From Octopus vulgaris (taxonomy: Eukaryota): DNA of 64,000 nucleotides. Where the stretch lies: contig OX597839.1 of the NCBI GenBank assembly GCA_951406725.2, positions 3,348,001 through 3,412,000 of the forward strand. Direction: 5' to 3'. The notes under the pieces are model-generated. The model ran no database searches. It worked only from the letters and a program-made list of their open reading frames with translations, and was not told the DNA's origin. Shown here piece after piece: positions 1 through 64,000 of the stretch; positions within the stretch are counted from its first letter, which is position 1, and each line of letters opens with the position of its first letter. The position numbers and the translations under genes are program-made.

Positions 1-898
1 TAGTAGAAGACACTTGCCCAAGGTGCCATGCAGTGGGACTGAACCCGGAACCATGTGGTTGGTAAGCAAGCTACTTACCACACAGCCACTCCTGCACCTA
101 TTGTGTTTACTGGAAAAATAATCACCTGGTGCTTCTGGGAAAGAATACAGTTGGTGAGAAAAAATTAAAACCCATAACAAAGGCCTCTAGTGCTGGTGAC
201 ACATAAAAGGCATCCATGCTGGTGACATGTAAAAGATACTTAGTACACACTATAGAGTGGTTGTCATTACGAAGGGCATCCAGCCATAGAGAACAGGCCA
301 AAATGGTGTAACTCTCCAGCATAGCAGCTCCAATCAAACCAACCAACCCCTGCCAGCAGGGAAAAACAGATGTTAAATGATGATGATGAAGATGACGACT
401 TGGCAGCGAGCTGGCAGAAACGTTAGCACGCCGGGCGAAATGCGTAGCCGTATTTCGTCTGCCGTTACGTTCTGAGTTCAAATTCCGCCGAGGTTGACTT
501 TGCCTTTCATCCTTTCGGGGTCGATTAAATAAGTACCAGTTACGCACTGGGGTTGATGTAATCGACTTAATCCGTTTGTCTGTCCTTGTTTGTCCCCTCT
601 GTGTTTAGCCCCTTGTGGGTAGTAAAGAAATAGGTATTTCGCCCGTTGTTAGGTTTCTGAGTTCAGATTCCACTGGGGTTGACTTTCCCTTTCATCCTTT
701 TGGGGTCAATAAAATAAGTATCAGTTATGCACAGGGGTCGATATAATCGACTTAATCCGTTTGTCTGTCCTTGTTTGTCCCCTCTGTGTTTAGCCCCTTG
801 TGGGTAGTAAAAAACAGGAGAGAGTTAAAAATCTAATTTCTTGTTTTATCTTTTTTTGTTCTGTTTCAGCTTCTGTTAGTATTTATTCCTACGTCTAA

Positions 899-1144
899 AT
901 GAATTATACAAATTATAGCCAGCCCGGTTACGGGACGTTGGCTGATGTGCAGCCACACATAGGATCGCGGACTGGTTCAATAGAGGCCTACAATTCTTCG
1001 ACCATCACCTCAAACCATGCACTGCGTCTGGTGCCCGATGAAAGCGAGGCGTTTGCTGTTATCCACTCGATGGAGAACGATGACCTGAATGTTATGCTGA
1101 GAGACAGTGCCAAAGTGGATGAGCTTATCGAGAGTCTTTCACAG
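899..1144 (+). CDS. VPS37: VPS37 (ESCRT-I subunit, VPS37B/C-like), coding exon 1
   Basis: Acceptor tttcag at 869 (so a 5' UTR exon lies further upstream), ATG at 899, donor cag|gtattg after 1144. Peptide ends MENDDLNVMLRDSAKVDELIESLSQ, the start of the Mod(r) region. The four exons join in frame: 246+172+83+312=813 nt, 270 aa. Confidence 0.85.
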
Positions 1145-1222
1145 GTATTGTGTGTGTGTGTGTATATATAATATACACTCTGTTTTACTCTTTTAGTAAA
1201 ATATCTGTAACTTTTATATCTT

Positions 1223-1262
<40 letters not shown>

Positions 1263-1542
1263 CAAAATCAGAAAATGGAGAAATACATCTAAATCATTAA
1301 TCAACTACCAGATAATACCCAATCACATACTTTATTGAACCACTACATAACATTAAGGTTAAACATAAAAATATATAACAAAACAACATACATGAATGAG
1401 TAATACAATACAATAGGTACAATCATTATAAGAGGATATAAATAAATAAATATAAATAGATATAAATATAAATATACACTATATCTTACAGCTGTTTCGG
1501 CCATGCAGATAGATATGTCTCAATTTACCTATGTATATATAT

Positions 1543-1962
1543 ATCTGTAAATGTAATATGTGACAATTATTCGGTAGCCAAGATAAAACTCTGAGTTTCG
1601 GATGCCTAGGTGGAAAACCACGCCACCGTCTTTTCAGTTATCCGGCCATCGGAAAAACGCTATGAAAAATGACCGTTACACCCCCTTACCTTAATTAGCG
1701 GTCATTCGAATAGCTCTTTTGTCTAAATAACGGTCAATAACACAGTAATTTCCCTTTGTATAACGGTCATTTTTCATAGTGTTTTTCCAATGGCCGGATA
1801 ACTGAAGAGATGGTGGTGTGGATTTCCACCTCGGCATCTGAAATTCAGAGTTTTATCTTGGCTACCAAATAATTGTCACATATTACATTTACAGATAAAT
1901 TCCTCTATTTACATAATATCGAGGTCTCTTTCTTTCTTTTGTTATCTTACCATTTTTACCAA
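1543..1962. mobile_element. Inverted-repeat HHR-bearing element in VPS37 intron
   Basis: Arms at about 1543-1678 and 1761-1897 are reverse complements, flanked by (TA)n. Same family at 24490-24945 and 41000-41165. Confidence 0.75.
1792..1864 (+). ncRNA. Hammerhead ribozyme in VPS37 intron, sense orientation
   Basis: GGCCGGATAA-CTGAAGA-GATG...GTGGATTTCCAC...CATC-T-GAAA-TTCAGAG-TT^TTATCTTGGCT. The mirror copy at about 1577-1647 on the minus strand has the decayed core CTGAAAA. Confidence 0.7.
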
Positions 1963-2257
1963 TATATATATATATATATATATATAATTCAAATTACAAT
2001 GAACATAAACAAACAAATGAAGTTTGCTTTAGAAGCATTGAGATGTCTTAGAAAGTTAAAGAAGTGATTTTAAATTCTCAAACGCAGGATAATGCTAATA
2101 ATATATCCTCAACAGGATAAGCTACCCCTATTTTGCAGAAAAAAGTGTCTCGTAGCTGGCCGCCAACACTTTTTCTGCAAAATAGGGGTAGCTTATCCTG
2201 TTCAGGCTATATTATTATTATTATTTATTTATTTATTTGTCTTTTGTTTTTTTCAAG

Positions 2258-2429
2258 GTGAAGAACATTCAGCAAGAGCGAGATGTGATGTTAGCCAGCA
2301 ACAAAAGCTTGGCTGAATACAACTTGGGGATAAGACCAAAGTTTGAAGACCTAAAGCAGCAGATTGCAGCCAAATATGCTGAGGTTTCTGAGTTGAAAAC
2401 AACCCTCGCAGAAGAAATAGGCAGTCTAG
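2258..2429 (+). CDS. VPS37: VPS37 coding exon 2
   Basis: tttcaag|GTG acceptor and G|gtacgt donor. Encodes VKNIQQERDVMLASNKSLAEYNLGIRPKFEDLKQQI; LASNxSLAExNL is the characteristic VPS37 Mod(r) motif. Confidence 0.92.
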
Positions 2430-3741
2430 GTACGTATGTACTCAGATATATATAACCATCATCATCATCGTCCTCATCTTATGTTGAGTTCTGATGGGTG
2501 GCGCGTAAAAAGCACCATCCGAGCGTGGCCGTTCACCAGCCTCGTCTGGCACCTGTGTCGGTGGCACGTAAAAAGCACCCACTACACTCATGGAGTGGTT
2601 GGCATTAGGAAGGGCATTCAACTGTAGAAACACTGCCAGATCAGACTGGAGCCTGGTGCAGCCTTCGGGCTTCCCAGACCCCAGTTGAACTGTCCAACCC
2701 ATGCTAGCATGGAAAACAGACGTTAAATGATGATGATGATGAATGTTAAAAAAAGACACAAAAAAGACTTAACTTGACATTGGTTTTTGACTGGGATTCA
2801 TATGATCCTTGGGGGCAGAGCCCATATAAGATTTTGTTGTTAAAATTCATGTACAGGAATTTTATGTGCAGGAGTGGCTGTGTGGTAAGTAGTTTGCTTA
2901 TCAACCACATGGTTCCGGGTCCAGTCCCACTGCATGGCACCTTGAGCAGGTGTCTTCTGCTATAGCTTTGGGCCGACCAAAGCCTTGTGAGTGGATTTGG
3001 TAGACGGAAACTGAAAGAAGCCCGTCGTATATATGTATGTATATGTGTATGCGTGTGTATATGTTTGTGTATCTGTGTTTGTCCCCCAACATCACTTGAC
3101 AATCGATGCTGGTGTGTTTATGTCCTCGTCACTTAGCAGTTTGGCAAAAGAGACCGGTAGAATAAGTACTAAGCTTACAAAGAATAAGTCCTGGGGTCAG
3201 TTTCTTCGACTAAAGGTGGTGCTCCTGCATGGCCACAGTCAAATGACTGAAACACGTAACATCTATATTATACAAAATATCTTAACTTTTTAATGCCCCC
3301 CCCCTCTCCCCTCTTGAAAGTTTTTTTTTCATCTTGTAAGTACTTGGTGACCCTGACAGTGCAGGTACCACTTACAAGCACCCAGTCCATACTATAAAGT
3401 GGTTGGTGTTCGGAAAGGCATCCAGCTGTAAAACCCTTGCCAAAACTGACCTCGCCTGTGCTTGTGCCACGTAAAAAGAACTAAGTCCACTCTGCTGAGT
3501 GGTTGGTATTAAGAAGGGCATCCAGCTCTAAAAATCCTGCCAAAACAGTCGCAGAAATCTGGTGCAGGCTTCTACCTGGCTGGTTCTTGTGAAACTGTCC
3601 CATCAATGGAAGGTGAACATTAAACAATGATGATGATTAATACAATTCCCAGCAACACTTAATTATATAAATGCAGTATGATTTGTATATATATATATAT
3701 ATACGTGGATTTGGTAGACGGAAACTGAAAGAAGCCTGTCG

Positions 3742-3784
<43 letters not shown>

Positions 3785-4267
3785 CTGTGTTTGTCTCCCT
3801 AGCATTACTTGACAACCGATGCTGGTGTGTTTACATCCCCGTCACTTAGCGTTTCGGCAAAAGAGACCGATAGAATAAGTACTGGGCTTACAAAGAATAA
3901 GTCTCGGGGTCAATTTGCTCGACTAAAGGCGGTGCTCCAGCATGGCCGCAGTCAAATGGCTGAAACAAGTAAAAGAGTAAATATATATATAAAATTATAA
4001 TTTAGGGTATCTAAGAGATACCACCACGCTGGAAATAACAGTCAAAACTTGACTCTAAAACCACATTAGATGTTCATAATTTTTTGCTAGTTTATTTTGT
4101 CTCTTTGTCTTCTCTCCTGGTGCTGTATGAACATTTAATGTGGTTTTAGAGTTGAGTTTTGACTGCTATTTCCAGCATCATCTTCATCACCACTATAATC
4201 ATCATCACCTTCATCATCATCATCATCACTATCCTCCTTTTTCTCTATTTTATTCCTATTTTTGCAG

Positions 4268-4350
4268 ATGTCGTAGCCAATAAGCAGTCTTTGGAAACCA
4301 TCTTGGCACTCTTACAGGCCGATGCAGCAACATCCGATGAGAATTCGGAA
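4268..4350 (+). CDS. VPS37: VPS37 coding exon 3
   Basis: tttgcag|AT acceptor (phase 1, matching exon 2) and GAA|gtaagg donor. Encodes DVVANKQSLETILALLQADAATSDENSE, resembling the VPS37 LLALLQ...EEESE segment. Confidence 0.9.
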
Positions 4351-5127
4351 GTAAGGAACATTTTTTACTTTCCTTGTTCTTTTTCCTTTCTATTCCATTA
4401 ATTTATTTTGTTAATGCCTCCACCCTGTTCCTTCACCTCCTCACCCCCTTTTCTCCCCTCGTCTCTCTTTTCTCTCTTCCTTTCCCTTTTCTCCTCTCCC
4501 CTTCTCTTCCTTTTCTCCTCTCCTCTTTTTCTCCCCTCCTCTTTTTCTCCCCTCCTCTTTTTCTCCCCTTCTCTTTTTCTCCCCTTCTCATCCTGCCCTT
4601 CTCTGTTCCTCTACTTTTTCCCCACTGTTGATGTTGTTTAACCAAGTGGAGACCCAGGCCTGAGACCATAGTAGTAGACACTTGCCCAAGGTGCCATGCA
4701 GTGGGACTGAATCCATAGCTATGTAATTGGGAAGCAAGCTTCTTACCACCAAACCACTATAATAATTAACTAGCACTATGACCTGGCAACGCTGGGTCAT
4801 AGTGCTAGTGCATGTGTGCGCACATACATGCGAGTACTGTCCAAATCCCCGACCAATCACATACAGCTAGCTGGCATTCAATTGGTGTATCAAGTTTCGG
4901 GCATTTTGATTGGAGTTTGGATAGAAAATTCAAAAAGAGTCACTTCTATTGATTTTTTAATGGCTTTGCAGGGTGACTGGGGAAATATAAAGATGTGCAC
5001 GACCACCCTTGGATGGTTTTGAATGACCATAGGAAGTGCGAGCCCTCCAACTAAAAAAATTGTGGATTTGTATAAAGGATACACACACACAGACAGACAT
5101 TTTGCTGTTTATATATATAGAGATATT

Positions 5128-5510
5128 GTGGAGGCGCAATGGCCCAGTGGTTAGGGCAGCGGACTCGCGGTCATAGGATCGTGGTTTCGATTCCCGACCG
5201 GGCGTTGTGAGTGTTTATTGAGCGAAAACACCTAAAGCTCCACGAGGCTCCGGCAGGGGATGGTGGTGATCCCTGCTGTACTCTTTCACCACAACTTTCT
5301 CTCACTCTTACTTCCTGTTTCTGTTGTACCTGTATTTCAAAGGGCCGGCCTTGTTACTCTCTGTGTCACGCTGAATATCCCCGAGAACTACGTTAAGGGT
5401 ACACGTGTCTGTGGAGTGTTCAGCCACTTACACGTTAATTTCACGAGCAGGCTGTTCCGTTGATTCGGATCAACCGGAACCCTCGTCGTCGTAACCGACG
5501 GAGTGCTTCC
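5128..5510 (+). mobile_element. SINE family C (tRNA-derived), young copy with TSD
   Basis: A/B boxes TGGCCCAGTGG / GTTTCGATTCC, TSD ATATAGAGATA. Near-identical copies at 11473-11859 (-, TSD TGCTAGAAAAAT) and 55971-56355 (+, TSD ATCTTTATAGG); related heads at 29187, 45375 and 62011. Confidence 0.88.
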
Positions 5511-5551
5511 ATATAGAGATAATATTTTTTTGTTTGTTTCTCTTTTTTCAG

Positions 5552-5863
5552 AAACTTGCTCAGGATTTCCTCGATAAGAAACTTGAAGCTGAAACTTTCG
5601 TGGAAGATTACATCATGCAGCGCAAAGAGGCCCACTTGAAGAAAGTGAAAGTTGAGAAGATGACGGATTTACTGCAGAGTCGCAGCCTCTCCAGGCGAAC
5701 GCAGTCTGCTCACCATGCTTCCACGCCTTCCCTCTGTAACCATTCTTATTACGACCGAAATGAAGCCAACATCATACCCACTAGCGCCAGCACTCAGTAC
5801 AACGTGGGATCTACACCGTCAAGGCCCTACATGAACATGCCAGACCCGTCTAGTTATTTCTAA
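5552..5863 (+). CDS. VPS37: VPS37 terminal coding exon
   Basis: ttttcag|AAA acceptor. Encodes KLAQDFLDKKLEAETFVEDYIMQRKEAHLKKVKVEKM (Mod(r) C-terminal helices), then a P/S/Y-rich tail ending at TAA 5863. Confidence 0.9.
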   Translation, partial: KLAQDFLDKKLEAETFVEDYIMQRKEAHLKKVKVEKMTDLLQSRSLSRRTQSAHHASTPSLCNHSYYDRNEANIIPTSASTQYNVGSTPSRPYMNMPDPSSYF

Positions 5864-6106
5864 AAAAAGAAAAAGAAAACGAAACAATATTAAAAAAAAA
5901 ACAAATGCAAAATGTATAAAAAAAAAAAACAATGAAAGGATTTAAATTATATTTACAAAGGGTAAATAAGTCGTTTAACTTGTATAGTGGGCAATACAAA
6001 CAAAAATATTGTAAAAAAAAACCCCCAAAATAATTCTACTCTCCAAAGATGTAACATATGAGAAAGTAATACAAAATAATGTAAAAATATAATAAAACGA
6101 GTTATA

Positions 6107-6146
<40 letters not shown>

Positions 6147-6653
6147 CATACATACATACATACACATCTGTGTGTGTGAAATATATATATATAATATAAA
6201 ATGTATATGTACAATCTGTCTGTATGTATGTATGTGTATATATATGTATGTATATAATATATATGCGTGTATATGTAAATGTATGTGTATATATATGTAT
6301 GTATATAATATATATGCGTGTATATGTAAATATATGTATGTATATATATATGTATGTAAATATGTATGTATATATGTGTGTATATATGTGTGATTGTCTG
6401 TATGTATAATATGTATGTGTGTCTGTATGTGCATGTATATGTTTGTATGTGTATATATATGTGTGTGTGTATGTACATATCTATTTATATGATGCATATG
6501 TATAATATGTGTATAATGAATATGTATGATATATAAGGTACATGTGTGTTGTATAGCTATGTATAATTATATATGTGTATATATATATATGTGTGTATGT
6601 ATATATATATATATGTGTGTATGTATATATATATATATGTGTGTATATATATA

Positions 6654-6697
<44 letters not shown>

Positions 6698-7558
6698 ATT
6701 AAAAAATTAAATCCCAATATATTTCTAAAAAAAAATGATTGACCTTGAAAGAAAACAATGCAAAAGTTACAAATTCTTCAAAGAATGAGAGGAGTCCACA
6801 TTGGATCCATATATGGTAAAAGCAGAAAAAACAAAAACAAGACCAAAACATCTTTTAGAAACGTTACATATATAGAATATGTATATACACATGTATGTAT
6901 GTATATATATGTATTTATGTATATATATATATATATATAATTATGAAAATACTATACTGACCCTTTAAAAGGGGTGACTTTTAAAAAAAGTATTTTGTTT
7001 TATTAATTTTAATATTTATTAATTAATATATGATCTGGTATTAACTAATCACCAATTCTCTATCATTATTACTATTGTTAATTTTATAATCCTCTATTTA
7101 TCATTATTTACCGTTGTTGTTGTTGTTATTATTAAGGCGGTAAGCTGGCAGAACCGTTAGCACACCGGGCGAAATGCTTTGTGGTATTATGTCTGCCACT
7201 GCGTTCTGAGTTCAAATTCCGCTGAGGTCGACTTTGCCTTTCATCCCTTCGGGGTCAATTAAATAAATACCAGTTAAGGCACTGGGGTTGATATAATCGA
7301 CTTAATCCATTTGTCTGTCCTTGTTTGTCCTCTCTGTGTTTAGCCCCTTGTGGGCAATAAAGAAATAGGTATTTCACCCGTTGTTACATTTCTGAGTTCA
7401 GATTCCACCGAGGTTGACTTTCCCTTTCATCCTTTTGGGGTCAATAAAATAAGTACCAGTTGAACACTGGAGTTGATATAATCGATTTAACCCAGCCTCT
7501 GAATTTGCTGGCCTTGTGCCAAAATTTGAAACTATTATTATTATTATTTCTGCTACTA

Positions 7559-8592
7559 CAAGGCTGAGTCAAAAAGTAATGCCATTTTGTTTAGGACAGG
7601 TATAATTACCAACACAGGAACATGTATCATGTATCATGCATCAAAATGGAGCTGGTCCTCTGTGGATCACATCCCTACTTCTCAACATAATCACTGTTTC
7701 TCTCAGTAGCACTGTTCTGCCTTCGAATGAGAGCATGTATCTCTGGCCCGTAAAATTCTGTTGACTGTTTTTTGAGCCACTTCTTCAATACTGTTTTCAC
7801 TTCCTCGTCACTGGAATAATGTTTGCCTCTCAAACCCTCTTTCATGGGGTCAAAGAGATGATAATCTGAAGGTACTAAATCTGGTGACTTTGTTTGAGAA
7901 GTTCAGTGCAGGCATTGACCCTGTCAGTCTTGCATTCAGTAGTCAGCTCTCTCAGTACCCAACAGGAACACACTTTTGAAAAGCCAAGTGATTTGACAAT
8001 GTTGTAAGCACTTCCTTAGCTCACTTCAAGGTTTTCTGCCAACTCATCAAGAGTTGTGCGCCTGTCTTCTCTGATCAGGGCATCTGCTTTTGCTTTATTG
8101 GCAGGATTCACAGAAGCGGACGGATGGCCAGAACGGGGTTTATCGGCTACACTCACAGTTCCCACCTTTTCATCTTTCAGACGATGGACCCACCTGTATA
8201 CATTGCTATAATTTAAAGTATTGTCTTGATAGACATTTTGTAATCATTGGTGAATGTTCACAAGGGTTTTCCCTCTCAGCAACAAGAAATTCAATCACTG
8301 CTTTTTGTTTTTGATGTAACTTTAAGAGGGCAGCCTTTTTGAATTTTCCTTATTAGTCTAAAAACAATCGTTTCATGCGACTTCATTTAATTACATAATG
8401 CAAGTATTACATTAGTTTTAAAATGTAGAGCAATCTTCAGCTGCATATGGAATTTTTTAGTTAAATTGAAAAGATTCATTTTTATACTTATTCCATTTAC
8501 CAACATCACAAAGAGGGTAAGTAAATAAACAGAGGGACCAGTCTCATCAACAGAAACATGGTAGTAAAATGCATTACCTTTGGATATCCTTG
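7559..8592 (-). mobile_element. Internally deleted mariner transposon
   Basis: Imperfect TIRs CAAGGCTGAGTCAAAAAGTAATGC / GCATTACCTTTGGATATCCTTG. Minus-strand relics QKAVIEFLVAE, IREDRRTTLDELAENL..WVLRELT and PDLVPSDYHLF. Confidence 0.85.
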
Positions 8593-8714
8593 TTGCTTAT
8601 TTTGATTATAATCACCCCATTTTGAATTATATGGATAATACCATACCAAACTCTGGTGCCTTTAACTTAAGTACCATATTCAACTGAATCGAAATTGTTA
8701 CTGAACTTATATAC

Positions 8715-9405
8715 ATCATTCATCATCATTGTTCGACCGTGGTCGAGACAATGGAATTTACCATGCTACGCCAGACTTCACGGTCCATCATGGCATTACG
8801 GAGGTCCTGTTGCAGGATGCCTGTATCCCTGGAGATTACATCAGGGTAGGAGAGTGTGCGCCCTCTGGTATTGCGAGTAGATGGCTTCCAGAGGAGAAGA
8901 GTAGAAATTGCCTCGTTTTTAGCTCTACAACAATGTCCAGCAAACTGGACTCTCCTACCTTTCACAAGAGATGACACAGGTGGTAGTTTCCCATATATTT
9001 GCATTTTGGTTGGTGACGCTTCCACGAGAGGTTTTGAGCTCTCATAAGGAGGCGAGTGTAGGTTCCATCCAACCGCCTCTCAAGCTTCTTTGATAACGTC
9101 CAGGTTTCTGAGCCGTATAGTAGAATCGGTTCAACTGTGGCTTTGAAGATTTCAAGTTTGAAGTCTCTACTTAGATTTGATGACCAGATCTTATGCATGT
9201 CATTACAGGCTGACCAGGCCATACCCTTTCTAGTTTGAAAATCTTTTCCAGATGATGATATGTATGACCCAAGATATTTGTAATCAGAAACCATATTTAA
9301 GGGCGCATTGTTGAGAGTATGGATGATGCAATCACTGTTGGACAAGCACTTGTTTATATATTCAGTCTTGGCCTCATTGAGGTAAAGACCTACACAATTT
9401 GAGGC
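8715..9405 (-). mobile_element. RTE-clade LINE, 5'-truncated ORF2 3' end
   Basis: VGLYLNEAKTE..YKYLGSYI..KIWSS..VEPILLYGSETWTL, then (after a frameshift) RRVQFAGHC..DREVWR; tail of (TGA)n. Confidence 0.85.
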
Positions 9406-9438
9406 TTGTATACACATATACACACACACAAATACATA

Positions 9439-9889
9439 CAGGGTTGGCCAAAAGTCATCCAACAGTAAATCAAAATTCCATAAATTCTATCTGTAATTCT
9501 GCATTGACTTGAATGGAAAAATGTGTTGCTCAAGAAGGACTTCGGTTTGAACAATTTTCATATTTCTTATCTGGATACTTTTATTAAAATTCATTCAGTT
9601 GTTAACCCTTTTGTTACTGTATTTATTTTGAAAAGCTCTGTGTTTCTTTCAATTACTTTAAATATAACAAAGAATTTAGTAAAATAATTTTGTTATCATT
9701 CAGCTAGTGTTAGGAACATAAATTGTGATTAAGGTTTGGTGGAAGATTTTAATTCAAAACTTATGATAACAAGACATTTGTATTCAAAGCCAGAGCCGGT
9801 TTCAGCCGGGTTGGTAACGAAAGGGTTAAACATAAATCTTGGAATTAAATGGTTTTGATTTACTGTCGGGTGACTTTTGGCCAACCCTG
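9439..9889. mobile_element. Tc1/mariner-type MITE
   Basis: TIRs CAGGGTTGGCCAAAAGTCA(T/C)CC(A/G)ACAGTAAATCAAAA with TA on both sides. Confidence 0.85.
9606..9825. mobile_element. piggyBac-type MITE nested in the Tc1 MITE
   Basis: TTAA-CCCTTTTGTTAC ... GTAACGAAAGGG-TTAA. Confidence 0.8.
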
Positions 9890-10144
9890 TATAAATACAC
9901 ACACACACACACATGTATACATCATGTGATTATGACTGACCAGGCCATCAGATGTTGTTACACATTGCTGGTCACAATGCGCTTTTGCATTGTTTTAGCC
10001 TTCAAATGACACCACCCCGCTGGCTAGGCAAGCAGGCCAACAATAGCCCCTGATCAAAAGGGCACTGGAGTAATGTGGAATGAAATATTTTGCTTAAGAA
10101 CACAATGCAGTACTCAGTCAAGGAATCAAACCCTCGATCTAGTG

Positions 10145-11339
10145 CAGTGTTTCTCAACCTTTTTACCCTTGCGTAACCCTTAAAATAAATTACGTCTCAA
10201 GGGAACCCTTGCACAAAATTTATATACCATATCTTTCTCATATATTTTTCATAGTTCATATGGTAAATAGACACACACACATTTTATTATTTTTTTTTGT
10301 TTCAGTCATTAGACTGAAGCCATGCTGGAGCACCACCTTTAGTCGAACAAATCGACCCCAGAACTTATTCTTTGTAAGCTTAGTACTTATTCTATCGGTC
10401 CCTCTTGCTGAAATGCTAAGTAACGGATATGTAAACACACTAGTATCAGTTGTCAAGCGATGTTGTGGGGACAAACACAGACACATAAACATATACATAC
10501 ATATATATATATATTTAATGATGTCTGTAATTTATGGTCACCCTATATGTATAGGCGCAGGAGTGGCTGTGTGGTAAGTAGCTTGCTTACCAATCACATG
10601 GATCCGGGTTCAGTCCCACTGTGTGGTACCATGGGCAAGTGTCTTCTACTATAGCCTCAGGCTGACCAAAGTCTTGTGAGTGGATTTGGTAGATGGGAAC
10701 TAAAAGAAGCATGTCATATATATGTGTGTCCGATGCTGGTGTGTTTGCGTCCCCGTAACTTAGCTGTTTGGCAAAAGAGACTGATAGAATAAGTTCTAGG
10801 CTTACAAAGAATAAGTCCTGGAGTCAATTTGCTTGTCTAAAGGCGGTGCTCCTGCATGACTGCAGTCAAATGACTGAAACAAGTAAAAGATTGAAGAGAG
10901 TATATATATATACACATATATATACATGACGGGCTTCTTTCAGTTTCCATCTACCAAATCCGTTCACAAGGCTTTGGTCGGCCCAAAGCTATAGTAGAAG
11001 ACACTTACCCAAGTTGCCACCCATTGGGACTGAACCTGGAACCATGAGGTTTGTAAGCAAGCTACTTACCACACAGCCACTCCTACGCCTATATATATAG
11101 GGTGTCCGTAAATTACAGACATCACTAAATATAACCCCAATGGCTGTTATATTTTTTTGATAATATAATAGGTTAGATAGGATAATGTCTGAATTACAAT
11201 AACCAATAATAGGTTGTGCATGTATAGTAATATCATGGTCATGAAATTAGCATTAGCTTATCTCACTCTTTCTTGCAGAACCCCTAGGAACCTTTGGCAA
11301 AGCCCTCGGGTTCTGGGGAACCCCGATTGAGAAATGCTG
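10145..11339. mobile_element. hAT (Charlie-like) non-autonomous element with nested SINEs
   Basis: TIRs CAGTGTTTCTCAA / TTGAGAAATGCTG with a perfect 8-bp TSD ATCTAGTG at 10137-10144 and 11340-11347. Confidence 0.9.
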
Positions 11340-12117
11340 ATCTAGTGATTGTGAGTGCAACAACCTAACCACTAGCACCTTCACACACACATTCCACTTA
11401 AGCATTGTGAGACTAATAACCTGGTGTAGAAATCAATATGTGTATACTTCAGATCACAATGCTAGAAAAATGGATGGAAGCACTCCGTCGGTTATGACGA
11501 CGAGGGTTCCGGTTGATCCGAATCTACAGAACAGCCTGCTCGTGAAATTAACGTGTAAGTGGCTGAGCACTCCACAGACACGTGTACCCTTAACGTAGTT
11601 CTTGGGGATATTCAGCGTGACACAGAGAGTGACAAGGCCGGCCCCTTGAAATACATGTACAACAGAAACAGGAAGTAAGAGTGAGAGAAAGTTGTGGTGA
11701 AAGAGTACAGCAGGGATCACCACCATCTCCTACCGGAGCCTCGTGGAGCTTTAGGTGTTTACGCTTAATAAACACTCACAACGCCCGGTCTGGGAATCAA
11801 AACCGTGATCCTACGACCGCGAGTCCGCTGCCCTAACCACTGGGCCATTGCACCTCCACTGCTAGAAAAATACAGAGGGGGTAATAAGAAAACGAGATCA
11901 CAAAGAAAAAAAAAAGATTAGATTATGAACTTCATTGGCTTACAGATGTTTCTGCTGTTATTCAAGCACTCAACTATGAACCCACTGCGTCTTGTAGGAG
12001 AAACAGCTGTATGCCTATGAAGTTCATAACATAATCGTTTTTTCCTTTCCTATATAAATAAAATCATTTAATGTATACAGTATAAAGATATAAACTACTG
12101 ATATATATATATATACG

Positions 12118-12161
<44 letters not shown>

Positions 12162-12176
12162 ATATATATATATGTC

Positions 12177-12226
<50 letters not shown>

Positions 12227-12341
12227 TTTGTATATATATATATGTCTATGTATATATATATATTATATATATATCATCGTTTATATATATATATTATATA
12301 TATACATATATATATATTATATATATATATATCATCGTTTA

Positions 12342-12424
<83 letters not shown>

Positions 12425-12619
12425 CTCCATCTATACCGGATGTCGCTTCTCCCACCACCATTATAGGTGTCTACTCTTCGAACCCCCCTCTTCAATACGC
12501 TATTTCACCATGCATTAGCCCTCTCTCGATATCCTACGTTCTACTTGCCTAGAACCTGTCATCATTTCTCTGAACCACCCCTCACCACTGGTGCTCCCCT
12601 ATATTTCTGCACCCCCCCA

Positions 12620-12866
12620 CATAAAAAGCACCATCCGAACGTGGCTGATGCCAGACCCCTCTGGCACCTGTGCAGGTGGCACGTAAAAAACACCCACTAC
12701 ACTCGCGGAGTGGTTGGCGTTAGGAAGGGCATCCAGCTGTAGAAACACAGCCAGACTAGACTGGAGCCTGGGGCAGTCCCGAGCTCCCCAGACCCCGGTC
12801 GAAACCGTCCAACCCGTGCTAGCGCGGAAAACGGACGTTAAACGATGATGATGATGATGATGATGA
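12620..12866 (+). mobile_element. RTE-like 3' tail repeat ending in (GAT)n, representative copy
   Basis: AAAAGCACC..GGAGTGGTTGGCGTTAGGAAGGGCATCCAGC..GACGTTAAACGATGATG. Copies at about 175-400, 2497-2740, 3345-3635 and 24115-24250. Confidence 0.7.
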
Positions 12867-12889
12867 TATATATATATATATATATATAT

Positions 12890-14485
12890 TATGTGAAATA
12901 GAAAGATGAATAATCTTGTAGTAGATTAATCAAAAGTTAACCGATACCTTTCCGGAGGCACAGCCTCTTCCGCTCCCGGTTTAATGCTCAGTAGGAATAA
13001 TTATAGTAGTAATAATGATATGAGAGCCAGTACAGTGACACATAATCTCAGCTCCAGCCAGGGAGTACCCACTAGGGGTATAGTTATAAATAGGGGTGTT
13101 GTGGTTGACGGTAACAATGGGAGTAGGGTAGAGAGCCCCAATAGCAACCCCAGCATCATTTCCCGCAATAGCAGCACCACGGGCACTAGCAATGACAGTA
13201 CTCTGATAGATAGTGGAGAATCAGGGGTTATTCCTATAGTTAATAGTGACGTAGTGGAAAATAGAGTAGTAAGCGGCTGCAGGTCTCGGAACGAATATAG
13301 TGACAGGAACGCAGTTCTAATTTCAGAAACTAATCCTAGCAGATTAAGATTTACGTCGGCGAACTCCAAGATCAAAAACGCCGTCTACCAATGCAAGGTT
13401 TACACGGACTCAGATGTCTTCACTTATGTAGGGGCATCATCCTCAAGATTGTCTTTGCGTGTCTCCAATCATTACGCAACTTTTCGGGACGTGAACAAGC
13501 GCCAGACCACGGGACTCAGTAAGCTAATATGGCGACTGAAGGATACGAACTTAAGCTACAGGCTGGAATGGTCAATTTTGTCGGTGGCCCTCCCATTTGA
13601 TAGGGGCAGAAGACAGTGCAACCTTTGTGTCTCCGAACTCTTCCATATTTTGTTTGCCAGAGGCCGGATGGTAAACGGGCTCTTACAGTCGGCTTTTCGA
13701 TGCCCCCATTGGCGGCGTTACACTTATCTGGCTTTTAAATAGCGTTTATAAATAATACCGGCACCCATAGCCCTTGGTAACAAATTCTGAAATAGCCTTT
13801 AAGATATCTACGATTATCCACTGCAAGGGGAATTACTCCTGTAAGACAAACGGGGCTTGGTTTTTTCACAGCGGGGGGTTTCCTTGACAAGGTAGGCTTA
13901 GATGAACACACACACACATAAAACATAATATATATATATATATTTTTTTCTTTCTGCCACCCAACGGTTATCACGGCAGTAGCCACTGACAGCCGAACGA
14001 TCAAACGCACACACGTACACAAAAAATGTTATCTACCCCTACGCCAACACACACATATATAGAACAGTATACACACACACACGTCTCTAAGTAGATTTTT
14101 TCTCGCCCCTTATAAAACATCCAATATTCCTTAAATAGTCAGAACTTTATTCTCGGTCACTAAGAACATCTATACACCCTCACCCACTTGATTGACCGAT
14201 GCCTGACCTGTAGAATTCTTCAGCCACCGGTTCTCAGCATACACTGATAAACAGTTTCGCCATGGGCTCTTAGGAGCATAGTTCGATTTGGTTTTTGCTC
14301 CGCCTCTGTTCTGTTTTTGTTTCTCTAGCGGATTTCCTTTTTTCTTCCTGAAGAGAAAGACACAATATGGTCCCATTATTCAATCGGATTTTGGTAATTT
14401 GTGCCTTTCGAAACACGTGTAGAATGAAATAAAACGATTTCTGTTCAATCTGCGTTCAGCTCCATTTCTTCAATTCACCAATAAT
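12890..14485 (+). mobile_element. 5'-truncated Penelope-like element with C-terminal GIY-YIG endonuclease
   Basis: ORF 12984-13742 ends NAVYQCKV..FTYVGASS..LRVSNHYATFR..TTGLSKLIWRLKD..LEWSIL..CNLCVSELFHIL, typical of the PLE GIY-YIG domain. Flanked by (TA)n, with an HHR 3'-half remnant GAAACACGTGTA at about 14410. Confidence 0.8.
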
Positions 14486-15199
14486 GTTTTATATATATAT
14501 ATATATATATGTGGTAAGTAGCTTGCTTACCAACCACATGGTTCCGGGTTCATTCCCACTGTGGTACTTTTTTTTTTTGTTTTTGTGCCAGGGTCAAACC
14601 CGGAACATCCACGATGTGAATTTTCCGAGTCCTCTTCCCCACCCCACCCTTTCTCGAATGCGCATTTTTTTTTTGTCATATTCGTTTAGAGTAAGTTGTT
14701 TTACACCTATTACACTACTTTTTGTTTTGTTTTTATGACAGGGTCAAACGCTTTAGTTTAAGCCAAGACGATAGAAAGATTAGTTTGAACGCTTGAGGAG
14801 ACAGCTTATTATCTTTTTTTTTTTTTAATTTTTAATCTTTACTGCCCACAAGGGGCTAAACACAGAGGGGACAAACAAGGACAGACAAACGGATTAAGTC
14901 GATTACATCGACACCAGTGCGTAACTGGTACTTAATTTATCGACCCCGAAAGGATGAAAGGCAAAGTCGACCTCGGGTTGTGAAGATAGTCGGAAAGATG
15001 GGTACTCTCCGGTCACGTGTCAGTGACGATCTGAGGAGGAGGAGGAGGAGGAGGAGGAGGAGTAAGAGAGAGGGAACAGTGAGCGGGAGAGGAGAAGAAC
15101 AGAGACGTGCGAGAGAGAAAAACAGAAAGGATGAAGAACAAGAGAGGGAGAGAGAGAGATATATATAAAAGGGCGCGTATCATAATTATTATGATAAAA

Positions 15200-15478
15200 A
15201 CTTACTTGGAAAAGGATGCATGGCATTCGATCACACAATAATATGATTTCATCTCGATCGAAGGAGAGGGGCTTTCTCCGTCCGGGTTGCGGATCCGTGG
15301 AATAAGCTGCCGGACGAGATAGTGAAGATGCCGACGACCGCTCGGTTCATAGTCTCTCTTGACCAGAAATGGCCTGAACTCTTTGGATGTACACCCTCCC
15401 TGTACATAACTCCATGTCCCCCTACATGGCCTTGCTTTTGCTTTTTGAGCCAAAAAATTAACTTAACTTAACTTAAAT
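15200..15478 (+). mobile_element. CR1/L2-type LINE 3' end
   Basis: Translates FSVRVADPWNKLPDEIVKMPTTARFIVSLD (CR1-like ORF2 C-terminus), followed by a short 3' UTR and a (TTAAC)n tail. Confidence 0.7.
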
Positions 15479-15800
15479 AATATATAAATACATGCACATA
15501 TACATACATATATGTACATACCTACATCTATATGTATATATACATACATCTATGTGTATATATATACATGCATAGATGGGTACAGGACATCAAAAAGAAC
15601 GTTGAACACAATGTGAAACGGAAACTTAAAAGCAAAAACATGGAAACAGACTTTTTTTCAAACAACGAAAGAACAGAGTACAAAACATACAACTCTAGGA
15701 ATATTCCCCTTCTTCAGATGTCCCTGTGTCGTCTACTCCGCGATACGAAGGTAAGGACAAGATATGCGATATTTATATTATTATTATTATAATTATTATT

Positions 15801-16195
15801 AGAGTGGCTGTGTGGTAAGTAGCTTGCTAACCAACCACATGGTTCCGGGTTCAGTCCCACTGCGTGGCATCTTGGGCAAGTGTCTTCTGCTATAGCCCCG
15901 GGCCGACCAATGCCTTGTGGGTGGATTTGGTAGACGGAAACTGAAAGAAGCCTGTCGTATATATGTATATATATATATATGTATGTGTGTTTGTTTGTGT
16001 GTCTGTGTTTGTCCCCCTAGCATTGCTTGACAACCGATGCTGGTGTGTTTACATCCCTGTCAGCGGTTCGGCAAAAGAGACCGATAGAATAAGTACTGGG
16101 CTTACAAAAAGAATAAGTCCCGGGGTCGAGTTGCTCGATTAAAGGCGGTGCTCCAGCATGGCCGCAGTCAAATGACTGAAACAAGTAAAAGAGAG
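15801..16195 (+). mobile_element. SINE family A (tRNA-like head, internal TA/TG microsatellite), representative copy
   Basis: GGAGTGGCTGTGTGGTAAG..GGTTCAGTCCC head and GACTGAAACAAGTAAAAGAG tail. Other copies at about 1-100, 2865-3255, 3705-3980, 10551-10900, 19213-19588, 20508-20908, 29425-29815, 30908-31302, 34550-34950, 35900-36192, 53638-54040, 56740-56855 and 61625-61788. Confidence 0.85.
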
Positions 16196-16235
<40 letters not shown>

Positions 16236-16377
16236 ATAAGAGTAAATAATAGTTGTAATAGTTTTTAAAAAAACAACAACAATTATTTACGGGTAGATTT
16301 CGGCATGTAAATATAACCATTAACGGTAGGAACTGTTATAAAAGAAAAGTTCAATATTTATTTTTGTATATAAATAA

Positions 16378-16630
16378 AAAGGGTCAAGCGACAGGTTGCT
16401 TAGCCACACACCGAAAAATTAGAAACAGCAGTCAAAGACTGTTTATTTCTATTTTCTACAAATGAGACTCCACATATGACATATCTCTGTAATTCTTCCT
16501 TGTGTTTTGCATATGTGAATTACAGGGATATGTCGTATGTGGAGTGTCTCGTTTGTAGAAAATAGAAATAAAGTCTTTGACTGCTGTTTCTAATTTTTCG
16601 GTGTGTGGCTAAGCAACCTGTTGCCTGCCC

Positions 16631-16633
<3 letters not shown>
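16378..16633. repeat. Inverted repeat (arms ~118 bp, 21-nt loop) within a TA-flanked insert
   Basis: CAGGTTGCTTAGCCACACACCGAAAAATTAGAAACAGCAGTCAAAGAC and its reverse complement. Confidence 0.9.
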
Positions 16634-16669
<36 letters not shown>

Positions 16670-16675
16670 TATATA

Positions 16676-17073
16676 CTAGCAGTATCGCCCGGCGTTGCTC
16701 GGGTTTGTAAAGGAAATAACTATATAAGCATTTTTAGAGAGTTATAGCCAAAAAATAGCAAAAAATGCATTAAAAATGGAAAAAAAATTATGGTAAATTT
16801 TTTTTTTAAATCGTTGACTCATCGTAGACATTTTTAGAGAGTTACTTCCCTTATTTAATAGCGAAAAAATGCATTAAAATGAAAAGAAATGATGGTAAAT
16901 TATTTTTAAAATCGTAGACTCATCGTAGACGCGCGCTAATACCCAGAAGGGCTCGATATGAATCACGACTATAAGATACCCGGTTTTGGTTAAACTGCAC
17001 CGCAAAATGTGGGAGTAGTTAGGAATCTAAATCGGAGTAGACAGACACACAACCTTTCTTTTATATATAAAGA
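16676..17073 (-). mobile_element. Non-autonomous Helitron
   Basis: Minus strand starts A|TCTTTATATATAAAAG and ends with the hairpin CCCGAGCAACGCCGGG followed by CTAG|T; no TSD. Confidence 0.85.
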
Positions 17074-17364
17074 TATAATAGGCCCCTTTTGTTTCTGTCT
17101 ACCAGATCCACTCACAAAGATTTGGTCGGCCCAAGGCTATAGCGGAAGACACTTGCTCAAGGTGTCACGCAATGAGACTGAACCCAGCTCCATATAGTTG
17201 GGAAGCAAGCTTCTCACCATATAGCCTCGCCTGGGGTTGATTTGTTTGATCAGCCACTTCAAGGCGCTGCTCCAGCATGGCTGCAGTCCGATACCTGAAA
17301 CAAAGAAGAGAATATTACAAAGAGACGTGGACTCTTACACACAGCAATTTCTCTGCCAAGTTAC

Positions 17365-18395
17365 ATGCATACCTCAACTTACGTCGGCAGTTGGTTTCCA
17401 TATATATTCGACTTACGTCAACAAATGATGTAACACGAGAAAAAAGTTTCTAAAGTTTATTAGCTGTTTTAATACATTTTTCTTTCTCTCTCTCTTAAAA
17501 AAAATTGGTTTTTTTTACATATTTTCATCTGTATTTTATTTGATTTTCAATTCAATTTTCTAATTTTATTCAAAAATTTATACTTTAAAATATGTTTGAT
17601 GCATACCTCAACTTACGTCGGTAAACGAGAAAACATTTTCAAAAGTTTATAAGCTTCTTTCTGTTTTAATAATTTTTTCTTTCTCTCTCTCTCTTTAAAA
17701 AAAATTTATATTTACATATTTTCATCTGTATTTTATTTGATTTTCAATTCAATTTTATAATTTTATTCAAAAATTTATGCTTTAAAATATGGTTGATGCA
17801 TACCTCAACTTACGTCGGTAAACGAGAAAACATTTTCAAAAGTTTATTAGCTTCTTTCTGTTTTAATAAATTTTTCTTTCTCTCTCTTTAAAAAAAATTT
17901 ATATTTACATATTTTCATCTGTATTTTATTTGATTTTCTAATTTTATTCAAAAATTTATGCTTTAAAATGTTTGATGCATACCTCAGCTTACGTCGGTAA
18001 CAACGAGAAAACATTTTCAGAAGTTTATGAGCTTTTTCTGTTTTAATAAATTTTTCTTTCTCTCTCTCTTTAAAAAAAATTTATATTTACATATTTTCTT
18101 CTGTATTTTATTTGATTTTCAATTCAATTTTCTAATTTTATTCAAAAATTTATCCTTTAAAATGTGTTTGATGTATACCTCAATTTACGTCGGTAGTTGG
18201 CTTTCAATATATGCGACTTACGTCAATAAATGATGTAACACGAGACATTTTCAAAAGTTTGAGCTTCTTTCTGTTTTAATATATTTTTCCTTTCTCTTTC
18301 TCTTTAAAAAAAATTATATTTACATATTTTCATCTGTATTTTATTTGATTTCCAATTCAATTTTATAATTTCATTCAAAAATTTATGCTTTAAAA
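17365..18395 (+). repeat. AT-rich ~180-230 bp tandem repeat, about 5 copies
   Basis: TACCTCAACTTACGTCGG recurs at about 17371, 17603, 17801, 17980 and 18176. Confidence 0.9.
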
Positions 18396-18890
18396 TCATC
18401 CGAAAGTTGGATAAATCGACTGAAGTCGAAGCGTAGTTCTTTCATTTATTTCTTTATAACAGCCTGCTCAAAAAATAATATAACGACATATGGTCAAGGG
18501 GAAGAAACTCTTTCAGATGTTCCGTGTAAATATTACGGAGATGTACTTGTTGTCGTGTAAATATTTAACCATATTAAACAATGTTTTGTTGTCTGTCGAG
18601 AAGCTTGAGTCTTTAAATAATATTAATAAAAAAAAAGATAGTAATCAGTAATTATTGGATGACTAATTATGATATAATTTATTTAAATAATCGCCTGAAT
18701 TAATAATGTAGTTGAAAACGTGTATAGAAGAATTACCTCCCTTTGATTGTTTATCTCGAATTTCAATTAGAGAAATTATTCTTTTTTCGGAACGGTGAAT
18801 CTCGAAGCAAATAAATAGCCTGTAAAATATCAAGCTAAAACTATTTGGATAAAAAAAGCAGTTGAGGGTTATCTGCGAGATTTGAACCCA

Positions 18891-19007
<117 letters not shown>

Positions 19008-19048
19008 GTCTATATATCTACCTACCTACCTACCTACCTACCACCTAC

Positions 19049-19120
<72 letters not shown>

Positions 19121-19900
19121 TTACCTATCTATCTAACTGCCTGCCAGCTTTGGAAATAGCCAGTAATAGCCAGATAACCCCCCCCCCCCCGACAACTCTT
19201 TGGACAATCAATTACTCTTTACTCTCTTTTACTTGTTTCAATCATTTGACTGTGGCCATGCTGGAGCACTGCCTTTTAGTCGAGCAAATCGACCCCAGGA
19301 ATTATTCTTTGTAAGCCTAGTACTTATTATTTCGGTCTCTTTTGCCGAACCGCTAAGTAAACACACCCTCATCGGTTGTCAAGAAATGTTGGGGGGGGGG
19401 AGCAAACACAGACACACACACACAAACACACACACACACACATACATACATACGACGGTCTTCTTTCAGTTTCCGTCTACCAAATCCACTCACAAGACAC
19501 TTGCCCAAGGTGCCACGCAGTGGGACTGAACCCGGAACCATGTGGTTGGTAAGCAAGCTACTTACCACACAGCCACTCCTACGCCTATATCAATTGACAA
19601 GATTTTGAATACCTAATTTTTGGATTTCCGTACACTGGATTATCTCACCCTTGGATTACGCTACCCTTTGAATACCTTCGGAGTACATCTTTTTTGTACC
19701 TTGGTTACACACACACATACGCGCGCGCGCATGCACGCATATACATATAATGCTACACATAATACTTTTACCAGAAGTGGTGTTAGTGACTTCGAAGTCA
19801 CTGTCACTTTTCATGTAAAAGTCTAAGAAGTAGATACTCTACAAAAATGTTTTGAGTAGTTTTTCAGTTTAATGTTAAATTGTTTTTATCGCAACTCAAA

Positions 19901-19964
<64 letters not shown>

Positions 19965-19970
<6 letters not shown>

Positions 19971-20505
19971 CTATCGAAAAATTCCCGACTAGTTCAGTAC
20001 CTATTTCTTTATTACCCACAAGGGGACAAACAAGGACAGACATAGGTATTAAGTCGATTACATCGACCCCAGTATGTAACTGGTACTTAATTTATCGACC
20101 CCGGGAGGATGAAAGGCAAAGTCGACCTCGGCGGAATTTGAACTCACAACGTAACGACAGACGAAATACGGCTACGCATTTCGCCCGGCGTGCTAACGTT
20201 TCTGCCGGCTCGCCGCCTTTGTAGTTCAGTACCGCGCCAACAGATGGCAGCACGCGGTTGCATGCGCAGTGAGAGCTAGCAGTGACTTTCGCGAACCGGT
20301 GTGTCGTGTGACATCGCTGTGTTTACTTCACAAGTTGTGAAATTTGTGTTTTTGTGATCACGTGTATGCTGTAGTCTGCGATTTTGTCTTAGACAGGAAC
20401 AAAGAGCCATCGTGAAATTTTGCGCTAAACTTGGGAAGTCTGCTACGGATACATTGAGCATACTTCGGCAAGCTTGCGGCGACGAGGCAATGGGTCGTCT
20501 CGCAG
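19965..20505 (+). mobile_element. Mariner 5' fragment interrupted by a SINE
   Basis: TIR-like CGAGGCTATCGAAAAATTCCCG and transposase start EQRAIVKFCAKLGKSATDTLSILRQACGDEAM. The SINE at about 20001-20221 is flanked by the TSD TAGTTCAGTAC. Confidence 0.75.
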
Positions 20506-21383
20506 GTACACTCTTTTACTCTTCTACTGTTTTACTTATATTACAGTTATTTGACTGCGGCCATGCTGGAGCACCGCCTTTAGTCGATCGAGCAAATCGA
20601 CCCCAGGACTTATCCTTTGGAAGCCTAGTACTTATTCTATCGGTCTCTTTTTGCCGAACCGCTAAGTGACGGGGACGTAAACACACCAGCATCGGTTGTC
20701 AAGCGATGTTGGGAGGACACACACACACACACATATACATATATACGACGAGCTTCTTTCAGTTTCCGTCTACCAAATCCACTCACAAGGATTTGGTCGG
20801 CCCGAGGCTATAGTAGAAGACACTTGCCCAAGGTGCCACGCAGTGGGACTGAACCCGGAACCATGTGGTTGGTAAGCAAGCTACTCATCACACAGCTACT
20901 CCTGCGCCATTCTACAAAAATTCATTGAGTAATTTTTCAGTTTAATGTTAAATTGTTTTTATCATAACTCGGCAAACGAAACACACACACACACACACAC
21001 ACACACACCACAAAGAGAGAGGGAGAGGAAGGAGACAGCGAAACTCCTTCATCGTGAATAATAGAGCTGGCAAGTTCCATTAGTTCAAACCGAACCTGAA
21101 GACTTTGAGGAAGGCCGAGTGACATACGAAACAGGAAAGAGTGGACCAGGAAGGGAGCTTACTCTAAATTGGAACCCATGTAGATTTCTGAATCAGATGC
21201 TGTTGTAGGATCGCCATAGCCAGCTCACCTGCACCAAAGCAGAGATCAACATTTACCCCCGAGAGACCCTTGGGGATGAATACGAGTAGTAAGATCTGAG
21301 CTTTTAGAAAATCTCGATTTGCTCTGGACTTCGATGGAAAGGAGGTCTAGGTGGTGGTCAAGAATACAAAAGAAAGCTTAGCC

Positions 21384-22019
21384 CAGTGGTTTTCAACGAT
21401 TATTTATCTATGGAACCCTTTTAATTCTTATTTTACTCCGGTCGACTGGAGCCATTAGATATCTAAAAATATCCTTATGATTTAGTATCTTTAGGAATTG
21501 TATTTTTAAAAAATTGTTAAGATATTTGGTGTATTGCAGAAATGTAACCGATTTATTGCAGACAACATTTAACTAAGTGTTATATGGACCGCCAAGAATC
21601 ATATGGACCGTCAAGAGTCATATGGACCGTCGAGTCATATGGACCGTTAAGAGTCATATGGACCGTCAAGAGTCATATGGACTGTCAAGAGTCATATGGA
21701 CCGTCAAGAGTCATGGACCGTCAAGAGTCATATGGACCGCCAAGAGTCATATGGACCGTCAAGAGTCATATGGACCGTCAAGAGTCATATGGACTGTCAA
21801 GAGTCATATGGACCGTCAAGAGTCATATGGACCGTCAAGAGTCATATGGACCGTCGAGTCATATGGGCCGTTAAGAGTCATATGGACTGTCAAGAGTCAT
21901 ATGGACCGTCAAGAGTCATATGGACCGCCAAGAGTCATATGGACCGTCAAGAGTCATATGGACCGTCAAGAGTTATATGGACCGTCAAGAGTCATATGGA
22001 CGCCGGTTGAGAACCTCTG
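21384..22019. mobile_element. hAT-type MITE containing a 19-bp minisatellite
   Basis: TIRs CAGTGGTTTTCAAC / GTTGAGAACCTCTG; no clear TSD. Confidence 0.7.
21583..22001 (+). repeat. 19-bp tandem minisatellite (TGGACCGTCAAGAGTCATA), about 22 copies
   Basis: Direct head-to-tail units with occasional 17-nt variants and no spacers. Confidence 0.95.
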
Positions 22020-23199
22020 ACAGACCAAGGATGGGATGAAATACATTACAAGGTGTACAAAACTGCAATCATTATTCCACAGTCTGTGGAGTAGTAACCT
22101 TGGGCACTTCATGACATACTGAAGTATGATAAAGGTGATATGAAAGACGGCAATGTACCTCATTAATGGATGTGTGCACAAAGGGTTAATTTTCTAAGGA
22201 AGGAAGAATCGAAGAACGTTGATCAGTTCGGAATCATTTCAGAATCGTTTCAATGTTCAACGTTGAGGGGAAGATATTCCTCGGCCTTGCTGCTAGACGT
22301 CTGACAAACTTCTTAATTGACACATTTTTTCATGACTGAAACAAGTAAGAGAGAGAGAGAGAGAGAGCAAAGAGTATAGGGCAATATTAACCTTTAGTAT
22401 GAAGAGATCGGCTTATTTCTCTTGCTTTATTTTCCGGATTTGTTAGTGGAAAATGTACCCAAGAGAACTGCTTGTCTGTGACAGCGATTGGAAATCACTT
22501 TGAATCTCTTGCTGACAGATACCACGGGTTAGTTCAGAATATGAAGTTTCTTGTACAGGAAAATTTTGCTGTTTTACAATTCGATATCGGTAATGTCTCA
22601 AGTTATAGTTTTGTAATTTTTGCTTTCCTTGCTCTCGAAGTTTCTAGATAAAACGGGTCAGAGAAGTAGAATTTATCCTGTTCTTTGACCTAAAGAAATT
22701 CAGATGCTAATCGCTCCGTTCCTTCAAGTGATTAATGGTAACCTTCGATTCTTTGGATATCATCCGATGGTGTAAGCTTCAGAATAGACTTTTAAAAGAC
22801 AGAATCTCCTTAGGAAGCAAGTAGCTTGATTATTGTTAGTTGCTGGTGTGTTGCTGGGTTAGAGTATGAAAATGTGTATGTTTCCGGTCGGGTTGGAAAT
22901 GCTATTGTTGTGTTAGGAATTGCTGACCTTTATATTACGTTCATTGAAACACTTATGGTAGCAGTGCGTAGTTGGGAAGTGGTACATTACAGGGATGGGA
23001 AGACCACTGCAATAATTTTAGTCTGTATTTGCTGTCCGGCAATGTTTATTCAAACGCATTTTGTGATGTCGGGCGCGAAAATACCTTAAGCTAAGCCTGA
23101 AAGCGATGAAGTTATAAAAGAATCATCCATAACTTGCAGTAAGCAACATTTATTAAATGTTATTAGTTATTTTTTTATTTTCTGCAAACAAAATGCACA

Positions 23200-23385
23200 A
23201 AAAAGCTACACGTTTGCATTGTTATATATTCAATAAAAATAAAGGACGTTATATAGACCTCCTTGACTCAAGTTAGAGAAGGGGTGCGTTTTATACACAA
23301 GGTTTAGGTTTGTCAGAGGTACAGCCCCGTAAAAATCTCCTGCGTATTATACCCAGGGGTGGACTATACTCGAGGATTTACGGTA
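23200..23385. mobile_element. pogo/Tc2-like transposon terminus
   Basis: Ends GACTATACTCGAGGATTTACGG-TA, with subterminal GGGTGCGTTTTATAC-like repeats. Confidence 0.5.
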
Positions 23386-23971
23386 ATATTTATCTCTCTC
23401 CAGATGGAGTACTTTTTTGTTGATATTATCATCACAGAACAGTACACTATATATATGCAACTCCAGGTCATCAGCGTCGCTCGGGCTCATAACAGATTTC
23501 GCATAAGACACATGCTTGCTCGAAGAATTTCATGTTTTGCAGCTTTATTTCTAGACGCAAATACCTTACTTGTTATATCTAGCACTATGTCTTTCTCCAG
23601 TTCTAAGTTAAGGGTTTAAGATAAAGCAACCCTGCAAAATACAACTGATCTTTGCAAACAGACGCGCAGAATAACAGCAATCAAATAATGATAGCGGAGA
23701 GCACAACGAACATTAGTGATCTGACTGTCGCCTCTACTCTTGACAAGAGACGCCAGTTAATCCTTTGTACCTACGAGGCTCATTTGTATTAGCCCGAGCA
23801 CCGACCCTTGAGTTACTCTGTTGCTTCTGCTAAATATAAAAAAAAAATATACACGTACTCATGTTTTCTATTTTTTTTCCTTTTTGCATCAATATACCTC
23901 TACATACTTACATACATACATAAATACATACATACATACATACATACATACATGCATAGGTACGTACATAC

Positions 23972-24002
<31 letters not shown>

Positions 24003-24323
24003 CATACATACATACATACATACATACATACATACATACATGCATAGGTACGTACATACTTACATACATAGATACGTACGTACACACACACATAGTCACA
24101 AATATTCATACATATTGGCGTTAGGAAGGGCATCCAGCCGTAGAAACACTGCCAAATCTGACTGGGCCTGATGAAGCCTTCCGGCTTCACAGACCCCAGT
24201 TAAACCGTCCAACCCATGCTAGCATGGAAAACGGACGCTAAATGATGATGCATACACTAACACGCACATATGTGCGTATATATATATATATATGTATGTA
24301 TATATCTTTACATATGTATATAT

Positions 24324-24361
<38 letters not shown>

Positions 24362-24394
24362 TTTATTTAAAAGCAGCAGAAAATTCAACAAAAC

Positions 24395-24432
24395 CTGTTA
24401 CTCTGAGTTTCACGTTCCCATTCGTCGGACAG
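24395..24432 (-). ncRNA. Minimal hammerhead-like motif with C4 core variant
   Basis: Minus strand: CTGT-CCGACGA-ATG-GGAA-CGT-GAAA-CTCAGAG-TA^ACAG. Confidence 0.6.
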
Positions 24433-24603
24433 TTTTTGCTAGAATAAAACCGATACGTCAATTCTATCAAGACTAGTATAAACGCTACACCTTTAAAAAT
24501 GGACTTCTTTGATTGGTCCTTTCAAATAACGGTCAATTTCGAGCGATAAACAAAAATGAGTACTCTTTATTCCACCTTGTTTCACATTTATGTGTTTACT
24601 CCA

Positions 24604-24662
<59 letters not shown>

Positions 24663-24692
24663 TGTAATCATAACATGTGACAGTTATTCGGT

Positions 24693-24764
24693 AGCCATGA
24701 TAAAACTCCGAGTTTCGGATGTCGGGGCGGAAACCCACTCCGCTATCTCTTCAGTTATCCGGCC
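24693..24764 (-). ncRNA. Hammerhead ribozyme, same family as 1792-1864
   Basis: Minus strand: GGCCGGATAA-CTGAAGA-GAT...ATC-C-GAAA-CTCGGAG-TT^TTATCATGGCT. An inverted half copy lies at about 24790-24845 and a decayed relative at about 41035-41105. Confidence 0.72.
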
Positions 24765-25043
24765 ATCGAAAAAATGCTATGAAAATGACTGGTGGCGTGG
24801 GTTTCCGCCCCGACATCCGAAACTCGGAGTTTTATCATGGCTACCGACCGAATAATTGTCGCATATTATAGCTACAGATAGATTCCTCTATTTACATAAT
24901 ATCGAGGTCTCTTTCATTCTTTTGTTATCTTACCATTTCTATCAATATACACACACATACACACACACACAAACGCACACACACATATATATATACACAT
25001 ACAAAAATGTATGTATCTTTACATACGTGTATATATATATATG

Positions 25044-25077
<34 letters not shown>

Positions 25078-25238
25078 TGTATTTCAATTTGTGGAACTAA
25101 TCTCTGCTCTGTAATCTGATTTCCATAGCCTTCTGGTCATGTAAGAAATTTTGGTTTTCAAGAATAACAGGAGGAATGGAACAAACAACATTCCCCCACC
25201 TCCACTGCCAGCATGACAACAATTGCAATAACAACAAC

Positions 25239-25299
<61 letters not shown>

Positions 25300-25662
25300 G
25301 TAACGATAACAAGAAATAAAACAATAATGATAAGAATCATAAAAAGGAGCAGAAGTAGAATAACAACAACAACAAAAACAATAATAAATAGACAAAGAAC
25401 ATTGAAGTATGATTTTATATTATTATAAAATGGTAGTATGTTTTTCTTTTTCGTGTGATTTATATATTAAACATAAGGCATTATCAAAACATATTTATTC
25501 CAGCATGAAATGATTTATAGAACGTTTCAAATCCGAATTAATTTACATTGAAAATAGCATTTCCATTCTGAATTCTTTTTTTTTTTTTTTTTTCTTCCAG
25601 ATAAAATTTCAATAATTTTTCTTATCAGATAAAATTTTAATCTGCTAAACTTTATATTCTTT

Positions 25663-26970
25663 TTAATGGTAAACTTCGACAAAAGGCATTCCATACACAG
25701 AAAATTCCATAGTTCTTGCCATCTTTGATAAACCTTCTGTTTCTATATGATTTTGGTATATTTCTTCGGGAAATATCAATCCTTTTCTGTGACAGTCTCC
25801 TCGAACGAGAAGACTGCAGCCACCAACGCCGTCTATGGGTACCAGACGACCCTCTGCACGCAGGTGAGGTAAATACAGCCGATTTGAGGGACCGTATCCC
25901 TCTAGAACCAATTGGTTTGGCGGTAGGTGTTTTTGCTTTTCCCATGATAAATTTGTCTCCCGCCAAGTGTTCTTATCATAAACTCTTGTGTTGACTCCAT
26001 CATGAAAAAGGCAAGATGGAACTACAACATCCTTGTCAGCTGAGATTAGCTGCTGAACCAAGTCACCGGGTATGCGTGACACGTCGCTGTCAATCCACAT
26101 GACCCATGTTTCGTCTTTCAGACTGTTCCGTAAGAGGAGATTACGTGATTTCGCCAGATGGCTGCGCCGTGACAACTGCATTGCGTGATCATGCACGACA
26201 CTCCATCGCCCAGTTATTTGACCAGTTAAGTTAAAGTGAAACAGCCTGGCTGTTTTGAATATGCGGGACAGTTCCTCAACAACACCCTTTGCCACAATCA
26301 ACGTTTCGTCAGTGCTACAGTCCTCACCGAGTGCCACTGATACCAGGTGGCGAGGATAGGTCAAATTCTTCAGTAGATTAGTATAGTGATTCAAATGATC
26401 AGCGACATTATGAATTGGAGTCAAAATAAGAACTTCTTCTGTGTATTCTCGTTTTGGTAACGTTAAGAAATGATTTATCACAGGTTTTGGTATATAAGGA
26501 ACTGTGTCATCAACAGACACAGGGGGCACATCAGGTATATGAAAACGTTTTGGAAAATTGTCTTTTTTCAAGGCCTCTTCTTTTACATGTTTTGTTTCGT
26601 GAAAACTTTTTGGATTAGATTGCTTGATATCAGAATTTAATTTTTTAGTAACATTTTTTGGGATTACATTTTGGTGCGTCGTCATCTGTTTGGAATGTAA
26701 TTTAGAAATATTTTTTGCCAATGTAGAAGCTGTGACGACATTGCGGTTAGTGTGCCACGCAGCGTTGCCATGTTGGGAACTTGTCTGCCGAGTAGTTGCA
26801 TGGCGCAGTAAATCTTCTGGCAAAGACTTCCTGATGAGCTGGAAATTTGAAACAGCTATTATCCTCAGATGTGAACCAAGCAAAGCGTAGACCAAACAGC
26901 AGAGCAGAATGATTATTGCTAAGCTCCCACAGAAACTCCGTCGGTTGGAGAATCTCCTGACGATATACAT
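25663..26970 (-). CDS. Anp1/Mnn9/Van1-like (GT62, GT-A fold) type II membrane glycosyltransferase, 435 aa, CDS in one exon
   Basis: Short basic N-tail, one TM helix (LAIIILLCCLVYALLG), a stem region, then VLILTPIHN, LTYPRHLVSVALGEDCSTD, RRSHLAKSRNLLL, the DxD motif WVMWIDSDV, YDKNTW, DGVGGCSLLV and HIETEGLSKMA, matching the Anp1-family motif order. A splice acceptor (ttcgttacag) lies at about 27097 in the 5' UTR. Confidence 0.88.
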   Translation of the reverse strand: MYIVRRFSNRRSFCGSLAIIILLCCLVYALLGSHLRIIAVSNFQLIRKSLPEDLLRHATTRQTSSQHGNAAWHTNRNVVTASTLAKNISKLHSKQMTTHQNVIPKNVTKKLNSDIKQSNPKSFHETKHVKEEALKKDNFPKRFHIPDVPPVSVDDTVPYIPKPVINHFLTLPKREYTEEVLILTPIHNVADHLNHYTNLLKNLTYPRHLVSVALGEDCSTDETLIVAKGVVEELSRIFKTARLFHFNLTGQITGRWSVVHDHAMQLSRRSHLAKSRNLLLRNSLKDETWVMWIDSDVSRIPGDLVQQLISADKDVVVPSCLFHDGVNTRVYDKNTWRETNLSWEKQKHLPPNQLVLEGYGPSNRLYLPHLRAEGRLVPIDGVGGCSLLVRGDCHRKGLIFPEEIYQNHIETEGLSKMARTMEFSVYGMPFVEVYH

Positions 26971-28026
26971 TTGCTAGCTGACATTCAAAGAGCTTGAATG
27001 CTGGTGGTGACAGGAAATGAGTATTAGAATGTCTGGATTAGAACCGTCTTCGATGCTGCTCTGTTCGTCTGCCAGATGTGTTGGCCAGGATGACGTCTGT
27101 AACGAAAGAAGACAAAAAAAATGTAAATAAAGATGTGAGAATTGTGCGTGAATTAGTGAACGGCAGCAAATGAAATTTTGTCGAGAGAATTATGAGAGTT
27201 CACCGTTTATTGACTACGAAAAATTGTTTAATATTTGGACAGAGGCTTATACGAACTAATATTAAACTATTTTTTTTTTATTGTCAATATACGGTGAAGG
27301 CTCATAATTCTGTTTACAAAATATAACTAAACAATAAAAAAGAAAAAAAAACAACAACAAATATACTGTAAATATTAATTTGACTCTCATCACACTGGCA
27401 CTCACCCATTTCTACTCTGTCTATTACACACACACACACACACACACGCACGCACATATACACACGCACATATACACACGCACATATACACACGCACATA
27501 TACACACGTACACATATACATGCCCTCACTCTTATTTCTTTCACTTAAACATTCTATCTCACACAGTCATACACACACACACGCTGATGTTCCAACGTAG
27601 TCTTCTATTTTACAACTATATACACCTCACTCTCTCTCTCTCTCTCTCTCTCCCTCTCTCTCTCTCTCTCTCACTCCTAGTTTCACTCACTGCCATTCTT
27701 CCTCACCCCCCTCTCTCACATTTCCATCCATTTTTTTTCTCTTTCTTTACCAGGTTTCATGCGGTCGCCCCCCTCCCATCATATTTCTCTTACAATCCTT
27801 CTCTGTCTCCCAATCTTCCTCTACCTCTCCCCCTCTCTCTTTCTCTCTCCAATTCACTTTCTCTCCGCCTCTCTCTCTCTCTCTCTCTTCCAACCCCACT
27901 CATCCTACCCCTCACATCGTATTCCACAAGGGTCTTTTTTAAATAAACTAATTTATCTGACATTGTTTTCATTTATTCCAGGCAATTTGTACGATAGTCG
28001 TGATAATGGAAACGGTATAGTAGAGT

Positions 28027-28465
28027 TGGGCGGTGGTGGTGGTGGTGGTGGAGATAGCGGTGGTGGTGGTAGTGGTGGCGGCGGTGGTGGTAGTGGTGGT
28101 GGTGGTGATGGAGGTGGTAGAGATGGTGGTGGCGGCGGCGGTGGTAATGGTGGTAGAGGTGATAGCGGTGCTTGTGGTACTGGTGGTAGTGGTGATGGTG
28201 GCGGCGGTGGTGGTGGTGGTGGAAGTTATGGTGGTAGCAATGGTGATGGCAGCGGTGGCGGTGGTAGTGGTGTTGGTGGCGGCGGCGGTGATAGTGTCGG
28301 CAGCAGCGCTGGTGGTGGTGGTGGTGGCGGCGGTGCTGGTGGCGGTGGCGTCGGTAGTGGTGGTCATCTACGAACATATAGCGGATGGTGTTAAGATGGC
28401 TGGTAGTCTACTCTGGTGCAGGGTGGTTGTGGCAGCAGCAATGGCGGCGGCGGTGATGATGGTCT
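28027..28465 (+). repeat. (GGT/GGC)n degenerate trinucleotide tract
   Basis: G-rich triplet run that produces the spurious poly-G/V/T/H ORFs. Confidence 0.9.
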
Positions 28466-30789
28466 AGTGTACTTTAAGCGGCGGGTGGTATGCCCTACTG
28501 TATGTCGATGGTAAGTGCACTATAGCTGTAAGCTAATGATGTACAATGGCGTAGATTTATAATGGCGTACTATGTTCTTTTCTACTCTAGACACAAGGCC
28601 TGAAACTTTTTGGGAGGGGGCCAGTCGATTAGATCAACCCCAGTACGTAACTGGTACTTAAATTATCGACCCCAAAAGGATGAAAGGCAAAGTCGACCTC
28701 GGCGGAATTTGAACCCAGAACGTAACGGCAGATCAAATACCTATTTCTTTACTACACACAAGGGGCTAAACACAGAGAGGACAAACAAGGACAGACAAAC
28801 GGATTAAGTCGATTACTTCGACTCTAGTGCGTAACTGGTACTTATTTAATCGACCCCGAAAGGATGAAAGGCAAAGTCGACCTCGGCGGAATTCGAACCC
28901 AGAACGTAACGGCAGATCAAATACCTATTTCTTTACTACCCACAAGTGGCTAAACACAGAGATTACAAACAAGGACAGACAAACGGATTAAGTCGATTAT
29001 ATCGACCCCAGTGCATAACTGGTACTTAATTTATCGACCCCGAAAGGATGAAAGGCAAAGTCGACCTCGGCGGATTTTGAACTCAGAACGTAACGGCAGA
29101 CGAAATACCGCTAAGCATGTCGCCCGGCGTGCTAACGATTCTGCCAGCTCGCCGCGCTACAATATTGTCTTGCATAATATAGATACGGTGGAGACACATG
29201 GCTTAATGGTTAGGGCGTTGGACTCATGATCGTAAGATTGGGGTTTCGATTCCTGGACTGGTCGATGCATTGTGTTCTTGAGCAAAATACTTTATTTCAC
29301 TTTACTCCAGTCCTCTCAGCTGAGAATTATGAATAATCCAGCGACACACCGCTGCCCCACCCAGCGAGGAGCGTGTATACGCTAGAGAAACTGGCACTAT
29401 ACTCCTTATGGTGTGGTGTGGGTTACTCTACTCTTTTACTTGTTTCAGTCATTTGACTGCGGCCATGCTGGAGCACCGCCTTTAGTCGAGCAACTCGACC
29501 CCAGGACGTATTCTTTATAAGCCTAGTACTTATTCTATCGGTCTCTCTTTCGCCGCACCGCTAAGTTACGGGGACGTAAGCACACTAGCATCGGTTGTCA
29601 AGCGATATTGGTGGGGGAACAAACACAGACACACAAACACACACACACATATACATATATACGACGGGCTTCTTTCAGTTTCCGTCTACCAAATCCACTC
29701 ACAAGGATTTGGTTGGCCTGAGGCTATAGTAGAAGATACTTGCCCAAGGTGCCACACAGTGGGACTGAACCCGGAACCATGTGGTTTGTATGCAAGCTAC
29801 TTACCACACAGCCACTATGGATCTTCGCCAGTTTCTTCGATGAGTATCCAATTGTTCAATCAGATGAAACACCTGCTGACTGAATCGGCGTATAAATCAC
29901 TGAATATTCCGAGGACATATCTACCCTTAACGTTATCTTCAAACATGAATTAGCTTGACAATGTGTGGTAAGGCCATTCTTTTAAATTACAGGTACAAAT
30001 CTACCCGGCGAGCTGGCAGAATCGTTAGCACGCCGGGCGACATGCTTAGCGGTATTTCGACTGCCGCTACATTCTGAGTTCAAATTCCGCCGAGGTCGAC
30101 TTTGCCTTTCATCCTTTCGGGGTCGATAAATTAAGTACCAGTTACGCACTGGGGTCGATATAATCGACTTAATCCGTTTGTCTGTCCTTGTTCGTCCCTT
30201 CTGTGTTTAGCCCCCTGTGGGTTGTAAAGAAATAGGTATTTCGTCTGCCGTTACGTTGTGAGTTCAAATTCCGCCGAGGTCGATTTTGCCTTTCATCCTT
30301 TCGGGGTCGATAAATTAAGTACCAGTTACGCACTGGGGTCGATATAATCGACTTAATGCGTTTCTAACAATTTCTCTCGACTCAGTTTCTCTCGCAAGGC
30401 TTGGACAGCACTAGATTAACCATTAAAGAAAAAAAAAAGAAAAAAAAAGAAAAAGCATATGCACCTGTGTATATATGTGTGTGCATAGGACATCAAGGGA
30501 AGGGGAGGGGGCACCAGAGAAATGGTTAATGGTTCACTGCACAAAAGAAATCATTTTAAATTTGCTAAAATAATATTCAAAGCGGTTTAAATGATCGGAA
30601 ATATAATTTCGACGTGTTCATGGTGTCATAGTAAAGACCTGATCAAAGAATTTACAATTAAAAAAGGAGGCGGAAGAAAACTTTCCAGATATAAATAAAG
30701 TGGAAGAACACAAAAATAAACATTAATTTCCGACTTTACTGTGGAATTTTGTTTTATTTTCAAAAATAAAAAATTTATTTTACGGCTTA

Positions 30790-30900
30790 TTATTGTTTAG
30801 ATTTTGAATTGCATATCAAGAAGCATTTGTGTTACGTAAGATTAATTTTGAGGATCTAATCAAAGACTTCGCAACTAAAAAAAAGTAGGAGAAAACCTTT
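30790..30900 (+). mobile_element. hAT transposase C-terminal relic
   Basis: Translates LRKINFEDLIKDFATKK, resembling the end of the hAT dimerization domain. Confidence 0.45.
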
Positions 30901-31107
30901 CAAATATTACTCTTTTACTTGTTTCAGTTATTTGACTGTGGCCACGCTGGAGCACCGCCTTTAGTCGAGCAAATCGACCCCCAGCACTTATTCTTTGTAA
31001 GCCTTGTACTTATTCTATCGGTCTTCTTTTGCCGAACCGCTAAGTTACGGGGACGTAAACACACCAGCATCGGTTGTCAAGCGATGTTGAGAGACAAACA
31101 TAGACAC

Positions 31108-31141
<34 letters not shown>

Positions 31142-31331
31142 TATATACGACGGGCTTCTTTCAGTTTCTGTCTACCAAATCCACTCACAAGGCTTTGGTC
31201 GACCCTGAGGCTATAGTAGAAGACACTTGCCCAAGGTGCAACGCAGTGGGACTGAACCCCAAACCATGTGGTTGGTAAGCAAGCTACTTACCACACAGCC
31301 ACACAGTTTAAAATTTTGTAATTTGAAACGC

Positions 31332-31366
<35 letters not shown>

Positions 31367-31558
31367 TTATAAAATGAGATAGGGGTTGAAAATTCAACCC
31401 ACCATGGGATAATATATATCCAATATACTGCTAGATAGGTACCCAACAAAATTAATACATAGATGTTAAAAATTGTCAAGCAATCAGTTCATCTATTGTA
31501 TTAAATGGGTAAAGGTAATAATATTACCGTAGTATTAATTTTGTACTCTAATTTTGTA

Positions 31559-31611
<53 letters not shown>

Positions 31612-32032
31612 CATATATATTAGGGACGTGCCGCCTAGGTAGGCAAGGTAGGCAGTGCCTTCCTGAATAAAATAGACCAATAGCAATATTTTCCTTTTAT
31701 AGCAAAATATACACCTAATTCAACAAAAGTATGAAGGTTATTCTGATAACTATAAATAAAGTGCAAGATATTTTATTCTTTTGTAGATTAGGTAGGCATA
31801 ATTCACCCCTGCCTTTCAATCTCCGTATTTAAGCTGCGCATAGTAGTGCTGTAGTACACATGCTGCGGACACTCCTACAACACCGTTTTCTTCACGTGCT
31901 ATAAAAGCAGAAGTAAATCTGCCTTCAACTCAGTCGCGCACCTGTGTTTCGCTTATTTTTTTTTGTGTGTTTTACTACATGAAGGTCATGAACTGCTTAC
32001 CCTGTGTAACTACTGATTGAATGTGCCTGATT

Positions 32033-32092
<60 letters not shown>

Positions 32093-32214
32093 TATGAATA
32101 TCTATATACATTTATATATACACATGTGTGTAATATGTACATGTATATTTTTACAAACACACACATATATACAGTTACATGTATGCACACATATATACCT
32201 TTTTATTTATACAA

Positions 32215-32309
<95 letters not shown>

Positions 32310-32673
32310 AGTGAGAAAGAGAGAGAGAGACGAAAGAAAGAGAGAGAAAACGAGAGAAAAGGGAAACTGCTTGAAAAAACACGGATAAGAATTTCACTCA
32401 CAATTCTTTGGCCAACTCGAAACTATGGTAAATAGCACATGTCCAAAGTTCCCGGCAGAAAGAACGCGAGTAAGAACGCGTTCTCGAAAGAGTGCTAATA
32501 AAGAAACGTCAGAACGAATTCTATATATTTTTCTATAAAAGAACAGCGGGAAGAATTTGCTTAGGAAAGAATATCAGAAAGAATTGCCAGGAAGATACTA
32601 GAGAAAGAACTTCTGCAAGAACGCTAGAAAAGAACAAAAAAAACCCAAACCAAAAAAAAAAAAAAAAAAAAAA

Positions 32674-32711
<38 letters not shown>

Positions 32712-33129
32712 CAGCACAACAATAAAAAGCAAAGAAACAAAAACCAAAAGATTGAAGACGAATCACAATGAAAGCTAGAAAGCTGCAAGAGCTGCTGAAC
32801 TCTGAAAAACAATCAATGAATGAATGAATGTTACATCTTACAAAATACAACCAATATCTCTCAAAGATGCAAGGAAGTATGAAAGAAGCTGTAAAAAAAA
32901 AAAAAAAATGGTAGAGGGGTGGGTGGGTGGCGTGAGCAAGGGGGAGGGCGAGTGGAGGTGGTGATGGTGGTGGTGGTGGTGGTGGTGTTGGGTGGTGGTG
33001 GGTGGTGATGGTAAATGACGGAACAATAAATATATGAATTTCAAAGTAGAAATGAATCTTAATTTCATTTTCTTTATCCTCCCCCTCCTGCCACTCCTCC
33101 TCCTCCGCCCCATTATCATTACTATTACT

Positions 33130-33164
<35 letters not shown>

Positions 33165-33981
33165 TATCAACCTCAACTTCATCGTCGACATCTTCATAAT
33201 TATTATCAATAACGTCAACATTATCATCATTGACACCACCGTCATCATCGTCATCATCATCATTATTATTATAAATTATTATTAATTGTTTTATTCTCCT
33301 CCTCCTCATCATCATCATCATCGTCATCATCATCATCGTCATCATCATCATTATTATTAATTATTATTGTTTTATTCTCCTCCTCTCCTCCCTCTTCCTC
33401 CTCCTCCTCCTCCTCCTCCTCCTCATCAACATCATCATCATTATATCATTACCGCCACCACCACCACCACTACTGTTATTATTTATTATTTTATTTATTA
33501 TTTACTTGAAAAAAAAATTTTTCTTTTGTGGGGTGGGGGGAATTCTTTCTTCGTTTTCTCTTTTAGTTATTTAAGAGATTATGAATGTATCAAACAAATA
33601 GCAAAGCTGAAAGCAATTTATTTTAATCTCTTTAGAAAAGATGTCTTAATAAGCGTTAAAGTAAGGGTGGAGGCTCTTTAATTCCTTCTTTCTTTCTTTC
33701 TCTCTTTCCTTCTTTCCTCCTCCCTCACTGACTGCCTTTCCATTTTATTTATGAATCTCTTTATTGTGGCAAGCGATACGATGGGGGGGGGGGGATGTAA
33801 CCAGTATTCTCTTAAAAAGTTTAAACACTTTATGAAATTAATAAAATGTATGTTAATAAACAAGGAAACCTAATATCTATCTATCTATCTATCTATCTAT
33901 TTATCTATCTATATGTATGTATATATGTATTATGTTTATCTATCTATAAATATATATATATGTATATGTATGTATGTTTCC

Positions 33982-34017
<36 letters not shown>

Positions 34018-34042
34018 GTATATATATATGTATGTATGTTTA

Positions 34043-34124
<82 letters not shown>

Positions 34125-34196
34125 GTGTTTATCTATCTATCTATAAATATATATATATATATATGTATATGTATGCATGTATGTATGTATGTTTCC

Positions 34197-34256
<60 letters not shown>

Positions 34257-34762
34257 ATGTCTGTCTGTCTATCTATCTATATTTATGCATATGTGCTTAG
34301 AGCTAGTTGGTTCAAAATTCGAAACCACTGTTATTTATCCCTCTTGTAAAAACATGGTAAATAAGCAATAAACTCTACAAAGAAGTGTTAATTGTTCAGT
34401 CTAATGTTAAATTGTTTTTATAATAACTCAACCCAAAAACAAACATTAATACGTACATGCACACACACACATCTACACACACACGCTCACATGTTGGGGT
34501 TAGGATTGTGAGATGTAGAATTTGCGGTCCGACTGGGATGACGATATATTCTTGTTTCAGTCATTTGACTGCGGCCATGCTGAAGCACCGCCTTTAGTCG
34601 AGCAAATCGATCCCCAGGACTTATTCTTTGGAAGCCTAGTACTTATTCTTTGTAAGCCTAGTACTTATTCTATCGGTCTTCTTTTGCCGAACCGCTAAGT
34701 GACGGGAACGTTAACACACCAGTATCGGTTGTCAAGCGATATTGGAGAGACAAACGCAGACA

Positions 34763-34799
<37 letters not shown>

Positions 34800-35169
34800 T
34801 ATATTTCAGTTTCCGTCTACCAAATCCACTCACAAGGCTTTGGTCGACCCTGTGGCTATAGTAGAAGACACTTGTCCAAGGTGCCACGCAGTGGGACTGA
34901 ACCCGGAAGCATGTGGTTGGTAAGCAAACTACTTATCACAAGGCCACTCCGTTTAAAATTTTGTAATTTGAAACGCCTTCTATGTAAGCAAAGAGAGGAT
35001 GTTTCCAATTTTACATCGTGTTTATAAAACGGCAAAGTCAATACTTTTATCTTCTCTACAAGGAAGGGTTTATAATTGCTGTTTCCCCCATTTATATTCA
35101 TTAGTTTTAGTAATAATACTCCAGCTTACGAATGGGTTAGTCATTCCGCGATCCTTATCCATATATATT

Positions 35170-35880
35170 TATATAATGATGTTGCGTAACGTATGTTTTT
35201 CTCTCTAAATGAAGCCAAATGTGAATCTCTCCTTAAATGTTTTTCCCTGTGTGTTCAGTATTGATTTTTAATTGTGCTTTTTACATCGGAGTTGTTGTCT
35301 CTGTACACCACTTCCTTCTCAGAGCATTTGTTGTTCAAAGGATAACGATCGGGTGATTTTTAGCGACTTGAACATTGTGTAGACTTGCTTATGTTCATTT
35401 TCATTTTTTCGTTGCTGTGATTGAATATTTGTGAACCCATATTAGAGGAGCAACTATAACTTACTTTAAAAATATTTCTGTTGAATATTCTGTGATATCT
35501 ATACGCTGGTGAGAAGTGAGTGTTGACCAGGGTGAGGAAACGTTTAACTAGTTTGTAGCTATGTTCATACTATACGGTGGATTAAACCACTGGATCTCCC
35601 TATGCCTATTTCTCCTAGATCATGCTGGAGTGGGTTCAATGTAGGTGCTGTCTTCATTGAAGGCGGATCTCGGTAGTGTGTTGTTGTAGTGTGGAGCGGC
35701 TTTATTGAATATGGTTTCGTCTGGATATTATGCGTTTACTTTTGATTTTGGTGATCTGTTTGATAATAGATTGAGGGTAGTTTGAGCCTCAATTACTGAA
35801 GGTGATTTCTTTATTTGGTTTATAGAGACGATATTCGCCTGTTCTAAGTTCCATGGTGATGCCTAGCAGATTGCCTTAAG
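35170..35880 (-). mobile_element. Decayed Penelope-like element ORF fragment (RT C-terminal/linker)
   Basis: Minus-strand translation with stops and frameshifts gives EIQWFNPPYSMNIATN / KRFLTLVNTHFSPAYRYHRIFNRNIFKVSYSCSSNMGSQI, matching the PLE WFNPPYS...KVSYSC signature. Confidence 0.8.
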
Positions 35881-35969
35881 ATTGATTGGTATACTCTTTT
35901 CTCTTTACTCTTTTACAATGTTTCAGTCATTTGACTGTGGCCATGCTGGAGCACACATGCATACATACA

Positions 35970-36003
<34 letters not shown>

Positions 36004-36241
36004 CATACATATATATATACTTATATACGACGGGTTTCTTTCAGTTTCCGTCTACCAAATCCACTCACAAGGCTTTGGTCGGCCCGAGGCTATAGTAGAA
36101 GACACTTGCCCAAAGTGCCACGCAGTGGAACTGAACCCAGAACCATGTGGTTGGTAAACGAGTTACTTACCACACAGCCACTTCTACGCCTACATGTAAA
36201 TAATTTTTGTATGTATGTATGTATGTATGTATGTATGTATG

Positions 36242-36324
<83 letters not shown>

Positions 36325-36800
36325 ATACATTATATGTGTATGTGTATATGTTTGTGTGCAAGTAGGCCTGTGTATGGCCGAGTGTATGTCTGGTGTAAAA
36401 CATTTATTTGTGTCTAATGTATGAGTATACCTAATACACACACACACACATATGTGTTTGTGTATATATACATCATACATACATACATACATACATACAT
36501 ACACACAAATATATATATATATTTACATGTAAATATGTACGTACATATATTTATGCATATATCTATATATGTATGTGTGCGTGTGTATAGTTATATTATA
36601 GATATGTGTGTATGTTGTGTGTGAATAGAGTAGAGAGTGAGGGAGAAGAGAGACAAAGAGCGGGAAAGACAGAAAGAGAGCACATATAACATGTATTAAT
36701 ATATTTCATTTTTTTTTTTAAAGTGAAGTAGCCATATTTTTTTAGACGATAAAAATGTTCAAAAACGAAAGAAACTTCTGTTCAATGAAGTGAAACAATT

Positions 36801-36966
<166 letters not shown>

Positions 36967-37204
36967 ATGTGTATATATATACATACATATATATATATAC
37001 ATATGTGTATATATATACACATATATATATACATATGTGTGTATATATATATATACACACACATGCATACAGACACACACACACACGCACACGTATATAT
37101 GCATACATACGTATATACTTATATGTATATAAACATGAATGCATGATATATTTATATATATATATATATATATACGTATATATGCGTATATGTATATGTC
37201 CATT

Positions 37205-37238
<34 letters not shown>

Positions 37239-37254
37239 AGTATATGTATATATA

Positions 37255-37302
<48 letters not shown>

Positions 37303-37975
37303 AACACACAAAGAATATGTATATACATATGTTTCTGCTTCTACTGTATGGTATGTATGTATGGTATGGTTGATATTAATGAAGTGTTGAGTTGGCGGTG
37401 GAGGTGAATCACATTGCTGTCTAATTGGTTGTAAATCACGTGGACAATTTCGGTGAAGTTAAGGATGAAGAAATCAATAAATGCCAACCAAAATAGGCAA
37501 ATTAAAACAAAGACGGAAAGTTCAGGTGTTTTTCTTTTACTTTTTACCTGTAAAAGAGGCATCCACGCAAATAAGATGTAAACTAGTGATGATGGCAGCG
37601 GTGGTGGTGGTGGTGGTGTTGGTTGTGATGGTGGTGGTGGTGGTGGTGGTGGTGGTGGTGGTGATGGTGGCGGTGGTAGTGTAGGTGGTGATGGCGATGG
37701 TGGTCGCGATGATGGCGGCGGTAGTGGTGGTGGTAGTGGGGGTGATTGGGGTATTACTAGTGACGATAATGATAATTATTGCATTGATGGTGGTTGTAGT
37801 GGTGATGATGATGAGGAGGATAACGACGATGATGACGACGATGATTATAATGACGATGATGATGATGATGACTGTAGTGATCCCTGTGTTGGAGATAATT
37901 ATGATAATACTGACAACGACGATGATAACAATGACAACGACGATGAAATCAATGACAACAACGACGTTTGTGATA

Positions 37976-38011
<36 letters not shown>

Positions 38012-38268
38012 GTGATGACAACGTTCATGTTGCACACACAAAAAAAATAATAATATGATAATGACAAAATGATCACAGTCTGAGATGTGCCAATTCAAAC
38101 ACACATTGAGATGAAGGCTAATCGACCAGAAATTGTTGTCAAGGACCATCAGGAAAGGAAGTGTCACCCAATCGAAGATAGAAGTATCAGTCTCAACAGA
38201 CGATAATGGATGGGAAATACAAAAAAACAAAAACAAAAACAAAAACAAGGAAAAGAAAAGAGAAGGAG

Positions 38269-38320
<52 letters not shown>

Positions 38321-38639
38321 TAATCGAGAGGGAGATGTAGTACAAGCAAAGCAGAAAGGTATGGTGGTAGAGAAGTATAAAACACAAAGAAGCATAAAGA
38401 AGAAAACGAGTCATACATACACACATACGTACGTACATACATACATACATACATACATACATACACACACACATACATACATACATACATACATACATAC
38501 ATACATACATACAAACCGCCATATATATATATACATACATGTGCATACATACATATATACATAAAAACATATATACTATATAAATATTCAAACGTACACA
38601 CACACACACACACATATTAATGTATATATTCATATACAT

Positions 38640-38684
<45 letters not shown>

Positions 38685-38714
38685 CATTCATATATATATG
38701 TATGTATGTATGTA

Positions 38715-38762
<48 letters not shown>

Positions 38763-38946
38763 AAAGAAGGCAAAAAAAGAAACACAAAGAGCATTTCATT
38801 GATAGTGCTAGTGGAAGATGTTTAAAAGTATGCTATTATTTATAGCTTTGTATGTGCTTCGAGATCCAATTCCATAAAGGAATTATTTCATCTTCTCTTG
38901 AAAGTTTATAAACAATACATACACAGACGCCCGCCCGCCTGCACAG

Positions 38947-38985
<39 letters not shown>

Positions 38986-39473
38986 CATGCTCCGATGAAG
39001 CCATAGGATGACACTCAAGTATTCAACTATGTGAGTGCGTCGTATCTTATAGCAGAAACAGCTGTAAGCTAAAGAAGTTCACTACGTTATTGTTTATTCC
39101 ATTGCCATCCTTACAGACGCACGCATACGCACGGGCACACACACACACGCACCCACACACATGCGCGCACACACACGCATACACACACATGTACGCACAC
39201 ACATACACACACGTACGCGCGCGCGCACACACACACACGAATGCACATACAACCATACAAACATACGCACACACACGCACACAGACACACACACATACGC
39301 ACACACGCATACATACACACAAACGTACGCGCGCACACACGCACATACACACATGCACACACACACGCACATACACACACACGCACACACACACACACAT
39401 ACACGCACACACAAACACCCACTCGTAACATTTAAGCAAGTTAAAATGGCTGATCTACATCATTATCATCGTC

Positions 39474-39519
<46 letters not shown>

Positions 39520-39628
39520 TAATAATAATTATAATATTTATAATAATATTTATAATAATAATATTTCTAATAAAAATATGTATAATAATAATAATAATAA
39601 TAATATTTATAATAATAATAATAATATT

Positions 39629-39671
<43 letters not shown>

Positions 39672-39906
39672 TTAATAATAATAATAATAATAATATAATT
39701 ATAATAATAATAACAGTAATGATGATGATGATGATGATATTAACTATTATAATTACTAGTATTATCATCATCATCATATCTTCAACATCATCACTCATCG
39801 TCATCATCATCATCATCAACATCATAATTATTTTCCTGCGTAAAATCAAAACTTGAAATTAAAAAAAAAAGTTTAAAAAAATCAGAGCAGAAAAACAAAA
39901 CAAAAA

Positions 39907-39942
<36 letters not shown>

Positions 39943-40192
39943 AGGAAAGAAAAGAAACACGGATACCATTTCATTGATAGCGTTAGTGGAAGATGTTTAA
40001 ATGTGTTATTGAAACAGTTTCACTTGCAATTGTCTGACATTGTGTTTCTCAAGCAAAGAACGAAAGAAAATCAACAGGAGGTTTGTGATGGAATCGGTAA
40101 AATCTTCACAGAATTTCAATGAAAAAAACCTTTTAGTTTTCATCGAATAATTACTATACTGCTTGCTGCCATGCTTCGTCAACTATCTGCTG

Positions 40193-40243
<51 letters not shown>

Positions 40244-40920
40244 TACGTTTGTGTATGTGTACGTTTGTGTGTGTGTACGTTTGTATGTGTGTCTTGTTTC
40301 TGTGAAACATGCGTCGTTTGTACGTGTGTGTGTGTGATTATGTGGGCATGTGTGTGTGTGCGCGTTTGTGTGTGTGTATATTTGTGTGTGAGTGTGTGTA
40401 TGTTTGTATGTGTGTCTTGTTTCTGTGAAACATGCGTCGTTTGTACGTGTGTGATTATGTGGGTATGTGTGTGTGTGCGCGTTTGTGTGTGTGTACATTT
40501 GTGTGTGAGTGTGTGTACGTTTGTGTGTGTGTGTGCGTGTTTCTGTGATGCATGCGTCGTTTGTACGTGTGTGTGATTATGTGGGTATGTGTGTGTGTGT
40601 GCGTTTGTGTGCGAGTGTGTGTACGTTTTTGTGGGCGTGTTTCTGTGATGCATGCGTCGTTTGTACGTGTGTGTATGTGTGTGATTATGTGGGTATGAGT
40701 GTGTGTGTGTGCATGTGTGTGAGTGTGTGGGCAATTCTGTGTGTTTTTAAGTGCGTGCGTTTGTGTGAGTGAATGTGTATGTGCACGCGTTTGTATGTGT
40801 ATGTACGTGAGTGTGTGTACACGTGCTTATGCGTGTGTGTATGTCTGTCTGTGTGTGTATGTGTGTCTGTTTATGCATGCATGCATGTATGTATGTATAT
40901 GTATTTATATAATGTATGTA

Positions 40921-40958
<38 letters not shown>

Positions 40959-42825
40959 TATAGAAAGAGACCTCAATATTATGTAAATAGAGGAAATTTA
41001 TCTGTAAATTAATATGTTACTATTATTCAATAGTCAAGATAAACCTCTGAGATTCAGATGCCGAAGTGGAAATCCACAACACCATCTCTTCGGTTATCTG
41101 GCCATCTGAAAAACGCTATGAAAAAATACCGTTATATAAAGGGAAATTACTGTGTTATAATTCCGCTACTTATATAAATTAATATTAAATGTTCATAGTA
41201 AACACGTAAACATGGCTACTCATACGCTCACATGTGCGCTCGCGGACCCGCGTGCGTACTAATACGTCACTATGAAAACGTACACATCTTCACTCGCATT
41301 TTCCGCCAAATGTATACGCATATATATACAAACTCATACACACACGCGTACCGTAAAAGTTCATACATACGTTTATATACGCACAAGCACAAGAAAAACA
41401 TGGTTAAAGGTAACAATACAGAAAAAACATAAGGAAGTATACAAAGCATAAAAGCCACGTTCATATAAGGCCAGGGCCTTAAGCTAAAAGCATTAAGCCT
41501 CTGGGAAAGGCAAACGAATATATACAAGGACGTAAACAAGAACAGGAACAAAAACGAGAAAGCTAGAATTATATACGTACGAGAGAACGCCCAAGCACTG
41601 GAATCGATTCGTACGAGTAAAATTATTCAAGGCGGTGCCCCAGCATGGCCGCAGTCTAATGATTGAAACAAATAAAAGATACAAGATAATCACTTTGAAA
41701 GCCTTGACAGGAAAACTCTTGCGTTAGGTTGTGAGGTTAAGAAGCTCGCTTTGCAGGGCCTCGGGAGTGAATTTGGTAGACGGAAACGGTGTGGAATCCC
41801 GCTGTACACATATTACTTAAGAATGGGAGAGAGGAATGAGAGCGAGAGAGAGAGAGAGAGAGAGAGAGAAATGTAGAGACAGTAAGAGAAAGAGAGAAAG
41901 TGGGAGAGAGAGAGAGATTACAATTTATAAATTGAGCACGATTGACATAACTATCCTTCCTCTCCTTATACACACAAAGAGGAATATGTTCACCGAGAGA
42001 GAGAGGGAGAGAGAGAGGGAGAAAGAAAGACAGAGTGGGAAGTGGGAGCAATTATAATTTACTAATTGAATATGATTAACATAAACACTTCCCCTCTCCT
42101 CAAACACATAAAGACATAGGAGAGAGAGAGAGAGAGGGGGAGGATGAGAGAGAGGTAGAGGTAGAGTGAGAGAGGTTGAGAGAGAAAGAGAGTTAAGTAG
42201 AGAGAGAGAGAGATGTAGAGTGAGAGAGGTTGAGAGGGGAAAAGAGTTAAGTAGAGAGAGAGAAAGAGAGGGAGAGGGAGGATGAGAGAGAAAAAGAGTT
42301 AAGTAGAGAGAGAGAGGGAGAGGAAGAGAGAGAGAAAAAGAATGAGAAGGAGGATGAGAGAGAGGTAGAGTGAGGGAGGTTGAGAGGGAAAGAGAGTTAA
42401 GTAGAGAGAAAGAGAGTGAGAGAGGTATAGAGAGAGAGGCAGAGAAAGAGAGTGAGAGAGGTATATATATATATAGAGAGAGAGAGAGACAGACAGACAG
42501 ACTGGAAGATTACAGTTTATTAATTGAACATGACTCACACGAAGTTTTCCTGTCCTCATACACATAAGTAGAAATCTGCTCACATGTATAAAGAGAGAGG
42601 GTGAAAGCCTGAGAAAGAAAGAAAGGAAGAGAGATAGACAGAAGGAGGGAGCGAAGGAAGGAGCTGACGGGATAAACATGAAAACGTCTGATGTCAAATA
42701 ATTTAGCGTTAATCAGTGACGCCAAAACGGACGAGCCCAAAAATAGACGTGCCGAAACGGCTGACGCCAAACCGTTTCATATTCACATACAGATGGAGGA
42801 AGTTAGAAACGTTAAACAACTTGAA

Positions 42826-43240
42826 GGCAGCGAGCTGGCAGAATCGTTAGCACGCCGGACGAAATGCTTAGCGGTATTTCGTCTGCCGTTACGTTCTGAG
42901 TTCAAATTCCGCCGAGGTCGACTTTGCCTTTCATCCTTTCGGGGTCGATTAAATAAGTACCAGTTACGCACTGGGGTCGATATAATCGACTTAATTCGTT
43001 TGTCTGTCTCTGTTTGTCCTCTCTGTGTTTATTTAGCCCCTTGTGGGTAGTAAAGAAATAGGTATTTCGTCTGCCGTTACGTTCTGAGTTCAAATTCCGC
43101 CGAGGTCGACTTTGCCTTCCATCCTTTCGGGGTCGATAAATTAGGTACCAGTTACGCACTGGGGTCGATGTAATCGACTTAAACCCTTTGGCTGTCCTTG
43201 TTTGCCCTCTCTGCGTTTAGCCCCTTGTGGGCAATAAAGA
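42826..43240 (+). mobile_element. SINE family B with internally tandem-repeated body, representative copy
   Basis: GGCGAGCTGGCAGAATCGTTAGC head and GAGTTCAAATTCCGCCGAGGTCGACTTTGCCTTTCATCCTTTCGGGG body. Copies at about 401-812, 7135-7530, 14840-14975, 20001-20221, 28575-29155, 30006-30360, 49165-49376 and 49728-49940. Confidence 0.85.
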
Positions 43241-43799
43241 AAGAAGAAACGTTAAACAACTTTACACGAGTTTTTCATAACTGAAGCAGATGCTGCTACG
43301 GCTGTGGTTATTATTGATGATGATGATCTTGAATAAAACATTGTGTCCCCTTTTCTCGCAAGTAACTCCTTCTATTAAACAACAATCAACTCTTTTTGTT
43401 TGGAGTGCGTACACCGTAACGATAGCATTACGTTCCTATTTATTCTCTTTCGAATTTCGCTTCAAATGTTTTTATGTACACATCTCGAACTGTGTGCTTT
43501 AGAAGAATAGATATTTTCACGTAGCTACGTTGTTTTCAATGGACGGTATTACTAGTTTCGTTGTTATATATATATATATTTATATGTTTTTACGGAAAAT
43601 TTCCGTTAGAATGTAGAATGTATCCTAATTTACGACATAGAAATAAATTTCGTGTTGTGAAATTACTGTTTTATGCAAAGATTTTAAGCAACGAAGGCTT
43701 CCACAACTTGAAGTCGCCTGACCTATATACGTATATGTATAAATACACACACACACGCATTTACATATATGTGTGTGTATGCGAACGCGTATTTGCACA

Positions 43800-44485
43800 A
43801 GTGACTAGGGTGTTTAAAAATACCTACATTGCTAGTAATAAGAGCTAAAATGTTCTAATGCTGTAGTTAACGGACACGAATAAAAACGTATATACTAACA
43901 GGGACGATAATCGTCCGAAAAATACCGACCGAGAATTCCTAAGACTGACGCGTCAGTTTCGGCAATTTCCATTGCCATCATCAGTTAAGCCAGCTCGGTG
44001 TTCGGCTGTTACCAGGTCTATTTGTCTATTAGCATATATGTTTTTGTCATCCAAATTAATGGATGATTTAGCGATTCGCTAATGTGTAAACACAAAAATT
44101 AATGTAAACAGCAGGTTGTAATATTTCATCAAGAAAGAAAACTATAATTGCCATTAAATGTGGCTAGCGTGTTAAAAATACCTACATTGCTAGAAATAAG
44201 GGCTAAAATGCTCTAATGTTGTAGTTAACGTACATGAATGAAAACATATATACTAACAGGGGCCATAACTGTCCGAAAAATACCGACCGAGAATTCTTAA
44301 GACTGATGCGTTCCTGTTAGTGTATAGGTTTTCATTTATGTGCGTTAACTACTGCATGCTCTAGTGCTCTTATTTCTTATTTTAGCTCGTATTTCCAGCA
44401 ATGTAGGTGTTAATTAACACCCTGGTCACGCATTTAGTGACAATTGTAATTTTTCTTTTTTGGTGAAACATTGCAACCTGCTGTT
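43800..44485 (-). repeat. 358-bp HHR-bearing unit: about 1.4 tandem copies plus a partial inverted copy
   Basis: 43808-43952 repeats at 44169-44311 (aagactga offset 358 nt); 44312-44485 is a diverged reverse complement of the same unit. Confidence 0.8.
43938..43989 (-). ncRNA. Type I hammerhead ribozyme, apparently intact
   Basis: Minus strand: CTTAA-CTGATGA-T-GGCAAT-GGAA-ATTGCC-GAAA-CTGACGCGTCAG-TC^TTAGG. Both core boxes, 6-bp stem II with GNRA loop, stem III, GUC triplet and 5-bp stem I (extended by CCGAG/CTCGG) are present. Confidence 0.92.
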
Positions 44486-44496
44486 TATGTTAATAT

Positions 44497-44530
<34 letters not shown>

Positions 44531-44590
44531 CTAGTTAGGTTGATATACATAGACAGACAGACAGATATGTAGATAGATAGATAGATAGAT

Positions 44591-44670
<80 letters not shown>

Positions 44671-44717
44671 GGATAGATAGGTAGATAAACATAGGTAGAT
44701 AGATAGACAGATAGATG

Positions 44718-44778
<61 letters not shown>

Positions 44779-45328
44779 GTTGATAAATAGATAAACATAG
44801 GTAGATAGATACATAGCTAGATAGATAAATAGACAGATAGATAGATAGATAGATGTGACCTTCAAAAACGGAAGTATATCAACATTTGTTTTCAAGACTA
44901 GATAAAAATTGATATATTCATACTGTCAGCCGATCCTAATTGGTAATATTAGTCGACAAGGATTTCTAAGTCACAATATACGAATGAATTTTATCATATA
45001 TTATAGTTAGTCAGAGCATGTGCATTTGCACAATTCATGTCTAAAGTGTAATTTTTTTTTTATGTGAAGGAAGGTGGGTGTTGGGATGATTTACAATGGC
45101 CCACAGGGCTATCCCAAATCACTGATGTGGTCGAGGGAAAAAGTAAGGCCGATACAACCAGGAATAAGTGCCGTCGCAGATGTCGGTGTCAGAACACAGA
45201 GCCGGAACATAATACACACCAATATTGCATTGCTTGCCGTCCAGTGCTCTAACAACTGTTTGTCTGTCTGTCTGTCTCCTCCTCTCTCTCTACCCCCTCT
45301 CCTCCACTCTCTCTCTCTCCCTCTCCCC

Positions 45329-45368
<40 letters not shown>

Positions 45369-45714
45369 ATATGAATGCGCATGGCTCAGTGGTTAGAGCG
45401 TTGAGCTTAAGATCGTGAGGTTGTGAGTTCGAATCCCGGACCGGGCAGCGTGTTGTGTTCTTGAGCAAGACACTATTTCACGTTGCTCCAGTTCACTCAG
45501 CTGTAGAAATGAGTTGCGACGTCACAGGTGCCAAGCTGTATCGGCCCCTTTGCCTTTCCCTTGGATAATACTGGTGGCGTGGAGAGGGAGGCCGGTATGC
45601 ATGGGCCACTGCTGGTCTTCCATAAAACAACCTTCCTCGGATTTGTGCCTCGGAGGGTAACTTTCTAGGTGCAATCCCATGGTCAGTCATGACCGAAGGG
45701 GGTCTCAGCTCAGC

Positions 45715-46230
<516 letters not shown>

Positions 46231-46814
46231 TCCTTCCCTCTGCTCCCTCACTCCCTCTCTCCCTCTTTCCTCCTTCATCCCCCTCCTCCCCTTCCTTCTC
46301 CCCCATCCTCTCCTCTTCCCCCTTCTCCTCCCCCTCTTCTTCCCCTCGCCTTCTCTCCCCCTCTTCTCCCCCTCCCCTCTTCTCCTCACTACACCACATG
46401 ACTTTACACATCACATCACATATGATGTGCCATACTAATACACACACCAACTAATACATACTAATACGTACTAATACATACCAGTACATACTAATACTTA
46501 CACCAACCCTATACATACACACGTCCAGACCCCGCATACGCACTTATACTCTCTCACACACACACACACACACCTATACATACCAATACGTACTAATACA
46601 TACTAATACATACTAATACATACACCAACCCCATACATACGCACGTCCAGACCAATCTTACGCACTAATACTCTCTCATACACACACACACACACACCCT
46701 TATACATACTAATACATACACCAACCCTATACATACACACATCCAGACCCCTCCCACGCACTTTTAGCTGGTCCCTCAACCCTTTTATCAACCCTATTAA
46801 CTCCCCTTATTTCG

Positions 46815-47080
46815 CTCTCGCGTCTCATGTTTGATCTTTGACCTCTGGCCGAAATCAGATCGCCATGTTGATTCGTTAGCTACTGCACGCATTTTTTTCT
46901 CTCCTTCTTTCTGTGTTTTTCTCTCTCTGTGTATCTTTCTGTTGAAGAGCGTAGGCTCGAAACGTTAAAGACTTGTTTTATTTATATTTCCTGAGCGCCA
47001 TACTAATACAATTGTTCGTTTGTTTTCCACCTGCCTTCGTCTTTTGTTTATTTTCATAAAGCTTCCCGTTATATATATAT
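46815..47080 (+). mobile_element. Short HHR-bearing PLE-derived repeat ending in (TA)n
   Basis: Copies at 50654-50900 (-), 51495-51640 (+) and 59110-59245 (+); relatives at 55093-55305 (-) and 60130-60330 (+). All abut TA runs. Confidence 0.65.
46934..46971 (+). ncRNA. Minimal hammerhead-like motif with U6 core variant
   Basis: TCTTT-CTGTTGA-A-GAGC-GTAG-GCTC-GAAA-CG-TT^AAAGA. Sister copies at 50758-50796 (-), 51503-51540 (+) and 59115-59150 (+). Confidence 0.65.
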
Positions 47081-47272
47081 ATGCTTTGCCGGATGTGCAA
47101 TGTCAGTGTGCATGTTTGACAGAGTGTAAGCATTTTCAGAGAAAAGTTAGGCATAAGAGGCATCAGATGTGGTGTGCAAGAGAGATGACTGCGCTAGTAT
47201 GGCGGTGTGATGCGTATGGATGAGGACAACTGTGTAAAGAAGTGCCGATCTTTAACTCTGGAGCGAACCTGT

Positions 47273-47339
<67 letters not shown>

Positions 47340-47885
47340 TATATACGCATATGTATATAATAAATACGCTAGTATGTATATGTATGCATACATATAGTCA
47401 AGGACGAAGGCTTACACATGCGTGCGCGCATACATACTCACATATAGTTATACGGCCACAAATCTATACACAACAGTACATGTACGTACTTGCACATTCT
47501 TACATAAACTCACATATGTGTGAGTGTATACATATACATGCATACATACATACATATATATATGTATATATGTATATATATATATATATATGTATATACA
47601 TATATATATATATACATACACACACACACACACACACACACACTTATATATATATATACATACATATATATATACATAGATATATACATAAATATATATG
47701 TTTGCATGTGTGTGAGTGAATATATATATGTATATATGTGTAAGAATGTATATATATATATATATATATATAGATATATATATATGGCTATATGTGTACA
47801 TATGTTATACACATACATATCATATATATATATATACATATATATAATTCGCATATTTATTGCCAAGTGCATGTGTGTATGTGCA

Positions 47886-47935
<50 letters not shown>

Positions 47936-48574
47936 TACACACATGCACTTGGCAATAAATATGCGAATGCAATTACTAACGATATCCATAGACCTTAGTA
48001 TTAATTAATTCCATTATGATCGACTTCACCTGATAAATCTCCCGTCTTTTCTTTCAATCAATCTTTCGCCCTCTGCTACACCTTTTCTTTTCATGCTCTT
48101 CCCCCACCCCACACCCCACCCGTCTCACCCACCCTCTCTCTCTCTGTCTCTGTCTCTGTCTATCTCTCACTACTATTCACGTATACGCCGCCATTCTCTT
48201 ACCCTATTAGTTTCATTCTTTGCCGTCAAAAGACTAGACTGCCGCGACACCAACTCAAGTTTTGTCATCGTACAACGTCAATGTTATAACCAGTATTTAC
48301 TAGGATGATTCATAGAAATTGAATGATTTCAATTAAACTTGCTGAAACGAAACTTTTTCATTCATTTATTTTTGTCTATTTTATTCGTTATTGTTCTTTT
48401 TTCTTTTTTTATTATTATTCTTCTCCTTCGAACAATACGTCCTGCACAAAGAGCAAGAAGTTGAGAAGTGAACCTTGTCAAAATGAATGGAAAGTACCAA
48501 ACCTAGAATCAATATTTCTCATACGTTAACAATCATAAAAAAGAAATTAATCAATGATAATAATAATAATAATG

Positions 48575-48605
<31 letters not shown>

Positions 48606-48649
48606 TAATAATAATGATAATGATAATAGTAATAATAATAATAATAATG

Positions 48650-48681
<32 letters not shown>

Positions 48682-48758
48682 AGTAATAATAATAGCAATA
48701 ACAACAACAACAATGATAATAATAATAGTAATAATAATAATAATGATAATAATAATAG

Positions 48759-48801
<43 letters not shown>

Positions 48802-48910
48802 GATAATAATAATAATAATCTTATCAGATAGGTAGTCATGAGGGGTATACTGGGCTTCGTATATTTTACCCCAGTGTCACTTTGATGGCATGCACTGCTC
48901 TCTCACTCAA

Positions 48911-48993
<83 letters not shown>

Positions 48994-49113
48994 GTAATAG
49001 TAATAATAATAATAATAATAGTAATAATAATAATAATAGTAATAGTGATGATAATGATAATAATAATAATAATAATAATGATAATAATAATGATAATAAT
49101 AATAATAATAATA

Positions 49114-49164
<51 letters not shown>

Positions 49165-49535
49165 GTTTCAAATCTTGCCACAAGGGAAGCAATTTTGGGG
49201 AAGGGGATGAGTCGATTACATCGACCCCAGTGTTTGACTTGTACTTATTTTATCGACCCCGAAACGATGAACGGTAAAGTCGACCTCGGTGGGATTTGAA
49301 CTCAGAACGTAACGATAGGCGAAATGCCGCTTAGCATTTCGTTCAGTGTGCTAACGAGCCTGCCAGCTCGTCGCCTTAATAATAATAATAATAATAATAA
49401 TAACAATAATAATAATAATAATAACAATAACAACAACAACAATGATAATAATAATAATGGTGATGATGATGATGATTACTTTTATTTGCCACCAGGGCGA
49501 AGGGCGAATGGGACAATACAAAAGCAGACATAAAG

Positions 49536-49596
<61 letters not shown>

Positions 49597-49676
49597 ACAT
49601 ATAATGGAATGATAAAAAAAGGAAAAGTCTAAATGGTACAAAAGGCGACAAGTATTCATAATATACAGCACTAAGA

Positions 49677-49727
<51 letters not shown>

Positions 49728-50635
49728 CCTTTCTATTAAAGGCACAAGTCTTGAAATTTTGTGGGATGGGGCTAGTCGATTACATCGACCCCAGCGTTTC
49801 ACTGGTACTTAATTTATCGACCCCGAAAGGATGAAAGGCAAAGTCAATCTCGGCGGAATTTGAACTCCGAACGTAAAGACGGACAAAATGCGGCTAAGCA
49901 TTCCATCCGATGTGCTAACGATTTTGCCAGCTCGCCGCCTAAATAATAATAATAATAATAATAATAATTTCATTTTGTCGTTTAATGAGAGAACACCTGG
50001 GATGTTTAACATGTGAGAGCGATAAAACACTGCTCCAAAATCTATCCGAAAACATCGGGAATAAAGACAACAAATTGAGCCTAAAATTCAATATTTTGAT
50101 GCTCTTTCTTGCAGCTTTTATTTGCTTCGAGATTCAACCTTCCAAAATAAATAAATTCACGTTTGCAGGGGCTGTGGGTATAGCAACAATGGTACGACTT
50201 TCTACCCTTGTCACTTTAGTATAAACATACGAATATATACAATGGGCTTCTTTCTGTTTCCGTCTACCGAATCTATTCAAAAGGCTTTGATTGGATTGAG
50301 GCTATAGTAAAAGACCGTTGCCCAAGGTGCCATGCAGTGGGATTGAATCCAGAACCATGTGGTTGGGAAACAAGCTTCTAACCACATAGTCACACCAGAA
50401 TAGATTATAATAAATTAATACATTAAACATGATACATGTATTATTTAATACATATAAAAAATATGAACAAATATCCATATAGACATATACATATACATAT
50501 ATACACACATATACATACATCAGCAAAGTGTATATACTATTTACATGTGTAAAATACATAAACACAATTAAACAATAGGTCCAAGTAGATCATGTTTAAT
50601 GTATTTATATTAATATTTTTAAAGTTCCTTATAAC

Positions 50636-50992
50636 CTCTGACGAGGCCTATGGTTATATAACGGGAAGCTTTATGAAAATAAACAAAAGACGAAGGCAGG
50701 TGGAATACAAACAAACAATTGTATTAGTATGGCGCTCAGGAATATAACTAAAACAAGTCTTTTACAGTTTCGAGCCTACGCTCTTCAACAGAAAGATACA
50801 CAGAAAAGAAACACGGAGAGAAACAAGGAGAGAAAAAAAATGCGTACAGAAGCTAGCGAATCAACATGGCGATCTGATTCCGGCCAGAAGTCAAAACCTA
50901 TTTTTAAATGCCTACAACCTCATTATGTTAACAACTATAGGCAATAAAAATAAAAATAACTACTTTTAGCCATAGGCTGAAACAGCTGTAAG
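50636..50992 (+). ncRNA. Hammerhead with a second element inserted in stem II
   Basis: CT-CTGACGA-GGCCTATGGTTA...(~310 nt)...TAGCCATAGGCT-GAAA-CAGCTG-TA^AG; the 12-bp base of stem II is preserved. Confidence 0.65.
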
Positions 50993-51413
50993 AAGTGATT
51001 TTAATGATTTCAATAATTTATATTATGACTTTTATAATTTGTATTCTTATCTTATATGTATTGAATTATAAGATATATATGTATGCTATTGAGGTTCTCA
51101 TTTTGTTAAATGAATAAATAATCCAACATTCTAGTATCCGAAAGTTGATGAACAAACTAAATTTGTTTCTCCATTTTCTTATTTATATTATTAATTTACG
51201 GTAAAAATATTTCTTTACCTTCACCCGTTTGATACAATAAATGAGTTAATTGCAATGCAATTAAAAACATATATGTATTAAGAATCTGGGTATAACCTCT
51301 GACGAGGCCTATGGTTATATAATGGGAAGCTTTATGAAAATAAATAAATCCAGTATATTGGATAAATACTATCCCATAGTGGGTTACACCCATAACCCCT
51401 ATCTTACTTCGTG

Positions 51414-51493
<80 letters not shown>

Positions 51494-51636
51494 TTCTGTG
51501 TATCTTTCCGTTGAAGAGCGTAGGCTCGAAACGTAAAAGACTTGTTTTATTTATATTCCTGAGCGCCATACTAATACAATTGTTTGTTTGTATTCCACCT
51601 GCCTTCGTCTTTTGTTTATTTTCATAAAGCTTCCCG

Positions 51637-51676
<40 letters not shown>

Positions 51677-51773
51677 TATATAGAAGGAGCTTCTACAGGA
51701 CTAGAACTGTTTCATTCAAACTATGTATTGAGTACCTTATTTACTGTGGTTAACCCCGAATCAACCCGGGACC

Positions 51774-51807
<34 letters not shown>

Positions 51808-51808
<1 letters not shown>

Positions 51809-52098
51809 CAATTGCAGCGTGGAAGGTGTTTGTAAGCCATTTAAGAAACACACAAAAGCCATTCGATTCACTTCACTTCAACATTTAAGTTTAATTTGTT
51901 AAAATAATTTCGTCGCATTAAGACCGCGACCTGTTCACGAACAAAAATCCGTGCTGCATTTTTGTCAATGAACAGGTCGCGGTCTTAAAGCGACGAAAAT
52001 AATTTGACAAATTAAACTTAAATGTTGAAGTGAATTGAATCGAACGGCTTTTGTGTGTTTCTTAAATGGCTTACAAACACCTTCCACGCTGCAATTGT
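51808..52098. repeat. Inverted repeat (arms ~140 bp, ~10-nt loop) between (TA)n tracts
   Basis: ACAATTGCAGCGTGGAAGGTGTTTGTAAGCC ... GGCTTACAAACACCTTCCACGCTGCAATTGT. Confidence 0.9.
51961..52011 (+). ncRNA. Hammerhead-like motif with C8 (RTGAACA core)
   Basis: TTTGTCA-ATGAACA-G-GTCGC-GGTCTTAAA-GCGAC-GAAA-ATAATT-TGACAAA. The mirror arm (51895-51944, -) reads GTGAACA at the core. Confidence 0.6.
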
Positions 52099-52154
52099 TT
52101 TCGTTTCAGCACACGATCTCAGATCAAATCACTTGCTATGCAGGTACATCTCCG

Positions 52155-52429
<275 letters not shown>

Positions 52430-54183
52430 TATATATGCATGCATACGTAAATGTATTATGTAAGAAAACGAGTTTGTTTACATTTGTGCTGGCTTTGAAA
52501 TTGTGTGAAGTTTTCTATTGTGTGTGAAAAAATAGTTGGTTCAGATGTATTTGTATGTGACCTGAACGTGGGAAGACTAGCGTTTTGTGAAATAGAGTGG
52601 GAGTTCAATTTCATTTGTGTTTTGTACATACCCATGTATGTATGCAATTATATATGTCGTTGTGTAAATGTGTGTGTGTGTATCAGAGACAGATCACTTT
52701 TGCTTTCTGGTTACGTGGTTTCTTTCTTTTTTTTTATATTTTAGGTTTAATTGTGTAAAATATTTCTAAGTGAACCTTTGTTTTTTTTTTTTTTTTTTTT
52801 TTTTTTTGCAATTGTCACACAGAATCGAACGACGTCACAGGGTTGTCATGACAACTGTTTATGTCACTGTGACAACAATAGAAGGTGCACTGAAGAAAGA
52901 CAATCAGATGTTTGAACTGTTCCCCCACCCCTTCCCGCCACTCTCCTTCACACACACCTTTCGGTTCTGCTCCCCCCCCCCCCCCTAAGCACCACCAGCA
53001 GCACTACCACCAGACGCACTACCACCTCCTCCCTCTCCACCAGCACCACCAGCACCACCGCCGCCGCCACCACCACCACCACCACACACACAGCTGTCTT
53101 TTTCTCAATCTCAATTTTTCACACTACAAAACTTTTTTTAATTGTCTTCCCAATTCTCTCTCCCACCGCTCTCTTCTTCTTCTTCTTCTTCTTCTTCTTC
53201 TTCTTCTTCTTCTTCTTCTTCTTCTTCTTCTTCTTCTTCTTCTTCAGCTCTCTTCTTCATTTTCTATCCTACTTCAATAGGTGGGTCATTCGCGATCCTG
53301 TTCCCAGATGCTAAGAAACTCATAAATGGGTTTGCAGGAAAACTTTTCTTTATATAGTTCTTTATATTTCGATGACCTCTTTACACAATCGATTAACTGT
53401 CGCCCATGTGAACATTAAACAAAATTTAATTAGAAATAAAATAAATACTGTGTGTCTCCTATTACAGCCCTGCGAGTGGATTTGGAAGACAAAACTGAAA
53501 GAAACCTGTCGTATATGGGTTACATCAAAACCGGTTATATTTTAAATCACTCACCGTAACGAAAATATTAAACATTCTCTAAAATATACTTTTCAAACTT
53601 TATTTATATTTTCAATTATATATATGTATATAATATATAGGCGCAGGAGTGGCTGTGTGGTAAGTAGCTAGCTAACCAACCACATGGTTCCAGGTTCAGT
53701 CCCACTGCGTGGCATCTTGGGCAAGTGTCTTCTGCTATAGCCCCGGGCCGACCAATGCCTTGTGAGTGGATTTGGTAAACGGAAACTGAAAGAAGCCTGT
53801 TGTATATATGTATATATATATATATGTATGTTTGTGTGTCTGTGTTTGTCCCCCTAGCATTGCTTGACAACCGATGCTGGTGTGTTTACGTCCCCGTTAC
53901 TTAGCGGTTCAGCAAAAGAGACTGATAGAATAAGTACTGGGCTTACAAAGAATAAGTCCCGGGGTCGATTTGCTCGACTATAGGCGGTGCTCCAGCATGG
54001 CCGCAGTCAAATGACTGAAACAAGTAAAAGAGTAAAGAGTATATATATATATATATATATTAATAGTTATCGCCAAGCTAATATGGTAGTCCATAAATAT
54101 AAGACTAAACGATAACTATTGGCGATAACTATTAATATTCCGTACCGCTGCCGTAGTCTCCTTTAGAGAGACTTAGAAATTTT

Positions 54184-54242
<59 letters not shown>

Positions 54243-54243
54243 T

Positions 54244-54287
<44 letters not shown>

Positions 54288-54324
54288 TCTTTTACTTGTT
54301 TCAGTCATTTGACTGCGGCCATGC

Positions 54325-54698
54325 TTCGGCCAAAATTACTGTCATCTGATCAAATAGACACTCGGGTCTCAGTTGCACAAGAACTTCTTGATTGTGTGGA
54401 GAAGGATGAAAACTTTTCGAAAACTTTGCGTAGGCCTCTGAGCAGGTATCGCCAAGCTTTTGGCAAAATTTGATGCAGATTCTCTGCTCAACCTTCTCTG
54501 TAATGATCAATGCTACGATCACACGTTACCCACCTTCCTTCCAATCACTGCTGTAAACAACGAAGGTGAGCTAGAACGCTAAAACTTAGTGCGCATGCAC
54601 AGTAGAGTTCAAGGTCAATCTGTGTCAAGCGACTTTACACTGCGTGCTACAGCTTCGTTACTATGGCAACAGTTCGGATACTTATTAATCAGACCACG
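54325..54698 (-). mobile_element. Mariner 5' fragment
   Basis: TA-CGTGGTCTGATTAATAAGTATCCG TIR on the minus strand; VEQRICIKFCQKLGDTCSEAY HTH start. Confidence 0.75.
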
Positions 54699-55036
54699 TA
54701 TCTCCTTTCTTACTATTTCTCTTTGGGCATCAAATTCAGGATTTCTTCTAGGCGTTACCCGTCACCCTAGTGTTTGACCGAAAGGCTGTATTCATTCAAT
54801 CTTCGTCTATCGTTTCAAGTTACACTTGTTTGCTTTCGTACATCCACACTTGTCTTGTTTGCTCAATCCCTAATTCTCCTAAAAATTTTGCGGGTGCTGC
54901 CGATATACAGAGCTCTCAGCCATATCGCTTAAGCACGAAACTGAGCATCAGTATTTCCGGTCGATAACTGATGAAGAATTAAGGTCCTTCTGTTTCTGTC
55001 CTACGTGTACGTTTTGTAGTAATTAATGCATTTTTC

Positions 55037-55097
<61 letters not shown>

Positions 55098-55362
55098 ATC
55101 CAAACATGAAAGCACAAAAAAACACAACAACGCGAGAACGTGGAACAAATATAGTATTATCGGACGCTCAGGAAAGAAGGAAAGAAGCAGGGTTTAATGT
55201 TTCGAGCGGAGCTCCTCGTCGGAAACATAGGAGAGGGAAAGATCCAGAGAAGGGAAGACAGAGGAAAAAAATCGCCAACGGTACACACGCGGTCACATTT
55301 TGAATGTATATATATATATATATACATATATATACACATACACAAACATACATACATATCTG

Positions 55363-55406
<44 letters not shown>

Positions 55407-55415
55407 CGTACCTAC

Positions 55416-55447
<32 letters not shown>

Positions 55448-55608
55448 TCTATTTTATTTTATCCCCCCCTTTTTTTTGTCCTCTTTCTTTCCATTTACGA
55501 TCCCTTTTGATCGAAAACCAAACCCCCTTCTTTTACCCCCAAAAGAAAAGCTCTACCTTGTAATTTTGTCCTGTCTGTGTGCAGCCCTGTGTGGCTAATA
55601 AAGAATCA

Positions 55609-55682
<74 letters not shown>

Positions 55683-57026
55683 ATTCTTTAAAATGTTTCA
55701 GCTTCAAAGCTGCGGTTATGCTGGGACACCACCCTTGTCTATATCTGTATATAGAAAACAGCTATTTATTCCGAACGGGTTGAAATATAGGAAAAATACA
55801 AGTTGAAAATGCAGTGAGAATATTTAACATATTGTTTTATTATTATATTTAAAGATTTAACTGGTTTCACAGTTTACATTGATTTTAAAATATTTGAAAG
55901 AGAAAGACGAGTCTTATGTCGCAGCAGTTTTGCTTCTGACATGTGTTTGAAGACTGTCCTATCTTTATAGGTGGAGGCGCAATGGCCTAGTGGTTAGGGC
56001 AGCGTACTCGCGGTCATAGGATCGTGGTTTCGATTCCCTGACCGTTCGTTGTGAGTGTTTATTGAGCGAAAACACCTAAAGCTCCACGAGGCTCCGGCAG
56101 GGGATGGTGGTGATCCCTGCTGTACTCTTTCACCACAACTTTCTCTCACTCTTACTTCCTGTTTCTGTTGTACCTGTATTTCAAAGGGCCGGCCTTGTCA
56201 CTCTCTGTGTCACGCTGAATATCCCCGAGAACTACATTAAGGGTACACGTGTCTGTGGAGTGCTCAGCCACTTACACGTTAATTTCACGAGCAGGCTGTT
56301 CCGTTGATTCGGATCAACCGGAACCCTCGTCGTCGTAACCGACGGAGTGCTTCCATCTTTATAGGGAGTTCATGGTTCAAATTTGTATACGTTTTCAATA
56401 GGGTTTGATTGGTAAAGGATACTCACATGACCGGTCTTAGAAATTTTCGTGTGTTAGTATCAAGTGACAATGTTCAGCGTCGTAAATTAAGGCTGACACG
56501 ATTGACTGAACAAGCCCAGTAGTAGAAAACAACCAATGCTCTGAATATTTGCTGTCAAGTGTTATGAACATGATTAAGTTGTGACAGTGTATTTTGGACC
56601 TAAAATGAAGGTCGACACGGTTGAGCGAACGTGTTTAGTTACAATCAAAGCATTCCAAGTTTAATCTGCCAGGTGAGAGAGTAGGCGCGAGTCACCGCTT
56701 CTTGCTTTCTCTCGTTTTGCATGTATACTTATATAAATATACTCTTTTACTTGTTTCAGTCATTTGACTGTGGCCATGCTGGAGCACCGCCTTTAGTCGA
56801 GCAAATCGACCCCAGGACTTATTCTTTGTAAGCCTAGTACTTATTCTATCGGTCTGAAAAGTACCATTGATCGATAACTGATGAAGGATTATGGACTTTT
56901 TGTTTGTCTCACGTTTGTTTTAACATTCAGTATATGTCATGTCGTTTGCTTATATATCTTTTCATTTATCAAGCAATGGAACGCAATACACACCGAATTT
57001 GTATTAACAAGTAAGTTTATATATAA

Positions 57027-57276
<250 letters not shown>

Positions 57277-57478
57277 TACAAAATTAGAGAATGGAGAAAC
57301 ATACTTAAATCAGTAAAACATCAACTATCCGATGATACTCAATCCATACTTTAATACACCATTACATATGAGTAAAGGCAATATATAAAATGAAATGAGA
57401 TATACAGTAATAGTAAAAGTATAAAGATAAAGAGATATAAGTAAAAAATTTCAAATATAATATGCAAATAAATCAAAA

Positions 57479-57585
57479 CTGACAGCTGTTTCGGCAGTGA
57501 GGACAGTCATACCTCATTTAACCTATAAGCCATAAAGGCAGGTATAAATGAGGCATTAACAGGATGCCCCACGGCCTCTTCAGAG
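57479..57585 (-). ncRNA. Hammerhead ribozyme, mirror copy in the left arm of the 1.5-kb palindrome
   Basis: Reverse complement of 58492-58599 with a 1-nt indel in stem II. Confidence 0.75.
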
Positions 57586-57928
57586 AATTAAATTAAATTT
57601 GTTATAATAGTGAAAAATATTATATAATCATATACATATAAATATAAAAATATAAAAATGTAAAATATAAAAACTTATACATCATAATGCTACACTTATA
57701 TAATATAATACACATTTGTACAAAAAGGAAGGTAAACAGAACAAAATAAAACAAAATATATAACAGTGTATATATTAATATTAATAAGTACCGATATTAT
57801 ACATATTTGGCTAATAGTTTTTTTTATAAAAAAAAAAAGGGCTAACACATATGGAGATGAAAAATAATAATTAAATCCGTGGTACAGTTCATAAAATTCT
57901 AAAGCTATAAAAGTTAATAAAAATTACT

Positions 57929-57992
<64 letters not shown>

Positions 57993-58092
57993 TAATAAAA
58001 ATAGATACAGTTAAGTTAGCACCAAGTCCATCCTTTCAAGATATCTTGAAAGGATGGACTTGGTGCTAACTTAACTGTATCTATTTTTATTA

Positions 58093-58150
<58 letters not shown>

Positions 58151-58491
58151 AGTAATTTTTATTAACTTTTATAGCTTTAGAATTTTATGAACTGTACCAC
58201 GGATTTAATTATTATTTTTCATCTCCATATGTGTTAGCCCTTTTTTTTTATAAAAAAAACTATTAGCCAAATATGTATAATATCGGTACTTATTAATATT
58301 AATATATACACTGTTATATATTTTGTTTTATTTTGTTCTGTTTACCTTCCTTTTTGTACAAATGTGTATTATATTATATAAGTGTAGCATTATGATGTAT
58401 AAGTTTTTATATTTTACATTTTTATATTTTTATATTTATATGTATATGATTATATAATATTTTTCACTGTTATAACAAATTTAATTTAATT

Positions 58492-58599
58492 CTCTGAAGA
58501 GGCCGTGGGGCATCCTTGTTAATGCCTCATTTATACCTGCCTTTATGGCTTATAGGTTAAATGAGGTATGACTGTCCTCACTGCCGAAACAGCTGTCAG
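58492..58599 (+). ncRNA. Hammerhead ribozyme with long (~85 nt) rod-like stem II
   Basis: CT-CTGAAGA-GGCcGTGGGG...ATGCCTCATTTA...TAAATGAGGTAT...CCTCACtGCC-GAAA-CAGCTG-TC^AG. Stem III is the palindrome ACAGCTGT; stem I has only 2 clear bp in this copy. Confidence 0.75.
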
Positions 58600-58975
58600 T
58601 TTTGATTTATTTGCATATTATATTTGAAATTTTTTACTTATATCTCTTTATCTTTATACTTTTACTATTACTGTATATCTCATTTCATTTTATATATTGC
58701 CTTTACTCATATGTAATGGTGTATTAAAGTATGGATTGAGTATCATCGGATAGTTGATGTTTTACTGATTTAAGTATGTTTCTCCATTCTCTAATTTTGT
58801 AGTATTAATTTACGGTAATATTATTACCTTTACCCATTTAATACAATAGATGAACTGATTGCTTGACAATTTTTTACATCTATGTATTAATTTTGTTGGG
58901 TACCTATCTAGCAGTATATTGGATATATATTATCCCATGGTGGGTTGAATTTTCAACCCCTATCTCATTTTATAA

Positions 58976-59110
<135 letters not shown>

Positions 59111-59240
59111 GTCCCTTTCTTTAGAAGAGCGTAGGCTCGAAACGTAAAAGACTTTTTCTATTCCTGAGCGTTATACTAATACATCTGTTTGTTTTGTACA
59201 CCACATGTCTTCGTCTTTTGTTGTTTTTTTCGTAAACTCT

Positions 59241-59297
<57 letters not shown>

Positions 59298-59410
59298 ATC
59301 AGCCGAAATTGCGAGGATAAGCTGGTGCTTGACTGAGGAAAGTGAACTTCGAATGACTCGTCCTTGTTTTCTTTGTATCGTCTATCTGGATGTTTTCTTG
59401 TCCCATTTTG

Positions 59411-59489
<79 letters not shown>

Positions 59490-59699
59490 GTAGAAATATG
59501 TTAGAAAAAGAAAATATAAAATACACGTGGAAATGTAAGGGTAAAATATAAAAAAATCAACGAAAATGCACATTGCAAATAAAAAAAAGGCTTTTTATGA
59601 CAGGTAACGACAAATATATACATTTAGATGGACTGAGGTAGTAATAAGAGTCATAAAAGTCATTATTATGAGATTATTATAAGATGATAATTATATATG

Positions 59700-59750
<51 letters not shown>

Positions 59751-59827
59751 GTATGTATACATACACACACACACACACAAAGTAATCGAAGTGAACAGTA
59801 TTATATATCCCTTATGACCGATCTTAC

Positions 59828-59977
59828 CAGTCGGTTTCGCACTAGGGTCTCAACGGGATGTTATGTAACATCCAGATTATGTAATCCTGTGCTTCTCAGA
59901 GTTAACATCTATGGAAGAAAATATGGCGATTGTTACATCCGAAAATGTGGCGAAAAGATACATCCGGTTTATGGTTA
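59828..59977 (-). other. Candidate 150-nt non-coding exon
   Basis: Unique-sequence island between microsatellites, bounded on the minus strand by acceptor cattcattttttacag and donor ACTG|gtaag; stops in all three frames. Confidence 0.4.
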
Positions 59978-60181
59978 CTGTAAAAAATGAATGTATGTAT
60001 GTGTATGAATGTACCTACGTATGTGTATATATGTATGTTTATACACATATGTATATGTGTATGTATGTGTGTGTATACATACATACAGCATATATGTGTA
60101 CATATAGACATATCTATATGCATATATATGTGTGCGTTGTCGATTTTCTTTCTCCGTCTTCCCTCTTTGGACGTTTTCTAT

Positions 60182-60216
60182 ATTTCTGATGAAGAGCTCC
60201 GCTCGAAACGTGAAAT
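60182..60216 (+). ncRNA. Minimal hammerhead motif, probably inactive (G at position 17)
   Basis: ATTT-CTGATGA-A-GAGC-TCC-GCTC-GAAA-CG-TG-AAAT: canonical core but a GUG triplet. A relative at 55192-55226 (-) has the core CCGACGA. Confidence 0.7.
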
Positions 60217-60323
60217 CCTCTTTTCTTTCATTTCCTTTCCTGAGCGTCCAATAACACTGTACTTATTCCACGTCCTCGAGTTGTTCTTTTTCCGTGTTTT
60301 TTCTTGCTTGTTTATGTTTGCAT

Positions 60324-60373
<50 letters not shown>

Positions 60374-60478
60374 TATATAAAGTTAATCCAAACAAGAAAA
60401 CAAAAAAGACAACAACGCAAAGAGGTGGAACAATTAAAAGTATTATTAGGCGCTCAGGAAAAAAGGGAAGAAGGAGGG

Positions 60479-60523
<45 letters not shown>

Positions 60524-60798
60524 CGTGTTTATAAGCTTGTATATGTGTGTGTGTGTCTCTCTCTATATGTATATATCTCTATGCATATGCATACATATAT
60601 CCTCACACCCATACACATTCACACACACGTACGGGCGCATATAGGAGTACAATGCACGTATATGCACAAACATGTTTCTTCATAAACAAACTCTCTCGTG
60701 CTTGTAATCGCCTGTCTCTGCCTGTCGCATATCTGTGTGTGTGTGTATGTATGTATGTATGTATGTATGTATCTATATATATTATACGTATATATGTA

Positions 60799-60832
<34 letters not shown>

Positions 60833-60853
60833 GTATATATATATATATATACG

Positions 60854-60965
<112 letters not shown>

Positions 60966-60982
60966 GATAGATAGATAGATAG

Positions 60983-61019
<37 letters not shown>

Positions 61020-61028
61020 GATAGATAG

Positions 61029-61116
<88 letters not shown>

Positions 61117-61510
61117 GTATATGCTTGTTTGAGTATATCAAGGATTCCTTCCCCTCTCTGTTTTCAAGATTATATTTGAATCTTATTTAGTTCAATTCAA
61201 AGATTAAAAAAAAGTAGGTCTTCCTTTTAAGTTTTATCTACCAGATAAAACTATTCATGTTTTGTGCTTTTTTTTTATCTCTGAATATTGTTGTTGCTGT
61301 TGTTATTATTGTGGCTATTGTTGTTGTTGTTGCTATCATTAATACTCTTCTTCTTCTTCTTCTTCTTCTTCTTCTTCTTCTTCTTCTTCTTCTTCTTCTT
61401 CTTCTTCTTCTTCTTCTTCTTCTTCTTCTTCTTCTTCTTCTTCGTCCTAATAGTAATAGTAATAGTAGCAAAAATTATAGTGTAATAGTAGTTGTACTTG
61501 TATATTCCGA

Positions 61511-61566
<56 letters not shown>

Positions 61567-61786
61567 TATGTACATATATATATATATATATATACAAACG
61601 TATGCGCGCACACACACACATATTCTTTTATTCTCTTTGATTCAGTCATTTGACTGCGGCCGTGCTGGAGCACCGCCTTTAGTCGAAAAAATCGACCTCA
61701 GGACTCTTTGAAAGCCTAGTTCTTATTCTATCAGTCCGTTAGGCTGAACCGCTAAGTTACGGGGACGTAAAGATACCAACATCGGT

Positions 61787-61872
61787 TGCAGCTGAAGATA
61801 GCGCTGTATTTAAATTGATGTAATGATTGCACTGTTCAGTGAAGTGGGGCCGCCTGAAACGGTCGTACTGCA
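61787..61872 (+). ncRNA. Hammerhead-like motif
   Basis: TGCAG-CTGAAGA-(57 nt, imperfect stem II)-GAAA-CGGTCG-TA^CTGCA; 5-bp stem I and GUA triplet. Confidence 0.55.
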
Positions 61873-62422
61873 TCATTACATGATATCCTGTTGCTTATTT
61901 TGATTTTATTCACCTTACTTCTAGCTGCGCTGCTAATTCCGGACTGAGTTGGTGCTTCAACTTAAGTAACTTATTCAACTGAATCTTAATTACTTCTTAT
62001 ATCTATCTACGTGGAGGCACATGGCCTAGTGGTTAGAGCAGCGGACCCGCGGTCGAGTGATCGCGAGTTCGAATCTCAGACAGGACGATGTGTGTGTTTA
62101 TGAGCGAAACACCTAAGCTCCACGCGGCTCCGGCCGAAGATAATGGCGAACTTCTGGTGACACTTTCGCCACAACTTTCTCTCACTCTTTCCTCCTGCAT
62201 CTTGCAGCTCACTTGCGACGGACCGGCGTCCCGTCCTGGTTGGGAATCTATACGCCAAGGAAACCGGGAAACCGGCCCTATGAGTTAGGCGTGGCTCGAG
62301 AAGAAACAAACAACATATTCTATCTACACACACATACACACACATGTATATGTACACATACATATATCTATATATATATGTACACTCATATATATATATC
62401 TATATACATATATGTACACTCA

Positions 62423-62484
<62 letters not shown>

Positions 62485-62694
62485 TATATATTTTAAATTA
62501 TTACATTATATAAAAGGGCTTAGTAAAATAAATTACTTCGCCGCATACTGAACTCATTAGAAATAGCAGCTAAAAACTTTTTTTAAAGCTATTTCTAATA
62601 CTTAAAGAAAATCTCTCTCATATATAGCGTTTGCTTAATTTAACTCACAAAAGTTTGGGGGTAAGGACATTAAAAATCAAATGCTAAGGTTATT

Positions 62695-62746
62695 TGAGTA
62701 CGTACGTTTCAAGATTAGTCAAAACAACATTTCTCTCTTCAGCTCA
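62695..62746 (-). ncRNA. Type I hammerhead ribozyme, copy 1 of the 545-bp repeat
   Basis: Minus strand: TGAG-CTGAAGA-GAGA(17 nt)TCTT-GAAA-CGTACG-TA^CTCA, with palindromic stem III ACGTACGT and a GUA triplet. Confidence 0.85.
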
Positions 62747-63239
62747 TAAATTCCTTGGTTTGGATTTGGAAACACTGAAAGTAAGAACATACCCTTTCGA
62801 AGATCCGCTCTTAACTAACAGTGCCAGCAAACCCAAATAAGCAAGTGAATCATTTCTGTTCTCCCCTTTCCACCAGCGTGGGTTAAAATCATCAAACGCT
62901 ATGCTTATTTCGGTAAAATCCGAAGCAATAATTAGAGGGAGATTAATTATAATTTCAACAATTGAGGGTAAAATTAATTAATTATTAATCAATTTCACCA
63001 AGTGTTCAGTATGCAAAGGGACCATTTAAGGCGAATTCAAATTATTACATTATATAAAAGGGCTTAGTAAAATAAATTACTTCGCCGCATACTGAACTCA
63101 TTAGAAATAGCAGCTAAAAAACTTTTTTTAAAGCTATTTCTAATACTTAAAGAAAATCTCTCTCATATATAGCGTTTGCTTAATTTAACTCACAAAAGTT
63201 TGGGGGTAAGGACATTAAAAATCAAATGCTAAGGTTATT

Positions 63240-63291
63240 TGAGTACGTACGTTTCAAGATTAGTCAAAACAACATTTCTCTCTTCAGCTCA
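63240..63291 (-). ncRNA. Type I hammerhead ribozyme, copy 2 of the 545-bp repeat
   Basis: Identical to 62695-62746, offset by 545 nt. Confidence 0.85.
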
Positions 63292-63851
63292 TAAATTCCT
63301 TGGTTTGGATTTGGAAACACTGAAAGTAAGAACATACCCTTTCGAAGATCCGCTCTTAACTAACAGTGCCAGCAAACCCAAATAAGCAAGTGAATCATTT
63401 CTGTTCTCCCCTTTCCACCAGCGTGGGTTACAATCATCAAACGCTATGCTTATTTCGGTAAAATCCGAAGCAATAATTAGAGGGAGATTAATTATAATTT
63501 CAACAATTGAGGGTAAAATTAATTAATTATTAATCAATTTCACCAAGTGTTCAGTATGCAAAGGGACCATTTAAGGCGAATTCAAATTATTACATTATAT
63601 AAAAGGGCTTTAATAATTAATTAATTTTACCCTCAATTGTTGAAATTATAATTAATCTCCCTCTAATTATTGCTTCGGATTTTACCGAAATAAGCATAGC
63701 GTTTGATGATTTTAACCCACGCTGGTGGAAAGGGGAGAACAGAAATGATTCACTTGCTTATTTGGGTTTGCTGGCACTGTTAGTTAAGAGCGGATCTTCG
63801 AAAGGGTATGTTCTTACTTTCAGTGTTTCCAAATCCAAACCAAGGAATTTA

Positions 63852-63903
63852 TGAGCTGAAGAGAGAAATGTTGTTTTGACTAATCTTGAAACGTACGTAC
63901 TCA
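63852..63903 (+). ncRNA. Type I hammerhead ribozyme in the inverted copy of the 545-bp repeat
   Basis: tgagCTGAAGAgagaaatgttgttttgactaatcttGAAAcgtacgTActca read directly on +. Confidence 0.85.
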
Positions 63904-64000
63904 AATAACCTTAGCATTTGATTTTTAATGTCCTTACCCCCAAACTTTTGTGAGTTAAATTAAGCAAACGCTATATATGAGAGAGATTTTCTTTAAGTAT

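Follow-up and report, generated by a model that had tools for sequence, protein, structure and literature searches.

We identified, in a 64-kb window of the Octopus vulgaris genome (the whole stretch of DNA analysed, positions 3,348,001 to 3,412,000 of contig OX597839.1), a locus that we think is probably a decayed 1.4-unit copy, with an inverted arm attached, of a dispersed 358-nt animal retrozyme, likely inserted by a Penelope-like element (PLE) from a likely circular RNA and bearing a hammerhead predicted to work as a dimer. The hammerhead is real, the element is real and of retrozyme type, and the copy is old; folding models indicate that the element is likely dimer-dependent. Numbering the unit from the first base after the hammerhead cut (u1), the locus comprises the following features:

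43801..44311, minus strand: sense arm of 1.42 units, from u348 to u141 (alignment to the unit)
43925..44005, minus strand: complete type I hammerhead with extended stem I (sequence, folding and descriptor search)
43944..43957, minus strand: palindromic stem III of 14 nt, forming a 14-bp duplex in the predicted double hammerhead (dimer folding)
43943..44300, minus strand: 358-nt monomer between two GUC sites, no ORF, predicted to be highly paired (folding and ORF check)
44026..44259, minus strand: long closing stem (44259-44240 paired with 44045-44026, approximate limits) that covaries between families (folding and covariation)
44097..44143, minus strand: "tail" between the preferred 3' ends of the family, u158 = 44143 and u204 = 44097 (copy ends)
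44283..44311, minus strand: upstream half-site with the 3' half of stem III, GUC (C44301) and the 3' strand of stem I, without catalytic core
44312..44498, plus strand: inverted 5'-truncated arm from u38-41 to u203, with ~2-nt overlap at the junction and a 15-nt insertion
44499..44854, no strand: microsatellites, (CA)n and (TAGA)n, bordering the inverted arm on its 3' side

The sense arm is joined head-to-head to the inverted arm of ~0.45 unit, and the locus carries one complete hammerhead core. The initial annotation had reported a second copy of the cleavage site 358 nt away and cut off inside stem III, and this is borne out: the second GUC site, at 44301, lies exactly 358 nt from the first within a 140-nt direct repeat (90% identical), and this copy is truncated inside stem III at 44311, immediately before the inverted arm begins at 44312. 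The inversion that it described is also real, but not the higher divergence ascribed to the inverted copy, which differs from the family majority by 8.0% vs 8.5-8.7% for the sense arm and seems worse only because of its 15-nt insertion. Cleavage of the upstream half-site by the lone core was considered as well and was rejected; it is feasible as a two-strand model, but its probability is below 0.01 in the full RNA.

The hammerhead has CUGANGA and GAAA boxes, an NUH site and three helices, with helix I open. Stem I consists of 5 bp (CUUAA/UUAGG, 43989-43985 with 43942-43938) and resumes beyond a 4x4 internal loop as ACCGAG/CUCGGU, while the core (43984-43957 overall) contains the CUGAUGA box at 43984-43978 and the GAAA box at 43960-43957. 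Stem II (43976-43961) has 6 bp and a GGAA loop, and the GUC site ends at C43943, after which cleavage is predicted. Both core boxes, the 6-bp stem II capped by GGAA, the GUC site and the extended stem I had been recognised previously and are all present, but an extra U at 43977, between A9 and G10.1, had been missed, and the sixth stem II pair is a minority state in the family (66 copies at this column: C in 49, T in 12), likely reflecting CpG decay. A full three-stem descriptor found one hammerhead in the 64-kb window, whereas all 100 dinucleotide shuffles were negative, so the motif is not due to chance. Rfam returned no hammerhead match, neither at gathering score nor at E<=5. Elsewhere in the window, further hammerhead-core matches lie at 63856 (+), 63287 (-), 62742 (-), 61792 (+), 60186 (+), 50638 (+), 51299 (+) and 26373 (-), three of them identical and placed as direct and inverted copies.

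Stem III (43957-43944) is a perfect 14-nt palindrome that gives only 5 bp within a monomer, contrary to the earlier reading of a long stem III able to fold in a single molecule. It begins with CUGAC, resembling the core, and the CUGAUG of the core can pair with its 3' half. In the folding model this inactive helix is favoured over the active monomer fold by 3.5 kcal/mol, an energy that excludes Mg2+ and tertiary contacts, which could offset the difference. The first stem III pair of the active monomer fold has a predicted probability of 0.005 (at most 0.014 in longer contexts), and the monomer is predicted to misfold, with an active fraction of about 0.5%. For the dimer, the minimum free energy structure is a double hammerhead 12.5 kcal/mol below two monomers. 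The majority sequences of both families behave in the same way, and the models predict that cleavage takes place in the dimer and that a single hammerhead would not be fast. PMC4209133 describes metazoan and PLE hammerheads that cleave as dimers, have a palindromic helix III and carry an extra base between positions 9 and 10.1.

The initial annotation had instead proposed efficient cleavage, supported by loop-loop contacts, with this locus as its best candidate. That the motif acts at this locus as a fast monomer, with loops I and II docked, is in our view unlikely, although several observations would fit it. The locus is among the 7 of 57 full hammerhead copies in which core and stems are intact, and the loops (CUGG/AAUU and CGGAAA) are identical between families while the stems covary. 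Docking in fast hammerheads involves a 5' U and an extrahelical pyrimidine in loop 1 and a free 3' A in loop 2, according to PMC2632901. Loop II, which is CGGAAA in 26/57 copies with the C:A opposition seen in Schistosoma, fits the RNnA or C:A pattern with a free 3' A, and the 4x4 loop I is also as in Schistosoma (PMC2632901); coral and mussel motifs, moreover, cleave as monomers (PMC7229834). However, loop I has A and G where the contact motif of PMC2632901 has U and a pyrimidine, and mussel motifs without those bases are slower, at about 0.1 per min (PMC7229834). Against a fast monomer stand also the 5-bp stem I, the small predicted active fraction, the conservation of the palindrome and the failure of 8 of 9 tested Xenopus dimers to cleave. 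A transcript through both arms is predicted to form a long hairpin between them (P 0.97), pairing sense with inverted sequence. The calculations do not support efficient monomer cleavage: the inactive helix is preferred, the Schistosoma-type contact bases of loop 1 are missing, and the locus has a single complete core, an inverted arm and ~8.5% decay.

Searches of the 2.8-Gb genome with DNA queries gave 818-1,893 first-look candidates each, 40 of which were scored per search; 138 loci were collected, 86 of them unique, and as most were picked by long matches, long arms are over-counted. Other copies preserving the core and the unit length, whose absence would have spoken against the initial interpretation, are numerous genome-wide. 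Among the 40 scored per search, the nearest are 76-86% identical to the arm in the window. The unit has a GC content of 0.36, no LTR, one type I hammerhead and no ORF (longest frames of 41 aa sense and 71 aa antisense), and it shares with animal non-LTR retrozymes a non-coding unit of 150-450 nt with one type I hammerhead, GC below 50% and no LTR. By unit, hammerhead and predicted fold, we assign the element to this group on sequence grounds, with only partial tandem repetition. The earlier identification as a non-LTR retrozyme with a 358-nt unit is upheld by copies that keep core and length, by the lack of an ORF and by a fold that covaries with a sister family. The 126 segments lie on average 10% from the family majority outside CpG, and by this measure the family is old and ~10% decayed. 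A 22-nt motif of the unit has 402 exact genomic matches, which at 10% decay suggests ~4,000 arms, sister families included; the family is probably a dispersed, ORF-less one of thousands of arms.

The longest arm spans 1.78 units and none of the 86 loci reaches 2 units; one 67%-identical sister copy measures 1.91 units. The cleavage junction is crossed by 89/124 arms, and twice by 13/124; two near-complete cores are present in 5 of 6 checked loci. Thirty loci obtained with a 65-nt query have a median arm of 0.65 unit (16/30 crossing the cleavage junction), and 30 loci taken in genome order have a median of 0.44 unit (8/30 crossing it and 8/30 with an inversion). Queries of 1.4 and 1.6 units retrieved no tandem array among their best matches, neither 16 exact matches to the core nor the first 100 of 402 to the 22-mer include a tandem pair, and the 86 loci include no young master copy or array. 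In place of the multimeric arrays that the initial annotation had suggested looking for, the searches found many dispersed copies, all of less than 2 units in the 86 loci. Two subfamilies differ in the stem I extension (C-G in 22 copies vs U-A in 16, with C-A or U-G in 11) and also in the extra U and in a GUC vs GUA site. In contigs of four sequencing runs, presumed to be RNA, matches are mostly below 95% identity and none spans the whole stretch of the locus, which has no bearing on expression of the locus; a depth peak over u70-126 in those contigs fits many short copies plus sister families, and a 30-nt loose-end motif taken from them has 0 matches in the genome assembly (G000).

The majority sequence folds as a circle at -117 kcal/mol (z -10.6), compared with z -3.0 for the copy in the window, and the predicted fold brings the two cut ends of the unit together. 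A sister family, C, has a 347-nt unit, 276/358 positions identical to the 358-nt family, and the same ends and fold:

L148 4412-4165, minus strand, and L150-L179: 347-nt sister family (219 first-look candidates)

We tested covariation on 116 pairs predicted from the 358-nt family alone, using majority sequences in one alignment. Against family C, 81 pairs are unchanged, 8 remain paired via one change and 10 via two, 10 are broken and 7 gapped; the permutation null gave 1.9 double changes and 24.4 breaks, and 0 of 5000 permutations reached either observed value of 10. The covarying parts are stems I and II and the long closing stem, the loops being invariant between families, and from this covariation we infer that the unit has been selected as a folded RNA. 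Stem III is palindromic in three forms, with centres CG, CGCG and CCGG. At least one further sister variant, 67-84% identical to the majority, was observed (L198, L209, L212 and L217-L220), with L198 extending over 1.9 units. DNA repair can create local direct and inverted repeats, and the locus could in principle be a DNA-level duplication or satellite relic in which the hammerhead is incidental. This is highly improbable given dispersal over many contigs, fixed 3' ends with variable 5' ends and covariation at the RNA level.

The retrozyme copies have the marks of PLE insertions, i.e., a partial tandem, an inverted 5'-truncated arm, a tail with two 3' ends and an AT-rich or microsatellite target. 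The marks given for Penelope-like insertions in 10.1101/2021.04.23.441226 are copies in partial tandem, a 5'-truncated copy in inverted orientation and, optionally, a tail. An inverted arm is found at the 5' end in 38/86 loci and at the 3' end in none of the 86, and in most of those 38 loci the gap at the junction of sense and inverted arms is no more than a few bases. The main arm ends at u140-170 in 30 loci, u171-194 in 7, u195-221 in 39 and elsewhere in 10 (86 loci); inverted arms end at u140-170 in 17, u195-221 in 9 and elsewhere in 12 (38 loci). Both arms have in common two 3' end clusters ~46 nt apart (u~158 and u~204), the second blurred as the unit itself is TA-rich there. A microsatellite lies within 30 nt of the end in 54/86 loci vs 62/516 control spots, and 5' ends are scattered, without a common upstream sequence. 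In the experiments of PMC11167929, a purified PLE protein cut and extended both strands of AT-rich DNA, reverse transcription started at two internal RNA sites bounding the tail, and insertion in vitro did not need hammerhead cleavage. The ends at u~158 and u~204 would be reverse-transcription start points, fitting this two-site start.

Both ends being downstream of the cut, a linear monomer produced by cleavage would yield at most 0.6 unit, so that longer arms need either a circle or an uncleaved multimer as template. We lean towards the circle, since no array was found. The same element and PLE route with an uncleaved linear multimer, transcribed from a master array, is a lesser possibility. 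Unprocessed RNA was the main substrate of one PLE in vitro (PMC11167929), the monomer hammerhead is predicted to be slow and the test for a common template is weak: repeats within a locus differ by 0.148 vs 0.168 between loci (30/40 lower), and inverted and sense arms by 0.146 within vs 0.160 between loci (21/33 lower), too small a difference in both comparisons to prove a single template molecule. Against the multimer are the searches with multi-unit queries, exact cores and 22-mers, which retrieved no array, and a fold that brings the cut ends together.

No RT/GIY-YIG ORF was found within the unit or abutting it in sense among 143 unique loci, and none of three PLE-type families examined has a terminal repeat resembling the unit. 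These three candidate partners, rejected because their terminal repeats are unlike the unit, are the young PLE with the 899-aa protein (its end lies at 12930-13742 of the window) and the PLEs of L148 and L226. We also consider it improbable that an autonomous PLE, with full copies unsampled, has the unit simply as its terminal repeat (pLTR). In favour are traits shared with pLTRs (the extra 9/10.1 base, palindromic helix III, tails and inversions), the relation of Xenopus retrozymes to pLTRs and a scoring depth of 40 candidates per search. Against it, arms continue head-to-tail around the entire 358-nt unit without an intervening ORF, their 5' ends are scattered without common upstream sequence and no PLE abuts in sense in the 143 loci.

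Separately, the window contains, at 12930-14420 (+), the 3' end of a young PLE-type family with at least 150 matches at 98-100% identity. It has an 899-aa ORF, tandem units ~3,624 bp apart and a hammerhead-like motif at 14348, and its sequence is unrelated to the 358-nt unit. Pfam and PDB gave no name for the 899-aa protein, the middle of which is placed by the Atlas with animal HTH/RT clusters. We take these ORFs to be PLEs from RT and GIY-YIG motifs read by eye, beside the Atlas placement and the repeats. Hammerhead-like motifs at 1802 (+) and 24754 (-) of the window match the terminal repeat of the L148 PLE, 7378-5430 (-). The window also holds, at 25663-26973 (-), a 436-aa open frame that may encode a glycosyltransferase and, at 5495-5863 (+), an exon-like frame that we assume to belong to a host gene.

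One locus, L226 (G000:C1 near 132.194 Mb), found by tblastn, contains an arm of a sister-variant retrozyme fused head-to-head to a near-full PLE:

L226, 7612-4990 (-) with 7611-7941 (+): PLE/retrozyme arm fusion, candidate two-template insertion

The retrozyme arm runs from u127 round to u157, is followed by a TA repeat and is 74-77% identical to the majority; the PLE begins about a dozen codons into its ORF and extends to its own terminal repeat, and the two arms overlap at the junction in a TATA-like sequence common to both. Other copies of this PLE continue into their own 5' sequence, and the junction is unique among 30 loci examined. This PLE type is also old (74-85% identical to L226), with two end points beside TA repeats and a hammerhead of its own. 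The locus suggests a lead to the mobiliser of the retrozyme superfamily. The chimera is 1 of 143 unique loci and lies in a sister variant, the outer end of its PLE arm abuts another insertion, and it may instead reflect a later deletion joining two neighbouring insertions. A second candidate was rejected, as its RT fragment abuts the arm head-to-head but lacks its 3' end:

L014, 1276-1500 (= L147, 7527-7751): 225-nt RT fragment abutting the 5' end of an arm, inverted

Under our preferred explanation, that of a dimer-dependent retrozyme inserted by a PLE from circular RNA, two hammerheads in tandem would dimerise via the palindromic stem III and cut out a monomer. The single hammerhead left on that monomer would be trapped in the inactive helix, keeping the ligated circle intact. 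A PLE protein would nick AT-rich or microsatellite DNA and, on each strand, start cDNA synthesis at u~158 or u~204; cDNA would cross the ligation junction and stop early, and two such cDNAs would be joined head-to-head. The family would now be largely dead. More tentatively, these threads may combine: a single PLE integration would have copied both its own mRNA and a retrozyme circle at L226, naming the carrier PLE of the superfamily despite the lack of common terminal sequence, with stem III mimicking CUGA and locking the lone hammerhead of the circle so that only tandems cut.

The element is of a kind already known and this copy is old. How animal retrozymes return into the genome is so far a matter of proposal, and the old copies of the 358-nt family, with their PLE-type ends, offer a fossil record of it. 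Covariation among at least three diverged sister families defines a conserved RNA fold, one chimeric insertion points to a specific PLE, and the behaviour of single vs paired hammerheads bears on how a ribozyme-bearing circle avoids cutting itself. A literature search, outside which lay Repbase, subscription papers and the supplement of PMC7229834 (which could list cephalopod repeats), found no description of the 358-nt family or of a PLE/retrozyme chimera.

Described retrozymes are mainly tandem repeats, and PLEs are the proposed mobilisers of animal non-LTR retrozymes (PMC7229834, bioRxiv 10.64898/2026.07.22.740005, PMC6155905, PMC7761336, PMC8557442). Among animal non-LTR retrozymes, the octopus element comes closest to the 350-390 bp repeats reported from Mytilus galloprovincialis (PMC7229834), which it resembles in unit size, low GC, lack of an ORF and one type I hammerhead per unit, as well as in a highly paired predicted circle, loops without the archetypal contact bases and PLEs in the same genome. 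Unlike the mussel retrozymes as presented there, the octopus copies are dispersed arms of less than 2 units with PLE-type ends and no arrays seen, and the unit has a long palindromic stem III and a predicted inactive monomer, its circle being putative. With vertebrate retrozymes, interpreted as non-autonomous PLE derivatives (bioRxiv 10.64898/2026.07.22.740005), it shares dispersed, monomer-size copies and a proposed dependence on PLEs. The vertebrate link comes from co-occurrence and pLTR similarity, whereas ours comes from insertion shape and one chimeric locus, with no homologous pLTR found; the locus in the window, having one complete hammerhead, lacks the "two consecutive complete hammerheads" used in that study to recognise active copies. 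As in the PLE pLTR hammerheads of PMC4209133, there is an unpaired base between 9 and 10.1, a palindromic helix III and a dimer working mode, here predicted. The inverted 5'-truncated arm, two 3' ends and AT-rich targets are as described for PLE insertions (PMC11167929; Craig et al. PMC8557442). In contrast to the PLEs of PMC4209133, PMC11167929 and PMC8557442, the element has a 358-nt unit without an RT/GIY-YIG ORF, a full helix III and an extended helix I, and its tail measures about 46 nt, compared with the 30-40 nt given for PLE tails in the same three sources.

What the first reader, a model, noticed from the sequence alone, without database searches (positions are those of the whole stretch)
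62495..64000. Young 545-bp tandem dimer plus inverted copy, each with an intact hammerhead: candidate circRNA-producing retrozyme
Seen: two almost identical 545-bp units (about 2 differences noticed), the start of a third, then a switch to a reverse-complement copy; no ORF. Each unit has TGAG-CTGAAGA-stem II-GAAA-CGTACG-TA^CTCA. Established: a palindromic stem III (ACGTACGT) is poorly stable in a monomer but forms when two tandem HHRs pair. Inference: a minus-strand read-through transcript would self-cleave at 63244/63243 and 62699/62698 and release a 545-nt monomer that could circularise. The more-than-unit-length, permuted array fits reverse transcription around a circular template. The element runs off the window, so it could instead be the pLTR array of a full PLE.
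Basis: partly seen in the sequence, partly recalled or inferred. Interest (0 to 1): 0.88.

Follow-up and report, generated by a model that had tools for sequence, protein, structure and literature searches.

The report
Penelope-mobilised hammerhead retrozyme family
This is one copy of a young, non-coding 545-base repeat that carries a predicted self-cutting RNA motif and sits in TA repeats across the genome with the two-ended pattern of Penelope-like retrotransposons, which likely copied it, probably from a circular RNA: a new example of a known kind (animal retrozyme) whose copies help show how such elements move.

Summary
Observation confirmed: two near-identical units (544 and 545 bp), 26 bp of a third, then an inverted arm; three type I hammerhead motifs; no ORF. 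The element ends about 196 bp past the window in (TA)n, so it is not the pLTR of a full Penelope-like element (PLE). It belongs to a young genome-wide family (at least 210 unit matches; 2,314 related ribozyme cores). New here: 49 of 50 two-armed insertions pair one end near monomer position 198 with one near 296, both pointing outward into (TA)n. Four RT/GIY-YIG-coding PLE families in the same genome show the same two-end geometry, so a PLE enzyme likely inserted whole arrays. Arms cross the ribozyme site without stopping and arrays are internally homogeneous (0.13% versus 2.0% between loci). That fits a circular template but does not prove it. Cleavage and circular RNA are untested, and no sequence-matched autonomous partner was found. 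An earlier scan note describes the same insertion pattern for a tRNA-bearing repeat in another genome. Verdict: new member of the non-LTR retrozymes, with a useful mechanistic footprint.

The parts
62429..62491 (.). (TA)n microsatellite at the left end (target site)
   Evidence: sequence; (TA)n lies on both sides in 60 of 65 loci mapped
62492..63610 (-). Left arm, sense on the minus strand: about 2.05 units, outer 3' end at monomer position ~205 (site-A class, 190-209)
62496..63039 (-). Tandem unit 1 (544 bp)
63040..63584 (-). Tandem unit 2 (545 bp)
62699..63243 (-). Predicted 545-nt monomer between two hammerhead cut sites; strongly self-paired (z -7.6)
62695..62746 (-). Type I hammerhead motif 1, predicted cut 62699/62698
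63240..63291 (-). Type I hammerhead motif 2, predicted cut 63244/63243
62948..63045 (-). 98-nt 'tail' between the two fixed ends (monomer 199-296); inferred second reverse-transcription start at 296; most conserved part across subfamilies (93-99%)
63609..63611 (.). Inversion junction, where the 5' ends of both arms meet (1-2 nt overlap)
63610..64000 (+). Right arm, sense on the plus strand, 587 nt in all; continues to about 64196 outside the window and ends in the site-B class (~296) in (TA)n
63852..63903 (+). Type I hammerhead motif 3, predicted cut 63899/63900

Best explanation
This is a recent insertion of a non-coding, hammerhead-bearing tandem element (non-LTR retrozyme) that a Penelope-like RT/GIY-YIG enzyme likely copied into a (TA)n repeat, probably from a circular 545-nt RNA. 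Shown: the anatomy, the family, two fixed outward-facing ends (about 198 and 296 nt past the cut site) that occur one of each, (TA)n targets, and the same geometry in autonomous PLEs of this genome. Inferred: read-through transcripts of an array fold paired hammerheads, self-cleave to monomers and are ligated to circles; the PLE protein cuts both strands of (TA)n; each DNA end primes reverse transcription, one at 198 and one at 296; each cDNA runs a variable distance round the circle; the two cDNAs are joined at their far ends, giving two inverted multimeric arms. I put PLE-type integration at about 0.9 and the circular template at about 0.65.
For: Family: 210 matches from 40 of 1,148 candidates scored, the best listed at 95-100% identity; 244 exact and 2,314 loose ribozyme cores; 1,143 site-B ends abutting (TA)n on the plus strand alone, control 0. 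Geometry: of 64 insertions, 50 have two outward-facing arms; 49 of these pair a 190-209 end with a 284-300 end, none pairs like with like. Autonomous PLE families here also have two ends in (TA)n: about 128/186, 60/217, 21/92 and 37/108 nt past their hammerhead-type motifs, often on opposite arms. PMC11167929 (main text read) shows a PLE protein cutting and extending both strands and starting at two internal RNA sites that define the tail. Both arms exceed one unit in 14 of 49 insertions; inner arm ends are not enriched at the cut site (5 of 122 vs 4.5 expected), so the template was continuous there. Divergence is 0.13% within an arm, 0.27% between arms and 2.0% between loci; 22 arrays carry 17 different fixed haplotypes. 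The core and the stem III palindrome persist across subfamilies of 545-568 nt while the middle diverges to 65-90%. Predicted double hammerhead -23.0 kcal/mol against -4.2 for each single one.
Against: No cleavage or circle was shown. In the monomer an alternative hairpin (-11.0) beats the hammerhead fold (-4.2), and the two-copy minimum (-28.8) beats the double hammerhead. Stem II starts with G-U or U-U in place of the usual G-C, and older subfamilies have GUU at the cut site. Rfam finds no hammerhead. In PMC11167929 ribozyme mutants did not affect insertion in vitro, and in the 2026 preprint only 1 of 9 predicted dimers cleaved. No autonomous PLE with a homologous 3' end was found among the families sampled; the best site match (Hydra-type PLE-C, 16 of 18 nt) has p 0.0055 before correcting for 16 comparisons. 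Some arrays are not what a single monomer circle predicts: L209 has a block pattern, L033 has arm-specific haplotypes, L052 has markers with periods 2 and 3. Loci were picked from top hits and pattern hits, not at random.
Confidence: 0.62

Rival explanations
1. Same PLE-type integration, but the template is an uncleaved linear multimeric transcript; the ribozyme is weak, protein-dependent or incidental, and arrays are homogenised later by gene conversion.
For: Ribozyme cleavage was dispensable for PLE insertion in vitro (PMC11167929); the hammerhead fold is not the predicted minimum; arm-specific haplotypes in L033 and blocks in L209; a linear multimer also has no stop at the cut site.
Against: Linear copying with 5' truncation only shortens arrays, yet arms of 6-12 near-identical units occur, each with its own haplotype; L047 has no variable site over 11 full units; the ribozyme core is conserved across subfamilies.
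Confidence: 0.26
2. Short PLE-end fragments inserted first and then grew into tandem arrays locally by unequal crossing-over (the satellite route discussed in the 2026 preprint).
For: Within-array homogeneity; periodic markers in L052 and L032 could be block duplications.
Against: Arrays are multimeric in copies 99-100% like each other on different contigs; both inverted arms are multimeric in 14 of 49 insertions and share array-specific variants; the outer ends stay fixed.
Confidence: 0.08
3. The array is the pLTR region of a full autonomous PLE whose ORF lies beyond the window.
For: Inverted arms, tail and hammerhead are PLE features (PMC8557442 passages).
Against: The element ends at about 64196 in (TA)n and the next 16 kb hold no long ORF tied to it; none of the arrays examined is joined to an RT/GIY-YIG ORF.
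Confidence: 0.02
4. The duplication and inversion are an assembly artefact.
For: Tandem and inverted repeats beside microsatellites are hard to assemble; one array is bounded by N gaps (L047).
Against: The same two ends recur with different inner junctions at 49 independent loci and in unrelated autonomous PLEs.
Confidence: 0.02

Closest known systems
Non-LTR retrozymes of animals (Cervera and de la Pena 2020, PMC7229834; Li, Clavereau and Pollet 2026, 10.64898/2026.07.22.740005)
   Same: Low-GC, non-coding tandem repeats with a type I hammerhead in each unit and a highly self-paired monomer. The ribozyme resembles axolotl HHR_Amex2 (2-bp helix III with tetraloop, weak base of helix II). PLEs are the proposed mobiliser.
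   Different: 545-568 nt, above the 170-400 nt of the 2020 paper though inside the 51-972 bp of the preprint. The inverted arms, two fixed ends and (TA)n targeting are not described for retrozymes in the parts I read. The preprint links retrozymes to PLEs by pLTR homology, which I could not find here.
EN+ Penelope-like elements, Hydra and Neptune clades (Craig et al. 2021, PMC8557442; Frangieh et al. 2024, PMC11167929)
   Same: Partial tandems, an inverted 5'-truncated arm, a tail at one end only, (TA)n targets, a hammerhead upstream of two initiation sites.
   Different: No ORF; the tail is 98 nt against the 30-40 bp usually cited (autonomous families here have about 58-155 nt).
Non-autonomous Chlamys elements such as MRC1 (PMC8557442 passage)
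   Same: [quoted passage not shown]
   Different: They resemble their autonomous partner at the 3' end and Chlamys mostly lack hammerheads; here a hammerhead is present and no such homology was found.

Membership tests
Non-LTR retrozyme | Type I hammerhead core in each tandem unit | tested here: met
   Rfam models do not detect it
Non-LTR retrozyme | Short head-to-tail repeats, no ORF, GC under 45-50% | tested here: met
   GC 32.7%
Non-LTR retrozyme | Highly self-paired monomer | tested here: met
   z -7.6, 0 of 100 shuffles fold as well
Non-LTR retrozyme | Unit size in the reported range | tested here: met
   545 nt: outside the 170-400 nt of PMC7229834, inside the 51-972 bp of the 2026 preprint
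Non-LTR retrozyme | Target-site duplication over 4 bp when present | tested here: inconclusive
   both flanks are (TA)n, so none can be discerned
Non-LTR retrozyme | Self-cleavage of the transcript | not testable with these tools
   folding favours a double over a single hammerhead, but neither is the minimum
Non-LTR retrozyme | Accumulates as circular RNA | not testable with these tools
   only assembled contigs were available, which cannot tell a circle from a tandem transcript
Autonomous PLE | ORF with RT and GIY-YIG endonuclease | tested here: not met
PLE-mobilised element | Partial tandems plus inverted 5'-truncated arm with a tail at one end | tested here: met
   49 of 50 two-armed insertions
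PLE-mobilised element | Microsatellite target as in Hydra, Neptune and Naiad | tested here: met
   (TA)n on both sides in 60 of 65 loci
PLE-mobilised element | Sequence homology to the 3' end or pLTR of an autonomous family | tested here: inconclusive
   none in the families sampled; the survey of PLE families was partial

The most novel reading that the evidence does not exclude
These arrays are the direct footprint of two-ended rolling-circle reverse transcription: a dimeric PLE enzyme primes both ends of a (TA)n break at two different sites of a ribozyme-made RNA circle, sometimes a dimer or trimer circle, and it recognises the RNA by structure in positions 91-296 and not by homology to its own end. 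This would explain both retrozyme mobility and the tandem/inverted/tail structure of PLEs.
Probability: 0.35. Interest if true: 0.72.

Novelty: new member of a known kind. Interest (0 to 1): 0.5.

Why it matters
How animal retrozymes move and how PLEs make their tandem, inverted, tailed insertions are both open questions; the papers read propose PLE enzymes and circular templates without a direct test. Here a 545-nt RNA with two mapped start sites, very young copies and intact co-resident PLE ORFs gives a small system in which both can be tested in vitro. It also argues that arrays arrive whole and do not grow in place.

Tried and rejected
Rfam: no match at gathering score; only hairpin-driven microRNA and similar hits below threshold. 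Expression: no RNA holder listed on record. Contigs of four runs only guessed to be RNA cover the whole monomer and three cross the 545-to-1 joint (one with more than 31 letters on both sides), but that joint also exists in genomic tandems. A flank control was blank in the three guessed-RNA runs and also in the large comparison run, so it is uninformative. Partner search: a Neptune-type family (1,311 aa) and a Hydra-type family (899-908 aa), 20 GLYRDD loci, 30 RYVDD-type loci and 20 loci picked by the site-B end gave no homologous terminus. A 77-90% match inside PLE-C turned out to be a passenger insertion in its TA-rich 3' UTR, not its own end. A PLE near the array in L250 is separate. Pfam gave no family for two full PLE proteins. 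Pile-up of arm ends at the ribozyme site: none. Periodic unit markers as proof of multimeric circles: too few sites and conflicting periods. No tRNA gene in or beside the element; the bacterial promoter scan is at chance and not applicable. Look-ups of earlier findings by sequence and by place were empty.

Full report
1. Observation. Two units (62496-63039, 544 bp; 63040-63584, 545 bp) differ by one substitution and one base in an A run; a third begins at 63585 and flips at 63610 into a reverse-complement arm. Each unit carries TGAG-CTGAAGA-stem II-GAAA-CGTACGTA^CTCA, with predicted cuts at 63244/63243 and 62699/62698 on the minus strand and 63899/63900 on the plus strand. There is no ORF (longest frame within the element 77 aa), GC is 32.7%, and the monomer folds far better than shuffles (z -7.6). 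Rfam does not detect the ribozyme.

2. Beyond the window. The window lies in a 2.8-Gb, microsatellite-rich animal assembly; it looks like an octopus genome, which is recalled and not tested. The right arm is 587 nt and ends about 196 bp past the window in (TA)n, followed by ordinary repeats. No long ORF is tied to it in the next 16 kb. The whole insertion is about 1.7 kb with three ribozyme motifs, between two (TA)n runs.

3. The family. The unit has 210 matches from only 40 of 1,148 candidates scored. The exact core occurs 244 times and a looser one 2,314 times (controls 0 and 4). Older subfamilies of 557-568 nt keep positions 91-296 at 89-99% identity and the ribozyme region at 82-89%, while 297-500 falls to 65-91% (six older units and one young one). 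One older subfamily has a stem III that can form 3 bp with a tetraloop in the monomer.

4. Insertion geometry, the main new result. I numbered the monomer from the cut site and mapped 65 loci (chosen from top hits and pattern hits, not at random). I dropped one locus bounded by N gaps and one decayed fragment, and split one locus holding two insertions, giving 64 insertions; three more diverged loci (L057-L059) and one duplicate (L205) were not mapped. Fifty have two arms whose sense 3' ends both point outward. In 49 of the 50, one arm ends at 190-209 and the other at 284-300; none pairs like with like; the remaining one has a disrupted end. Fourteen are single-armed or otherwise arranged. (TA)n flanks both sides in 60 of 65 loci. 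Inner ends are spread over the whole unit and are not enriched at the cut site (5 of 122, 4.5 expected). Both arms exceed one unit in 14 of 49. This is the PLE pattern of partial tandems, an inverted 5'-truncated copy and a tail on one end (10.1101/2021.04.23.441226 and PMC8557442, passages and section 11). Four RT/GIY-YIG-coding PLE families in this genome show it too, with two ends about 58, 155, 70 and 70 nt apart, all in (TA)n. By motifs one is Neptune-type and two are Hydra-type (PLE-B lacks the CxCX5C match); the fourth was grouped with Hydra by its RT motif only. Open frames reach 1,311, 899-908 and about 720 aa. Frangieh et al. (PMC11167929, main text) found that a PLE protein cuts and extends both strands of AT-rich DNA and starts at two internal RNA sites that bound the tail. 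I infer that 198 and 296 are such sites.

5. Circle or linear template. Across 46 loci, units differ by 0.13% within an arm, 0.27% between arms and 2.0% between loci; 22 arrays with two or more full units carry 17 different fixed haplotypes. Some variants seen in only one sampled array are shared by both of its arms. L047 has 11 full units with no variable site. With the seamless passage through the cut site, this fits re-expansion from one monomer sequence at insertion, as a circle would give and as proposed in PMC4209133 (passages) and PMC7229834 (passages and parts 3-4 of 6). It is not proof. An uncleaved linear multimer also has no stop, and gene conversion could homogenise arms. L033 (arm-specific haplotypes), L209 (blocks) and L052 (markers with periods 2 and 3) need more than a single monomer circle.

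6. Ribozyme. Core nucleotides are intact; stem I is 4 bp plus a possible 4-bp extension; stem II opens with G-U (U-U in older copies); stem III is 2 bp with a GUAC loop inside the palindrome ACGUACGU. Predicted energies: single hammerhead -4.2, competing hairpin -11.0, double hammerhead -23.0, two-copy minimum -28.8 kcal/mol. So activity, if any, would favour tandem copies, as known for palindromic helix III (PMC4209133), and the monomer would be protected from re-cutting. The young family mostly has GUA at the cut site and older ones GUU. In the 2026 preprint (parts 1-3 of 5 read) only 1 of 9 predicted dimers cleaved, so activity cannot be assumed.

7. Partner. No sampled autonomous family has a homologous terminus. 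The best lead is Hydra-type PLE-C, whose first end matches site A at 16 of 18 nt (p 0.0055, one of 16 comparisons); this is weak. The survey covered only families reachable by a few motifs.

8. Prior knowledge and novelty. Non-LTR retrozymes are known from molluscs and many other animals, and PLEs are their proposed mobilisers. Eight literature searches returned no paper describing this family or the two-ended inverted geometry for a retrozyme. The supplement of PMC7229834 could not be read and bioRxiv supplements are closed; either may list related elements. An earlier scan note (e1-7810660, unchecked) reports the same pattern for a tRNA-bearing repeat in another genome; I read it after my own mapping. 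It works like a miniature non-autonomous PLE and meets the sequence-level definition of a non-LTR retrozyme; the biochemical features are untested.

9. Verdict. Real; new member of a known kind; interest 0.5. The class is known, but the strict one-of-each end pairing and the multimeric arms on both sides make the retrozyme and PLE mechanism directly testable.

Noticed in passing
window 12883-14490: 5'-truncated Hydra-type PLE (PLE-B) with a short inverted arm and a hammerhead at 14345-14424 with palindromic stem III, ending in (TA)n.
   Followed up: partly
window 57275-58980: About 570-nt inverted arms between (TA)n runs with an extra ~165 nt on the right and a hammerhead-like core: another PLE-type insertion of an unidentified family.
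   Followed up: no
window 1799-1855, 24701-24757, ~60186-60215: Further hammerhead-like motifs of other PLE-type ends; 24354-24608 matches PLE-D and 51671-51780 matches the PLE-C end.
   Followed up: partly
L149:4520-4747; L150:143-365 and 5541-5763: PLE-C carries in its TA-rich 3' UTR a ~225-nt two-armed insertion of an older relative of this retrozyme, identical in all 40 copies scored: a passenger spread by an autonomous element.
   Followed up: yes
L059:8232-10000; L154:8140-8800: Other tandem families with hammerhead motifs (periods about 562 and 483 nt, one with a long stem II insert) that share the motif GCTGCTATTTCT with this family.
   Followed up: partly
L133:7210-7255 and other PLE-A copies: The Neptune-type family's 3' UTR has a hammerhead-like motif with C in place of the conserved A9.
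   Followed up: no
L052:2621-7363: Unit markers recur with period 3 at one site and period 2 at another in the same arm: multimeric circle, block duplication or assembly effect.
   Followed up: partly
L033:1898-8188: Both arms contain the same 198-to-395 deletion unit in the same register, yet differ by six or seven arm-specific variants. Unexplained.
   Followed up: partly
L149, L150 and several other PLE-C copies: Many young PLE-C copies share a frame break between RT and endonuclease (506-aa frame), while a few have frames of about 720 aa.
   Followed up: no
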